This document shows positions 1 through 64,000 of a stretch of DNA of 64,000 nucleotides, one piece after another. Made by a program: the position numbers and the translations under genes. The notes under the pieces were generated by a model that saw nothing but the letters and a program-made list of their open reading frames with translations, had not been told where the DNA came from and ran no database searches. Where the stretch lies: the NCBI GenBank assembly GCA_965224085.1, contig CBDCYI010000004.1, positions 864,001 to 928,000 of the forward strand, in the 5' to 3' direction. Every line of letters starts with the position of its first letter. The stretch's first letter is position 1. Origin of the DNA: Candidatus Marinacidobacterales bacterium (GTDB taxonomy: Bacteria; Acidobacteriota; Vicinamibacteria; Marinacidobacterales; SMYC01).

Positions 1-492
1 GATAAAGGTATCGCGGAGCACCCCGGGCACTGGCGCTTCTACCTCGACAAAGGGTTCATCTACTTCTGGTTCCTGAAAGACTACAAGAAGGCAGCGGAGG
101 TCACCCTGGAGGGGAGCAAGCTCCCCGGAGCGCCATACTGGGTGGTCGCCACCGCGAGTCGCATGCTGACCCGGGGTGGGGAACGCGAGACGGCTCGGCA
201 TCTGTGGCAGATGCTGTTCGAGATTGCGGAGACGAGCCAGCAGCGGGACAATGCCGCCATCCACTTGAAACAACTCGACGCCCTCGACGAGATAGATCTC
301 TTGAGAAAGGCGATCGGGGCGTTTCACCAGCGCGACGGCCGCTATCCGGTTAGCTGGCAAGAGCTCGTCGACGCCGGTTTCTTGAAAAGCGTTCCCGTCG
401 ACCCAACCGGGACCGCCTACGTGTTGAATCCCGAAACGCACGCCGTGAAGCTCAGCAGTGGCTCGACACTCGCGGGCTTGCCGACACGGTGA
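1..492 (+). CDS. TPR-like protein, 3' part (starts before the window)
   Basis: Frame 1 is open from base 1 (DKGIAEHPGHWRFYLDKGFIYFWFLKDYKKAAE...); helical repeat character; tail GRYP..W.ELV..G.L..VP.DP.G resembles pilin-cluster proteins. Confidence 0.6.
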   Translation, partial: DKGIAEHPGHWRFYLDKGFIYFWFLKDYKKAAEVTLEGSKLPGAPYWVVATASRMLTRGGERETARHLWQMLFEIAETSQQRDNAAIHLKQLDALDEIDLLRKAIGAFHQRDGRYPVSWQELVDAGFLKSVPVDPTGTAYVLNPETHAVKLSSGSTLAGLPTR

Positions 493-698
493 TGACGTAC
501 GCCACCGAGTTCCAAACGATCCAAGGCTTTCGAGGGGATAGCTACACAGTCACCCGGCGGGGATTGAAGTAGCTTGTGCTGACGAGTTATGGTCGTTCCT
601 AATAGAAGCACACGAACGATTGCCCCGGATACAGCTCGCGCCCATAGAACTCTGAGCCAACAAGTTTCCGGCCATCATCCCTCCAGGTCGCTATCGTT

Positions 699-3600
699 TT
701 GACGAGGACCCACTCCGATTCCCGCTCGCCCAGCATCGCGGTTCTCGCGCTTTTCTTCATCGGCTCGGGGTTCAGTGCGCTCGCCTATCAGGTCATTCTC
801 AGCCGCTACGCGCAGCTCATCGTTGGCGCCACGGCCTACGCCATCAGCGCCCTGCTCGTCGCCTTCATGCTGGGGATGTCCGCAGGCGCCGCCCTGGGAG
901 GCCGGTGGGCGGATCGGACAGACCACCCGCTGCGGGTCTACGCCATCGCAGAGGGAGCTATCGGTCTGTACTGCATCAGCTTTCCTGTCCTATTTCCCTG
1001 GTTCACCGAGCTGTACTTGTCGGTCGTGCCCACTATCGGAGAAAGTACGTTTCTGGCCAGAAACCTGGTGCGCTTCGCCCTCGGCGTCGGAGCTTTCGTG
1101 CTTCCAACATTCTTTATGGGAATCACTACGCCGGCTTTTGCCAGAGCGGTGGCTTCCCATCGCGAGGACAGTGGCGCCTGGCTGGCGCGGCTCTACGGCT
1201 GGAATACGTTCGGCGCCGCGCTCGGTGCGTTGACGACGGCCTACCTGCTCGTTCCCAAGCTCGGGCTGGTGGGAAGCATGCTGCTAGCCACCGTCATCAA
1301 CTTCTCCATTGCCATTGTCGCCTACCGCCGCTCCGTTCCATTGAAGGCGGACTCTTCGAAAAGCGCCCGCGAACCGACAAGAACGGCCGCGCCCCCCGAG
1401 CCCGTCGATACGGAACACGAGCCGCGACTAGCTGCGACTCCCTTCCGAAAACTCCTCTTGCCTGCAGTCGTCGTCCTGGCAGTACTCGTGGTCGTCGATC
1501 TCACTTTCAGCAGCATCCATCTCTTCGGCTCGGTTCTGGTCTTCGTGCTTCGCCGCTCGGTATCCATCGCGCTGATATTGACGGCGGCGATCGCCACCGG
1601 GCTTTGGCTGCGCAGACGCGGCGACAAAGCCTGGGCTGAAACGTTGGCAGTGTTCCTACTGGCCGCGTTCGCGAGCGGCTACTTGTCCTTCGCCCTCGAG
1701 ATCATCTGGACACATCTGCTGGCCATCCTTCTTGGAAACTCGGTATATGCCTTCGGGCTCATGCTGGGCTCCTTGCTGCTCGGGCTCGCGATTGGGAGCG
1801 TCATCGCTCGCCGCCTCACCAAGCCGCCAGAGCTGGCGCGCAACTGGGTCGGTGCCTCGATGGCGCTGGCCGGACTCTTCGTCCTGCTCACTCTCGGTCT
1901 GTGGGACGAGATTCCCGCAGTCTTTCTGCTCTTTGCGCAGTCTTCGCCGAGCTTCGCCTTGATGGAGGCGGTGCGATTCGCCGTGGCGATCTTACTCATG
2001 CTGCTCCCGACCGCGGCGTTCGGTATCACTTTTCCCCTCACGCTCCACTGTGCCACCGAGCGAGGGGTCGGCTTCGGCGAGCACGTCGGCAAGGTGTATG
2101 CCGTCAATACACGTCGCCAAAGTACTGCGACGCCGCTTCGATAATAGGTTCGCTCAGCTCGGCACATACCACTTCCTCGAAACCGTGCGCCGCCAGCGCG
2201 GCGAGCGTCACACCCGTCCCCAGCCAGATGACGAGGGCGCGTTCGCGCTCAGCTGTAAACAGTGTCGGAATATTGGCGGCGCGATGCTGCACCGGAATCT
2301 CTTCGCTGTTGTCGCCCTGGAACTTGCCGTTGGTGAGAAGTGTTCTAACCTCACGCTCCTCGACCACGCTGGTGAGACCACCGGTCGCATCTTCGCGACG
2401 ATAGACGATCGTTCCGCGTTCGCTGGTCGAATCACCGAGATAGATCGCGGCCGCCATGTTGAGTGCGTTGAAGTCCCACGCGACAGGAAGCAGTTGAACC
2501 CAAAGGACGGCTGAGACGGCAATCCCAGCGATGAGCCGCTTCCCGGGAAAGGTGGCGAGGGCGAGGATCAGAAGACCGCCGACAAGAAGCAGCAATGAGC
2601 GCAGAACTTTTAGCGATTCCAGACCATGGGCGCGGTCCTGGGCGCTCTTTCCGGACCTTACTTGTTCCTCCCCACGCTGGGAAGTTCAACGGTGACATCC
2701 TGAGCGCGCCCAACGTCCGCATGATCCAAGAAGACGGGCGCAGCGTTCTGCTGGAGAGCCCGGATCGCTACGACGTCATCACCGTGGAGGTCTCGAGCAT
2801 CTGGTTCGCGGGCGTGGGTGCGATATACAGCACCGAGTTCTACGAGCTGGCTTCGAGCCGGCTCAGGCGCGAAGGCGTGCTGCTTCAGTGGTTTCCCATC
2901 CATCACCTTTCCGCGCGCAACCTGTTCATCGTGGTGAATACCGTGCGCTCGGTTTTTCCCTATGTAAGCCTGTGGACACATCGACATCAAGCTTTCGTAG
3001 TCGCCTCCAATGAACCCCTTCGGCTCGATTTGCAGTCGGTGCGCGACGATCAGCAGCGGAAGGGTATGGAACCGTATTTGCGCGAGCTTCCCTCGGGCTC
3101 GCCCCTCGAGCTCTTGAGCGATCTGGTCGTTACCGACACCGACATCGACCGGTTCCTGGATTCGATGAGCGTCTTGCTGCGAACCAAACGAAACGTCGTC
3201 TCGACAGACACCTGGCCGACGCTCGAGTACGAGACACCCAAAGATGTGCTCGAGAACTTTTCCTACTTCCAGAATCGAGCCACTTTTCAGAGGTTTCGAA
3301 GCACGGCGCCTTTTGCATTCCGGGGAAAGCCGAAGGCCATAGAACGAGCGCTGCAGCGCGCGGCCTTTGCCCGCGGCTGGAACGACCCGCGCGCGCTCGC
3401 CCGACTCGCCGAGATATGGGCCCAGGAGCCCGAGCTCTCGGACGCGGCGAGCGAGTGGTTGTTCGACGAGCTCACCGGCGAGAACGCTTTCGGGGCCGAC
3501 TTCGGATCGGACCCGCTATCCGAGCTTCGAGATCAGCTCGATGCGCTCCGGGGATTGGTGGCCAGTGCCGGCACGGTCACGTCGTGCGAGCCGATGCCTT

Positions 3601-4073
3601 CTTTCGTCTCCCGCGTGAGCTACACACCACTTCACGTGACGGGAACATCCGGCGAGAGCCTGGATTCCACTTTGCCGGAGGACGCTCTCGACGGCATCTT
3701 CGACCCCGAGCTCGGCAAAGGCTGGAGAGTGCGGCCCGACGGGCGCCCGGTGCAGCTCGACGTGGGCTTCGAAGCTCCGACCTCGGTCAGAAGCGTGCGG
3801 ATGATCGTGCGTCCCGTGGACGGTTCCGTTGCCCGCTCGAGACTTCTTGGACGTGACGAGAACGGCGCCTGGCATCCGCTGGCGAGCGCGAGCCAGGAGG
3901 ACGATATCGCCTGCCAGTCAGCGCGGGTTTACGAGCTGAGTGACGATGCGCCCAGGCTCGTCGGACTCAGGGTCGTGGTTCAAGGCGAAGGCAATTCGTT
4001 TCGCATCGCTCTGCACGAGCTCTGGGTTTCCGAGCAAGAGGCGCCATCTGGAGGAGGGGCCGCCGGCCCATGA
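699..4073 (+). pseudogene. Fused membrane (MFS-like)/spermidine synthase-family gene with C-terminal discoidin-like domain, internally rearranged
   Basis: 699-2110 membrane part (SGFSALAYQV, LYGWNTFGA, VYAVNT); 2109-2624 middle part on the minus strand (NGKFQG, VIWLGTG, AELSEPI); 2623-2685 linker MGAVLGALSGPYLFLPTLGS on +; 2686-4073 C-terminal part (EDGR, YDVITVEVSSIW, STEFY). Confidence 0.85.
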
Positions 4074-6358
4074 GACTGCTCACATCCGTCCTCTCGGCAA
4101 CACTGGTTTCAGGCTCGCTTTGGCTCTGGGACCTCTTGCGGCTGTCGTCTTACAACTTCGCCGGTGTTACCGATCAGGCCGCGGCCGATCGTGTGCTCTC
4201 CGTGACCGGAAGTGCCATTACGGCGATGGAGCTCGAGCTGCTAGTGGTGCACCTCCTGCTCGGCGGCGTCTTCGGTTTGCTCTGCGGGCTTACCTGGCAG
4301 ACGTTGGGGACGCGCTTGAGCCGCGCGCGACGCGCTGTGCTCACGGCCGCGTTGACGTATGGACAGTCCTGGTGCTCGGCAGAGACGTCGTTTCGGCTGG
4401 GCGCCCGCGTTCGTTTCGACGCAGCCTCCATCGAGCGCGATCGTCGCGGCTCACTCGAGATGTGGCTGGACACAGCGGACGAAAGCTCCGTGCTGTCCAG
4501 CGAACGTCTTGCCTTCCCCGGGAGTTTGAGCGCCTCACGGCAAACCGACATCGAAATCGGAGGCAGCGGCGGCCGACTCTGCTTCCGCGCCGCCGGTGGC
4601 GCGGCTGCCATCGGCGAAGCGCGGGTGCTCGCGCCGGCCAGCGAAGACGAAACACGGCCGCGTTGGCTTATTTTGACCATCGTGGATGCATTGCGCGCCG
4701 ATGTGCTCCGCACGGAAGAGAAACAGCGCCAGCGCGTCATGCCTGCGCTTTCTGCATTGACTGCGAAAGGCCAGCACTATCAGAATGCGATAGCACCCGG
4801 CTGTCATACGCGCGCGTCGGTTCGGCCCATTTTGATGGGACGCGATCTCATGCGCATCGATCCTTTGCAACGACGCGAGTCGATGCCCATCCAGTCGCCG
4901 CTCGAAGACATCTACTCCCGTGCCAACCTGTTCGTGAGCCACCTCGCCGAAAACGCCGGCTACCACTCCGTGTTTCTCGGCAACAACGCGTATCTCAGAG
5001 CCGTCCCCGCCTTCAGCCGTTACTCGAGCTGGGGCAATACCGACACGGGAACGATGGACACCATCGCGGCGCTGCCGGCTCTCTTCGATCGCTATCGCGA
5101 CGAACCGGTGCTCCTGCTCTATTACGTTTCCACACCGCATGCGCAGTCCAAGACGCCTCGACGTTGGTTCGACGCATTTGGGTGCGGCAAGCTCGCCGGT
5201 ATCGAGCAGTGTCGCTGCAACTACCTCGCCCGCGCGCGCCACGCCGACGAGGCGCTCGAGTTTTTACGTCAGGGTCTCGAAGCGAGCGGTCTCGAGGGAG
5301 AGACCTTCGAGATCATCACCGCGGACCATGGAGAGCTGTTCGACGATGGCATGCTGCTCGAGGGCGAAGTGCCTGCCTTCACCACGGGTGTGCGGCGGGG
5401 CGCTTTCAAGAGCTTCGGCCGCTTGCACGGAAACGGATGCCACTTTCGCGAGACCGACGTTCCACTGATAGTTTATGGCCGAGACGTCGAGCCCGCTCGC
5501 GTCGGACGCCGTGTCTCCGGACTGGACATCGTTCCCACGCTTCTCCGAGTCATGGATCAGACAGTTGTCTCGCGGCTCGATGGCAGGGCCCTGCCGTTGC
5601 GCAGTGTCCGTCCGGTCCGGTCTGCCCAGCGCGATTTCGTGACCCATGGGTTCTGCTCGGACTCCATCCACCGCGGCGAGGCGCAGGTCATCTGGTGGAT
5701 TCAGGGATGTCAACTACGGGAACCGGGGAGCGAGACGCTCATCGACTATCGCAGCGAGTTGTGGATCGGAGATCGGCAAGTGGCGACGGAAACGACGCAA
5801 CCGACACGGCTGCGGCGGGCCATGGCCGAGCACGAGATATGGTTGCGTGAACGTCTTCCATCCGAAGCGGTCGTCTTTCACACCGCGAATCTGCCAGCCG
5901 GTGCGACGGTCACGCTCACCATTGATGATGGCACCGGCATCATCAGTGACTTCGGACCGGCGGGAACCGTATTCGGGCTCGATCGCGTCGCCCTCATCGA
6001 GGTGACGGATCGCGCCATCGCGGTGCGGTTCGACGGCTACGACGGTCTCTACTACGTCAGCACGCTCCCTGCGCGTGTTCCGGTTCGAGTCTTCATCGAA
6101 AACGACGGCAAACCCGTGGACACCGTGAGCTTCATCGGCCCCATGCGACTGCCACTCGACACCGCGGGACGGGCTATCGCACCGGATGAGCGCCCGAGCT
6201 TTTTTGTCTCTGATAAAACACCGACCCTCCGCAAAACGGATGCGCCCACCCTGGGACTCTGGTGGCACCCCTACGGTGTGGCCACTTCCGCGGCCGATGC
6301 CAAAAAAGCTCTCTCGGACTTTGATCGCGTGCTCCGTGAGTGGGGCTACATCCGCTGA
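4070..6358 (+). CDS. Sulfatase-like hydrolase/transferase with N-terminal membrane segments
   Basis: Alkaline-phosphatase-superfamily motifs IVDALRAD, TPH, ITADHGE, VSGLDIVPT; start overlaps upstream stop (ATGA). Confidence 0.75.
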   Translation: MRLLTSVLSATLVSGSLWLWDLLRLSSYNFAGVTDQAAADRVLSVTGSAITAMELELLVVHLLLGGVFGLLCGLTWQTLGTRLSRARRAVLTAALTYGQSWCSAETSFRLGARVRFDAASIERDRRGSLEMWLDTADESSVLSSERLAFPGSLSASRQTDIEIGGSGGRLCFRAAGGAAAIGEARVLAPASEDETRPRWLILTIVDALRADVLRTEEKQRQRVMPALSALTAKGQHYQNAIAPGCHTRASVRPILMGRDLMRIDPLQRRESMPIQSPLEDIYSRANLFVSHLAENAGYHSVFLGNNAYLRAVPAFSRYSSWGNTDTGTMDTIAALPALFDRYRDEPVLLLYYVSTPHAQSKTPRRWFDAFGCGKLAGIEQCRCNYLARARHADEALEFLRQGLEASGLEGETFEIITADHGELFDDGMLLEGEVPAFTTGVRRGAFKSFGRLHGNGCHFRETDVPLIVYGRDVEPARVGRRVSGLDIVPTLLRVMDQTVVSRLDGRALPLRSVRPVRSAQRDFVTHGFCSDSIHRGEAQVIWWIQGCQLREPGSETLIDYRSELWIGDRQVATETTQPTRLRRAMAEHEIWLRERLPSEAVVFHTANLPAGATVTLTIDDGTGIISDFGPAGTVFGLDRVALIEVTDRAIAVRFDGYDGLYYVSTLPARVPVRVFIENDGKPVDTVSFIGPMRLPLDTAGRAIAPDERPSFFVSDKTPTLRKTDAPTLGLWWHPYGVATSAADAKKALSDFDRVLREWGYIR

Positions 6359-6427
6359 GTGGGAAAACTGGGAGGGCTGGATTGAAGCGGATTCTTGGAC
6401 CGCGGGGCGTTTGAATTTGAATCAAAC

Positions 6428-7150
6428 CTACTTGGAGCGACTCAGACAAGCTCGGGACAGGGACTCACGCAACTTGTCTTCGTGAACGACGAGGCGCCGA
6501 CCCACGGACGTGACCCATCCGCGACGCTTGAAGTCGGTAATCGTGAGGCTCACGATCTCTCGGCTGGCTCCGATGAGATTCCCCAAGTCCTGCTGGCTCA
6601 GGTTCAGGCTAATCACGGTACCGCTACCTCGGGTTTCCCCGTAGCGCCTGGCGAGCTCGAGTAGCTGTTTTGCGAGTCGTGTGGGGACTCGGTGAAACAC
6701 TTGTGATTCGAGACGCTCTTCGAGCCGCGAGCAACGCTCAGCGAGAAGCCCCGCGACGCGCAAAGCGAGCGAGGGTCGGCCCGACAGAAGTCTTTCAAAA
6801 GTGAGTCGCGGAATCGAAATGAGCTCCGTGATCTCGAGCGCCTCGGCGTAGCTCTGCGACAGCGCGGGATGGAGGTCCCCGGAAAGAAACGACATTTCCC
6901 CGAACAGTTCACCCACTTCAACGAGGTCGAGCAAGATGACACGGCCCTCGTCCGAGAAGCGCAAGACTTTGACACGTCCGTGGGCAAGCACGTGTACCGC
7001 GGCCCCGCGACCATCCTGAAGCGAGATGAGGTCTCCTTTAGAAACGCTGCGCCGCGTCGGCACACAGCCCCGACGAGCGACGGCGGACAAGATCTCGTTC
7101 GCAAGAACGGGCATAGATGTCACGCGCTGGGGGAGTGCACCCGTGGCCAT
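6428..7150 (-). CDS. Crp/Fnr family transcriptional regulator (start uncertain)
   Basis: cNMP-binding GELFGE; C-terminal HTH LSQQDLGNLIGASREIVS. Confidence 0.85.
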   Translation of the reverse strand: MATGALPQRVTSMPVLANEILSAVARRGCVPTRRSVSKGDLISLQDGRGAAVHVLAHGRVKVLRFSDEGRVILLDLVEVGELFGEMSFLSGDLHPALSQSYAEALEITELISIPRLTFERLLSGRPSLALRVAGLLAERCSRLEERLESQVFHRVPTRLAKQLLELARRYGETRGSGTVISLNLSQQDLGNLIGASREIVSLTITDFKRRGWVTSVGRRLVVHEDKLRESLSRACLSRSK

Positions 7151-7254
7151 GAAACGCATCCGTGCAAGTGAAATGCCATCCTCAAAGTGACTCGTAAAAC
7201 CTTGAGGAACCACGGCTTGAGCGAGGGGCACGGAATCGGAGAGTCGCGGTCGAT

Positions 7255-7821
7255 TTACGAGTTTCGCCGCAACGGCCGAAGATCGTAAATCGCGTAGAGC
7301 AAAAGCCATGGGTCTAGAACGTAATCCCAGAGGTTAGAGGATTCGAGAAGATCGAGCCGATAGGCAAGAACCGCGAGCACGATCGCACCGAGACAGACGT
7401 GGTAGCGTCGCCACCAGGCAAGACCTGCATAAAGCGCCAGCGTCGCGAGCAATCCGGTCGGCGCGAATCCGAGCGTGTAGGGGTCGAAAGGACCCAACCC
7501 GAGCGCCATTGGGTACAGGAAAAGGCCACCCGCCGCGACGAGCCGGAAAACGAATCGCCACTCGGCCACCGAGCCCAGCGAGAAAGCCCCGAGCTCTGAA
7601 GCGATCGCGCAGGCCAAAAGCGTCATGGAGGTAAAGCTAAGATCGGACGACACCGCTCTAACGTAGCCGGCGAGCGGCAGTCCCGAAACGGGCAGCCACG
7701 AAAGCCCGAGCGCGAGGGCGACCACGAACCAGGGCCTTTGCCGAGGACCGATCACGAGCGCGCACCAAACGAACAGGAGCCCGATGCCAAAAAGCCCGGT
7801 TAGCGATTGTGAAGAAGCCAC
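7255..7821 (-). CDS. Hypothetical integral membrane protein
   Basis: Several TM segments, YP..LGLGPFDPY..G and SSNLWDYVLDP; directly downstream of the sialidase-like gene. Confidence 0.65.
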   Translation of the reverse strand: MASSQSLTGLFGIGLLFVWCALVIGPRQRPWFVVALALGLSWLPVSGLPLAGYVRAVSSDLSFTSMTLLACAIASELGAFSLGSVAEWRFVFRLVAAGGLFLYPMALGLGPFDPYTLGFAPTGLLATLALYAGLAWWRRYHVCLGAIVLAVLAYRLDLLESSNLWDYVLDPWLLLYAIYDLRPLRRNS

Positions 7822-8963
7822 TCGCGGTTGAACCTCACATGAACGATACGCTCTCGGTTCCACGTATATAGAAGATGAAACTCACCATTCGCTCCTTGCT
7901 CGAGCCAGGGATAGGCAAATCTCGCCTTCTCTGCAACGACAGGCGCGGGTGGGTCGAGCACGAGGATACTCTGCCAGCTATGTCCACGATCGTTCGACAG
8001 CGCCAAGGTCAAATCGCTCCGGTCGTGCTCGCTGTCGTTGAACGCCAGCAGAAGCTCGCCATCCTGGCTCCGAAGTGCCGCGATCGCGGCGTCCGGATTA
8101 TTCACGGAAGTCGGTCGCGGGGCCGTCCAGTGCCGTCCAGCGTCGCTGGTCTCGGTCGCCAGAATCCTAGGAGCGCTTCGGCCGCTTCTTCGCATCAACG
8201 CGAGGGCTCGTTCCGCATCGAAAGGCACCACCACTGGCTGCAGAGACGAGTGCCCCCAAGAGAGTCGCGTTTTTCCGATGACGCGGGCATCTTCGTCGAG
8301 ACGCGCGAGCTCGCCGAACTTTCCGAGGAGCTCGTGATAGACGGGCAGCCCGAGCCGCCCATCCGCATATTGGATCGCCGGCCCTTTCACGAGCGTGCTC
8401 AAATTGAGAAATGGCGACGCCACGAGCCGGCTTGCGCGCGACCACGTTCTCCCATCGTCGGCAGACGATCGCGCGTTGATCGCACTCCCCGACCAGCCGC
8501 CGACGGAAACGCTCACGTAGAAAAGCCACAATTGCCCTTTACGGTCCCGTGTCACCACGGGATTTCCGAGCTTCTTGATATAGCGGCCTAAATCTTTCTG
8601 GGTTTCTTCACGAGTCGTCACCTCTTGCTCCGAGCCCCAGCTATCCGTCTCCGCGTCGAACACGGAGGAGTAGATCGCGACATCCGCAGCACCTTCGCGA
8701 CTTCCCCCATACCAGAAAGCGCGGAGGTCCCCTCCGGCAATCTCGATGGCGCTAGCGCTGTGCACCGAGGGCGTGCCTCCCGAGGAAGCGAAGCCGACTT
8801 CGAATAGCGGCCGGGCCACGGGAGGCGCAATCGTGCCGCGCTCGACGACATCGAACGACGAAGCGGCGGGCTCGGTGGCAGCTCGATGAAAGGCGGCAGC
8901 AAAGACAGTGATGGCGACCGCAAGCCACACCGCGCGGACGCCCCGAGCCTCCAATCCCTGCAT
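7800..8963 (-). CDS. Sialidase-family (BNR/Asp-box beta-propeller) protein
   Basis: Asp boxes SADDGRTWS, SDAGRHWT, SNDRGHSW; FAYP motif; N-terminal anchor. Confidence 0.8.
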   Translation of the reverse strand: MQGLEARGVRAVWLAVAITVFAAAFHRAATEPAASSFDVVERGTIAPPVARPLFEVGFASSGGTPSVHSASAIEIAGGDLRAFWYGGSREGAADVAIYSSVFDAETDSWGSEQEVTTREETQKDLGRYIKKLGNPVVTRDRKGQLWLFYVSVSVGGWSGSAINARSSADDGRTWSRASRLVASPFLNLSTLVKGPAIQYADGRLGLPVYHELLGKFGELARLDEDARVIGKTRLSWGHSSLQPVVVPFDAERALALMRRSGRSAPRILATETSDAGRHWTAPRPTSVNNPDAAIAALRSQDGELLLAFNDSEHDRSDLTLALSNDRGHSWQSILVLDPPAPVVAEKARFAYPWLEQGANGEFHLLYTWNRERIVHVRFNREWLLHNR

Positions 8964-9081
8964 GGAGGACGAGTATACCGAAAGCCTTCCCGATAGTAGT
9001 CAAGTCCGGCAAAGCCTGCTACTATGGAGATGGCCAATCCGGCTCGCAAACCTTCCAACAATCGAATAGGGGTACAAAGCT

Positions 9082-9186
9082 ATGAGCGACGACGATGGTG
9101 CGGGTGGCTGGGTCGTTTGGATCGGCGTGCTGATCCTGATCAATTTCCTTAGCTGGATGTTCGACTGGTCCTTCTGGATCTATTGA
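9082..9186 (+). CDS. Small 34-aa Trp-rich membrane protein (below ORF-track cutoff)
   Basis: MSDDDGAGGWVVWIGVLILINFLSWMFDWSFWIY*, AGGGGT upstream, stop overlaps next start. Confidence 0.55.
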   Translation: MSDDDGAGGWVVWIGVLILINFLSWMFDWSFWIY

Positions 9187-9842
9187 GCCGGTTAGCCCGA
9201 TTTACAATCAATCAACTGTCTGGCGCGTTAGAGCCGAGCAATAAACCGGCGCTCGAGAGGGCGTTCGACTATTTGCTCGCTTTATCTCTCGGGTCCTGGG
9301 CGATCCTAGGCTGGGCCGCGACCGAAGGGCCTGTCACGCTACCCCGCATCGCGGTGTCGACGCTCCATCTGAGCGTAGCGCTCGCCATTACGCGACGCGC
9401 CCCTGTCGTGCGCATCGGTTCACCACGCGCGGTAATGGCGGCTCTCCCCGCCCTGGTGGTCGCAGGCCTCGCTTTCCGGCTAGCGGCGCCTCTCGCTGAA
9501 TGGCCCGTCTCGATCCAAGGTCTCTTTTTCTTGGGGGCCTGTATCGCCGTCACAACGTTTCTCGCGCTCGGTGACAACTTTGCAGTGCTTCCAGCACTCC
9601 GCGGCGTCGTCACCCGTGGGCCTTATGCCTACGTCCGCCACCCCGCTTACGCAGGAGAGCTCGTGATGATGCTCGCGTGCCTCTTATCCAGCCCCTCGCC
9701 CATGGCGCTCGCCGTGTTGCTGACGGCCCTACCACTCATCGGGCTGCGCATCCTCACCGAGGAGCGGCTCCTGAGCGAGGTCGAGACTTATCGCGACTAT
9801 GCGGAGCAGGTTCCCTACCGCCTCGTGCCCGGGATGTGGTGA
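9183..9842 (+). CDS. Isoprenylcysteine carboxyl methyltransferase / PEMT family membrane protein
   Basis: VVTRGPYAYVRHPAYAG, EERLL, Y..YAEQVPYRLVPGMW. Confidence 0.85.
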   Translation: MSRLARFTINQLSGALEPSNKPALERAFDYLLALSLGSWAILGWAATEGPVTLPRIAVSTLHLSVALAITRRAPVVRIGSPRAVMAALPALVVAGLAFRLAAPLAEWPVSIQGLFFLGACIAVTTFLALGDNFAVLPALRGVVTRGPYAYVRHPAYAGELVMMLACLLSSPSPMALAVLLTALPLIGLRILTEERLLSEVETYRDYAEQVPYRLVPGMW

Positions 9843-9927
9843 GCTCGAAAGGGTGTAAATTGCCGGCCGCTGCGGTACCATGGATTCATACTCCCGCAAC
9901 TTGTCGAGAGCTCGAAAATCCACGCCA

Positions 9928-11481
9928 ATGGCACTCAACGGACGTCTAGAAGACCTGAACCTTCTGGAGATTCTCCAGATCATCGCCTTCTCGAAAAAAA
10001 CGGGGACGCTAAAGGTCGAGAGCACACTTGCGAGCGGCGCGGTGCTGTTCCAGGACGGAGTCGTCCTCTGTGCTTTCTCGACGTCCACCACGCCAGTCGT
10101 GAGTCCGCTCGCAGGCATGACGCTCAACGAATCTCGCGCGCTCCTATTGCAGGACGAGATCCGTATCGCACTTCGAGAGCTCGTCGCGCTTCGCGAAGGG
10201 CAGTTCGAGTTCTCTCTCACCTCCGAGCCTCCGACGCATTTCGAGGGAATGGACATCAGCCGCTTCATCGTGGCGGGTGGTGCCGACCCGCAAGCGCTCA
10301 TGCTCGAGCTCGCGCGAGATCTCGACACCGCGCGCAAGGACAGCACGTTTCTGCTCGAATCGACCGAGGAGATGGCGCAGCACATCGAGCGCGAGCAGAA
10401 CGGCGGACGCATGCCGCAGCTCCTCGAGCGTCCGGAAATCAACGTTCTCCTCGTCGACGACGAGCCGAAGGTGCTCGACATCGTCGGTACAGAGCTCAAA
10501 CGGTCTGGCTGCTCTGTGATCACGGCAAGCTCGGCCGCCGAAGCGCTCGAGCAGCTCAAAAACCTAGTTTCGGAAACCACCGCCGTCCTCGTGACGGATG
10601 TCGCGATGCCGAGCTCGGGCGGTGGTAGTTTCGAAGGCGGTTTCGAGGTCGTCGAAAAGCTCAAAGAGCTCACCGAAGGTCGCGGCCTCGCGATGCTCAT
10701 TACCGAAAGCCTTTCTTCGGAGGCACGCGCGCGTGCCAGGAAACTCGGCGTCCGCAAGGTCGCTTTCAAGCCCGCGCTCACGAAGCTCGATGACGACGAA
10801 TATGTCGCAGATTTGGAGTCGTTCACGAAAATCCTCCTACACGAGCTCTACAAGCTCGCGGCGCATGCGGATTCCAGTGCCGCCGAGCCCAGCGTTCCCG
10901 AGCGCAATGACGACCTGATGTTCGACTACTTGAAGACCATGACGGAGCAACTCAAAAACACGAATCAGAGCATCGCGAGGCCGGTGCTCCGTGTGGGCGC
11001 CAAACATTGCGAGCGTACGGTGCTATTCACCGTCAAAGGCCCTCGAGTGCATGCTTTCGCGGCCTTCCGGAACGGCACCTCGACCAAAGGCGCTACCAAG
11101 ACTGTGAAGGGCTTGACCTTCGAACTTCAAGCCGTGCACCCGTTCGCCGAAGTCGTCTACTCGAGAAGCGGCGCTTCCGGAAGCCACGACGCAAACGCTT
11201 TGCCGTCCGGCTTCGATCGAGGGCGAGCCAAGGTGTACGAGCTTCTACCGATCTTGAATAATAACGAAGTAGTGTCGGTCGTCCTGTGCGACAACCCGAA
11301 TTCAGGGGGACCGCCCGGAAATCTCGCCGGCCTCGCACTCTTTCTCACGCAGGCGGGTATGGCGATGGAGAATGCCGCGCTGCACAAGAAACTGCGCTCG
11401 GTCGAAGACCGCTATTCTTTGGAAAATCAAGGTCCGCTGACCCAAGAGCCAAACCGAGTCGTTCGGGACCGACGGTCATGA
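9928..11481 (+). CDS. DUF4388 + response-regulator receiver + GAF-like protein
   Basis: N-terminal LNGRLEDLNLLEILQII..SKKTGTL; receiver VLLVDDE, VTDVAMP, FKP; GAF tail QAGMAMENAALH. Confidence 0.85.
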   Translation: MALNGRLEDLNLLEILQIIAFSKKTGTLKVESTLASGAVLFQDGVVLCAFSTSTTPVVSPLAGMTLNESRALLLQDEIRIALRELVALREGQFEFSLTSEPPTHFEGMDISRFIVAGGADPQALMLELARDLDTARKDSTFLLESTEEMAQHIEREQNGGRMPQLLERPEINVLLVDDEPKVLDIVGTELKRSGCSVITASSAAEALEQLKNLVSETTAVLVTDVAMPSSGGGSFEGGFEVVEKLKELTEGRGLAMLITESLSSEARARARKLGVRKVAFKPALTKLDDDEYVADLESFTKILLHELYKLAAHADSSAAEPSVPERNDDLMFDYLKTMTEQLKNTNQSIARPVLRVGAKHCERTVLFTVKGPRVHAFAAFRNGTSTKGATKTVKGLTFELQAVHPFAEVVYSRSGASGSHDANALPSGFDRGRAKVYELLPILNNNEVVSVVLCDNPNSGGPPGNLAGLALFLTQAGMAMENAALHKKLRSVEDRYSLENQGPLTQEPNRVVRDRRS

Positions 11482-11843
11482 GAGAGAAAAGAAGAATGCC
11501 ACGCGTTGGCCCGTTGGTGATCAAGGCGCAGGTCGATGTCGACGGAAAAAAACGCGATGCGTTCCTCACGAACCTCAGCAGCAGTGGGGGTTTTCTCGCG
11601 ATGGACGATCCGCCAGGCGACGGCACCGAACTCCACGTGTGGGCGCTTCTTCCGTGGCGGCTCGGCGAGCTGCGGGCCCATGCCCGTGTTGTCTGGCACC
11701 ACCATGAACGGGAAACTTGTGACAGCGCCCAAGCGGAAATCGCGGGTGTCGGCATCATGTTTACAGAGCTCGAGCGAGGCTCGGCCGAGCTCCTCGAGCG
11801 CTATCTCGCACGATTTGCCGAGCTCGCCGCTCAGATAGACTAG
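11478..11843 (+). CDS. PilZ domain protein
   Basis: RRMPR and NLSSSG motifs, ARVVW, GVGIMF. Confidence 0.85.
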   Translation: MREKRRMPRVGPLVIKAQVDVDGKKRDAFLTNLSSSGGFLAMDDPPGDGTELHVWALLPWRLGELRAHARVVWHHHERETCDSAQAEIAGVGIMFTELERGSAELLERYLARFAELAAQID

Positions 11844-11910
11844 AGGCCTGGGTAAAACTCAAAGCGATGGAACCTCCCGGATTCTGACAGCATATCGGCG
11901 AGAGGGACCG

Positions 11911-13075
11911 CTAGACCATCAAGCCGATGTTCTTGCTGCGATAGCCCGGAAAGAGTGCGCTCGTATCGCGGAGCGCGAGAGCGCTCTTGGCAACTTCGGC
12001 GAAAACGTCTCGGAAATCGGTTGTTACCGGAAGGTCCCGACCTTCGTAGAGGTTTCGGCGCTCGAGTCCGAGCCAATCGCCGTGAACGCGCCCGCCCCGC
12101 ACCCCGGCGCCGAGGACCATCATCGTCGAGCCGTGCCCATGATCCGTACCGCCAGCACCGTTGGCAGCCACGGTGCGCCCGAACTCCGTAACCGTCAGCA
12201 CGGTGACGGGCACGTCCGGTCCCACGTCTTCATAAAAAGCGGCTAGCGACCCCGACAGCCTGCCCAAAAGATTCGCCATCGATCCCGTCGCCGCGCCTTG
12301 CCGGAAGTGGGTATCCCATCCACTGCTCTCGACGAAAGCGACACGAACGCCTAGTCCAGACTTGAGAAGCTGCGCCAGCTGCTTCAGGGGATTCTCACCG
12401 CGCCCTCCTGGGTAGCGCACGCCCGTCCGAGGCGGCAGCGCGAGCGGGTCTCGCTCGCGAAACAACGTTACGGCTCGCGACGCCTCGGTGCCCGCGGACG
12501 CGAAAGTCGCGCTCGCGTCTTCGCGGTAGAGTTTCTCGAGCCGTTCGGCGAGCGCGCTCTGGCCGCGCGGGATCTCGAGCGAGCTAAAGTCCTCGAGCGC
12601 TATCGTATCTAGAGCGCCCGCGAGCGCCCGCGGCAGTTGAGGGGTTAGCGCCACCGCGTTGAAGGGGCTTGGCGCTTCGGCACCGGAAGGTTGCCGCCCA
12701 CCGAGCTCGATGAGCACGCGCGCCAACCAGCCATCTCGCGTCGACTTTTTTCCCGGCGTTCCCGACTCCATATAGTCCTGGGCGTCGAAGTGCGAGCGTG
12801 TCGGATCCGGCGAGCCCGTATTCACAACGACTCCGAGCCGTCCCGCACGATACAGCGGGTAGAGAGGAGACAACGCGGGATGGAAAGCGAAGCCCTCGCC
12901 GAGATCCAAAGTCGGGTTCTCCCCTCTTCCCGGCTGCGCCACGCTGAAACACTACGACCAAGATGCCAGGTTTCGCCCCGGCACGCGCTTCGAGTGCCGC
13001 GCCGCCAAGAAGAAGCAGCGTGGACCCACCCATTCTAAGGAACTCGCGCCGATCCCATCGATGTTGCACCATCAC
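11911..13075 (-). pseudogene. DUF1501 family protein (Tat signal), frameshifted by an internal deletion near 12935
   Basis: RREFLRMGG..VVVFQRGAA in one frame; RSHFDAQDYMESG, GWDTH, TEFGRT, GTDHGHG in another; the usual DGLN..VP segment is missing. Confidence 0.85.
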
Positions 13076-13198
13076 TCGATCTCCTCTATATGCGTAGTGC
13101 TCGGTCGCTCTTCGCTCCCTCGCTCGGCGTGCCGCCGGCGCACTCGCGCCGGACTCGCTACGCTCGCGGCACTTTGCACAAGACTTCCCATCACCTTG

Positions 13199-14842
13199 TT
13201 ACTGGCGCTGAAAGGCCGGGCTCGACAGAAAAAAGGCCAGCTGCTCGACCGACGTAAGGCTCTCGTCAACAGGCAGCGTATCGGGCCGGAGCAGAATTTT
13301 GCGCCCCCAGGCTCCGAAATCCCTCGGCAGCTCTCCCGGCGTCGCGCCGGGCAAACGGCCGTTGGCGAGATCGGTCGCGAAACGGACGCGAGTGAGGACG
13401 CTCCCGGCTCCAAGCCACGAGGCCGCTTGCTCGTCGTAGCCCGTGGGTGGCTGACATAGGTAAAGAGGCATCCCGAGCTCCGCTACCGTGCGTGCCAGAG
13501 CCGGGCCTCGCACCCGAGCCCCTGTCGCCCGCAATGCGCTCGCGACGAGCTCGAGCGGCGTTTTGACCTTTTCACCCGCCATCCCTTCTTCGACGAAGCG
13601 CTTCGAGTAGAACATCGTGCGGAGCACTTGCCGGATATCACCTCGTGTGCGCAGAAACGTCGCGGACATCTCGTCGACGAGAGCGTCGGACGGGGTATCC
13701 GAAACGAACTTCTGAGCGAGCTTGGTCGAGACGAAACGCGCCGTCGATGGATGGCGGGCGAGAAGCGTGATGACGGCATAGCCAGCATCGATCCCGTTAG
13801 GCCCGTTAGGACCACGCACCCCACCTTCTTCAATGCGCTCTCCGAGAATGGTCTTGACGCCATCATCGTGGGCGAGCTCGTTGAAGAAGAAGCTTCCTTC
13901 ATCCGGGAGCGTGCGAAGGGCCTCCGGCATCCTTGTTCGACCCATGCGCTCTTCGATTCTTTCTTTCACGCGCACGGCTTGCGGGCCGACGACGGACCAG
14001 CCGGTGAGCGCGCGAGCCACTTCGACGACATCTTTCTGTTGGTAGCCGCCATCCACGCCCAAGGTGTGGAGCTCCATGAGCTCCCGCGCATAGTTCTCGT
14101 TGATGCCGCTACTCCGTGAAGCTTTCTCGTCCACGTCGCGCCCCCGCCCACCGCGACGTCCGAGCTGGACGAGCAGTGCCTCCCGCGGGTCGAAACCGTC
14201 TTTCGTATTCACCCAGTTGTCGAGATAGAAGAGCATCGACGGATGCTCGGCCGTCGCCGTGAGCAAATCCTCGAAGCGGCCCAAGGCGTGAGGCCGTATC
14301 ACGTCGCGCTCGTAGGACGGAACCGTCAGAAGCGTGTTCCGGTTCTTTCGCGCATAGACATTGAAGTGGTTGAACCAGAAGTCGGTCATGACCTCCTGGA
14401 GCTGTCGTTCGGAATGGACCGCCCGATAGAGCTTCGCTTCCCAGAGCTCACGCAGAACGCGACCGCGGCGGTCGCGCGGCGGTCCCGAAGGAGCGTCCGA
14501 GGATCGCGCCTCGAGCATCGCTTCGCGCTCCGCCCGGCTCGGCTGCGGGTACTTGCGCATCAGCTCCGTCGTGGATAGCTGCAGGTTCTCGAGTTTCCCG
14601 ATGCGTGTCAGCACCGCGCTATCGTCGATACGCTCCGGCTCGAGCTGCCCTTCCAGCCAAGCCTTCGTGCCTTTGGCAAGGACCGCATCCAAATCGCCCG
14701 GTCGCGCTCCGTACGTGGCGCGTGACAGCAGGATCCTCGCCCTCGTAACTTCATCGCCCGACGGCCCCGCGACCCCGAGCCCCGAGGCGAACAGACAAGC
14801 TGCGAGAGGTAGTGCAACGATTGGCATCCGTTTCGCAGTCAT
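13199..14842 (-). CDS. DUF1800 family protein
   Basis: QLQEVMTDFWFNHFNV, PSMLFYLDN, NENYARELMELHTLG, PPTGY. Confidence 0.92.
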   Translation of the reverse strand: MTAKRMPIVALPLAACLFASGLGVAGPSGDEVTRARILLSRATYGARPGDLDAVLAKGTKAWLEGQLEPERIDDSAVLTRIGKLENLQLSTTELMRKYPQPSRAEREAMLEARSSDAPSGPPRDRRGRVLRELWEAKLYRAVHSERQLQEVMTDFWFNHFNVYARKNRNTLLTVPSYERDVIRPHALGRFEDLLTATAEHPSMLFYLDNWVNTKDGFDPREALLVQLGRRGGRGRDVDEKASRSSGINENYARELMELHTLGVDGGYQQKDVVEVARALTGWSVVGPQAVRVKERIEERMGRTRMPEALRTLPDEGSFFFNELAHDDGVKTILGERIEEGGVRGPNGPNGIDAGYAVITLLARHPSTARFVSTKLAQKFVSDTPSDALVDEMSATFLRTRGDIRQVLRTMFYSKRFVEEGMAGEKVKTPLELVASALRATGARVRGPALARTVAELGMPLYLCQPPTGYDEQAASWLGAGSVLTRVRFATDLANGRLPGATPGELPRDFGAWGRKILLRPDTLPVDESLTSVEQLAFFLSSPAFQRQ

Positions 14843-14943
14843 GCAGTTAAGACCGGAAGGGGCCCCAAGAGTTTAACCCTGAAGCGAAGAAAAAACCTCC
14901 GGAGGGCGCTCAGTTGCCAGTCGTCAGGATCCTGAATGCTGAT

Positions 14944-15417
14944 CTAGCTTCGTGCCGCTTTCTTTCCCGACTTCGTTCGCGAGCGACTACACTTCTGGCA
15001 GCGGCCGAAAATCTGATGTCGGTGCGACTCGATCGCGAATCCATAAGCGTCGGCAATCTCGTCTTGGAGTCTCTCGATATCCGGGCTCAAGAACTCGAGA
15101 ATAGTGCCGCATTCCGTGCAGATCATGTGATCGTGATGGGCATGGAGAAATTTGTGCTCGAAGCGGGTGAGGCCGTCTCTGAGCTCGATCGCCTCGGCGA
15201 GCTGCGCGTCCACGAAGACTTTCAGCGCACGGTAAATCGTCGTTCGCCCTATGCGGGGATGCTTTCGGCGAATGACGCGATATAGATCATCCACGGTCAT
15301 GTGGCCGCTCGTATCGAGAAAATGCCGCAGCACGATTTCCCGCGGCTTCGAGTGTTTCAGGCCGTGCTTCGTGAGATAGTCGTCGAGGACTTGGTACTCC
15401 TCGCGCGGTTCCGCCAT
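14944..15417 (-). CDS. fur: Fur family transcriptional regulator
   Basis: TIYRAL, HHDHMICTECG, GRCQKC. Confidence 0.9.
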   Translation of the reverse strand: MAEPREEYQVLDDYLTKHGLKHSKPREIVLRHFLDTSGHMTVDDLYRVIRRKHPRIGRTTIYRALKVFVDAQLAEAIELRDGLTRFEHKFLHAHHDHMICTECGTILEFLSPDIERLQDEIADAYGFAIESHRHQIFGRCQKCSRSRTKSGKKAARS

Positions 15418-15428
15418 GGGCGCCTATC

Positions 15429-15770
15429 TTAGTCGAAATCGACGGCTTCGATCGCTTCTGCGGTGACGCGGGAATGAGAGCCATTCCAGACGACCTCGCC
15501 ATCCCTGAGCACGAGCAGTTGAGGCGACTCGTGTCGGATTCCGGTCTTTTCCTCGATGTAGTCGGAGACGGTCCGAGCGCCGAGAACCTCGACTTTATGG
15601 ATGCGCCGCCCCGGGTGCTCCGAAAGGAACTTCTCGACTTCGCCGTGAGCGCGCGCGCTGATCCCGCACTTAGAGCTATGTTTGAACACGATCGCGAGCG
15701 GCTTATCGAGCAAGCGGTCGAACGCTTCGATCTCGTAAAGTGATTCCAGCACGTTTCTATTTTGGCGCAC
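15429..15770 (-). CDS. ytxJ: Bacillithiol system redox-active protein YtxJ
   Basis: FKHSSKCGIS, GIRHESPQ, WNGSH. Confidence 0.88.
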   Translation of the reverse strand: MRQNRNVLESLYEIEAFDRLLDKPLAIVFKHSSKCGISARAHGEVEKFLSEHPGRRIHKVEVLGARTVSDYIEEKTGIRHESPQLLVLRDGEVVWNGSHSRVTAEAIEAVDFD

Positions 15771-15937
15771 GCCTTTGCTCTTGACAAACAGCTCCCACCA
15801 CTCTTAGTTTCAACTAGATCATATACGGGAGCAAACATGGGACGGACGAAAACCGAAGGGCTTCACGGAACGCTCGAGCGGCTCGGCGTCCGCGTCGCCG
15901 AGGCGGAGCTCGTCTACAATGACGCGCGGAGGACGAC

Positions 15938-16414
15938 ATGAAGCGTTGGCTCTTGGGCTCGTTCTTGCTGCTTCTCGTCGGCAGTGCCTGCTACTTTTTC
16001 GGTTATGCGCGCGGTAGCGCCGCGATCACTCCGAAGGAGCAGGAGGCACTCGAGCGCGCTTTCGCCCGCTCGATGCGTGGGGTCGTTCTGGAAGGCTCGT
16101 TCACCGTCGACGACTCCGAGCGCGAACCCTCGACCGAGCGTTACACGGTGGAGCGCGTCGAGAAAGTCGGCGGCGACATCTGGCTCTTCCACGCGCGACT
16201 CCAGTTTGGCGAGACCGACATGAGCTTGCCCGTCCCTGTCAAGCTTCTATGGGCGGGAGACACGCCCGTTGTGAGCCTTACGGACGCGTCCATACCCGGA
16301 CTCGGCACCTATTCCGCCCGCATCGTGTTCTTCCGCGATCGTTATGCCGGACTGTGGTCCAACCCGCGCACGGGCGGACATCAGTTCGGCAAAATCACCC
16401 ATGAGAACGATTAA
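15938..16414 (+). CDS. Hypothetical exported protein
   Basis: GGAGG RBS, signal-like N-terminus, WAGDTPVVSLT..IPGLGTYSAR. Confidence 0.7.
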   Translation: MKRWLLGSFLLLLVGSACYFFGYARGSAAITPKEQEALERAFARSMRGVVLEGSFTVDDSEREPSTERYTVERVEKVGGDIWLFHARLQFGETDMSLPVPVKLLWAGDTPVVSLTDASIPGLGTYSARIVFFRDRYAGLWSNPRTGGHQFGKITHEND

Positions 16415-16637
16415 GCCCGTGTCCGCGTCGTCCTGGCTTCCGCGCCCAAAAAAGCAACGAAATCAACAATTTGGAAAAATCGCTCCGCTTCACCGACGCC
16501 ATTGTTTGCTAGCATTGTTTCGCTTGCTTTGCCCGTCCGATCGCGTGTAAGTTAGTGTAGCTCTGAAGGTAAAGGATTGGTTGCATCCGTACGGCCGTCG
16601 TGTTTCATATGCGTTGGCCAGGGTGATTGTGGCTCAA

Positions 16638-17177
16638 GTGAACAACCACCGCCTAGAAGGCGGTGGCTTCAAGGGCTGTCAATTGGAAATTGACTGTCGT
16701 CGTGAAGAGGCTCGCCATCCTGGGAGTCTATGTACTCCTTTACCATCTCGTCCGTTATGCTTCCTGAACTCACCGCCAGATATCCTCGGGCCCAGAAGTG
16801 CCGGCCCCAAAACTTCTTCCTCAGGTGAGCAAACTCCTGAAGGAGTACTCGGGAGCTTATTCCTTTTAGCCACTGCACGATCGTACTCAGGTCCTGGTGT
16901 GGTCGGTAGGATACGAACACGTGGACGTGGTCGCGTGCAACCTTACCCGAGATTATGTGCAGCTCATGTTCCATCGCGATCTGACGAATCAGATCGCGCA
17001 CACGAACCGCTACTGGACCGATCAAAACCTTTTTACGATATTTCGGTATCCAAACGATGTGCGCTTTTAGGTCCGTTTTCGTGTGCGCTCCGTGCCTGTA
17101 GTGACGCACGCGACCACAATACCACGATCTTCTCTTCGCCTAAAGGCGAGGGGTTTCGACCATCCCCGGAAGAGACA
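16638..17177 (-). mobile_element. IS200-type element (tnpA only)
   Basis: Subterminal hairpins ccaccgcc-tagaa-ggcggtgg and ttcgcctaaaggcgag; top strand begins TGTCTC after TTAG and ends TCAC. Confidence 0.85.
16669..17109 (-). CDS. tnpA: IS200/IS605 Y1 transposase
   Basis: HIVWIPKYR, HUH motif DHVH, FWARGY, catalytic Y in VKEYIDSQ. Confidence 0.95.
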   Translation of the reverse strand: MRHYRHGAHTKTDLKAHIVWIPKYRKKVLIGPVAVRVRDLIRQIAMEHELHIISGKVARDHVHVFVSYRPHQDLSTIVQWLKGISSRVLLQEFAHLRKKFWGRHFWARGYLAVSSGSITDEMVKEYIDSQDGEPLHDDSQFPIDSP

Positions 17178-17256
17178 CTAACTCTTCCGGGGTCTCGGCA
17201 TCGACCCCGCCCACTCTCGCGCACCAACGACACAGGATCTATTTAAGGAGGATCAT

Positions 17257-18459
17257 ATGACGCTTACGCGCCGTGCGTTTTTTCGCACAGTAGGACCAGG
17301 AGCCGGCGCCCCGTCCCATGCGATGATCACTGCTCGCGGTCGGGAGGCTCTGGAAGGCGAATTCGGTTCTGTCGAGGCGGGCCTCATTCCACCAGCCGAC
17401 GTAGATGAAGTTCGCCTGAGCAGCAACGAGAATCCGCTCGGACCTGGACCATCCGCGATTCAAGCGATTCGCGACAATGCGGATCAGTCCAACCGTTATC
17501 CGTTGAACAGCCTGATCACGGATCGCGCTGTGCGGGCACGCCTCGCCGAGCAATTCGACGATGCGAGCGCCGACAACATCGTGATCGCTCCTGGCTCCGG
17601 CGAGATTCTTCGCAACTGCGTTCGCGCTTTCACGAGCCCGGGCCGTCCTCTCGTGACTGCGGAGTGCTCGTACGAAAGCCCCACGAGAACGGCTGCGTAT
17701 TTCGATGTGCCCGTCAAGACGGTCCCGAATGCGGCCGACCTCGGGCTCGACCTCGACAAGATGGCCGGTGCGGCCATTGGCGCCGGCCTTGTGTTCTTGT
17801 GCAACCCGAACAACCCGACGGGCACGGCACACAGCCGTAGCGACGTCAACGACTTCGTGCGTTACGTCACGAAGGCGTCCCCGTTCACCTATATCCTCGT
17901 GGACGAAGCCTACCATGAATATGTGACGAAGCCGTCTTATTCCACCGCGGCAGAGCTCGCATTGACGCATCGCAACGTCCTCGTTGCGCGCACTTTCTCG
18001 AAAGCTTTCGGGATGGCTGGGCTACGTCAAGGTTGGACGCTCGCGACGAAAGAGACCGCTGCCAAGATTCGCGCTTACAAGCTCACCTTCGGGACCAACA
18101 TCCTCGGGCTCGCCGCCATTATGGGGGCGCTCGACGACCCTGAGCATTTGAAGAAAGAAGTCAAGCGCAACACCGAAGTTCGCAAGTTCACGATGGAGTT
18201 CTTCCGCAGCCATGGCTATTGGGTCTCGGACAGCCAGACCAACTTCATGTTTGCGAAAACGAACATGCCGGCGAAAGATTTCCGCGAAGCTTGTGCGAAG
18301 CACAAGGTTTTGGTAGGTCGCGACTTCCCGCCTTACGAGAAGACGCATGCCCGCATCTCGATCGGCACCATGGACGAGATGAAGCGCGCCACGGAAGTGT
18401 TCGCCGAGGTGCTTGGTATTACGGCTACTGATGCTGGCGCTGGCGCTGGCAGCAACTAA
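17257..18459 (+). CDS. Class I/II PLP aminotransferase (HisC-like) with Tat signal
   Basis: TRRAFF; SNENPLGP, CNPNNPTG, DEAY, RTFSKAFGMAGLR, RISIGT. Confidence 0.9.
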   Translation: MTLTRRAFFRTVGPGAGAPSHAMITARGREALEGEFGSVEAGLIPPADVDEVRLSSNENPLGPGPSAIQAIRDNADQSNRYPLNSLITDRAVRARLAEQFDDASADNIVIAPGSGEILRNCVRAFTSPGRPLVTAECSYESPTRTAAYFDVPVKTVPNAADLGLDLDKMAGAAIGAGLVFLCNPNNPTGTAHSRSDVNDFVRYVTKASPFTYILVDEAYHEYVTKPSYSTAAELALTHRNVLVARTFSKAFGMAGLRQGWTLATKETAAKIRAYKLTFGTNILGLAAIMGALDDPEHLKKEVKRNTEVRKFTMEFFRSHGYWVSDSQTNFMFAKTNMPAKDFREACAKHKVLVGRDFPPYEKTHARISIGTMDEMKRATEVFAEVLGITATDAGAGAGSN

Positions 18460-18518
18460 ACGACGCCCAAATGAGCAAACTATCTGTGAACGAGTTTAGA
18501 GAAACTGAGGAGGTTGCT

Positions 18519-19697
18519 ATGTCGCAATCGCGACGTGATTTCGTGAAGAACTTGGGCGTCGGTGCTGCCGGAGCTTACGCGGCTACGCTCATCAGCACGC
18601 GCAAACAGGAGTCCATCGCCTTCGCTGCCGAAGCCGGGCTCCCCGTGGACGACGTGATAAACCTCGCCAATAACGAGAACCCGATGGGCCCCGGAAAACC
18701 GGTGCTCGACGCCATTGACCGAGCGCTCGGCGGGCACGGCGAAAAGCCGGGCCGCTACCCGTTCCCCTATGCGACACCGCTCAACGAAGCGATCGCCGCA
18801 AAATGGAACGTGAAGCCAGACAACGTGCTCGTAGGCGCGGGCTCGACTCAGATCCTCGTCAACGCGACCCACACGTACACATCGAACCAGAGAGCTCTCG
18901 TGGGCTCGCTTCCAACTTATGAGGAATGCTTCGGCTACGCGTCTCTCGCCGGCCACAAGACGAAAGCGGTTCCGCTTACGAGCAACTACTCGACGGATCT
19001 CGACCAGACGTTCTACGCTTGCAAAGGCGCAGGGATGCTCTTCTATTGCAACCCGAACAACCCGGTAGCCTCGCTCGTCGATCCCGCCGAAAGCAAGGAG
19101 TTCATCCCGCGTGTTCTCAAGATGAACAAAGACCTTCGGATCCTCGTGGACGAAGCGTATATCGACTACGTCACCACGCCGGGCCACGAGACGATGATTC
19201 CGCAGGCGATCGCGAATCCGCGTCTTATCGTCGCGCGCACCTTCTCGAAAGCTTATGGAATGGCCGGACTTCGCATCGGCTACGCCATCGCGCACGAAGA
19301 CACGGTCAAAGAGCTCACCAAGTTCCACATGGGCAACTCGGTGTCGAGCTTGAGCTATGCCGCCGCCATCGCAGCGTTGGAACGGGACGCGAGCGATCCG
19401 AGCTTCATCCCGAACGAGGAAAATCGGAACAACGAAGCGCGCAGCTTCACGCGCAAGTGGTTCCACGATCACGGGTACAAGGACACCGACGCCCAGACCA
19501 ACTTCCTGTTCGTCGACGTCCAAATGCCCATCGAAGACTTCCAGGGAGCCTGCCGCAAGCAAGGCGTCCGCGTCGGCCGTCCGTTCCCGCCGCTGTGGAC
19601 GCATTGCCGCATCTCCATCGGCACGATGGACGAGATGCAAAAGGCCGTCAAGGTCTTCGACAAGGTTCTGAGCGCGGCCAAGTCACAGGCTGCGTAG
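18519..19697 (+). CDS. Class I/II PLP aminotransferase (HisC-like) with Tat signal, paralogue
   Basis: GAGGAGG RBS; SRRDFVK; NNENPMGP, CNPNNP, RTFSKAYGMAGLRIG. Confidence 0.9.
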   Translation: MSQSRRDFVKNLGVGAAGAYAATLISTRKQESIAFAAEAGLPVDDVINLANNENPMGPGKPVLDAIDRALGGHGEKPGRYPFPYATPLNEAIAAKWNVKPDNVLVGAGSTQILVNATHTYTSNQRALVGSLPTYEECFGYASLAGHKTKAVPLTSNYSTDLDQTFYACKGAGMLFYCNPNNPVASLVDPAESKEFIPRVLKMNKDLRILVDEAYIDYVTTPGHETMIPQAIANPRLIVARTFSKAYGMAGLRIGYAIAHEDTVKELTKFHMGNSVSSLSYAAAIAALERDASDPSFIPNEENRNNEARSFTRKWFHDHGYKDTDAQTNFLFVDVQMPIEDFQGACRKQGVRVGRPFPPLWTHCRISIGTMDEMQKAVKVFDKVLSAAKSQAA

Positions 19698-19736
19698 CCA
19701 CCGTCCACCGTCCACCGTCAAGGACAAGGACAAGGG

Positions 19737-19768
19737 CTGCCGCTCCCGCAATGGGGGCGGCAGTTTTT
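19737..19768 (+). terminator. Rho-independent terminator
   Basis: GC-rich hairpin ctgccgctccc...gggggcggcag followed by ttttt after the aminotransferase pair. Confidence 0.75.
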
Positions 19769-20039
19769 GTTGTTTCGCGGAACGTATGGCGGCAAGGAGC
19801 ACATGTGGACCGCATTGCGCTCGGCACGTACTACCCGCACCTTCTCGGTTCGGTCGAAGGCTCCGTCGAGACCATCGAGGCGATGCGCATCCCGAATATG
19901 TAAAAACAACGTATCTTCAGCGGCACCGCCATGCAAATACTGAACAACACCTGAAGGCCTGAAGGCCTGAAGGAATGTCCCGAGGCAATTGGGAGCGCTT
20001 CCCACCTCCTTCTATAATCCCGCCAAAGGAGAACACGAC

Positions 20040-20567
20040 GTGAGCGACGACCTGCGCTACCCCATTGGCAATTTCCAGTTTCCGAACAGCGTGAGCGACA
20101 GCGAGCGCGAGACGCTACTGCGCCAGATTGCTGACACGCCCGCGAAGCTTCGCGAAGCCGTACACGGGCTCGATGACGAGCAACTCGCCACACCTTATCG
20201 CCCCGACGGCTGGAGCGTTCGCCAAGTCGTGCACCACATACCCGACAGCCATCTGAACAGCTATGTTCGGTTCAAGCTCGCCGTGACGGAAGAATCTCCA
20301 ATGGTCAAAGGCTATGACGAAGCCACTTGGGCTCGGCTCGAAGACGCGCAAAACGCTTCTGTCGAGACATCGCTCACGCTCCTCGAGTCGCTACACGAGC
20401 GGTGGCTACAATTTCTGCGCTCTCTAGGCCCGGAGGAGCTCGCCCGCTCCTTCATCCACTCGGAGCTTGGCCCGGTAACGGTCGAACAAAACATCGCCCT
20501 CTACGCGTGGCACGGACGCCATCACGTGGCGCACATCACCTCGCTCCGTGAGTGTGAGGGTTGGTAG
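20040..20567 (+). CDS. yfiT: YfiT/BstA family bacillithiol S-transferase (DinB superfamily)
   Basis: DLRYPIG, YRPDGWSVRQVVHHIPDSH, YAWHGRHHVAHI. Confidence 0.9.
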   Translation: MSDDLRYPIGNFQFPNSVSDSERETLLRQIADTPAKLREAVHGLDDEQLATPYRPDGWSVRQVVHHIPDSHLNSYVRFKLAVTEESPMVKGYDEATWARLEDAQNASVETSLTLLESLHERWLQFLRSLGPEELARSFIHSELGPVTVEQNIALYAWHGRHHVAHITSLRECEGW

Positions 20568-20574
20568 CGCGAGA

Positions 20575-20952
20575 TCAGGTACCGCTGTTGAGCTCGACGA
20601 CGATCACCTCCATCGTTCCCGGTCCTTCGTTCAAATCTCCGTGGAGTATGCCCGGAGGGTCTTTGTCGAGCCAATAGGCTTTGCCCGCTTTCCACTCATA
20701 GGTGTCGACCTGCTCGTTCTCTTCGTTGATGACTTTGAGGCTGCCGTCGGTCAGCGCGATGAGCGCGCGGCCGTTCTCGTGCCGGTGCAGCCGGAGCGGC
20801 TGATTCGGAAGGATAATGCTCTTCCAGACTTTGACGTGCTCGTTCTCGAATTGCGGTTCGCGACGACTGCGCTGTTCTTGAATCGCGAGTGTCACGCCCG
20901 AGGAGACAATGGCCGTTGCCAGAACGACCATTGGAAGTTTCGTTTTCGACAT
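20575..20952 (-). CDS. Exported cupin-like protein
   Basis: Signal peptide; FENEHVKVW, LHRH, HGDLN, EVIVVEL. Confidence 0.7.
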   Translation of the reverse strand: MSKTKLPMVVLATAIVSSGVTLAIQEQRSRREPQFENEHVKVWKSIILPNQPLRLHRHENGRALIALTDGSLKVINEENEQVDTYEWKAGKAYWLDKDPPGILHGDLNEGPGTMEVIVVELNSGT

Positions 20953-20956
20953 AGTT

Positions 20957-22708
20957 TTACTCCGCTTCGTATAGAATCTTACCGCCGACGATGGTGGCGA
21001 CGACGTTACCGTCGAAGAGCTTTCCCGGCTCCATCGCGCCCACGACGAGCGGATCGATATCCATGATCGTAATGTCCGCCCATTTGCCTACCTCGAGCGT
21101 CCCGGTCTCTTTCTCGAGACCGCCTGCGTAGGCACCCCAGATCGTATAGCCACGCACCGCCTCCTCAGGTGTCATGCGCTCCTCTGGATACCAGCCTTCC
21201 GGGGATTTCTGGTCCCTGTCGCGCCGCGTGATCGCGGAATGAAGCCCGTAGAAGATGTCGTGGTCCGAGCCAATGAGGTCCGAGTTGAAAGCGAGCCGAA
21301 CGCCGGCTTGTCGCAACGTACGCCATGCGTAAGCACCCCGCACGCGGTGCGGCCCCAGCCGATCCTCAGCCCACGCTTGGTCTTCCGCACAGTGCGGCGG
21401 CTCCATCGACGCGATGATGCCGAGCTCCGAGAAGCGCGCGAAATCGTCCGGATGCACGACCTGGGCGTGCTCGATCCGGTGGCGGAGCGCTTTCGTCTCG
21501 GGGTCGGCTTCGACAACCGTTGCGAGAAAGTCCAGCGTCTCTCGATTTCCTGCGTCGCCGATCGCATGGATGCCGACTTGAAAGCCCGAGCGCATCATCT
21601 CCGCGACGAGCTCCGTGTCGAACCCGTACTCGTCGCCGGCGATACCTTGATGACCGGGACGGTCCGAGTAATCCTCGAGCAAACGCGCTCCGCGTGAGCC
21701 TAGAGCACCGTCGTAATAGGCCTTGACCGAACGCGTGATAAGCATGCGATCGTTGTCCTGAACGGGACCTTTTTCAAGCCATTTGCGGCAGAGCTCGTCA
21801 TCACGGGCAGATAACATGGCGTAAACACGGATCGGAAGACTACCGCTACTCTCGAGCGACTCGAGCGCATCCATGAAACGGCTTTCGACGCCAGCCTCGT
21901 GGACCTGAACGTAGCCGTCCCGCGCCATGCGCTCGAGGCCCGCGCTGAGATAACCCTCGAACTGCTCGTCCGTGGGCTCGGGTATCGCGGCGTCGATGAG
22001 CAAACTGGCACGATTGAGCACGATGCCGGTCGGGTTGCCGCTCGCATCCCTCAAAATCTCTCCCCCGCTCGGATCGGCCGTGTCCCGAGTGATGCCGGCC
22101 GCCTCGAACGCTTTCTCGTTCGCCCAGACAGCAAACCCGTGCAGGCTGTCCATCACGACGGGGTTGTTCGGAAACGTCTCGCTGAGCAAATCCCACGTCG
22201 GGTACCGCGACGCCCAGGCGCCTTCGTCCCAACCGCGCGCGAGTATCCACTCCCCTTCCGCGACGTCACCCGAAGCGTCTACGACCCGCTGGACGGCCTC
22301 TTCCTCCGTTCCGACACCGATAAGATTGACCTGCACTTCGAGCTGGCCTAGGCCCACGACATGCGTATGCGAGTCGATCAGCCCCGGCAAGACCGTCGCC
22401 CCAGCCACGTCCATGACATGCGTAGCGCTACCTTTGTAGCGCTCGACCTCAGCATTCGAGCCGACGAAAAGGATTGCGCCATCCTTAACGGCGACCGCCT
22501 CCGCATCCGGACTCCATCCCGAATCCGAGTAGGGCGCGCCAGAAGCCGGAGCGCCGTCGGGGGCGGGCTCGGCCCAACCGAAACTGTAGATCCGACCACT
22601 TTGAACAATGAGGTCGGCGGGGTCCTCGGGCTCCGGCGTGGCGCATGCGAGAGCAAGCATAAGCATACAGAATGAGAGCCAAAACTTGCGATCCATCCAT
22701 GCCTCCAA
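20957..22708 (-). CDS. Amidohydrolase family 3 (YtcJ-like) lipoprotein
   Basis: Lipobox LALAC; PGLIDSHTH, DGALGSRGA, HAIGD, RIEHAQ, GKWAD. Confidence 0.9.
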   Translation of the reverse strand: MEAWMDRKFWLSFCMLMLALACATPEPEDPADLIVQSGRIYSFGWAEPAPDGAPASGAPYSDSGWSPDAEAVAVKDGAILFVGSNAEVERYKGSATHVMDVAGATVLPGLIDSHTHVVGLGQLEVQVNLIGVGTEEEAVQRVVDASGDVAEGEWILARGWDEGAWASRYPTWDLLSETFPNNPVVMDSLHGFAVWANEKAFEAAGITRDTADPSGGEILRDASGNPTGIVLNRASLLIDAAIPEPTDEQFEGYLSAGLERMARDGYVQVHEAGVESRFMDALESLESSGSLPIRVYAMLSARDDELCRKWLEKGPVQDNDRMLITRSVKAYYDGALGSRGARLLEDYSDRPGHQGIAGDEYGFDTELVAEMMRSGFQVGIHAIGDAGNRETLDFLATVVEADPETKALRHRIEHAQVVHPDDFARFSELGIIASMEPPHCAEDQAWAEDRLGPHRVRGAYAWRTLRQAGVRLAFNSDLIGSDHDIFYGLHSAITRRDRDQKSPEGWYPEERMTPEEAVRGYTIWGAYAGGLEKETGTLEVGKWADITIMDIDPLVVGAMEPGKLFDGNVVATIVGGKILYEAE

Positions 22709-22787
22709 TTCGCGCGGGATTATAAGCCTCTCGGGGCCAGAGCGCTATTCTGTCACTGATCGTTGGTACGGCTAAGGCGCCGGAAGG

Positions 22788-24089
22788 CTAAGAGCGACGA
22801 GCGAGATAGTCGGCCGTGTAAATCACCAAACCGAGCATCAGCGTCGCTAGGCCCGCGAGCGATTCGGCCGGTTGGGTAAAGAGCATAAAGCTCAAGCTCC
22901 ACGCACTGAGCACGAGGAAGATGATCGGCGGCCACGGATAACCCCAAGTACGATAAGGCCGTTCGAGCTCGGGCTCGCGGTGCCTCAAGACGAAGATACC
23001 CGCAACGGTCAGCGCCGTGATCAAGTTGAGAGTGAAACCCGTGTAGAGAAGCACCTGCTGGAACGTCGCCGTGTAAATGAAGCCGAGCGTGAGTGCGGAC
23101 TGCACCACCACCGCGTAGGTCGGAATGCCGCCCGCGCTCTTGTACGCAAGCGAGCGCAAAAGCGGTACGTCCTCCCCCATTACCTGCACGATCCGCGGCC
23201 CGACATAGATCATCACGCTGACGGTCGACGTAAGAATGAGCGCAATCGTCACTGCCATGAGATTCGCGCCCACGTCGCCGAAGATCTTCGACGCTGAGAG
23301 ATAGCCGACCTCGATCTGGCCGGCGAGCTCCGGAAACGGCACCGTGTACATGAACGCGTAGTTCACAAAGGTGTACAAAACGAACACGATAGCCGTGCCC
23401 AGAACAAGAGCCCAAGTCAGGTCCCGCGGCGGCGACTCCATCTCACCGACGATGTAGATAGCCGCGTTCCACCCCGTGTAAGCGAAGGCGACGTAGACGA
23501 GCGAGACCGCGAAGGCCGGTGTCACGATGAGATCCCAATCGCCGTCGGTCGGAAACGGGGTCACGTCTTGAGGGACGCGCACGTGATAAGCGGAACCGAT
23601 CAAGACGAGGAGGAGCAGCACCTTGAGGATCGTCAAAACATTCGTGAAACGCGTTCCCCACCACACGCTGCTGCAATGCAGAACTGTGAAGAACAGGACG
23701 AGAGCTGCCGCCGTGTGTACGACGGGAACCGCGGGAAACGCGGTCGCGAGATAAGTGGAGAACGCGATGGCCGCGAGCGCGGTAGGTGCGGCAAATCCCA
23801 CGGTAGCGGAGACCCAGCCCGAGAGAAAGCCGAGCACGGGGTGCATGATCCGTGACAGCAAATGATACTCGCCGCCCGAACGCGGAAGTGCGGTGCCGAG
23901 CTCTCCATAAGTAAGCGCTCCGCATAGAGCCGCGACGCCGCCGAGCACCCACAGCATCAGAATCGGAAAACCCGAAGGGATATCGGCGACCTGAAACCCG
24001 AGACTCGTAAAGATTCCGGTTCCAATCATGTTGGCAATGACCATGAATGTCGCCGTCCAGAAACCGATCTTGACCGACTCGCTCTTCAT
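22788..24089 (-). CDS. APC family amino acid permease
   Basis: IGTGIF, GALTYGELG..LPRSGGEY, YTGWN, ERPYRTWGYP. Confidence 0.9.
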   Translation of the reverse strand: MKSESVKIGFWTATFMVIANMIGTGIFTSLGFQVADIPSGFPILMLWVLGGVAALCGALTYGELGTALPRSGGEYHLLSRIMHPVLGFLSGWVSATVGFAAPTALAAIAFSTYLATAFPAVPVVHTAAALVLFFTVLHCSSVWWGTRFTNVLTILKVLLLLVLIGSAYHVRVPQDVTPFPTDGDWDLIVTPAFAVSLVYVAFAYTGWNAAIYIVGEMESPPRDLTWALVLGTAIVFVLYTFVNYAFMYTVPFPELAGQIEVGYLSASKIFGDVGANLMAVTIALILTSTVSVMIYVGPRIVQVMGEDVPLLRSLAYKSAGGIPTYAVVVQSALTLGFIYTATFQQVLLYTGFTLNLITALTVAGIFVLRHREPELERPYRTWGYPWPPIIFLVLSAWSLSFMLFTQPAESLAGLATLMLGLVIYTADYLARRS

Positions 24090-24206
24090 AGGTAGCGTTC
24101 GCGCCGAATCCTCGTGTGATGGCTCTCGTACCCGCACATGACGAAGGCGAGCGCCCGGACGCTGAACTTGCAGCTGCTCGTGCGTCCACGTGCCAGCAAC
24201 ACCGCG

Positions 24207-24860
24207 TTAGCTTTTCGAAACCACCACCGGAAACAGCTCGTGCTCCATCGGATCGCCGGGCTCGAGCTCGAGCCCCGGAAAAGGCGGCGACGTCGCGAAG
24301 GGCCGCTCCGCGAAAACAGTGTCATCTCCTAGCCAGCGGGTCGCGATGGCCCGGCGTCTCGTCGCGAGCGTCGCTGTTGATGGCGCGCCATGCACCGTCT
24401 TCATGTGGAAGGCAATCGCGTCACCGGGCTCGAGCGCCCAGGACAGGATCTCGTAGTCCCGTCTCGTGGCCTCGATATCCGGAACGTCTTCGAATCGCTC
24501 GAACGCGCCGTCATACGGACGGTGGTCGACGAACTTCAGCGGTGTGAACATCCGGTTCCGATGGGAGACGGCGACGAACTCGGGACACACCGTTTGGGGC
24601 ACGGGGTCGAGAGGAAGCCAAATGCTGCAAACTTGCTCCCCGTCCACACAGTAGTAGGGCTGGTCCTGGTGCCAGGGACTGATCTCCCGCGTACCCGGCT
24701 CTTTGACGAGCACGTGCTCGTGAAAAAAGCGCACCGCTCTCGACCCTAGGAGCTCGGCTACCGCATCCCCAATCCTCGAATCGAAGACGAAGCTCCGATA
24801 TTCCGAGAAGCGCTGCCAGTTGCAATAGTCGTCGACGAAATTGCCCGGTGCTTGCGTCAT
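24207..24860 (-). pseudogene. Phytanoyl-CoA dioxygenase (PhyH) family, 5'-truncated by the IS1-like element
   Basis: PWHQD, SIWLPLD, EPGD..FH..TVH; N-terminus replaced by IS sequence. Confidence 0.8.
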
Positions 24861-24861
24861 T

Positions 24862-26113
24862 AGCTGTTGATTAGGCGGCGACTCGACAGGTCGGCCAGCA
24901 GACCCTCGGCAGCTCGACCTTGTCAGATCTTGTGACGTAGTCGGTAAGGGAGGCGCACACGACCGCGACAAAAACATGTTGAGAGAAGCCTCGTGCGGTG
25001 AAGATGTCGCTAAAGGACAACCGCTTCGTCACCAAGCCGGCCTGCATCGCCGGCGTCCTGGTCTCTCGCCCGAACTTCAAAGCTCTGTGCGGCCGGACGA
25101 AGTTGTAATGACAACGCAGGAGCTCAACGTGCCCGCGGAGCTGGTCTTCGCATCGGGCGTGGCACGGCGACCGCCGGCGCAAGTACGCCGACCCTTGCCG
25201 GATAGTAAGGTTTAGACGTTCGACGAACGACGTGTTCAGCGTCTCGGAATCCTCTGACTCCAATAGCGCGTCCTTCAAGCGTCTCGCAGTGCCAATCTTC
25301 GGGAGCCTTTCGACTCGGACGACACGATTGTTCCGCCGAGTCTTGATCACTTGGCCGTAAACGCAAGCTGGACCCATGAGGCGACCGATCACCGTGAAAT
25401 AAAACTCGAAGCCATCCGTCGCGATCAGTGGGATTCCAACGAGGCGCCCCCGCAGGATGACGTCGTTGAGTACGGCCTTGGTGTTCCGATAGGAGCGGTG
25501 GCCGACGAGGCTACTCGCCCACAAGCGTGAACACACCTCGATGGTCGCAAAGAGCCACATCGGCCTGCTCTTGCTGCCGATGATCGTGTAGAGTTCATCG
25601 GCCTGAAGCTCAACGATCTCGAAGTCCCGTAGCATTTGCCGGTTGAAGCGCTCAGCCGCTCTCGAGGCCCGCTCGAGCCAGCGTGCGACGGTGTTGCGGG
25701 AACGACCCGTGAGACGGGCCGTCGCAGAAATGCTCACGCCGTCGACTCGCAGGCCCGTGGTGGTAAACCAGCCGTGGCCACCGATGTTGATGCCCAAGTT
25801 TCCAAAGTTCTCGCATTCTGGCTTGGAGCACGCCTTGTCCTTGGTCGAACTCCTTCCGAGTGCAGCGAAGACCGCTGTACGCCGAGCCCGTATTCGTGCT
25901 GACGGTTCCCCCACATATCTTGCAACGGTAACGCCGTCGGCGACCCGACTTTGGATGGACCTCATGACTCAAGTGTACCGGGTTGAAATCCGCTCTATCT
26001 CTCATGATCTTCGGTAGGTAGAATGATCTTTACTGTCGTACCCGCTCCCTCCACGCTTTCGAGCTGAATCTCGCCTCCCAGACTGTGGATGATGCTCCTG
26101 CAGTTGAACAGCC
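24862..26113 (-). mobile_element. IS1-family element with scrambled transposase N-terminus (ends approximate)
   Basis: ORF 24871-25965: LQADE, ATDG, NTSFVERLN, YNF.RPH, TPAM.AGL; weak IR pair tagctgttga / ttgaacagc. Confidence 0.75.
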
Positions 26114-26299
26114 CCCAGTTGCCTGTAGACACCCTTGTCCATCATCAAAACTCGCCCGCGTTTGAAATCAGAGAGTTACGAGTCCTGCTCGTGCCGGCCG
26201 GAGAGCGGATTTTGCACTTGAGATCACGACGTGAGAGAGGGCAAACTCTGCCGCGCCATGTTCCGTGTTCTCATAGTCCTTGTGTCTCTCAGCCCCCCT

Positions 26300-26472
26300 G
26301 CCTGTCGGACAAAACGGCGCTTACGGTCGGGGTCGGAGACGAGCTCGGGAGGAAGGACTTTCAGGGCGACTTCGCGGTTGAGTTTCAGGTCAAGGGCTTT
26401 GTAGACGATGCCGATCCCGCCTCGGCTGATCTCTTCCAGCACTTTGTAGTGGGATAGGGTGCGGCCGATCAC
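26300..26472 (-). pseudogene. Ser/Thr protein kinase, N-terminal fragment
   Basis: LSHYKVLEEISRGGIGIVYKA.D..L.REVALK; similarity ends after KRRFVRQ. Confidence 0.85.
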
Positions 26473-27025
26473 TCGCTTTCGTCCGTCACGACGTCCATGA
26501 CCCAGATGTCGCCGAGATCTTCTTCCCAGGTGAAGTAGAGGTATTCTCCGTCCGTGGCGAGGGTTTGCCGGTAGACGCTCCCGTGCCGTCCCGAGAAATC
26601 GGTGACCGGGTACTCGCGCCCATCCTCTAACGACACCGCCCAGATGTTGACGTTGATATCGGTCGGTCGCACGAAGTAGATCTCCTTCCCGTCGGGCGAC
26701 CAGCGAGGTCTGTATGACCTACCCTCAGTGACAGGCTCGGCCTCTCCTCCGGCGGCGGGAATGCGCCAGAGACCGGCTCCGCGCCCGATGGACTGAAACA
26801 CAAACCACTTACCGTCAGGCGACCACTCGGGGTGTTGCTCGTCTCCGGGACCATCCGTCACCTGGCGCGGCTCACCCCCATCCTCGAGACCGCCCAAATG
26901 GCCCAGTTGCTGCTGCCCCCCACCTGAAAGGCGATCTCCGTTCCGTCTGGAGACCACCTTGCCAGGGCACCCCTTGAAGTCGAATGCCGGGCGGCCCCCC
27001 CTCCGCGGGCATCACCCAAAGACCC
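26469..27025 (-). pseudogene. PD40/TolB-like beta-propeller, C-terminal fragment (probably of a kinase), frameshifted
   Basis: Repeats WSPDGKW, WSPDGKEI, RWSPDGTEIAF in different frames; ends GDIWVMDV and overlaps the kinase start. Confidence 0.75.
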
Positions 27026-27465
27026 CCCGCTCACTAACTGTTGCGAGGCGAAATTTCGTTTTCTTTTTCAGTGCCTCCAAGAGGGCGCTTTCCGCCATCC
27101 GACTTAGGAATGTACACGCGCCGCACCGGTAGTGGTCGGTAGCGACCGGCGTGTACCCGCGAGCAAAGATCCTTGATGTTGCTCACGAAGTTCTTCTCGT
27201 AATCGGCGACAGTCTCTCCGTCGACACCAGCGCTTGCGCTGCGCTTCAACCGACGAAACGCTCGATAGAGCGCTTCGTGATCCACGTGATGCAGCAACGC
27301 AGTGAACCGAGCCTTTCTATCTCGCTTCGCTGCTTCGTTCACCCGCGTGAGATTTGGCGGTAAGGCGACCCGGCGCTGTGTCCGGACCTTAGCCCTCTCC
27401 CGTGGGTTCCCTCCAGGCCGATCCCTTCCCTCCACCATCTCGTTGCCTTCGATAGCTTCCTCAGT

Positions 27466-29498
27466 GTCGGGTCGGAGGGGGCGCACCGCAGCGCTGACCC
27501 CCGTCCGCCGCTCAAACCGGACATACAGTTTTCCCGTATCCGGCTTTCACAAAGGTTGGATTATTCATCGCGGCTTGATGGAAGGAATCAGGAAGACAAA
27601 GCGTACGAGGCCCATCTCATCGTAGAGCTGACGCTCCGGGAGCTGCTTCCACCCCCGACAGCGCCAGCGTTTGAACCGATGCGACCAGATACGTCGCAGG
27701 ATCCAACGATCGAGACGCGCGAAGAGCTTGCGGACGTGAGCTTTATGATAGTAAAGACCCCAACCGCGAATAACCGGGTTGATCTCGTCGATTAGCTGCT
27801 GCGTACTCACAGGAGCTTTGCGACAGGTCCGTCGCCGAATCTGATCCTTGAAGTGCTGGAGCGACTTCTGTCGAGGGTACGCGTACAGGTCACCCTTGCG
27901 GACACCCGTACGGATCTTGTGTGAGGGTAGGGCCAAAGGGCGACTACCCCGCTTGATCTTGTATCCCAAGAACTCGAAGCCGTGTGCAACGTGAACGATA
28001 CGAGTCTTCTCCACGTTCAAGGTTACACCCAACGTCGTAAGGATCATCCGGGCTTCGGCCAGCACCTTCTGGGCCTCTGCCTTGGTGCAGCATGTCACGA
28101 CCCAGTCGTCGGCATACCGCGTCAGGCGATAGCCACGATGGCGCATCTCCCGATCAAACGGAGTCAAAAGGACGTTACTTAAGATCGGTGAGACCACACC
28201 GCCTTGCGGTGCACCTTGCTCGGTCGGGAGCCGTCTCCCCTCCGCCATGCAGCCTGCTTTGAGCATGCTGCGAATAAGACGAAGGACGCGACCATCCGAC
28301 ACTCGCTTGGCAACAAGAGCGAGGAGCTTCTCATGGTCCACAGTCCCAAAGAAATTGGAAAGATCCGCATCCACGATCCACTCGTAACCCTCTTCGATCT
28401 CTTGCCAGATCTTGCGTAAAGCATCCTTTGTCGATCTTCCTCGTCGATATCCGAAGCTGGCGGCATCGAACACCTGCTCGAAGATCGGTTCCAACCGGTT
28501 CTGCAGTGCCTGCTGACACACGCGGTCATAAACGGCCGGAATGCCGAGCGGGCGGAACTTTCCCGGTTGTCCAGCCTTGGGAATGAGTTTCTGCCGAACA
28601 GGTAGTGGACGATAGGCATCGGTCTTGAGCTCCTCATGGAGTCGGTTGAGGTGCGCATCAAGCTGCTCCTCAAACTCGTCCAGAGTTTGTCCATCGATGC
28701 CACCGGCACCCTTGTTCCGCTTCACTCGGTTCCAGGCCAGCTCCAAGTTCTTCCGCTTGTATATCTTGTCCACCAGAGAGTGGACCTTCCTCTCACCCGT
28801 TGGGTTCAACCAGGCCGACAGTTTCCTCGGACGATCACTTCTGGGTCTTTCACTAAAGGAACTTATCCGCGTCATCGCCCTTACTCGTCTGTCATCCTTG
28901 TTGTCACCAACCACCTTTGCCAGCCCCCTTCCCCAGCCCACTCGGCTGCCGATCTCTCGATCACACGACTTTCACCGCGCTTCAGGTACTATTGGGCTGT
29001 CCGACGACTCACCCGGCTTCACTTCCCATTTCGCTCTCGCTTATAGGGTCGCTTATCCCGACGCCACTCGGGAACCCAATGAGCCCTCCTGGGGTCACGT
29101 CCAGATCTTCCGTACCGTGCCGTCCGCAAACACCTTGATTCGGTGGGTGAATGAGAACGCCTTCGCCTCCATAGTGCAGGCTCGACCTTGCCCCACCTTT
29201 GGCCGACCGGTTCATCAACGGGGTCGCCCCCTCGATTACGGCCCGGTACTGCTCCGCATACCCTTCAGATTCCACCTCGCGGTGGACACCCTGTCCTCCA
29301 GTTGTCCAGTGGACAGAACCCGAACTTAGGTACATCCCCTTGGCAGTAGCCATCGTTTCCAACTTCGTGCCCGTTTAGGGTTCTCCTTATCCGCGTTCCC
29401 CGGCCAGCGAGGCGTTACCCCCGCTTTTGGATATGGCGCTCCTCATCCGAGCACCAGAGGGACTTCAACCTTCCTGATCTGGACGCTGCCCAGCACAC
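27466..29498 (-). mobile_element. Inner group II intron, apparently complete (~2.03 kb)
   Basis: 5' GTGTG at 29498; DV gaaagccggatacgggaaaactgtatgtccggttt; DVI ending cccgAC at 27466; removal restores the outer catagt/actgaggaag. Confidence 0.9.
27565..28941 (-). CDS. ltrA: Group II intron reverse transcriptase/maturase without endonuclease domain (start uncertain)
   Basis: GAGGIDG, RPLGIP, GAPQGGVVSP, RYADD, FEFLGY, thumb/X domain INPVIRGW. Confidence 0.95.
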   Translation of the reverse strand: MGWGRGLAKVVGDNKDDRRVRAMTRISSFSERPRSDRPRKLSAWLNPTGERKVHSLVDKIYKRKNLELAWNRVKRNKGAGGIDGQTLDEFEEQLDAHLNRLHEELKTDAYRPLPVRQKLIPKAGQPGKFRPLGIPAVYDRVCQQALQNRLEPIFEQVFDAASFGYRRGRSTKDALRKIWQEIEEGYEWIVDADLSNFFGTVDHEKLLALVAKRVSDGRVLRLIRSMLKAGCMAEGRRLPTEQGAPQGGVVSPILSNVLLTPFDREMRHRGYRLTRYADDWVVTCCTKAEAQKVLAEARMILTTLGVTLNVEKTRIVHVAHGFEFLGYKIKRGSRPLALPSHKIRTGVRKGDLYAYPRQKSLQHFKDQIRRRTCRKAPVSTQQLIDEINPVIRGWGLYYHKAHVRKLFARLDRWILRRIWSHRFKRWRCRGWKQLPERQLYDEMGLVRFVFLIPSIKPR

Positions 29499-29894
29499 AC
29501 TATGAATCGGTCCGACTTCCGGCCTCAGCTCAGCACCGCGCTTCGGTTTTCCCTTGCGCGACGCCCCCATCGGTGACCATTCCGATGGACCCGGCCGGAC
29601 CTCCTGGGTCCCGAAAGGAACTCTTCGTACGTGATGTGGTCCACGACCCCGGCGGAGCGTAACCATCTCGCGATAGCGATGGCCCACATGCTGCCTTCAT
29701 TGACGGGAATCAACTCGGCCTTCCGCGATATTCAGCATTTCGAGGCTACATTCACACACCCTGCACGACCCCTGTCTACGCTTCGGACCCCGCGTTGCCA
29801 CGACGCCCGCAAGACTCGGTCCCGACCTGTCCGCTACGACTTTTGGTCGGATTGGACTTCCACCCATAGGCTCCTTTCAGTTAGCCCAGCGCAC

Positions 29895-31346
29895 TCCCGC
29901 CGGATGTTGAATTTGGGGTAGCGGCGGCTCCTTGGCCGGCCTAAGAATAGGTCTGCCAAACAACCGTCTCCAGAGGGGGACAAGGAGCCACCAATGCCTA
30001 GGAAATCAAAGAAGCCAGTAAGAAAGCAAACGCACTCGCCTACGGGCAAGGTAGTTGGCCAAGCCGGTCAGATACTGCTACCGATGATAGCTGGGATCGC
30101 GGCCACGAAGGCGGATCTGACGGAATGGGTGTACGAGCAAGGACTGACAGCTCTGCACCTACTGCTCAGAGAGGACGCCGAGGAGGTCGCGGGGCTCAAG
30201 GGCAAGCACGAGAAGGAGCGAACTCATAACCACTGGGGGAGCACGAACGGAGAGCTGAGCTTCGGTGGTCGTCGCATCCAAGTGTCGCGACCTCGAGTGC
30301 GTTCGAAGTCTGGTGAGGAGGCGTCGCTTCCACACTTCGAAGCCTTCCGCGAAGAAGACCCGCTTCCAGAGCGAGTGTTGAATCAGATCTTGGTGGGGGT
30401 ATCGACCCGAAATTACGAACGGAGTCTGGACAAACCCGCGGCCAAGTTGAAGTCTCGTGGCACGAGCAAGAGTGCCGCCAGCCGTCACCTCGTAAGCCAG
30501 ACGACGAAGAAGCTCGAGCAATACCTGTCTCGGCGGCTAGAGGAGTACGAACTTGCGGCACTGATGATGGATGGCCTTGAGGTGGCCGGCCAGACCGTCG
30601 TCGTAACTCTCGGTATCACAATAGATGGAACGAAGGTGCCCCTGGGTATATGGCTGGGCTCGACGGAAAACTCTCGGGTGTGCACCGCGATGTTGCAGGA
30701 CCTTCTCGAGCGAGGCTTGCGCGTCGATGAGTCGATTCTCTGTGTAGTGGACGGAGGCAAAGGTATCCGCAAGGCACTCGTCGACGTGTTGGGGGATCTC
30801 GCGGTCATCCAAAGGTGCCAGATCCATAAACTCCGAAATCTTCGCTCGTACCTTCCCAAGTCTCGTCACGCCTACGTGCTCCAGACGATGAAGAAAGCCT
30901 ACAAGTGCAAGAGTGCCGACAAGGCGCGCAAGCGACTTCAGGCATTGGTGTCGTGGCTCGAGCGAAACAGCCACGATGAAGCTGCCGGAAGCCTTCGCGA
31001 AGGGATGGAAGAGACGCTCACGGTCGTGAAGCTCGCTCTGCCCGAGTTACTTCGCCAGTCTCTTGCCACGACGAACGCCATTGAGAATCTCAACGGAACC
31101 ATTCGAAGAGTATCGAGAAACGTCAAGCGTTGGAAGAGTCCTTCGATGGTTCGCCGATGGACCGCTCTCGGCGTCGTCACGGCGGAGAAGAAGTTCCGGC
31201 GTATCAAAGGCTATCGCCATATGGGCGCTCTCGTTCACGCGCTTAGAAGCAAACAGAAATCTCTTGACAGCGATGAGTTTGCTGCCTAAGAGTATTCACA
31301 GGTGCCGCCGCTACCCGACCAAATTCAACAGCGGCCGGGACATCCC
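29895..31346 (+). mobile_element. IS256-family element; left IR clipped by the intron insertion
   Basis: Right end aaattcaacagcggccgggacatccc; left end (rc) aaattcaacatccggcggga runs straight into intron GTGCG. Confidence 0.85.
29994..31289 (+). CDS. IS256 family transposase
   Basis: GVSTRNY, MDG, VDGGKG, QRCQIHKLRN, TTNAIENLNG. Confidence 0.93.
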   Translation: MPRKSKKPVRKQTHSPTGKVVGQAGQILLPMIAGIAATKADLTEWVYEQGLTALHLLLREDAEEVAGLKGKHEKERTHNHWGSTNGELSFGGRRIQVSRPRVRSKSGEEASLPHFEAFREEDPLPERVLNQILVGVSTRNYERSLDKPAAKLKSRGTSKSAASRHLVSQTTKKLEQYLSRRLEEYELAALMMDGLEVAGQTVVVTLGITIDGTKVPLGIWLGSTENSRVCTAMLQDLLERGLRVDESILCVVDGGKGIRKALVDVLGDLAVIQRCQIHKLRNLRSYLPKSRHAYVLQTMKKAYKCKSADKARKRLQALVSWLERNSHDEAAGSLREGMEETLTVVKLALPELLRQSLATTNAIENLNGTIRRVSRNVKRWKSPSMVRRWTALGVVTAEKKFRRIKGYRHMGALVHALRSKQKSLDSDEFAA

Positions 31347-31560
31347 CAATCTCCCACCTGCGGATGTGTTGGCTCCGGGCGGCGATGCGCAGTGCTTCGG
31401 GAGCGCGGGAATCGAGCTTCTCGACCCATTCCTGCATCCTCACTCCGTACAGGAGTTCTTTGGGCTGCGCCACACCGTCGACGACCTCGGAGTTCGGGTC
31501 TTCGCCGTTGGCCTCGTCGATGCTCCGGATCGCCCGCTGAAATCGATCTGTGTTACTCAT
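31347..31560 (-). pseudogene. DUF4202 family protein, N-terminus cut by IS256
   Basis: IDEANGEDPN..PKELLYG.RM..AARSQHIRRWEI, then IS end. Confidence 0.8.
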
Positions 31561-31789
31561 GAACTCAAGGATACAACCGCGCGGGCCAGCTTGCATCCGA
31601 CCCCATGGACGCGCATGGTAATGCACGGACGAAAGGACGTGCGAGCTGGCAACACCACCGACGAATTCGCCGCGCGGCAACGCGAAGCAAACCGGCCGCC
31701 CACGTTCGGCCGCAACACTCTCGGCGCGCTCGTCACCAGCCTCGGGCTAACAGCGACATCAACGGCACCAGCACTCGTCCGGAGATCGC

Positions 31790-32190
31790 CGCCGTCGACA
31801 CCTATTCCAGGAGCCTGGACGCCCTGATCTCGGCCGGCCGCGTGATCGGATACACTGACGTCGACACCGTGGCGACCAGCGAGGGATTGACGTTCTCGTT
31901 CGAGATGACCGGCCGTGTCTACCAGCAAGGCGAGACGGACATCAACGAATGGTCGATCACTGGCGAGCCAAACCTCAAGCTCTCTAACCCAGCCGTGCCG
32001 ACTGCCGTCACGATCACTGGCGAGCCAAACCTCAAGCTCTCTAACCCAGCCGTGCCGACTGCCGTCACGACGGAAGTTCGTGAACCGTATCCCGGACGTG
32101 ATCAACGCGCCGCCGGGCTTCGTCAGATGCGAGAAGCTGCCGGCGCTCAAGTACCGAGCGTTCCAGCTCGGCCTGTACGTCGCCGACTAG
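31790..32190 (+). pseudogene. C-terminal remnant of a dihydrodipicolinate-reductase-like / diaminopentanoate dehydrogenase-like gene
   Basis: NEWSITGEP and VNRIPDVINAPPGF in two frames; no N-terminus. Confidence 0.55.
31954..32067 (+). repeat. Perfect 57-bp tandem duplication
   Basis: cgatcactggcgagcc...gactgccgtca twice (31954-32010, 32011-32067). Confidence 0.95.
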
Positions 32191-32265
32191 CGCAACCATG
32201 GACCTTCCATGCCGAAAGCGCCTCCAACAATCTCGAGCTCGTCGACAAGACGATGGGGCCTAGAC

Positions 32266-34105
32266 CTATTCCCAGTGCAGCGCGCGTGTCGGGTTGATCG
32301 TCGCCGCTCGCCGGGCGGGGAGGTAGCTCGCCAGGAGCGCGACGCTGACCAGCACCACCGACACGAGGCCGTAGGTCGTCGGGTCGACGGGACTCACGTT
32401 GAATAGCAGCGCGCTCATCCATCGCGTCAGCAGGAAAGCGAAGCCGAGACCGATCGCGATGCCGACAGTCGCGAGCACCGCAGCGTGGCGCAGGAAGAGA
32501 TTGCTCACGTCGTTTTTCTGAGCGCCGAGGGCCATGCGAACGCCAATCTCTCGGGTGCGCTGGCTGACGCCATAGGAGATGACACCGTAAAGGCCGACAG
32601 CGCCAATGAGAAGAGCGACCGCGGAAGCGATGGCCAGCATGATGAGGGTGAACGACGTGCGGTTCATCGACTCGTCGAGGATCTCGGCGAGCGTCCAGAC
32701 GTTAGCGAGCGGCACGTCGGGAGCGAGAGACCAAACGGCTTCGCGGATCTGCTGGAGAAAACCCGGGTCTCCGACTCGACTCGTCCGCACGGCGAAGGCT
32801 AAGTTGCGTTGCGCAAATTGGATCTCTTCCCAGAAATCGGTCACCGACATCGGCCAGTACATCACCGCCGTGGCCGTCTTTCAAAGCATCCATGACCTGC
32901 GGCCTCGTATATTTGAAGACGGGAAACAGTCCAAAGAAAACACCGGCCGCGAGAGACAGGCCGAGCGTAACGGCGAGCACGGTCGAGTCGATCGTAATGG
33001 CCTCGAGCCGGGGCAGCGTTTCGGGAGCTACGGCAACGAGCACGCGGATCGCCGCGTAGGCGACGCCGAGTCCGGCGAGACCACCCAGAAGCCCGAGCGT
33101 CACGCTCTCACCAAGAAGCTCTTTCGCGACGCGAGCGCGATCGGCTCCGAGCGCCGTTCGAAGGGCGAGCTCTCGCTGGCGTCCTTCGGCGCGCACGAGA
33201 AACAGGTTCGCGACATTGGCGCAGGCGATGAGCAGCACGATCCCCACCGTGCCGAGAAGGACCCAGAGGGTGGCGCCGACGTCGCCGATCACGTCCTCGA
33301 TGAGCGGATGGACGTCGGGTCCGAAGCGGGCGTCCTTCAGCATCTCCATTGACAGTCCGGTCGGGAAGGGAAACGTCTCGGTGGCAAGTGGGACCATCCG
33401 TTCGACGTCGGCGTTGGCTTGCTCGACGCTCGCTCCGTCCTTCAGTCGCGCGATCCCCTGATAGCTGAAGTTTCCGATGAACAGCTCGGAGCGATCGAAC
33501 TGGAACGGCAGATACACGTCCGGGTTCCACCGCAGAAAACGGAAGCTCGCCGGCAAGACGCCGATGATCTCTTGCGGGCGCCCATTGACGGTGAGCGTCT
33601 GGCCGAGGACGCTCGCTTTCGCGCCGAAGCGTCGCTGCCAGTACCCGTAGCCGAGTACGACCGTCTCGGCGCTTCCCGGCTCGTCGTCCTCGGCGCTGAA
33701 GATCCGACCGAGCGTCGGACGGGCTCGCAGCAGTCGGAGCGTCCCATACGTCACCATCATCGCGGGAACCCGTTCGGGCTCCGCCACGCCGGTAATGGTC
33801 ACCTGGTTGTTGTCCCACATGCCAATTTCGTCGAAGACGCGGCTTTCGTCCTGGTAGGTGAAATGAAGCGCGGGCGATTGATTCAAGCGGTCAAACCCGA
33901 TACCGGGTGCGACGTGCCAGACGCCCACGAGCCGCTCGGGCTCTTCGAAGGGAAGCGGCTTTAAGAGCACCCCATGGACGACGCTGAAGATCGCCGACGT
34001 CGCTCCAATCCCGAGTGCCAGGGTGATGACGGAGACGAGCATAAACAGCGGTGACTGCGCGAGCCGGCGGCCCACGTAACGGATCTGTGAAATTATCGAG
34101 GACAT
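32266..34105 (-). pseudogene. ADOP-type (duplicated MacB/FtsX) ABC permease with large internal deletion near 32872
   Basis: LALGIGA, LLIACANVANL, DALKDG, then frame jump to VMYWP..GLYGVISY.VSQRTREIGVRMALGA..PARRAA. Confidence 0.88.
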
Positions 34106-34563
34106 GCCAACACCTCAATCTAGATACGCATCGACCCCCCCGGGAAGTTCCGCTCTTTTCCGCAGACGCAAGCGCTCGGGTGGAGACCGCTTGATCTTGC
34201 ACTACGCCTTTGGAGTTGGAACGCTGAGGCCACGCACGCTGGGCCACACCACGCGTTCCCCACAGCATCCATACTTCGTTCTTTTGCAAGCGCTCATCTG
34301 AGGAGAGACCTCGGTCAAGGTTATGCAGGGTTTGTGCGCCGAAAAGAAGGCGATTCGACCCCGAAAGCGGCTCGATTACAGCACTTTACAGTCGATCGCC
34401 GACAAAGAATCCGCGAATCGTGATCAGGTGGCTTTTGAGTTCTTTTTTCCGAGTTTCATAAGCTAACATGTGGATTCGGTGCTTTGGGAAAAGCCATCTG
34501 AGAACGATGAACATCATGCCAGCAAGTTCCGCCACGGTGGCACCCGTGAGGTAGAGGAGCGCT

Positions 34564-35232
34564 TTGTCCGAGAGCTCCCTTGAAGCGCTATCGGAGGGCG
34601 CGACGCGCGTCCTCTGCTACGCCTTCCGAGACATTGAGAAGGGAGACGTCGGGGTTTGTGGAGGTGACGTAGAAATCCTCCTCGAGCCGATACGCCCGCA
34701 AGCGAAGGTCATCGTCGTAGGTGGTGGCCATGTGGGCCGAGCGTTTGCGCACCTGGCCCACTGGTTGGGCTTTCGCGTCGTGCTCTCAGATGACCGGGCG
34801 GAGTACGCTACACCTGAGGCTGTACCCGACGCCGACGAGCATGTTTTCTGTCCTTTGTCGGAACTGCCGAATCATGTCTGCATCGACGAAAACACGTACA
34901 TCGTGCTAACGACGCGAGGCGTTCCCGTGGACGTAGAGGCTCTGCCTACTCTCCTTGAGACCTGCGCCGCTTACGTTGGGGTGATCGGATCTCGCCGGCG
35001 CTGGGAATTCTGCATTCGAGAATTGCGCAGAAGGGGAGTCCCTGAGGACCGGATCGCTCGTGTGACGTCCCCGATGGGGCTCGAGCTAAATGCCGAATCT
35101 CCCGAGGAGATAGCAGTCAGCATCCTGGCGGAAATTGTCATGCTACGTCGTGCGGCAACGGGTAGGCCCATGGGCCATGCCCCGGCTTCCACGCGTGAAT
35201 ACAAAGCAACCCACAGTGTCATAACTGAGTAG
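34564..35232 (+). pseudogene. xdhC: XdhC family Moco chaperone, 5'-truncated
   Basis: VCGG, VVGGGHVG, YVGVIGSRRR, SPMGL....ESPEEIAVSILAE; N-terminal domain missing. Confidence 0.8.
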
Positions 35233-35694
35233 AGGATACGGATGGTCGACGAAAATTGGGCACAGCTTGCCGAAGAGTTCCAGTCGCTCTTGAACCTTGA
35301 GGCACCACCTTTGGCCATCACGTTTTCGATGGAGGTCCCGGCGGGAGTCTCCCGTTACGCAGGACGGGTCGCCAAACCTGCGCAGGACGGTAGGACTGGC
35401 AAAGTGCCTGCGGGATGTGTCTTTTGGATGAAGGCGACCGACAGAACCTTTACGACCATGTCCGAGGACCACGCCAACTGTAGCGTTGGGAGTGTTACAC
35501 ATGGTTTCAAGACGCTCGACGAGGTTGCTCACAATGGCGATGTCACCACGTTGCTCGACAGCCGTTGGGTGACGATGGACATCGTACCGACCATTCCGGT
35601 GGTGAAGCAACGATACAACTACGTTACTTACGGCCCGCTGCAGGAGGCGGAGATGGACCCCGACGTCATCTTTCTGCGCCTCCGTGCGATCCAA

Positions 35695-36281
35695 CTGAGC
35701 GGGTGCGCTCCATCGCCTAAAGGCGATGGGTTCGCGGGCGACTAAAGTCGCCTAAAGGCGCACGGCGGAGGATTACTCGCTTACCCTGAACGACTCGTCG
35801 TCTTCCGGCAGCTCTCCTTGCAGCTCGATGTACTTGGCCACAACCTCATCGGTCACGTTTCCGCTCGTCGCTACAAAATAGCCGCGCGCCCACAGGTGCC
35901 GACCCCAAAACTTCTTGCGGATCGCTCGAAAATCACGCATCAGCTTGTGCGATGTCTTCCCCTTGATCGCCTGCATTACTCGGCTCGGCGACAGCCGTGG
36001 CGGCACGCTCAGCAACAGATGAACGTGCTCTGGCCGTACATGGCCCTTCAGTATTTCTATGTGGTGCGTCGCACAGATCTCTCTTATCAACTCCCGCAGG
36101 CGAAGTGCTACATCTCCTCTCAATACCGGCTTGCGGTACTTCGGGATGAATACGAAATGGTAGTTTAATTGATACGTCGTGTGCGATGATTTCCGATATC
36201 CTTTCATCCGGGGATCGTACCGCAAGCCTCCTAAAGGCTTCGCCTGAAGGCGAGGGGTTTCAACCATCCCCGAGTGAGACA
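35695..36281 (-). mobile_element. IS200-type element (tnpA only), second family member
   Basis: Hairpins ccatcgcctaaaggcgatgg and ttcgcctgaaggcgag; top strand starts TGTCTC after TAAG, ends TCAG; no TSD. Confidence 0.9.
35773..36207 (-). CDS. tnpA: IS200/IS605 Y1 transposase
   Basis: YHFVFIPKYR, EHVH, LWARGY, KYIELQ. Confidence 0.95.
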   Translation of the reverse strand: MKGYRKSSHTTYQLNYHFVFIPKYRKPVLRGDVALRLRELIREICATHHIEILKGHVRPEHVHLLLSVPPRLSPSRVMQAIKGKTSHKLMRDFRAIRKKFWGRHLWARGYFVATSGNVTDEVVAKYIELQGELPEDDESFRVSE

Positions 36282-36581
36282 CTTATGATTCTACACGACG
36301 CGATTCCTAACCTGCGCTTCGAAGGCAAGCCACAGTGCCACATCATCGCGATCGCGAAGGAACAAAACGAAGTGGCTGTTAGCGTCGGCTGCATGCTGAG
36401 CCGGGTTCGCACAGGGATGCCCAGCGACGAGGTTACGTGCGCGATACCGTCTGGTCGCTTCCGTGAACTGGTGAAGAAGCTTAGAGACACGTGTGCAGCC
36501 GATAACGCGGTTGCTCAGTACGCTGCTACGGATTCCGTCCGCTTTGCCGAGAAGTGCTACATCGTCTTCCGGGAAAAAAGC

Positions 36582-36914
36582 ATGGCCGACGACAGCCGAA
36601 TTCAAAAGTTCCAGGAGCTTCTTGCCAAGGACCCACGGGATCCGATGCTTCATTACGGGCTTGGAAACGAGCTCTCAAAAAGCGGCCGCTTCGCGGACGC
36701 CGTCGAGAGCTTTGAAGAGGCCATCCGCGTCAACCCCAACTACACTGCGGCATACCGTCAGTTGGGCAAATCCTTGGAGAAGTTGGGCCGTAAGGACGAG
36801 GCCCGACGTGCCTATGAAGATGGTATCGCCTTGGGTCTCGAGACCGGAGATTTGCAAACCGTAAAAGAAATGAAGGTTTTCCTGAGGCGTCTCGGAGCGG
36901 ATTCCGAAGCGTGA
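36582..36914 (+). CDS. Small TPR protein
   Basis: DP.D...HYGLG, NPNYTAAY..LGK.L, GDLQTVKEM. Confidence 0.8.
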   Translation: MADDSRIQKFQELLAKDPRDPMLHYGLGNELSKSGRFADAVESFEEAIRVNPNYTAAYRQLGKSLEKLGRKDEARRAYEDGIALGLETGDLQTVKEMKVFLRRLGADSEA

Positions 36915-38667
36915 GAAGGCGAAGTTGTACGCCGTGGGTAGTCTTAGAGAGTCCTGCGAGGTAGAACGCTTGGGATTTATTGGATACGCGGCCCGCCGAA
37001 ACGTAACTCCGGGTCGTGACGTCGTCCGGATCTTCATTAACTGCGCGCTCACGGATGCGCCCACCGTCGGCCAACGACAACGCTTGAACGACCCCGCGGG
37101 CCTTTCCCCCCCAGACGATATCCGCTTTCTCCATGCCATCGACGTCCTTTTCGAGGAGCGCCGATGTCGATTCACGGGACTCGATACGCTGTCAGCTATT
37201 CGTAAGTTCCACCGCTTCATGGGTGCGCTCGGTGCGCGGGCACGCGAGATGGGGCAGGGCCACGACTGGCCATTCGAGTCGACAAGGAACTTGTTGGAGA
37301 CGCTCGCACGTATCAAGCACTCCCGCGACTACAGTTCGATCGCTCAGTCCCCTCAACTCCGCAGATAAACCGACACGAGGCTCTCGAACGGTCAGGCATG
37401 ACGCAGCCGCGAAAGTAGCGGTTACCGCCGCCTCAATCGTCTCCATTCTCGAATCCAACGCCGAACCGCGCCAGCTCAACGCCCGACGCGCCAATTCTGC
37501 GGACCGAGATCACGGGTTCAGTAAGAGGAAGCCAGCTGCCCCCTTCGTCTTCCCACCGTGCCAAGGCCGAGCGTAGGTCGGGGGCGTCTTTCGCTTCCTG
37601 CTCGCTCGCGGGCGCCGCCGTGCTCTCGCGTTCGAGCTTTAGCCGGAAGTTCCCGGTTTAGGCCAGACGTAATGTATTGAACGCGTGGAGTTTTTCATCA
37701 GGGAAGGTTTCCCGGCACTGGGAACAAACCGAGCAGTTGCATTGCGCGTTGTTGTGTTGAGTTGGCTTCGGTCACCATCTGGAATGGTGGAGCGGTCGGG
37801 TCGGCTTTGAGTTGGCAAAGGTTGAGACTGCGGGTAGCAAGCTCGGCAAGAAGCGTGGGGAAACTGTGAATAGGTAATCCGTCAGATGTGCGACGGACGC
37901 TCTTTTTGTTTTTGGCCGAAGTCGAGGGCAGAGCTGGCAAGACGGGGTCTCGGGTCTCGCGGTCGGCGTCAAGTTGCTCGTCGACGAAAAGTAGTGGAGC
38001 AAGGGCCTTTTTCATGTGCCATTGCACATAGTAGGCGAGCAAGCACAAGAAGATGTGTGCCCGCACGCGTTGGGCATCGCGATGGCGGATGGGTCGTACT
38101 AACAGGTCGATGCCCTTCAAACAACGAAAGGCTTGTTCAACCTGAGAGAGCCGCTTGTAGCTGCGCACGGTGTCCTCGGCCGAGAGATGCTCAAGCGGCT
38201 CGCTGGTGCGGATTACGTAGATGCCGTCGCGTTCCGATTCTCGGCGAATGCTTTCCTCGCGTCTGCTGTAGCTAAAAAGGCTATCTTCGATCTTCAGTGT
38301 GAAGTGCTTGCCCACTTTGTAATGGTTGAGCACCTTTCCGACCTTCTTGCCAATTTCAGCTTTGTCCAAAGGAGTTTTCGTTCGCCGGGCAACCTGTCGG
38401 CGGATCTTGTCGAACTTGGCCTCGGTCGCTTCAAGCAGGGCCTGGCGCTTCCTTCGCCTCTCTTCGGCCAGCAGAGGGTTGTAGCAAGCAATCAGTCGCT
38501 CACCGGGAAAATCAATAGAAGTGATCTCCGCCAGGTTTTTTTGGTCGAACAGCGACAGCTGCAAACACTCCGTGTCCAGTAGTTTGCGAATCGCTGTCGA
38601 ACGCAAGGCTGAGATCCAGCCAAGTCCTGGGTATTGCCTTAGAGCCTTAATCTGGGCAATAATAGAC

Positions 38668-38696
38668 TTGACTAACCTAGCCTCCTAGCATACCAT
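38668..38696 (+). promoter_or_regulatory. Sigma70-like promoter reading inward from the left IR
   Basis: TTGACT-17 bp-TACCAT; same geometry as at 56471. Confidence 0.7.
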
Positions 38697-38702
38697 CCCT
38701 CC

Positions 38703-38847
38703 CGTCACAATGAACCGCGTGTGGCTCGACCATCGGGTCACTCGCTAAATACAAGACCTCCTTCCCAGGGGGAAATAGGCGGGATCCTGCATGCCAACCA
38801 CATGCGGTTCGTTGTGACGACTGGCCCGGTGACCAATTCTCCGGGCT
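38703..38847 (+). ncRNA. Putative structured leader RNA, copy 1
   Basis: 22-bp closing stem cgtcacaatgaaccgcgtgtgg / ccacatgcggttcgttgtgacg, internal stems, second hairpin; covaries with copy 2. Confidence 0.65.
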
Positions 38848-38869
38848 CCAATCCACGAAAGGATGGCCC

Positions 38870-39361
38870 ATGCGGAGAGCAACATTGTTTCTACTTGTAG
38901 GTGTACTGGCTGGCTGTGGCGATGAGGGCGGGAGTACACCAACGTCCCCAGCGCCGGCGCCGACCACAACTCGTCAACCAAGGCCACCACGAAAGGCGAT
39001 CATCCATCTTGACGCGAATATTCCAGCCGTTCGCGTTACCGACCAGGGAAACGGCGTGATCCTAGATATAAATCTCGTAGAGCTAGGAGGCGTAGGCGCA
39101 ACAATCAACTTTATTAGACTAGATGTTTTTAGAGCGACAGGCTTTTTTGAAGAACGCCAGGAGTTATCAGGTGCCCGTCTTAGACGCGAACTTATTGGAC
39201 GAACTCGCGTTGAAGCCAATTCGCGAAGACGTTTTTCCGTCATTTTTTGGTTTAGGGCCACGGTGAAAAGAGGAAGGGGATTAGAAGTCACCGTTGGGCT
39301 TACCGATGACAACGGAAACGTGTTTGAGCTAAGTGAAGCGTTTGTTTTTACTAGAGCCTGA
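38870..39361 (+). CDS. Passenger lipoprotein (lipobox, Pro/Thr linker, beta-rich domain)
   Basis: MRRATLFLLVGVLAGC, PTSPAPAPTTT; GAAAGGA RBS. Confidence 0.8.
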   Translation: MRRATLFLLVGVLAGCGDEGGSTPTSPAPAPTTTRQPRPPRKAIIHLDANIPAVRVTDQGNGVILDINLVELGGVGATINFIRLDVFRATGFFEERQELSGARLRRELIGRTRVEANSRRRFSVIFWFRATVKRGRGLEVTVGLTDDNGNVFELSEAFVFTRA

Positions 39362-39455
39362 AGTGGAGGTCATTGCAATCAAGGCCGGAGGCTTCCGGCT
39401 AGGCGGTGGGCTTCGGTTCTGATATAGACTAGAGCCTGAAAAAGGAGGAAAGGCT

Positions 39456-39815
39456 GTGACCGAAACCAAGTGGCTAACCGCCATACACTATCTCTTTACC
39501 GAATCCAACGGGAAAATCGTTGCACATTGCTTGGATTTGGACATCATTTCTAGCGGGAGCACGAGAGAAGAAGCCCAAGAGAAGCTAAATGCCTGCGTGA
39601 AGCAACAGATTATGTCATGCTACCAGGAGAAGAATTACAGCCAATTGGTTTTTCAAGCTCCTGACAGCTATTGGAGAGAGTTTGATGAAGCCGTAGATCT
39701 GCCCTCATCTGTTCTCGAAATCGAGTTCCAAGGACCAACAACAACTAGACTGCACGCCCAATCGTTTGTGTGCCCTGGGCAATTGAAGTTAGAGGCCGCT
39801 TTGTGCGGTGCCTGA
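39456..39815 (+). CDS. HicB-like (partial RNase H fold) protein, passenger
   Basis: AGGAGG RBS; VAHCLDLDIISSGSTREEAQEKL resembles the HicB N-terminus. Confidence 0.6.
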   Translation: MTETKWLTAIHYLFTESNGKIVAHCLDLDIISSGSTREEAQEKLNACVKQQIMSCYQEKNYSQLVFQAPDSYWREFDEAVDLPSSVLEIEFQGPTTTRLHAQSFVCPGQLKLEAALCGA

Positions 39816-40039
39816 AAGATGTCCTGGCACCATTGGAAGAAAAAAGGGGCGTCAGGATCATCGGAACATGGAAACTAAAATGCCGTAATGGAATCACGCT
39901 GGCACACCCACACAGCATTTTCCCTTATGGCGGACCAAGGTATCAAATAGACACCACCAAAAACGAAAACCCAGAAATTACAACAGTCGAGATAGAGGCG
40001 TTGGAGCGCAGGTTTGGAAAGTTCTGGATGAAGGTATGA
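39770..40039 (+). CDS. Hypothetical passenger protein, possible cognate toxin (start uncertain)
   Basis: Overlaps the HicB-like ORF; low GC; no recognised motif. Confidence 0.4.
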   Translation: MPWAIEVRGRFVRCLKDVLAPLEEKRGVRIIGTWKLKCRNGITLAHPHSIFPYGGPRYQIDTTKNENPEITTVEIEALERRFGKFWMKV

Positions 40040-40281
40040 TTTTCTAAAAAAAGATCATAGGAAGAATCTTGTAGCTGTTCGTTCGGCGAACAGCTTAGGC
40101 GGTATCGGTAAAGCTTCCAAAGGAGAAGCTATAAGCCCATGAGAAAACCGATGATCATCCCCGAGCGCTACCTGGCTGGCACCCCCCTAACCACAAGATG
40201 TAGTGATCAAGCCGACCACAAGATGTTGTGGTTAGTGGAATGCCTGTCAAGGTTCACTTATAATCCCCCAAGGAAAGAACC

Positions 40282-40488
40282 ATGCTAAGGAAACCAGAAC
40301 TCCACGAGGGCGACGCCGCGCTAAACCGCTTCACCAAGGCCCTGAAGACGATCTTCTCAATACCGCGGAAGGACGCAGAGCGGATTCGGATGGAGGCCCG
40401 TACTCCGATGGCTAGACGGGTGTCTCCTGACCAATCAGCTCCAGATACGTCAACCGCTTCCCCACCGCCTGACGAAGAGCTCGAGTAA
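40282..40488 (+). CDS. Small ORF convergent with and overlapping the IS1595 transposase 3' end
   Basis: AAGGA RBS; EGDAALNRFTKALKTIFSIPRK amphipathic helix. Confidence 0.5.
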   Translation: MLRKPELHEGDAALNRFTKALKTIFSIPRKDAERIRMEARTPMARRVSPDQSAPDTSTASPPPDEELE

Positions 40489-41344
40489 AGCGCTCATCGT
40501 CCGTTCCGTGCCGCTCGTTGAAGCGGTACGCCTGCTCGTCCAGGTAGCGTGACAGGTGGAAGGGCTCAACGCTCACGTAGGTTCCATGGATCGCCCGTTT
40601 CAGCAGACTCCAGAAGTTCTCAATGCCGTTGGTGTGGACACGGCCATTGACGTAGGTTATGGCATGGTTCACTGTCCCGTGAGCGTATTCACGCTCGAGG
40701 CCATTGTAGGATGCTAGCGCGTCAGAGTAGAGCGCCGAGCCTGCAGCCACGTGCTTTTTGACTTCCCGTTGGAGAGTCTTCTTCTTCCGGTTGCTGACAA
40801 CCATGGTGCGAACGATGCCCCCTCGCTCCAGCATCCCAAGAACGGCCGTCTTGTCGGATGGACCTCGCCCTGTGATTCGCCGCCGCCGCTTGTCGGCGTG
40901 CATATTCCTGGCCTTCCCACCGATGAACGTCTCATCAACCTCGACCTCGCCAACCAGTTTCTCGAATGAACCGGAATGGAGCGCGAGTCGGATACGGTGT
41001 CCCATAAACCAAGCCGTTTTCTGACAGACGCCCACCGCGCGGTGAATCTCGTAGCTGCTCACACCGTTCTTGCAGTTCACCACTAGCCAGAGGACGGGGA
41101 GCCACTTGTCGAGGCCCAAGGGGGAATCCTCAAAGATGGTCCCGGTCTTCAGAGAAAACTGTCGCCGCTGGTGTTCCTCTGAACACTTCCATCGGCGCAC
41201 CCTGGCGAGCCAGTGAACTCTCTTGGACCCGCATGTGGGGCAGGTGACGCCCTCCGGCCATCGGAGTCCGATAAGGAAATCACGGCAACGGTCGAAATCC
41301 GAGAAGTATCTGATGGCCTCCAATAAAGTCTTTGGCTGCTTCAT
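40412..41344 (-). CDS. IS1595 (ISXO2-like) transposase
   Basis: Zn ribbon CPTCG..C; VEVDETFIGG, SD, VHTNGIENFWS.LKR, YLDE..YRFN. Confidence 0.95.
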   Translation of the reverse strand: MKQPKTLLEAIRYFSDFDRCRDFLIGLRWPEGVTCPTCGSKRVHWLARVRRWKCSEEHQRRQFSLKTGTIFEDSPLGLDKWLPVLWLVVNCKNGVSSYEIHRAVGVCQKTAWFMGHRIRLALHSGSFEKLVGEVEVDETFIGGKARNMHADKRRRRITGRGPSDKTAVLGMLERGGIVRTMVVSNRKKKTLQREVKKHVAAGSALYSDALASYNGLEREYAHGTVNHAITYVNGRVHTNGIENFWSLLKRAIHGTYVSVEPFHLSRYLDEQAYRFNERHGTDDERFTRALRQAVGKRLTYLELIGQETPV

Positions 41345-42511
41345 GTTCAAAGGATAGCATTCGATGCTAGGTTAGTCAAGTCTATTATTGCCTTAATCTG
41401 AGTCTGAGTGAGCAAGCCCCGGTCACCAACCAGCACCACCTGTTGAAGCTCAAAACGCTCACGAAGCTTTTGTACTTGATCCGGCAGTGTCGTCGGATCC
41501 CCTGTGTTCCCCGGGTAGACCTCCACGGCCACGGGACGTCCTTCGTGGTCCGTTAACACTCCATAGACAACGATGGGTTTGCCCTTTTTACCATCTCGGC
41601 CGTAGCCGAAAAGAGCCAGTGGACAGGTGCGTCCTTCATAGTAGCTACTGCTCACATCGTAAAGCACCTGTGCACCCTCGGAAAGGTGTCGACTCGCCAG
41701 CTTCTTTTCGATCCGAGACTGGCGCTGGATCAACCAATCCATTGCCGCATAGAGATCATCTTCGTCCGCATCGACCACGCCGAGCTCTTGCGCCAGCGTT
41801 GTCGTGTGCCACAGTCGTGTCGTGCCCAACTTCGAGCTGGGATGAATGAGTTGCTCGGCAATCATGGCGATAACCAGATCGCGTTCGCGACATCGTTTCG
41901 ACGCGATGAGTCTATCGAGTTCCAGTTGGTGGATGGTGCCGAGCACTGCCTCGACATGGCCGTGGGGCAGTGTCCGCTGCACGACGAACACATCCGACGG
42001 AGCCATCAAGGGCTCGTCTCTCAGTAAGCGTCGCAGGGCTTCGACCTTGGCCTTGGGCCACTCCGTCAGATTGGCGATGGTGCGTTTTCGGATGCGCTTT
42101 CCCTCTCGCCAACCCTCGCGCAACAAGATGGCTGGCCGGGAGTTCCGGTTGGGAACGATGTCGACATACATGGCAACAATAATACACATAAAAAGCTTAA
42201 TATCAATATAAAACAGATCAATACATGGGAAAACTTGTGGGGCCACATTTTCTCGTTTCCCACTTAGAATCAATGAATTACACCCCGTTCTAGGTGTTTC
42301 TGTTAGGGGAACTTCTGGTTAGAGGGCGTTTCTGCGCCTGCCCGGAGCTCGGTGTCGTTCGCCCAAGCATAAACCGATCCTGCATCAGCGCCTTTCTGAG
42401 GGTCGGCTTGACCCGCTCCGCTCCTGCAGAACACGTAGTCGATCATGACGGTTCGGGCACGCGGTAGGGGTCAGCGACCCGCCGTCTGGCTCTACCACCG
42501 ATTCTGCGTGA

Positions 42512-42977
<466 letters not shown>

Positions 42978-43024
42978 GGTTCGTGTTGCCTTCGCGTCGA
43001 GGCCTGAGTCGTAGAGCACGTGGT

Positions 43025-44050
43025 TCAGGTCTTGATGGCCACACATGTTAGAAAGTCGCCAAGCTCTTTTTCGACGAGCAACTGACGGAAGCGGGCATCT
43101 GCGTGCCACCATTCGCGAAGCGTCGCATGCAGCGGGTCTGCGCTCCTGTCCCAGGTGACGTCCGTCTCCATCCGCTCGATTCGCCATCCCAAGGCCGCGA
43201 GCTCCCGGCGCACGCTATCGGCGCTGACTCGATCGATGCCGTGGTGCGAACCATCGAAATAGCCCTCCCACTCTTGGCCGAAGACTCGATGACACAAGCT
43301 ATCTGCGTTCGTCGTGTTCAAGAGCAGTACGCCTCCGGACGCCGCCACCTCCGAAAGTTTCGCGAGAACCCGGAACGTATCTCGAAAGTGCTCGAACACC
43401 GCCCAGAGGATAAAGGTACGAAAGGGACCTTTGGCGACGAGCTCGGCCGGCAACGGGTCGAGCTCCGCGTCGCAGCGAAACGCGCGACCAGGACCGAGCG
43501 TCTCGCTCGCCCGCGCCACCGCCCACTCCGAAATGTCGACGCCATAACCGTCGATGCCCCTTGCCCCGAGAGCCTCGAGAAAGCCACCGGTGGTCCGTGC
43601 GCGTACGGCTTCCGTCGAAATAAAAACAACCGCCGGAACATCGAACGTCTCCAAGATGGGCTTGCCGAGCGTCGAGACACTGCGGTAGCCATCGTCGAAA
43701 GTTACGAGGACCGCGCGGTCCGGAAGGTGCTTTCGCCTCTCGAGAGCATCGAGCCAGAGACCGAGCCCGATGGGATGGGCGTGTTTCGCGAGCACAGAAC
43801 AGTGCTCACGAAGCTCGTCCTCGCTGACGTGCAATGGCCCGAACGGAATATCGGAGGCAGCGGTGCTCCGATCGCGCACGCCGTGATAGCAAAGAACGGC
43901 GACGCCCGGAAAGCGGTCCGCAGACAGATGTCGCCCATAGTGACCGGCGCGCGCCATCGCGCGCTTCGCCAAAGCCGCAAGCCAAAGGGGTCGCCTTTGC
44001 AAAGTATAGTTTTCCAGCGACGCCTTTGGGGCGGCGCGATAGTAGCGGAC
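43025..44050 (-). pseudogene. Deletion fusion of polysaccharide deacetylase N-part and class I SAM methyltransferase C-part
   Basis: VLCYHGV, VLVTFDDGY, AVVFIST joined near 43590 to GGFLEAL..GVDIS..WAVFEH..TTN. Confidence 0.75.
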
Positions 44051-44253
44051 GTGAGTTAGCCCTAATCGCAAAATCTTCGAAGCACGAAAACGCGAAACAG
44101 CCGCACTGGGCGCAGGCAAGAAGCTCATGCTGGGGCACCCGCTCGCCGCCACGATAGGTGATTCTGCACGGTGTATGCAGAACCTGGAAAAGGTGCTATT
44201 CACGGGGCCAAAGACCTCAGACACGGTGACGTTTATTTGCGATTAGGGTTAGT

Positions 44254-45941
44254 TAGTTCCTGTCCAGAAACACCATAACTTGTGGTGTACGAGAGGCCTA
44301 TCGAAGATGTGGGTATTATACGTTTTCAGCCGGCACCTCGTAGGCTCGGAAGCGAATGAAAATCTTGGACGAAACGAGAGGCGAATCGTCAGCAATCCAT
44401 GGCTATAAACGCAGTAAGAGCAATCATTATTATCGTAATAGGTGCCTTGCCATTACCAACAGGTTGCAGGTGATGATGGAACTCCATACGTAGGATTTGA
44501 AAGAAGGCAATGAGCGCCATGTGCATCGGTCGAGACCAAAGACTCGTTTCAAGAACGAAATGACGCCTTCGATTCCGCAGCGAAATCGCCGTAGGCGTTG
44601 ATAGACCCAGGAACTCTTGACCATATCGGTCACCGCGAAGTGAGCCTTGGTAAAGGCAACATCTTCAACTCCCTTGCCTTTGATGGCTTCCAAGTTTGCC
44701 TTTGAAGAAAACGCGCCATCGTAGGCAACCTGGCGCGGGGCCCGTTCGTAGAGTTCGACTTGACGGTCGATCATGGTTTCCGCGAGAGTTGAATCGGACG
44801 GATTCCCATCCAAGATCACGCAATCCAAAATCATCGAGGACGAGCCACCAGTCAAACACACCTTGTGACCGTAGAGAGTCTCGCGCCGGTCTTTGCGAAT
44901 AATGTCGGTGTGTTCTTCGAAGATCGAAACGACCTTTTCCTCCGCAGGCACACGCTCTTCATCAATCACTCTACGCCGAGTTTGGTTGATGACTTTTTCG
45001 GTGAGGACGAGAAAGTGCTTAAAATCCGCGGCGATCTTCTCCGCACTCGCTCGCTTCACCGGCTCGGTCAAGCCGGACTCGTCCAACTGGTCTGCAACGC
45101 GTTGAGCGGAGCGATAGGTTTCTTCCGACACCTTCAGTAGATCTCGATAGACGCGACGCCTTTGTTCCTTATCCTTCGCGTTTAGAACTCCCAGTCGACG
45201 TCTCTTCGCTCGACGCGTTCGATTGCCGAAGACCACTACTGTACCCAGCAGTTCGCGAGTTCGGCACATGAGGCGAGTGAGAACTCGGACGCAGTCATAA
45301 AGAAGCTCGGAGTCCGTAGGAGAATGAATATTCGACTCCACTACCGTGCAGTCCACTCGTACTTTTCTTCCTTTTTCGATCGCGGTCTTCTCGGCAACAC
45401 TCACCAACTCTCGGTTGATTTTCTCCAGCGTTTCGAACTTCACGGCTTTGATGTTTGCTGCTAGGGTCGACTTCGACGGGCTCGGCTCTATGATGCCGAG
45501 CTGGCAAAACGTCCGATAGCTTCGAGAGTCTGCCAAGTGAAACGCCAGCTCCCGATAGGTGAACTGATTCAGCTGCTTGACCAACAACGCCCGGAGAACC
45601 TGCTCCGCGCTCATTCCCCCACGACCAACATCGCTCCCTGCCGATGGGGTGACCGACCTCAGGTCTTGCAGTACCAGCTCATTGAGCTTAGGATGGGCAT
45701 CGAGCAGCGATGATATCGTTTCGAGCTCGCGTGCGTGCTCCAGCTCCAGCCAGGGCTCGCGAAGGCTTGGTTGTGGGTTGATCGTTTTTCGCATTTAGGG
45801 CTGGTCTCCTTTGGAGTTAAGTCGTTTAGAATCTGCGTTTTTGTCGACTCGATACTAAACGACACTCCCTCAGAAGGCTAGCCCTAAATTTGCGATTACC
45901 CCTTTTTTCTCAACCTCTTACACCTGTCAGGACGGGTACTA
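44254..45941 (-). mobile_element. ISNCY/IS5-like element
   Basis: IRs tagttcctgtccagaaa / tgtcaggacgggtacta. Confidence 0.8.
44430..45794 (-). CDS. ISNCY-family DDE transposase
   Basis: RVDCTVVE, KVVSIFEEH, YGHK, AYDGAF, FRCGIEG.IS.LKR. Confidence 0.9.
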   Translation of the reverse strand: MRKTINPQPSLREPWLELEHARELETISSLLDAHPKLNELVLQDLRSVTPSAGSDVGRGGMSAEQVLRALLVKQLNQFTYRELAFHLADSRSYRTFCQLGIIEPSPSKSTLAANIKAVKFETLEKINRELVSVAEKTAIEKGRKVRVDCTVVESNIHSPTDSELLYDCVRVLTRLMCRTRELLGTVVVFGNRTRRAKRRRLGVLNAKDKEQRRRVYRDLLKVSEETYRSAQRVADQLDESGLTEPVKRASAEKIAADFKHFLVLTEKVINQTRRRVIDEERVPAEEKVVSIFEEHTDIIRKDRRETLYGHKVCLTGGSSSMILDCVILDGNPSDSTLAETMIDRQVELYERAPRQVAYDGAFSSKANLEAIKGKGVEDVAFTKAHFAVTDMVKSSWVYQRLRRFRCGIEGVISFLKRVFGLDRCTWRSLPSFKSYVWSSIITCNLLVMARHLLR

Positions 45942-46115
45942 GTTAATGGCTCCATGATACCAGGTCTCTTCCCAGATGCGAGACGGCGCGTCGTCTGGAT
46001 CAACTTCATTTTGCCCAATCAGTAACCGCGCGCTCCACCATGGGTGCGCGGCGTCGTTTGAAGCGGAGCGCCCGTGCCGCTACCATCGGGCTGCGAGGAC
46101 TCTTGGAGGACGACC

Positions 46116-47678
46116 ATGCGAAGGATCACCCCTCAAACGGCCAGCGTTCTATTCACGGTGAGCGCAACCATATGTCTGGGAGCTGCGGCTACCGCACACG
46201 CTGCCTTTCGCGTCGACGAAGCCACGATCGCCGAGATTCACGCCGCGATGAAGTCCGGAGAGCTAACCGCGCGTGGCCTCGTCGAGGTCTATCTCGAGCG
46301 CATCGCAGCCTACGATCAGAGCGGCCCAGCGATCAACGCGGTCATCCTCGTCAACCCTAACGCCATCGCTCGTGCCGAAGCGCTGGACGAGTTGTTTAGT
46401 CACTCCGGCTTGTCTGGGAGGCTCCACGGCATCCCTGTTCTGCTCAAGGACAACGTCGAGACGGGAGATATGCCGACCACGGGAGGCTCGCTCGCCCTCG
46501 AAGGCTATCGCCCCAAGGCGGACGCCTTTCTCGCGCGCAAACTCCGGGAAGCGGGTGCGGTCATCATTGCCAAAGTGAACCTGACCGAGTTTGCCGCCTC
46601 AGGAATCACGCGAAGCTCGCTTCAAGGACAAACGCTCAACCCGTATGATCTCACGCGAACACCGGGAGGCTCCAGCGGAGGTACCGGTGCCGCGGTGGCC
46701 GCGAACTTTGGCGTCGCAGGTATCGGCACCGACACCGTCAACTCCATCCGCTCCCCCTCTTCCGCAAACAACCTCGTCGGCATCCGACCAACGCGCGGGC
46801 TCGTGAGCCGCGCCGGCATCATTCCTTTCGCCCTCACTCAAGATATGGCGGGGCCGATCGCCCGTACGGTCGAAGATGCCGCGAGGGTCCTCGACGCCGT
46901 TGCCGGTTACGACCCTGACGACCCCACGACGGCGTGGAGCGTCGGGCGTATGGAGAGCTACGCACAAGCTGTCGGCACCGCTGGTTTGAAAGGAGCACGG
47001 CTCGGAGTTCTTCGCTCTTTTTTCGGCCGCGACGATATTCATCGAGACATCACTCGCGTCACGAACGAGGCGCTCGAAGCCATGCGGCGGCTCGGCGCCG
47101 AGACGGTCGAGCTCGACGTCGACCTCGATGCCGACCAGCTCATCTCCGAAGTGTCGGTCTCGGGTTACGAGCTCGACGCCCACCTGAGCGCCTATTTGAG
47201 CGCGAGCGGAACGCCTGTCCGCTCGCTGAGCGATGTCCTCGCCTCCGGTAAGTACGAGCCGATGCTCGAGGGCCTCTACCAGCGCGCGCTCACCCGAAGC
47301 GTCGACGAGCCCGCATACCAGCAGCGGCGGCGCGCGGGCCTGACACTTCGCGACCACGTTATGAAACTGATGGCTGATCATCGGCTTGACGCCCTAGTCT
47401 ACCCACACCAAAAAAGACTCGTCGTGCCCATCGGCGAGGACCAGGTCGACCGCAACGGCGTGCTCGGAGCGATCACGGGTTTTCCCGCGATAACGGTTCC
47501 CGGGGGCTTCTCGCCGAAGACCGCGAGCGCCCCACTCGGCGTACCGATCGGCGTAGAGTTTCTAGGACGACCGTTCAGCGAGCCGATCTTGATCCGCCTT
47601 GCCTCAGCGTTCGAGCACGAAACAAGGCACCGCCGCGCGCCGGCGAGCACACCGCCGCTCGCGCAGCAAGAACCGTAG
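46116..47678 (+). CDS. Amidase-signature family protein, exported
   Basis: GIPVLLKDN, GGSSGG, GTDTVNSIR.PS. Confidence 0.92.
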   Translation: MRRITPQTASVLFTVSATICLGAAATAHAAFRVDEATIAEIHAAMKSGELTARGLVEVYLERIAAYDQSGPAINAVILVNPNAIARAEALDELFSHSGLSGRLHGIPVLLKDNVETGDMPTTGGSLALEGYRPKADAFLARKLREAGAVIIAKVNLTEFAASGITRSSLQGQTLNPYDLTRTPGGSSGGTGAAVAANFGVAGIGTDTVNSIRSPSSANNLVGIRPTRGLVSRAGIIPFALTQDMAGPIARTVEDAARVLDAVAGYDPDDPTTAWSVGRMESYAQAVGTAGLKGARLGVLRSFFGRDDIHRDITRVTNEALEAMRRLGAETVELDVDLDADQLISEVSVSGYELDAHLSAYLSASGTPVRSLSDVLASGKYEPMLEGLYQRALTRSVDEPAYQQRRRAGLTLRDHVMKLMADHRLDALVYPHQKRLVVPIGEDQVDRNGVLGAITGFPAITVPGGFSPKTASAPLGVPIGVEFLGRPFSEPILIRLASAFEHETRHRRAPASTPPLAQQEP

Positions 47679-47701
47679 GGCGTTCACCCTCCTGCACGCG
47701 C

Positions 47702-48454
47702 TTACGGCATGAAGCGTCCGCCGTTCACATGCACGGTCTGGCCGGTGATATAGACGTCCCGCGGATCGCTGAACGCAAGCACGACGCGGGCGACATCCTC
47801 GCTCGTACCCACGGGGCGGCCGCGTTCGAGCTCCCCGAGATGCGGGTTCGATTGGCCGGGCCGCCGCTCGGTATCGATCAGCCCCGGCACGACGGCATTC
47901 GCCCGGATGCGACCGAGCCCCTCCTCCGCCAAGGCTCGGGTGAGACCCATCAACCCGCTCTTGGCAGCAATCACGTGCGCCCGGTCCTTTTGGGGGCGAT
48001 GGGAACTCAGACCTCCGACATTGATGATGGCGCCTTGCCGCGACACGGGAAGCCTCCGGAAGAGCTCCCGCGAAGTGAGAAAAGCGCCGGTAAGTACGGT
48101 GGCGATCACTGCGTTCCAAGACGCGAGGCTGAGCTCGGTGAAGGACTCATGGGGCCTCGTCGCGGCACCGTTCACGAGCACCGAAGGCGGCCCGAAACGG
48201 TCTGCAATACGCTCGTAGAGCTCGACGACCGCGCCTTCATCAGCCACGTCGAGCAACGTGCTCATCGCGTCGACGCCGCTTGGATCCAGACGGTCGAGCG
48301 CTGCTTCGAGCTGCTCTGAATCGGCGCGCGCGACGATGCAAACGCGGGCGCCGGCGCTTCGAAACGCTTCCGCGATCGCGAGCCCGATGTTGCGGCTGCC
48401 TCCGGTGACAAGCGCCACCTGACCACTGAGGTCGACGTCGACGTCGAAGCCCAC
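47702..48454 (-). CDS. SDR family oxidoreductase
   Basis: TGGSRNIG, NAVVPG, YITGQ...VNGG; catalytic Y replaced (HVIAAK). Confidence 0.85.
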   Translation of the reverse strand: MGFDVDVDLSGQVALVTGGSRNIGLAIAEAFRSAGARVCIVARADSEQLEAALDRLDPSGVDAMSTLLDVADEGAVVELYERIADRFGPPSVLVNGAATRPHESFTELSLASWNAVIATVLTGAFLTSRELFRRLPVSRQGAIINVGGLSSHRPQKDRAHVIAAKSGLMGLTRALAEEGLGRIRANAVVPGLIDTERRPGQSNPHLGELERGRPVGTSEDVARVVLAFSDPRDVYITGQTVHVNGGRFMP

Positions 48455-48455
48455 T

Positions 48456-49901
48456 CTATTCCCTCCGCCCTGCGAGCAGACTCGTCAGCTCGCCGACGGA
48501 GGCGAGCTCTTCGAGACGCTTCACGGCGTCGATGACCGGCTCGATCCGATCGGCTCGAAACCCAGCAAAGCCCGCGCACTCTCGAAACTTTTCGGCGACC
48601 TCGTCGTAGCTCATCGGGTTCGATGGGCTGCCCTTGCCGAAGTCGGCACTTCCTGTGATGTGACGACCGTCCGCGAGATGGATATCGAGGATCGTGGTCA
48701 TCTTGTCGTAGCCGGCGTCTTCAGCTGCCGGATGGACGCCAAAGTGTATCTTTCGAATCATGTCCTGCACGTCGCCGCGATGGACGACCTCGTCGACGAA
48801 CTCTCTCAGACCGCCTCGGCGCTCGAGCAGCAAGATCGCCATACAAAACTCCATCGAGAACTTTGCTTGGAGCTCGGTCTCAGGCCGGTGGTGGATGAGC
48901 GCGTTAGGCATGTTGTGATTGGTACCTACGTCAACATGCTCGACGTTCGCTGGATCGATGTCGTGCTCGACAATGAGCTCGAGCAGCTTCGTCATCCCCG
49001 GATGCGTGAGAGAGCCTGAAGGATGCGGTTTGATGGAAATGCCGGGATCCATAAAGGTCCATGGGGTTCCGAGCTTCCCTTCCATCGCCTCGAGCGCGTA
49101 GCCCCCCCCATGCGCCTGAAAAAATCCGCGCGGCGATTCGAGGATGCGATCGGTCGCTGTCCATCCGCTCCGCGCGAGATCGGCAGCGAGCACGCCGGAC
49201 TCCGCTGCGCGGCCCGCGTGAAACGGCTTGGTCATAGTGCCGAAATTCTCCCGCAAGCCCGCCGATTGACTCGCTGCGATGGCCATCGCGTGTAAGCTCG
49301 GCTCGAGCGCGAGCCCGTAGAGCTTGGACGCGGCAGCGGCCGCGGCGAGCGTGCCGCATGTCGCCGTGGAGTGGAACCCGTGCTGATAGTGGCGCGGCGA
49401 CATCGCTTCGGAGATTTTGGTCTCCACTTCCACTCCGAGATGGTATGCCAGCACGAGGTCGCGTCCTGACCGATCGGCTGCCTCCGCGATGGCGAGCGCC
49501 GCGGGCAGGCAAGGCGCGGTAGGATGAGTCAACAGACCATAGACCCGATCGGCGCCGACCGCGAGCTGTGTGTCGTCGTAGTCGTCCGCGTGCATGCCAA
49601 TGCCGTTCGCGAAGGCCGCGAATCGAGGCGACACTTTGAGCGCGGAACCGATAACCGTTGCGTCGCCCACAATGTCTTGCGAGCTCAAATAGTCCTGAAC
49701 GAGGCGTCCGCTTGAAGCGACAGAGCCGGAAAGCGCGAGCCCGAGGCCGTCGAGGATGGATTTTCGGCCGAGTTCAATGAGCTCCTCAGGCAAGTCCTTG
49801 AATTCCGTCCCCGTAATGAACCCGCACACTTCTCTCGTGAGGCCCTCTCCGCGCCGCGAGTTTATGTCGGGGGTAAAATGCTCGATTTTCGATGACATCA
49901 C
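48456..49901 (-). CDS. MmgE/PrpD family protein
   Basis: HADDYDD, HP, GFHST, NFGTMTKPFHAG, AKFS, GSPSNP. Confidence 0.9.
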   Translation of the reverse strand: MMSSKIEHFTPDINSRRGEGLTREVCGFITGTEFKDLPEELIELGRKSILDGLGLALSGSVASSGRLVQDYLSSQDIVGDATVIGSALKVSPRFAAFANGIGMHADDYDDTQLAVGADRVYGLLTHPTAPCLPAALAIAEAADRSGRDLVLAYHLGVEVETKISEAMSPRHYQHGFHSTATCGTLAAAAAASKLYGLALEPSLHAMAIAASQSAGLRENFGTMTKPFHAGRAAESGVLAADLARSGWTATDRILESPRGFFQAHGGGYALEAMEGKLGTPWTFMDPGISIKPHPSGSLTHPGMTKLLELIVEHDIDPANVEHVDVGTNHNMPNALIHHRPETELQAKFSMEFCMAILLLERRGGLREFVDEVVHRGDVQDMIRKIHFGVHPAAEDAGYDKMTTILDIHLADGRHITGSADFGKGSPSNPMSYDEVAEKFRECAGFAGFRADRIEPVIDAVKRLEELASVGELTSLLAGRRE

Positions 49902-49918
49902 TACCTCTTCTAGAATGC

Positions 49919-51409
49919 TCAGTGCGACTGAGCATTAGTCACCAGCGCACGAATGGGACGAAACAGAATACTGCCTGCCGCAAGGAGGAACAAAGCGAGC
50001 GCCACCGGGCGCGACAAAAAACCTGTCAAATCCTGGTCGAAAAGGATCATCGATTGCGCGAGCGACGTCTCCACCAAACGCCCGAGAACGAGCCCCATGA
50101 TGATGGGCGCCGCGCCGAAGCCGAAGCGTTTGAGTGCAAAGCCCAGCAGTCCCGCCGCGAGCATGATCCAAACATCGACCATAGACTGCTCGACACCGTA
50201 AGCCCCCACAACACACAGCACGAACACGGCCGGCCAGAGAAGCGTCTTCGGCACGAGACTGATTCGGGCGAAGAGCTTCGCTCCCCCGAGCCCGATGACG
50301 AGAAAGAGCACGTTAGCGAGCAGCATGGAGATGAAGATCCCGTAGAGAAGGCTCGGTTGCTCCTCGAAAAGATAGGGGCCCGGGCGCAAACCGTGGACTT
50401 GAAGACCGCCCATGATCACGGCCGCCGTCGCGCTCCCTGGAATGCCGAGCGCAAGCGTCGGCACCATGGCGCCTCCCGTTGCTGCGTTGTTGGCGGCCTC
50501 CGGGCCAGCGATTCCTTCGAGAGCGCCCGTTCCGAAAGCCTCAGGCTCCTTCGACCACCGCTTCGCCTCGTTGTAGCCGATCATTGCGGCCATGGTGCTG
50601 CCTTCCGCGGGCAACACACCGACGAACGTTCCGATGAAGCTCGAGCGCAGAATCGTCCCTCTGACCTTACGAAAATCTTCGAGGGACGGAAGGCGCGTCG
50701 CAGAGACGCCGACGCTTTCGACGCTTTCGACGCTCGCGCCAAGGTCTTGCGCTTGGCTCAGCGCTTCGGTAACTGCGAACAAGCCAATGAGCACGGGAAC
50801 GAAGTGGATCCCGTCGTAAAGATCCGGAACCCCGAAGACGAAGCGCTCGACGCCGGTGGTCAAGTCGACCCCCACGGTCGCGATCAGCAAGCCCAGGCAT
50901 CCGCCGATAAGATTCTTGAGCGGAGCCTCGCCACCGATCGACGAGAGCATCGAGAGTCCAAACACCGCGAGCGCGAAATACTCCGGCGGTCCGAAACCAT
51001 ACGCCATGCGGGCGAGAAGGGGTGCGGCAAAGAGCAAGACCAGCACACTAAAAATTCCCCCAACCGCGGACGCGAGCGCCGCCATCCCGAGCGCTCTCCC
51101 CGCTTCTCCTCGGCGCGCCATCGGATATCCATCGAACGCTGTCGCCGCGGCCGGTGGTGCACCCGGGGCGTTGATCAAGATCGCCGTAATCGATCCACCG
51201 AACGTCCCCGCGCAATACAAAGCAGAGAGAAGTGCTATCGCGGGGACGGGCTCCAGATAGAGCGAGAACGGCAGAAGAAGCGCGACAGCCATCGAGGACG
51301 AGAGCCCGGGAAGCGCACCGACGAGAACACCGCCGATCGTTCCGAAAACGATGAGACCGAGGACGACAGGGTCCCTCACCAGCGCGAACGTGAGTCCTAG
51401 ATCCGGCAC
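49919..51409 (-). CDS. tctA: Tripartite tricarboxylate transporter permease
   Basis: [39 protein letters not shown]. Confidence 0.92.
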
Positions 51410-51414
51410 TCCCT

Positions 51415-51861
51415 CTACCAGACAACGCCGCTCGGAAAGCGCATACCGAGCGCGAGAACGAAGACAACATAGACGGCCAGAGGAAGACCCAACGCGAGAC
51501 CCGCGATCCGAAAGGCGTTGCGCTCGCCCCAATAGAGCGACAGACCCATCGACACGAGAAACACCGTCGCCAGCATGCCCAAATACGGCACGAGCGCCAC
51601 GGCGATCGTAAAGATGCCGGCGGTCAAGTAGACGGGCCGCTCGAGCGGGGCCGCCGGTTCGTCGCGCTTGTTCCTCGACACGGCGACGAGCGCCAGGCTC
51701 AAGAGCGCGAGGGCTACCAGAACAACGCGCGGAAAGAAAGTCGGCGGCACGTTCTGGGAGAGCATCGCCGGCACGTCGCGAAACGTCGTTGTGTTGTAGA
51801 ACGCGGCGCCGCAGAATAGGAGAAGCGCGGCTCCGGCTCCGACGTCTCGAGAAAGCTGCAC
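51415..51861 (-). CDS. tctB: Tripartite tricarboxylate transporter small membrane subunit
   Basis: Four TM segments, PTFFP, between tctA and tctC. Confidence 0.85.
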   Translation of the reverse strand: MQLSRDVGAGAALLLFCGAAFYNTTTFRDVPAMLSQNVPPTFFPRVVLVALALLSLALVAVSRNKRDEPAAPLERPVYLTAGIFTIAVALVPYLGMLATVFLVSMGLSLYWGERNAFRIAGLALGLPLAVYVVFVLALGMRFPSGVVW

Positions 51862-51862
51862 G

Positions 51863-52834
51863 TCAGTTCTTAACGATACCGAGCTCACGCATCGCATGAC
51901 GCGCTTGCTCATACATTTGTGTAATCTGGGCATTCCAATCCGACGCTCCCGCCATCGAGCTCTGATCGAGCCCCGCGCCCGCTAAATAGCTCTGATACGT
52001 GGGATGCGAAAGGCCCTCGAGCAAAGCTTGTTCAAGAACGCGAATCCGATCTTTTGGCGTCCCCTTCAAAACGACGTAGCCGCGCACGGTGGAGTACTGG
52101 ACGTCGTAGCCGAGCTCGACTGTCGTCGGGACTTCGGCGATCGCTTCCATGCGCTTGGACGCCATGACGGCGAGCGCTCGAAAATCGCCCCGGCGAATCT
52201 GGTCGAGACCTTCCGTGAGATTCAAACCCGCGGCGTCGATGTTGCCGCCCATCAAGTTCGTAACGATCTCGCCGCCGCCGCCGAACGGAACGACGCTGAG
52301 CTCGGTATCGGCACTTTCAGCGAGCATGGCCCCTGCCACGTGATCGACGCTTCCGATCTGCGTCGCTCCCCACTTGACGGGACGCTGCCGGCCGAGCAGG
52401 AACAAATCGTCGAGCGTCTCGACGGCGCTGTCGGCACGCACCATTACAACTATCGGGTCGTCCGCCGCGCGCGCGATCCCGACGAGATCGTCAATGCTCA
52501 GCTTCGCCTGGCCGCGCGCGAGCGCAAAAAGATGTGTAGGGGTGATGCCCATCAATGTATAACCGTCCCGCGGCTGAGTGCTCACGTAGCTCATCGCCAC
52601 GAGCCCGCCGCCCCCGACCTTGGGCACGACTGCCATCCCCACCCCGAGCGCCTCGCGCGCGCCGACCAGCATGGCGCGTGCGGTCGCGTCCGTGCCGCCG
52701 CCGGGGGACGCGTGGGTGACGATGTCTATGGGTTTCGACGGAAAAGTCCCCTCGACCGTCTCGCAGCCAACCGTCGCGACGGCAACGATGCTAATCATGG
52801 AGACGCTCTGGGAAACGGCTCGGATATCGAACAC
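51863..52834 (-). CDS. tctC: Tripartite tricarboxylate transporter substrate-binding protein
   Basis: FPSKPI, PGGGTD, DGYTL, VPFGGGGE, VPT..ELG. Confidence 0.9.
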   Translation of the reverse strand: MFDIRAVSQSVSMISIVAVATVGCETVEGTFPSKPIDIVTHASPGGGTDATARAMLVGAREALGVGMAVVPKVGGGGLVAMSYVSTQPRDGYTLMGITPTHLFALARGQAKLSIDDLVGIARAADDPIVVMVRADSAVETLDDLFLLGRQRPVKWGATQIGSVDHVAGAMLAESADTELSVVPFGGGGEIVTNLMGGNIDAAGLNLTEGLDQIRRGDFRALAVMASKRMEAIAEVPTTVELGYDVQYSTVRGYVVLKGTPKDRIRVLEQALLEGLSHPTYQSYLAGAGLDQSSMAGASDWNAQITQMYEQARHAMRELGIVKN

Positions 52835-53306
52835 AGATAGCTCCTGGCGCGAAAGAGTACCACGCGCTCTGGTCAGTTCTGCGATGCTGGCGCTGTGCTC
52901 ATTTGACGCACAAGCTCCAAAAAGTGACGTTCCTTCGGCGTTGTTTGGCTTCGTTTTGGGAGCCGAGCACGGGCCGACTCAGTTGGCAGGCTGTCCCACC
53001 GCGGAGGTCTTGTCCGCGCGATTGCTGGCATAGAGGTGACCGATTTGCAATCCAGGAAGCCAGGTAAAATCTAGGATTTGGGGACATCGGCTCGAAGCGA
53101 GATTCTACGCGTGCAGGGTCGTGAGACCGGACTCGAGCTCGAACAGCTCCTATCCGAGTCGCTTCCTATCACATCGTTGGCGCCGCAAGCCCATCCCAGG
53201 GCCTCGCGCATCTGCGTCACCCTCCTCAGAATGTGCCCTCGTACTGCTCGATTCCTCGACGTCGGCCGGCTGTGGAGCTCCGTCCTGACGCGATACTAGT
53301 CTCTCG

Positions 53307-53444
53307 ATGTCCTATGACGCGATCGTCGTCGGATCCGGAATCACTGGCGGCTTCGCCGCGAAGGAACTCACCGAGCGAGGCCTCGAGACCCTCGTCCTCG
53401 AAGCGTGGCGCTCGATAGCACCCGAGCACGACTACGATTCCTGA
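53307..53444 (+). pseudogene. GMC oxidoreductase N-terminal remnant
   Basis: [30 protein letters not shown] then stop. Confidence 0.75.
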
Positions 53445-53754
53445 AAGACGAGTGCTAAATCCTCGGCGAGCGCCATGAAGATACCATCGATGTGGATATG
53501 ACCGAACGGGAGCGGAACTTCGAGAAAATATTTAGCATCTCGGCCGAGCACCAGATCGCGCAACATGCGCGCTCCCGTCTCGTTTGCACGGTCGCAGAGC
53601 GACGCGACTACGGTGTCCTCTGGCTTTCCTCCTGGCTTTCCTCCTGCTCTCCTCCTGAAGACCGGCGTAACTTACTCGTTCCAGAGGACAAAGACAACGG
53701 CGTTTGGAGACCCCGGAGATTCGTTTCTATAATGCGATCGTCGAGGAGGTATCC

Positions 53755-55596
53755 ATGCCCACTTTCAGACACGTAAGTTCCCCTCTCCTACGAGGCCTGG
53801 TAGAAATGCCCGGCCGAAGAGTGGTAGGGGCAGCTTCGGTAGGCTTCCTGCTTCTTTGGACGACGAGCTTCGCGCATGCGCAGCAACAAGATCGGACCCC
53901 CACGTTCCGCACCGGAATATCGACGGTTCTCGTCGATACCTTGGCCCTCGACGCGGACGGGAATCCCGTGACGGGACTCACGCAAGACGACTTCGAGATC
54001 TTCGAGGACGGAGTTCCCCAGACGATTGTGACTTTCGACGTGACGGACTGGACCTCCTACGTCGCCGCCAAGACCGACGGCCTCCCCGCGACCGACGCCT
54101 CCTCCATCAACACCTACCCACGCCGCTTCGTGTTCGTCTTCAACCGGCAAGGCGCTCGTTTCGCCTGGCTGAACCGCGGCAAACGCGCGCTTCGGGAGTT
54201 CATCGTCGACTCGATGGCCGAAGGCGACGAGGCGATGGTGATCGAGAACGGCTACGCGTTCAAGATCGTTCAAGAGTTCCGCTCCACCAAGAAAAGTACG
54301 ATCGAAAGCGTCCGCTCTCTGAGCCAGATGGTCGTCGATTACCCGATGGGCGCGGATCGCGCAGCCGGACAGCTCTACCGAGATCTGGAATCGCTCGGCA
54401 AGAGCCTAGAGGCGATTCCCGGCCGCAAGGTGCTCGTGCTGCTCTCGAACGAGCTCACGACGTTCACGAGCCCGGGCTCACGACGATCGAGCGAAGCCCT
54501 CACGTTGGAGCGCGCAGCGACGGCGCTCAACCAAGCCAACACCACCGTCTACACCATCGACCTTCGTGGACCGGAGAGTAACCTGTCGCTCGCGGGAGGG
54601 CTCTTTCCCCTCGCCACCGGGACTGGCGGCCGCCACTTCCGTAACAGCATCGCGTTCGAAACGCCACTCCGGCAGGTCGGCAAAGAGAACCAACGCTACT
54701 ACCTCCTGAGCTATACCCCGTCGAACCCGGAGCTCGACGGTAGGTATCGCCGCATCGAGGTCAAGGTCCGCGAACCAGGCGTCGAGATCGTCGCAAGGCA
54801 AGGCTACGTCGCGCGCGAGCCCGCCACCGTCGTCGCCGACGTGGCCGAGGCGGAGGCGAAGAGCGAAGAAGTTGGGGACGACGAGACGCAGTCACGGGTA
54901 CTTCCCGACGCACTCGAGCTCACGAGCTATCTGTTGCCCACGGGCACAGGCTCCTCGCGCGTTCCCGTGAGCGTGGCGCTGCCGCCCGAGCTTCTCTCCG
55001 CCACAGAGGATCGCAAGCTCACCGTCACCATTTCTCAGGACGACGAAACGCTCCATACGTTCGAAGAATCGGTGAACTTACAGCGCTATTTTCTCGTCGA
55101 GAACGTGGAGCTCGACCCCGGGCTCTATCTCTTGCGCATTACCCTGACCGCGGACGGAGCGCAGCTCTACCAAGCTTCGACCGGGATCCAAGTGCCGGCC
55201 GGATTCGGCGAGCGCTTCGGCCTTTCGAGCATCGTACCGGTGGTCGCGCCGGGCGCCACGAATGCGATTTCGGGCGACATCCCGATCCTCCCAACAACGA
55301 GCTTGATACGAGGGGATGACGCCTACCTGCTTTTCCAGGTTTTCGCCGGTGTCGATCGCCCTTCACGCGAGGTCGAGCTCACCTATACGCTGTTCGATGA
55401 AGGCGATAACCCAATCGACTCAGGCGGCAAAGCCGGCCCGATGGCGCTTGGTGAAGACCGGCCCGGCGGGACGCCCGTCATCTTGCGGATTCCGATGAAC
55501 GAGCTCTCCCCTGGCCCCTACCGCGTTGACATCCGCATCGAGGATCGTTCGTTGGGCCGTCGCGCCGCGAGCGAGATCGAGCTCCGCATTCGCTAA
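53755..55596 (+). CDS. VWA domain protein (Acidobacteria VWFA-related type)
   Basis: PVTGL..DDFEIFEDGVPQ, IPGRK.LVLLS, TGG, YYLL.Y.P..DG.YR.I.V. Confidence 0.85.
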   Translation: MPTFRHVSSPLLRGLVEMPGRRVVGAASVGFLLLWTTSFAHAQQQDRTPTFRTGISTVLVDTLALDADGNPVTGLTQDDFEIFEDGVPQTIVTFDVTDWTSYVAAKTDGLPATDASSINTYPRRFVFVFNRQGARFAWLNRGKRALREFIVDSMAEGDEAMVIENGYAFKIVQEFRSTKKSTIESVRSLSQMVVDYPMGADRAAGQLYRDLESLGKSLEAIPGRKVLVLLSNELTTFTSPGSRRSSEALTLERAATALNQANTTVYTIDLRGPESNLSLAGGLFPLATGTGGRHFRNSIAFETPLRQVGKENQRYYLLSYTPSNPELDGRYRRIEVKVREPGVEIVARQGYVAREPATVVADVAEAEAKSEEVGDDETQSRVLPDALELTSYLLPTGTGSSRVPVSVALPPELLSATEDRKLTVTISQDDETLHTFEESVNLQRYFLVENVELDPGLYLLRITLTADGAQLYQASTGIQVPAGFGERFGLSSIVPVVAPGATNAISGDIPILPTTSLIRGDDAYLLFQVFAGVDRPSREVELTYTLFDEGDNPIDSGGKAGPMALGEDRPGGTPVILRIPMNELSPGPYRVDIRIEDRSLGRRAASEIELRIR

Positions 55597-55667
55597 ACCC
55601 GACTTTCTCTCCGCCCAGGGAGGACGACGCAACCGAATCTCGTCTGTACTCTTCAGGAGGAGAACAG

Positions 55668-56298
55668 ATGAGTAAAATCAACGCTATCGTACTGATCGCG
55701 TCTCTATCGGCAGGCACGGGCTCCGCGACGCCCATCATTCACGAGGTTTTCTACGACGCAATCGGCGCCGACACGAGCTCCGTATTCACGGAGCTTTATG
55801 GAAGCCCCGGGACCTCTTTCGACGGCTGGTCGCTCGTCGGCGTAAACGGCGCGAACGGAATGCCCTATCGCACCGTCGATCTCACGGGTGCCGTTATCCC
55901 AAGCGACCGGGTTCTGGTGCTCGCGACGGCGTCGGCCATAGGTAGCCTTCTCGCTGTGCGCGACTTCGTGGCGAACGTCGACTGGCAGAACGGCCCGGAC
56001 GCCGTGCTGCTTTATGACGCGTTTGGCGGGCTCGCGGACGCACTTCAATATGGTCACGCCGGCACCCATAACCGCGGCGCAGGAGCCCCGGCAGCGGACC
56101 CCCCGGCCGGTCTCGGGCTTACACGTGACGCACTGAGCACCGACACCGGCGACAACGCGACGGATTTCTTCGCGCTGCCGCCCACACCCGGTTTCCGCGC
56201 CGCCCCCACCCGCGTCTCCGAGCCGAACGTCTTCGGACTCGTCCTCCTGGCCGCGTGGGCCACCGCGCCGTCGTCGCCGTCCAGGGAGCGTCGAGTGA
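55668..56298 (+). pseudogene. Lamin-tail-like exported protein with frameshifted PEP-CTERM-like sorting signal
   Basis: IHEVFYD..G.D, WQNGPD, D..DN..DF...PTPG, VSEP plus hydrophobic stretch; RRRRR tail and stop lie in the +1 frame. Confidence 0.6.
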
Positions 56299-56308
56299 GC
56301 GGGTCCCT

Positions 56309-56451
56309 TCAATTGGCTGCCTTGGAGCCGCCAATACGATTCCGAATCGCGGCCCTCTCTTCGGGCGTAATCGGACGATCGGGTTGTGAAGTCACACGCG
56401 TGTGGATGGCGCGAAACTCCTCAACCAACTCCGGACTGTCCATAAAAAAAG
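56309..56451 (-). pseudogene. Probable C-terminal end of the cupin gene that starts at 58750
   Basis: FFMDSPELVEEFRAIH...* abuts the IS1595 end on the same strand as the cupin N-part. Confidence 0.5.
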
Positions 56452-56470
56452 GGTGAATTATAAGTAAACC

Positions 56471-56499
56471 TTGACAAGGACTGCCCATTAGAATACCCT
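56471..56499 (+). promoter_or_regulatory. Sigma70-like promoter reading inward from the left IR
   Basis: TTGACA-17 bp-TACCCT. Confidence 0.7.
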
Positions 56500-56505
56500 T
56501 CCCAC

Positions 56506-56646
56506 CGTCACACGAACGCGTGCGGCTCAACTATCGGGTCACTCGCTGAATACAATACCCTCCCCATAGGGAAATAGGCGAGATCCTGCTTGCTACCGCA
56601 TGCGTTTCGTGTGACGACTGGCCCGGTGACCAATTCACCGGGCCAG
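56506..56646 (+). ncRNA. Putative structured leader RNA, copy 2
   Basis: Stem cgtcacacgaacgcgtgcgg / ccgcatgcgtttcgtgtgacg; hairpin ctggcccggtga-ccaat-tcaccgggccag. Confidence 0.65.
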
Positions 56647-56671
56647 TAATCCACGAAAGGACGCTTCGAGA

Positions 56672-56858
56672 ATGCTCATGCGGAGATCAGCATTGTTTCT
56701 ACTTATAGGTGTATTGGCTGGCTGTGGCGATGAGGGCGATAGTACACCAACGTCCCCAGCGCCGGCACCAACCACAACTCGTCAACCAACGCCAAGGCCA
56801 GCGCCAGCACCCAGACGCCCAGCCGATATCAGCTTGGCCGGTGAATACGAATGCACTA
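56672..56858 (+). pseudogene. Passenger lipoprotein N-terminus, cut by an IS200 fragment
   Basis: MRRSALFLLIGVLAGCGDEGDSTPTSPAPAPTTTRQP, near-identical to the 38870 ORF start. Confidence 0.8.
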
Positions 56859-57113
56859 GTGAACAACCACCGCCTAGAAGGCGGTGGCTTCAAGGGCTGT
56901 CAATTGGAAATTGACTGTCGTCGTGAAGAGGCTCGCCATCCTGGGAGTCTATGTACTCCTTTACCATCTCGTCCGTTATGCTTCCTGAACTCACCGCCAG
57001 ATATCCTCGGGCCCAGAAGTGCCGGCCCCAAAACTTCTTCCTCAGGTGAGCAAACTCCTGAAGGAGTACTCGGGAGCTTATTCCTTTTAGCCACTGCACG
57101 ATCGTACTCAGGT
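56859..57113 (-). mobile_element. tnpA: Truncated copy of the 16638 IS200 element (right end and tnpA 3' part)
   Basis: Appears identical by eye to 16638-16892. Confidence 0.92.
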
Positions 57114-57349
57114 TCGACGAGAAGTACGGGTTCAGGCAAGGAGAGATAATCGACGACATCGAAAAAGTGTCGGGTAAAATCGACGGGCTGTCGTCAAAGC
57201 TCGACGCGATGGGTCACCGGTTCAGCACCCTTGAGCACAATTTTGGAGTATTCGGTCAGAAGCTAGACCTCATTGGGCCGTAGGACCGAGAAGATGGATA
57301 AGCGGCTCGAACGCGTAGAGGACCGGGTCGGTAACATCAAGGTGAAGCT

Positions 57350-57541
57350 ATGAGACCACCGATGATCATCCCCGAGCGCGACCTGGCCGGCGCCACGCCG
57401 GAGAGATTGGCCCGCGCGTTGCTGAGTCCCTTACGACCTCGCCATCGAACTGAGCCCGTTCTTGGCGACGAGGTCACGGTAGAGAAGTCGGTGTCCGACA
57501 AGCCGAGCGACGGTGTCGAGCATTTGGTCGAGAGTTCCTAG
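57350..57541 (+). CDS. Small ORF convergent with and overlapping the IS1595 transposase 3' end
   Basis: MRPPMIIPERDLAGATPERLARALL; related start also present at 40140. Confidence 0.5.
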   Translation: MRPPMIIPERDLAGATPERLARALLSPLRPRHRTEPVLGDEVTVEKSVSDKPSDGVEHLVESS

Positions 57542-58411
57542 GTCGCGGATGTTGTGCTTCTCAGCGAACTCATTAACGTAGCGTTGTAAGTGCTTGGGGC
57601 TCATCTTGTGGAACGCCCCCTTGTGCGCCCGCTTGAGCATCGACCAGAAGCTCTCAATCCCGTTGGTGTGCACCATTCCGTTGACGTACTCTTTGACGCT
57701 GTGCTTCACCGTCTCGTGATTGGGTAGACCGACATAGCCTCTGTGGTCGTCGGTGTAGAGCTTCGCGCTAGGATCGACATTCTTCGCGACGAAGCCTTGG
57801 AGCGTCGGTTGGTCGGTGTTGCCGATGACCTCGGCGCTGACACGGTTCGTCCGGCGGTCCTTCGCGCCGATGACGGCCGTCTTCCCTGCGGATCCTCGGC
57901 CCTTAATAGCCTGCTCGCGCTTGTGGGCGTGCTGCATGTTGCGAGCCTTCCCGCCGAAGAAGGTTTCGTCTACCTCGACAGGCCCGGCGAACGATTTGCC
58001 GTTAGGACCGCTCCACGCTTCTCGAATCCGATGGAGCATGAACCAAGCCGCGGCCTGTGAGACGCCGATGTCTCGGTGGAGCTTCATGCTCGAGACGCCT
58101 TTGAGACTAGTCAAGCAGAGGTAGATGGCGATAACCCATTTGCGGAGCGCGATCTTAGAATGGGCAATAGGGGTGCCCGTGCGAACGCTGAAGTAGCTCC
58201 GGCAGGTGGAGCACCAGTAGGGCATCGGCTTTTCGTTCGGGACTTCGCTGGTGCTGAGGCTACCGCAATGTCCGCAGCACCGAGTGCCATGCCAGATTGC
58301 AGCCTCGAACCATTTGGTTGCCGCTTCATCGGTCGGGAACATGTCCATGAGCTGAACAACGGTTATGCCTTCCCGGTGCCCTCGCCCTGGGGAGTTGTAT
58401 CGCGTCATCAT
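57431..58411 (-). CDS. IS1595 (ISXO2-like) transposase
   Basis: CGHCG..CSTC, VEVDETFFGG, YTDD, VHTNGIESFWSMLKR. Confidence 0.95.
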   Translation of the reverse strand: MMTRYNSPGRGHREGITVVQLMDMFPTDEAATKWFEAAIWHGTRCCGHCGSLSTSEVPNEKPMPYWCSTCRSYFSVRTGTPIAHSKIALRKWVIAIYLCLTSLKGVSSMKLHRDIGVSQAAAWFMLHRIREAWSGPNGKSFAGPVEVDETFFGGKARNMQHAHKREQAIKGRGSAGKTAVIGAKDRRTNRVSAEVIGNTDQPTLQGFVAKNVDPSAKLYTDDHRGYVGLPNHETVKHSVKEYVNGMVHTNGIESFWSMLKRAHKGAFHKMSPKHLQRYVNEFAEKHNIRDLGTLDQMLDTVARLVGHRLLYRDLVAKNGLSSMARS

Positions 58412-58465
58412 GATCGTAGAATACACGATCACGGGTGCCTTGTCAATCGTTTCTTATAATTCCCC

Positions 58466-58750
58466 ATAAAAGAGCTCATCGCCTTGGTCGTGAATGTGGA
58501 GATTCGTTGTCCCGCCCCTCTGGAAAGTTTGCTCCACTAGAATAGAGCCCATCGTCCCAGTCTTCGGCGACGCCTTAACCACAATGCCGTTCAGCAAGGC
58601 TTCGCCGCCTCCTACTTTGAGAATAAACCCTTTGGCGGGAGTCGACGACGGTGACGTCGGTTCTGGCTCGCGAGCAGCCTGCGTGGCAGGCTCTTCGCTA
58701 CACGCTGCAGAGCCAAAAAAAGCGGCTGCGATTAGCATGTGTCGCATCAT
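58466..58750 (-). pseudogene. Cupin-domain lipoprotein, N-part cut by IS1595
   Basis: Lipobox SAAC; cupin motif 1 LHIHDQGDELFY, then IS end. Confidence 0.75.
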
Positions 58751-58911
58751 TCGTCTTCCTCCTCAGAGTGCTGAAATCGCGTTGGTAGCCACCGGGCATC
58801 GAGGCTCAACGTCGCGTGGGAAGTTTTCAGCGCGCGTCGCCTCCGAGTGAACTTGACCGGCTCGGAATTGTCGACTGTGTCAAGGAGGACCAAATCGTTA
58901 GGGAAGCGTCC

Positions 58912-60162
58912 CTACCGCAGCCCAGACCCGTCAGACCCGGATATCCCGAAGCGGTGCACGACGGCGTCGTCCTCTCCCCGCACCGTAATGACCACCGGTG
59001 CGTCGCGTTCCAGGCGCCCGCGGGCGTCGCCGAACGTTTCGATGCGGATCGTGAGTCCCGCGACATCGAGGATCTCGATCGCTGGCGTCTCGCTCAAATC
59101 ACCCACTTCACCGAGGCGGGCACCTTCACGCGCCACCGGATCGGAGAACCAGATCCCGACGTCGACCTCGAGGGGTGGTGCCTCGCCGAACAGGAGTTTC
59201 CCTCCCCTGAGGATGATGTCGTGCTCGATGCCATCGTTTTGCGGAAGCCTCTCATAAAGCGACGGGTCCGCTTGACGGTAGCTCTCGGTGCCTATCGCGT
59301 CGAGCGCTTCCAGAATCGTGAGCACGTTGAGGGCGCGCAGGTCCTGTTTCTGGGGATCCCCGCGAAGTGCGCCCGACTCGATGAGCACCGTGCTCGTGCC
59401 CCAAGCTTGCATCAAATCGCCGAATGCGCGCGGGTTGAACGTGTCGTCATATTTCGCGATGTGGCCGCCGATCGTCGGCTCTAGAACGGAGACAATCGTC
59501 GCGGCGACCAGTCGGGCGCGCGCGCGCACGTCTCCGTAGATGCGGGCTTCGTTTGCGGCGGGTGCGAGGAGCGCAATCGCGACTTGGCCACCGTTTTTAC
59601 CGGCGAGGGTGCGGGCGTTCTGGTCGTGGAGGTTGAAACCGAAATCAGGCTCGAGGCAGTCACGAAGCTCTTTGAGAGTTTGGCCTTCCGGGGTCGCGAG
59701 ACGGCGCGCGTCGCGGTTGATGTCGACCCCGATCGCGTTACCGCGGGCGAAAACCTCGGCGCCGTCGGGGTTGAGCATCGGCACCAGTGTGATGCTCAGA
59801 TTTCGTTGCAAACGCTCCCTGAGAGGCTCACGCTCACCCTCGGCGAAAAAGCGCACGATATCGACGAGCGCCATCGTGGCCGTGGCCTCGTCGCCATGCA
59901 TTTGCGACCACAGCAGCACCTTCGTCTCGCCTTCGCCAAAGTGCAGCGCTCGAATGGCACGGCCTTGTAGCGAACGGCCGATCTCCTCGACACGGATCGC
60001 CTCCAACGAGATGTAACGTGCCAGCACGTCCCAGAGCTTTTCGTGGTTGAAGCGGCGTTGTTCGAGTCCGGAGGCACGAAAGCGCGTAGCCACGTCTGTT
60101 CCGTTCATCGGAGCGGCTCAACCAAAGCACAGAAGCGTCAGAAGCCAGTAGGCGCCCCTCAT
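58912..60162 (-). CDS. M14 zinc carboxypeptidase family protein; in-frame TGA in the signal peptide
   Basis: QMHGDE, PMLNPDG, DINRD, FNLHDQ, LIESG; upstream MRGAYWLLTLLCFG*AAP. Confidence 0.8.
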
Positions 60163-60971
60163 GCCTCGCGCTCCACGGGCATGATGAGACAGGTCGGGCC
60201 CCCGGCGCCTTTGCGAAATTCCGACAAGTCGACGCCGTGGACTTGAACGCCGCGACTATCGAGCACATCCATCGTCTCCTGATTCTCAGCTTCGTTCGCG
60301 ATGACCTCGTTCGGCGCCAGGCAAATGACATTCCCCGTCGACGGGCCTTTCTTGTCCACTTCGATCACATCGAACCCTTTGAGAAAACCCTGCGGGTAGT
60401 CGTCGCGCACGACGAGCAAACGATCCGGCGCTACGACGCTCACCGCACCGCCGAGGTGCAGATAGCCGGCGACGCCGGTGACACGCACTTCGTAGCCCAT
60501 TTTCTGAACAAGCTCCGAAATCTGCTGTACGCCGCTTTCGTTCGTTCGGACCGAATGGCCGACGAAGGCCACGCCGCCATGGATGGTGACGTCGCCTCCC
60601 TCCACCGTCCCAGGTGCTTCGATCTCCCCCGCGCAAGCCTCGCCGTGCTCTTCGAGCACCGCGCCGAGCCATGCTTCCTCCCCGCGCCGTGTGTCGATTC
60701 CCATTCGGAGCTTGATGTAGCCCTGCGGCGTCATGAGCGACACGTCGCGCGTGAACACGGAGTTCGGATGGCCTTCGAGCTCTGGGGCGTCGATGACCTC
60801 GGGGCCGCGCGACGCCAGCTTCTCTTGGAGAGCCGCGTGTTGCGCGATCGTCACGTCGCGGTCCGCGACCTCGTTCATGTTGTGGGCGTCGGTATCGGAG
60901 ACCTTGAAATATTCCTCTCTCGGGGTCGAGACGACGACTCGGGTGAGCCGCTCACCCTCATTCCTCAGCAT
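60159..60971 (-). CDS. Amidinotransferase / dimethylargininase family protein
   Basis: PNSVFTRD, EGGD, RTN..G, LHL, GGPTC. Confidence 0.88.
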   Translation of the reverse strand: MLRNEGERLTRVVVSTPREEYFKVSDTDAHNMNEVADRDVTIAQHAALQEKLASRGPEVIDAPELEGHPNSVFTRDVSLMTPQGYIKLRMGIDTRRGEEAWLGAVLEEHGEACAGEIEAPGTVEGGDVTIHGGVAFVGHSVRTNESGVQQISELVQKMGYEVRVTGVAGYLHLGGAVSVVAPDRLLVVRDDYPQGFLKGFDVIEVDKKGPSTGNVICLAPNEVIANEAENQETMDVLDSRGVQVHGVDLSEFRKGAGGPTCLIMPVEREA

Positions 60972-60998
60972 CCTTTTCCTCCAGCAGCTTAAAGACAC

Positions 60999-62000
60999 TT
61001 ACTGGACAACGAGGAGCCTCTCGATCATGCGGCGCGCTGCGATCGGCCCCTGATCGACGCGGAGGTTCACGATGGTTACGTCGGGAGGATCCGCGTCCAT
61101 GTTCCGCTGCTGCGCTTCGAGCATTTCGGTATCCTCGAGCGCCGTCCGGTAGACTTCGTCCATCATGACTTTAGTGAGCTTTTCGTCGTCGAGCTCGAAG
61201 TTGCGGTAGAAGCACAGAAACTGGTGATGGGACTTCTCCGTCTCGGGTGTAATCGGGCTCAGTACGATCATTCGCCGCTCTTCGCTCGGCTCGCGGACTC
61301 CGGCCGGGCGCACGCTCATCTCGAGCAAACAATAGCCAGGCGGCCAGAAATGGATGACTTGCTCCCGGTCGGCCATCTCGAAGCCCATGATCTTGATGAA
61401 GGTCGACGGATTCTTGACATTCTTGAATCCGCGGCTCACGGCCACGTGGTTGTCTTCGATCAACGTGTCCGGGAGCATGTAGGGCACGTAATCCGTGCCG
61501 ACCGTCCGTGAGTGCAGGTAGGACGCATGCGTAAGGTCGAGCACGTTCTCCGTGATGAGCATCGCGCTTGAGCGCGTGTGAATCATCACGCCGTCACCAG
61601 CCCAATCTGAATCCGTCTGAATCGCATATTGCGTCGGGATCGCGTCCAGGTCGGCGGCGGCGGGATCGCCCATCCAAATCCAGAGAAACCCGTAGCGCTC
61701 GATAAGGGGGAAAGCTCTCGTATGCGCCGCGTTCTGGATGTGATCCTGACCGGGGACATGCGTACAGGCACCGTCGGGACCGAAGCGCATGCCGTGATAG
61801 GCGCACTGCACGTCGTCGCCGATGAGTTGTCCAAGTGAGAGCGGCGCGCGCCGATGCGGGCATCGGTCGTCCATTGCGACCGCTCTCCCATCTTCGGTGC
61901 GATACATCAGAACGGGAACGTCGAGAATCCGCCGCGCGAACGGTGCCCGCGCGACTTCGTAGCTCCACGCAGAAACGTACCAATAGTTTTTCAGAAACAT
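60999..62000 (-). CDS. Rieske non-heme iron oxygenase alpha subunit (VanA-like)
   Basis: CPH..CAYHG, ENVLDLTHASYLH, ED..MLEAQQ. Confidence 0.9.
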   Translation of the reverse strand: MFLKNYWYVSAWSYEVARAPFARRILDVPVLMYRTEDGRAVAMDDRCPHRRAPLSLGQLIGDDVQCAYHGMRFGPDGACTHVPGQDHIQNAAHTRAFPLIERYGFLWIWMGDPAAADLDAIPTQYAIQTDSDWAGDGVMIHTRSSAMLITENVLDLTHASYLHSRTVGTDYVPYMLPDTLIEDNHVAVSRGFKNVKNPSTFIKIMGFEMADREQVIHFWPPGYCLLEMSVRPAGVREPSEERRMIVLSPITPETEKSHHQFLCFYRNFELDDEKLTKVMMDEVYRTALEDTEMLEAQQRNMDADPPDVTIVNLRVDQGPIAARRMIERLLVVQ

Positions 62001-62128
62001 CGCGCTATCTTACTACTTGAGATATTTCAAGAGCTCTTCCTTATAAGCGGTTGCCGCCGTGGTCTGGCGAATACCGCTATCGATTTCATGAGTCCAACTC
62101 CCATGGAGTAATGGAGTAGCATTCTACG

Positions 62129-62483
62129 ATGTTCGGAGCGCAAAAGCTGCTTGTCGGGGTGATCCACCTTCCGCCGCTCCCCGGCTACCCCGAGAGTCCC
62201 GGAATGGACGCGGTCCTCGACAAAGCGCTCGCCGATCTTCGCGCACTCGAAACCGGCCCTGTCGAAGCCGCTCTCGTCGAGAACGAGAACGACAAGCCGC
62301 ACCGCGTTGTGGCGGCGCGCGAAACGATCGCGGCGATGACAAAGCGACATCCAGCCGAGCGAGAGTAAGCCCTACCTGATCGTCTCGAGCGAGCTCGACA
62401 CACGGCGGCTCGTCACCTACTGCCATACCGCGTCCGACGCCTTCGTTCCCGACTTGATGCGGCGGATACTCGACGTCCCGTAA
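62129..62483 (+). pseudogene. BtpA/SgcQ family N-terminus fused by deletion to an unrelated C-terminal remnant
   Basis: GVIHLPPLPGYP, VENENDKP, IAAMT, then similarity is lost. Confidence 0.75.
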
Positions 62484-62492
62484 TTTGAGAGT

Positions 62493-63569
62493 TTAAGCCT
62501 CGACTTCTTCTTTGGCGTCCGCTTTTTCGGAAATCGGCACCTTTTCGGAGATTGGCCCTTCTCCGGGCTTCACGGTCACCGGGTCGAGAAACGGCATCAT
62601 CTTCCGGAGCTCAGCGCCGACACGCTCGATCAGGTGGTCCTGCTCAATCAAGCGGGTCTCGTTGAACCACGGGCGGCCGCTCTCGTTTTCCTCGATCCAC
62701 TTCTTGGCATAGGTGCCGTCGCGGATCTCGTCGAGGACGCGCTTCATCTCCTTGCGAGTCTCGTCGGTGATGACGCGCGGCCCGCCCGTGTAGTCCCCAT
62801 GCTCCGCGGTATCGGAGACGGAGTACCGCATGTAGTTCACGCCGCCGCGATACATAAGATCCACGATCAGCTTCAGCTCGTGCAGACATTCGAAATAAGC
62901 CATTTCCGGCTGATAGCCCGCTTCTACGAGCGTGTCGAAGCCCGCTTTTACAAGATGGCTCACGCCGCCGCAGAGAACCGTCTGCTCGCCGAACAGATCC
63001 GTCTCCGTCTCTTCTCCGAAAGTCGTCTCCAAAACGCCCGCGCGGCTTCCGCCAATCCCCATCGCGTAGGAAAGCCCGAATTCCTTCGCGTTTCCCGACA
63101 CGTCTTGATGGATGGCGAGAAGAACCGGCGTGCCTTCGCCGTCGACATAAGTCTCGCGGACGCTGTGGCCCGGCGCTTTCGGAGCGATCATCGAAACGTC
63201 CACGTCGTCGGGTGGCACGATGGTCTTGTAGTGAATGCTGAAGCCGTGGGCGAACATGAGCGTGTTGCCAGCCGTCAAGCCCGGCTCGATCTCCTCTTTG
63301 TAGATCTTCGGCTGCTTCGTGTCGGGTGCGAGCACCATGACCACATCGGCCCAATCGGCGACCTCCGCGACGCTCCCCACCTGAAGACCGTCCGCTTCGA
63401 CCTTCGCCCGGCTGCGGCTATCGGAACGAAGCCCGACGCGTACCTCGACCCCGCTATCCTTCAAGTTCAACGCATGCGCGTGGCCTTGCGAGCCATAGCC
63501 GATGACGGCGACTTTCTTTCCTCGCACGATCGCGAGATCGGCGTCTTTGTCGTAGTAAATCGTTGCCAT
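62493..63569 (-). CDS. ilvC: Ketol-acid reductoisomerase
   Basis: [31 protein letters not shown]. Confidence 0.97.
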
Positions 63570-64000
63570 TTAAACCACTCCTTCGTGTGCAAGTTCCTCG
63601 GCAGTCGTTTGTTCGCGTGCCATCGCTACCCGTCCCGTACGCGCGAGCCCTAGAATGCCAAAAGGCCGCAGCACTTCCACAAGCCGATTGATTTTGTCCT
63701 CGGTTCCCGTAATCTCGAAAATCAAAGCGTCTGGGCTCACATCCACGACCCGGGCCCGAAACACTTCCGCAACCTGCATGACCTCCGCCCGCCGTTGGTG
63801 GCCGGCCCGAACCTTGATAAGAGCCAGATCGCGAGTGACGGACGGGACGTTCGAGACGTCTTCGACGTCCAGAACATTCACCAGCTTATACAAATTCGCT
63901 TCGACGAGTCGAGCCGTGCGGTCATCGGCATTCATGACGATCGTGATGTGGGAGACGCCCGGGCGGTCCGTATGCCCGACAGCTAGCGACTCGATGTTGT
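63570..64000 (-). CDS. ilvN: Acetolactate synthase small subunit (5' end beyond the window)
   Basis: NIESLAVG, KLVNV..V, DLALIKV, EITG..DKI, ARTG; upstream of ilvC. Confidence 0.93.
   Translation of the reverse strand, partial: NIESLAVGHTDRPGVSHITIVMNADDRTARLVEANLYKLVNVLDVEDVSNVPSVTRDLALIKVRAGHQRRAEVMQVAEVFRARVVDVSPDALIFEITGTEDKINRLVEVLRPFGILGLARTGRVAMAREQTTAEELAHEGVV

Follow-up and report, generated by a model that had tools for sequence, protein, structure and literature searches.

RNAs with a layout like that of the RNA reported here come from phages. In the passages of the literature cited here, CI of satellite phage P4 and IsrK of Gifsy-1 are short RNAs derived from a leader that act in trans on their own long transcript, CI by causing termination and IsrK by activating translation (PMC4825925). 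CI pairs with two targets, seqA and seqC, one on either side (PMC4825925), while C4 has the a and b regions as its targets (PMC2864571; PMC8198154), and both C4 and CI are described as RNase P substrates (PMC5499578). Many genomes carry annotations of a further RNA, sRNA-Xcc1 (RF02221), for which a role in virulence is discussed. It has been seen as a free 88-nt RNA by Northern blot and RACE (PMC2996969), and is reported upstream of symE in integron cassettes (10.1101/2025.06.18.660453), as tandem copies in an island of Xylella and in one case next to hits for C4 and isrK (PMC12189769), and in APSE phages (10.1101/2020.03.17.996009); two Rfam papers merely list it. The passages of these sources give no mechanism for it and do not connect it with secreted cargo, with IS1595 or with C4-like action; this scope does not extend to the paper that defined the family, which may cover transposon contexts or flanking matches. 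An IS1595 passenger with a structured regulatory leader of its own was likewise not found in the literature searched.

In the window (the whole 64,000-nt stretch of DNA analysed), two IS1595-family elements each carry such a leader. We think it fairly probable that the leader is a self-targeting antisense module of the C4/CI type, belonging to the sRNA-Xcc1 class and travelling as a passenger of IS1595.

Two IS1595 elements, their passengers and promoters

Element 1 (38655..41392) has perfect inverted repeats, with the left one at 38655..38681 (+) and an identical right one at 41366-41392, and an 8-bp target-site duplication (38647-38654 and 41393-41400). It interrupts another DDE transposase gene, which we take to carry the IS1634 label; Pfam DDE_Tnp_1 is found on each half, and the empty-site joint from 38643 to 41390 was seen in one DNA run. 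The features of an IS1595 member (an ISXO2-like DDE transposase with a zinc ribbon, terminal inverted repeats and an 8-bp duplication) are all found in element 1, whose transposase (40412..41350, -) is convergent with the cassette. Element 2 (56452..58465, ends approximate) has imperfect inverted repeats and a transposase at 57431..58432 (-); we sought a clean target-site duplication at its ends and found none. The preliminary description of this DNA had proposed two IS1595 elements of the same layout, which was borne out: both transposases match PF12762 (PF12760 was also seen), share 40% identity and face the cassette.

In element 1, the leader is followed by a gene for a 163-aa lipoprotein (38870..39361, +; RBS near 38858-38863) with a lipobox, a Pro/Thr linker and an all-beta domain, and by two more passenger ORFs of 119 and 89 aa without significant family (39456..40039, +). 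The 119-aa protein presumably resembles the N-terminus of a HicB-type antitoxin (best Pfam E=0.096), for which the following ORF may encode a partner. A remnant of an element-2-type IS1595, consisting of a piece like 57350-57395 and an element-2-type inverted repeat pointing left, lies inside element 1 (40139-40270), which therefore appears to be composite. As first described, a lipobox ORF follows an RBS in both copies, but in element 2 a 256-bp IS200/Y1-type mini-element (56858..57113), present in the genome in 37 copies no shorter than 250 nt, truncates the homologous ORF (56678..56914, +; identified by comparison with copy 1) to 78 aa. In the six other genome copies of element 2 that we checked, the lipoprotein is broken or ends differently (49-155 aa). 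Elsewhere in the window are a distant, full IS200 tnpA (35773-36282, within 35693-36283) that is related to the mini-element and has at least six genome copies, and a group II intron (27466-29860, -) around a 458-aa ORF, with RF02005 and RF00029 both over cut-off. The end of a gene for a lamin-tail-domain secreted protein (55668-56312) abuts element 2.

The promoter read from the sequence in the preliminary description is present in both copies: TTGAC, 17 nt, then TACCAT or TACCCT, with the outer stem beginning 6 nt past the -10 box. In copy 1 the -35 box (38668-38673) lies in the left inverted repeat and the -10 box at 38691..38696 (+), placed by the position of YAnnnT relative to stem P1, and the predicted transcript start is about 38703-38704. 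In copy 2 the promoter spans 56471..56499 (+), with the -35 box at 56471-56476, also in the inverted repeat, and the -10 box at 56494-56499. However, the RNA end is not alone in having this promoter. TTGAC-17 nt-TAnnnT occurs at all four element ends, and in both elements the copy in the other inverted repeat faces the transposase; the promoter is therefore ordinary element design and, judged from these motifs, drives the transposase from one inverted repeat and the passenger from the opposite repeat. The relatives introduced below resemble the window in this respect: a -10-like hexamer (YAnnnT) lies 4-9 nt before stem P1 in 24/25 Acidobacteriota-like members (controls 8, 3 and 2) and in 17/32 other members, the two groups being set by record title and likeness. 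Contigs from three RNA runs (X1-X3) contain other parts of element 1 and leave 38608-39439 uncovered, although contigs cannot show absence. Copies near IS1-family elements (L002, L003, L005, L011, L227, L232 and L244) have a 16-bp GC-rich palindrome overlapping the promoter, ~60-75 nt before the core, which is possibly an operator or an IS end.

Two folds and a variable guide

The two leaders have fold z-scores of -6.2 and -7.6, with 0/200 shuffles equally good, in line with the multi-stem structure first proposed. That proposal also drew on two-sided changes between the copies. A conserved RNA is indeed supported, but the two copies alone are weak evidence because they are closely related (79% identity in the RNA and 92% in the first 115 nt of the ORF). 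BLAST gave matches in 7/41 related genomes, including the window's own, and a scan for the core motif, with each species represented by a single genome, yielded at least 83 loci, mainly from Acidobacteriota (Vicinamibacterales, Ca. Marinacidobacterales) and Alphaproteobacteria. We reduced 110 core matches to 90 (15 dropped by eye as having no paired 3' half, and 5 by script) and these to 75 non-redundant loci; 68 were aligned, and 7 with long insertions were left out. Covariation in this larger alignment, suggested as a check in the preliminary description, was 0.40 for the outer helix, compared with 0.235 after shuffling and at most 0.14 in slid registers. Scans with the 3' motif returned mostly chance matches (the RNA was present in 0/4 viral loci and, among 401 genomes of the phylum, in 2/13 loci outside the window's own genome), and a scan with the Rfam-consensus word returned 0 viral loci.

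In fold A of copy 1, the 5' arm (38703..38724, +), which corresponds to an a1-type target, pairs with 38798-38819 to form the 22-bp stem P1. In fold B, comparison and alignment delimit an sRNA-Xcc1-like domain (38731..38835, +) closed by an outer helix (38731-38740 with 38822-38831). Within it are P3 (38741-38746 with 38778-38783), the conserved AAUACAANA loop (38747-38756), the P4 hairpin and the guide (38784-38821), and the domain ends in ACCA (38832-38835). A second hairpin from the fold computation, P6 (38823..38846, +), sequesters the outer helix's 3' strand in fold A; it was weak in the partner-swap test described below (8/75). RNA copy 2 (56506..56647, +) starts with its 5' arm at 56506 and continues with an outer helix (56532-56541 with 56619-56628), ACCA (56629-56632) and P6, which ends at 56647.

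Among the 68 aligned relatives, the outer helix is paired in 91.8% of cells, a percentage inflated by our locus filter, which required an outer helix of at least 6 bp, and has two-sided changes at 5/10 pairs; P3 is paired in 94.6% of cells. The GGUCAC/GUGACC pairing put forward earlier has to be given up, as it is found in 63.6% of cells against 91.8% for the neighbouring YRYCGGGYNR / CCCGRYR. The internal loop AAUACAANA / GAAUA is invariant (68/68 sequences), and the hairpin adjoining it is variable. A third subtype has an enlarged P4 arm with a conserved GGGUAGCUCCC hairpin (G000:C4:498906, C5:2264974, L234-L237, L244, L245, L249, L251 and L252).

The guide, which runs from P3 to the 3' strand of the outer helix, varies freely, yet it complements the molecule's own 5' arm. 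When partners were swapped between relatives, the own arm ranked in the top 5% for 52/75 and best of all for 44/75, compared with 6/75 for a control window, and within the window's family it was the best match of the guide in 17/20. The predicted pairing energy is -25 to -27 kcal/mol with the guide of copy 2, compared with -34 to -39 kcal/mol for a matched guide. The resulting stem P1 averages 19-20 bp. P1 and the outer helix cross and are presumably too long to coexist, so the RNA would adopt either fold A or fold B. An upstream hairpin (P0) was rejected by the same test (2/75).

NCCA follows the outer helix in 21/62 loci that were found without the 3' end (controls 3, 1, 2 and 2). It also does so in 19/21 family members, which came from a model that includes the 3' end, and in subtypes with two helix lengths. 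At the level of sequence, a helix followed by NCCA matches the signature of an RNase P-type substrate.

The predicted fold A is more stable than fold B by ~29 kcal/mol in copy 1, in a range of ~20-40 kcal/mol. P1 also begins at the predicted +1, several RNA copies in the window's genome are deletion derivatives, and the family has neither an RBS-side site nor a switching direction (see below). P1 might then trap the guide for good and close the 5' end of the mRNA, making the leader of this clade a stabiliser or translation damper with a vestigial fold B. We consider this quite unlikely, since the outer helix, NCCA and the loop are conserved and covarying in the clade, a pattern that requires fold B to be under selection. 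It is barely credible that the structure is an HDV-like ribozyme, or a hairpin that works at the DNA level in transposition or recombination. The location at IS ends would fit, as would the strand order, which we assume resembles the HDV pseudoknot, but many G-U pairs are retained, a promoter lies 6 nt ahead and the RNA also occurs far from IS ends; the ribozyme was rejected as a candidate because the linker for the catalytic C is not conserved.

Relationship to sRNA-Xcc1 and C4

The preliminary description took the RNA for an undescribed family, which does not hold. At the gathering threshold, Rfam has no match at either copy, but both match RF02221 below its cut-off (22.0 and 24.8 bits; cut-off 53). 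Relatives reach RF02221 at 29-40 bits (8/19 loci), one seed member (L129/L180) scores 55.8 and is over the cut-off, and our model R1 recovers 18/18 supplied RF02221-derived loci, 17 of them from outside the R1 seed. Because these intermediates bridge the gap in score, we place the leader with RF02221; on sequence comparison, it is a distant, 5'-extended relative of sRNA-Xcc1, homologous though under the cut-off. The two RNAs have in common the outer helix, a AAUACAANACC / GGGAAUA arm, a second arm, a 3' end motif and a mobile-element setting. Unlike sRNA-Xcc1, the window RNA scores far under the cut-off and has a longer second arm, and its 5' arm is fused, giving one ~20-bp stem straight after the promoter with no terminator between. 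It also differs in its weak RBS-side site, its lipoprotein cargo and its IS1595 carrier in Acidobacteriota. What the window copies add to the class is this IS1595 vehicle, an Acidobacteriota clade and the NCCA signature.

RF02221 gave 22 hits in 71 genomes; we set aside 4 as near-duplicates and 2 whose genome is unpublished, and analysed the other 16. The best match of the guide was the member's own upstream site in 8/16 and its own downstream site in 7/16 (control 1/16), and the downstream site typically extends into the Shine-Dalgarno sequence. Downstream proteins were an antirepressor, Rha or related phage regulators in 3/12. As far as sequence can tell, these members show the phage C4/CI layout: a target, the RNA, and a second target over the RBS. 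This comparison offers a testable mechanism for sRNA-Xcc1, as a C4/CI-like RNA directed against its own leader. It also points to a branch outside phage immunity operons, located on small transposons before unrelated secreted and lipoprotein genes.

The leader shares with C4 of phages P1/P7 (RF01695, a1b1 target motif) a three-way junction with an outer stem and an antisense region matched by targets within the same transcript, and members of its family precede antirepressor genes. Nevertheless, we do not class it as a C4 member. The C4 (RF01695) and c4-2 models have no match to either copy at E up to 10, the AAUACAA loop conserved here is absent from those C4 consensus rows that were available, and the cargo is not icd/ant; the new variant lies in the RF02221 class. 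CI and IsrK also had no sequence match to either copy in the Rfam model search. The likeness to P4 CI and P1 C4, first suggested for a switch-like and probably processed RNA, is supported more strongly than was claimed, at the level of layout.

Published accounts, in the passages cited, treat sRNA-Xcc1 as acting in trans on other genes (10.1101/2025.06.18.660453; PMC12189769; PMC2996969), and the leader could similarly be a stand-alone sRNA against host genes with an incidental neighbouring gene. This is very unlikely here, given that the guide changes with its own leader and not with host sequence, and that the start codon lies ~35-55 nt downstream in most members with an ORF.

Cargo genes, control and carriers

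An ORF with an RBS follows 48/75 members, mostly at the spacing just given. By a crude hydropathy rule, 37/48 of these downstream ORFs have a hydrophobic N-terminus, compared with 41/127 neighbouring ORFs (Fisher p=1.5e-7, with kin not independent). The 48 proteins form 42 BLAST clusters, 31 with a signal-like member, and in a Pfam search of 51 downstream proteins most had no family and 4 were SNase-like. The downstream genes are mostly unrelated genes for signal-peptide proteins. The lipoprotein of copy 1 has no Pfam or PHROG family and its Atlas neighbours are unnamed; a single-sequence model is all-beta (pLDDT 64) and has no PDB match at E<=0.001. Between the window copies, the RNA and signal peptide are far better conserved than the C-terminal domain of the lipoprotein, which suggests that the 5' module has been exchanged.

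A second target beside the RBS is significant across 44 members (p=1e-6) but falls short of significance among 18 Acidobacteriota-like members (p=0.07) and in the window's family (own site best in 1/20, p=0.22). The 7-bp site next to the RBS of copy 2 ranks in the top 3% of shuffles, and the match of copy 1 is unremarkable (rank 0.72 against swaps). Opening the RBS is computed to cost 8.3 kcal/mol in fold A vs 10.4 in fold B for copy 1, and 6.6 vs 7.8 for the copy-2 type. Across members, the opening energies gave p=0.054 one way, p=0.01 the opposite way and p=0.47 in the family, and which direction is favoured depends on the model used. The view that the leader probably switches its own cargo gene off therefore draws on its analogy with C4 of P1 and CI of P4. 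A candidate RBS-hiding hairpin freed in fold B was rejected (1/44 in a partner-swap test, which cannot detect conserved pairings such as those visible by eye in one subgroup). In the 1.5-Mb genome G441, which has 22 units, several units combine an arm, a guide and an RBS-side site in front of a lipoprotein gene, and copies that lack the arm have the same guide as a neighbouring full unit.

In the self-targeting mechanism that we infer, a transcript from the IR promoter would immediately pair its 5' arm with the internal guide (fold A), leaving the cargo expressible. If the arm were removed, or held by the guide of another molecule, the domain would refold into fold B, in which an acceptor-like helix has NCCA at its end and from which RNase P could excise an RNA of ~105 nt. 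This RNA would pair in trans with the arms of newly made transcripts of any element whose guide matches and, where present, with the RBS-side site, giving more mature RNA and turning the cargo down. The outcome might be a burst of surface protein on arrival in a naive cell, followed by sequence-specific silencing.

Several findings count against this model. The RBS-side target is weak in the clade and the direction of RBS opening is inconsistent, the ~29 kcal/mol advantage of fold A leaves the first mature RNA unexplained, and pairing does not account for the invariance of the AAUACAANA/GAAUA loop. That invariance (68/68) would instead suit a sensor acting only in cis, in which binding of the loop by a metabolite, or by a protein of the host or element, makes fold A give way to fold B, with the variable stem as an anti-aptamer; two exclusive folds, the strong bias to envelope genes and the occurrence of tandem units fit it too. 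Even so, such a sensor seems unlikely. Both G441 and RF02221 members have guides that match second sites over the RBS, armless copies and their neighbours have guides in common, NCCA is kept, and sRNA-Xcc1 was seen, in the passages cited, as a free 88-nt RNA (PMC2996969). A riboswitch, whose downstream genes would be tied to a single ligand, does not fit, with 42 unrelated clusters among 48 proteins and no consistent switch at the RBS.

A bolder version of self-targeting, which we regard as doubtful, is a portable, programmable and self-propagating RNA switch, with a constant RNase P scaffold and a variable guide of ~20 nt fused to its own target. If true, one mature RNA would convert new transcripts into itself, giving heritable, address-specific silencing that IS1595 and IS1 would spread, and hosts would retain armless copies for repression in trans, the number of units reaching 22 in one 1.5-Mb genome. 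Envelope proteins would then be under an RNA-only regulon and the function of RF02221 would be reassigned. Provided that guide and arm tolerate joint replacement, the module would be a compact orthogonal RNA switch.

The assignment of the RNA to IS1595 elements was correct but too narrow; the RNA is carried there, but also in IS1, P4-like integrase, prophage and housekeeping settings. In the window's own genome, model R1 finds 12 copies of three subtypes, 8/12 with a convergent IS1595 transposase within 6 kb. Tabulating the neighbours, as proposed at the outset, gave the hydrophobic N-termini reported above and an IS1595 transposase in 17/86 loci (1.5-3 kb flanks); one is the window's own, and 9 of the other 16 are convergent as in the window. 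Of 26 family copies outside the own genome, 9 lie within 5 kb of IS1595 sequence, 4 (including 2 duplicates) reproduce the complete layout of the window and 4 lie beside an IS1-family transposase. Other contexts, from a survey in which 129/369 neighbouring ORFs were scanned, include IS3, IS5, IS6, IS256, ISL3, integrases (P4-like), prophage genes and housekeeping genes. The RNA is also found on phage contigs that encode a DNA methylase. IS1595 is one of several carriers.

In a genome with 10 units (G442), four tandem units precede one membrane-protein gene between housekeeping genes (L068:3000-3580). In Alphaproteobacteria, an apparently fixed chromosomal copy lies beside acs and rsmB, before a gene for a secreted SNase-like protein (L054, L056, L075 and L107); a similar copy (L090) follows a tRNA gene.
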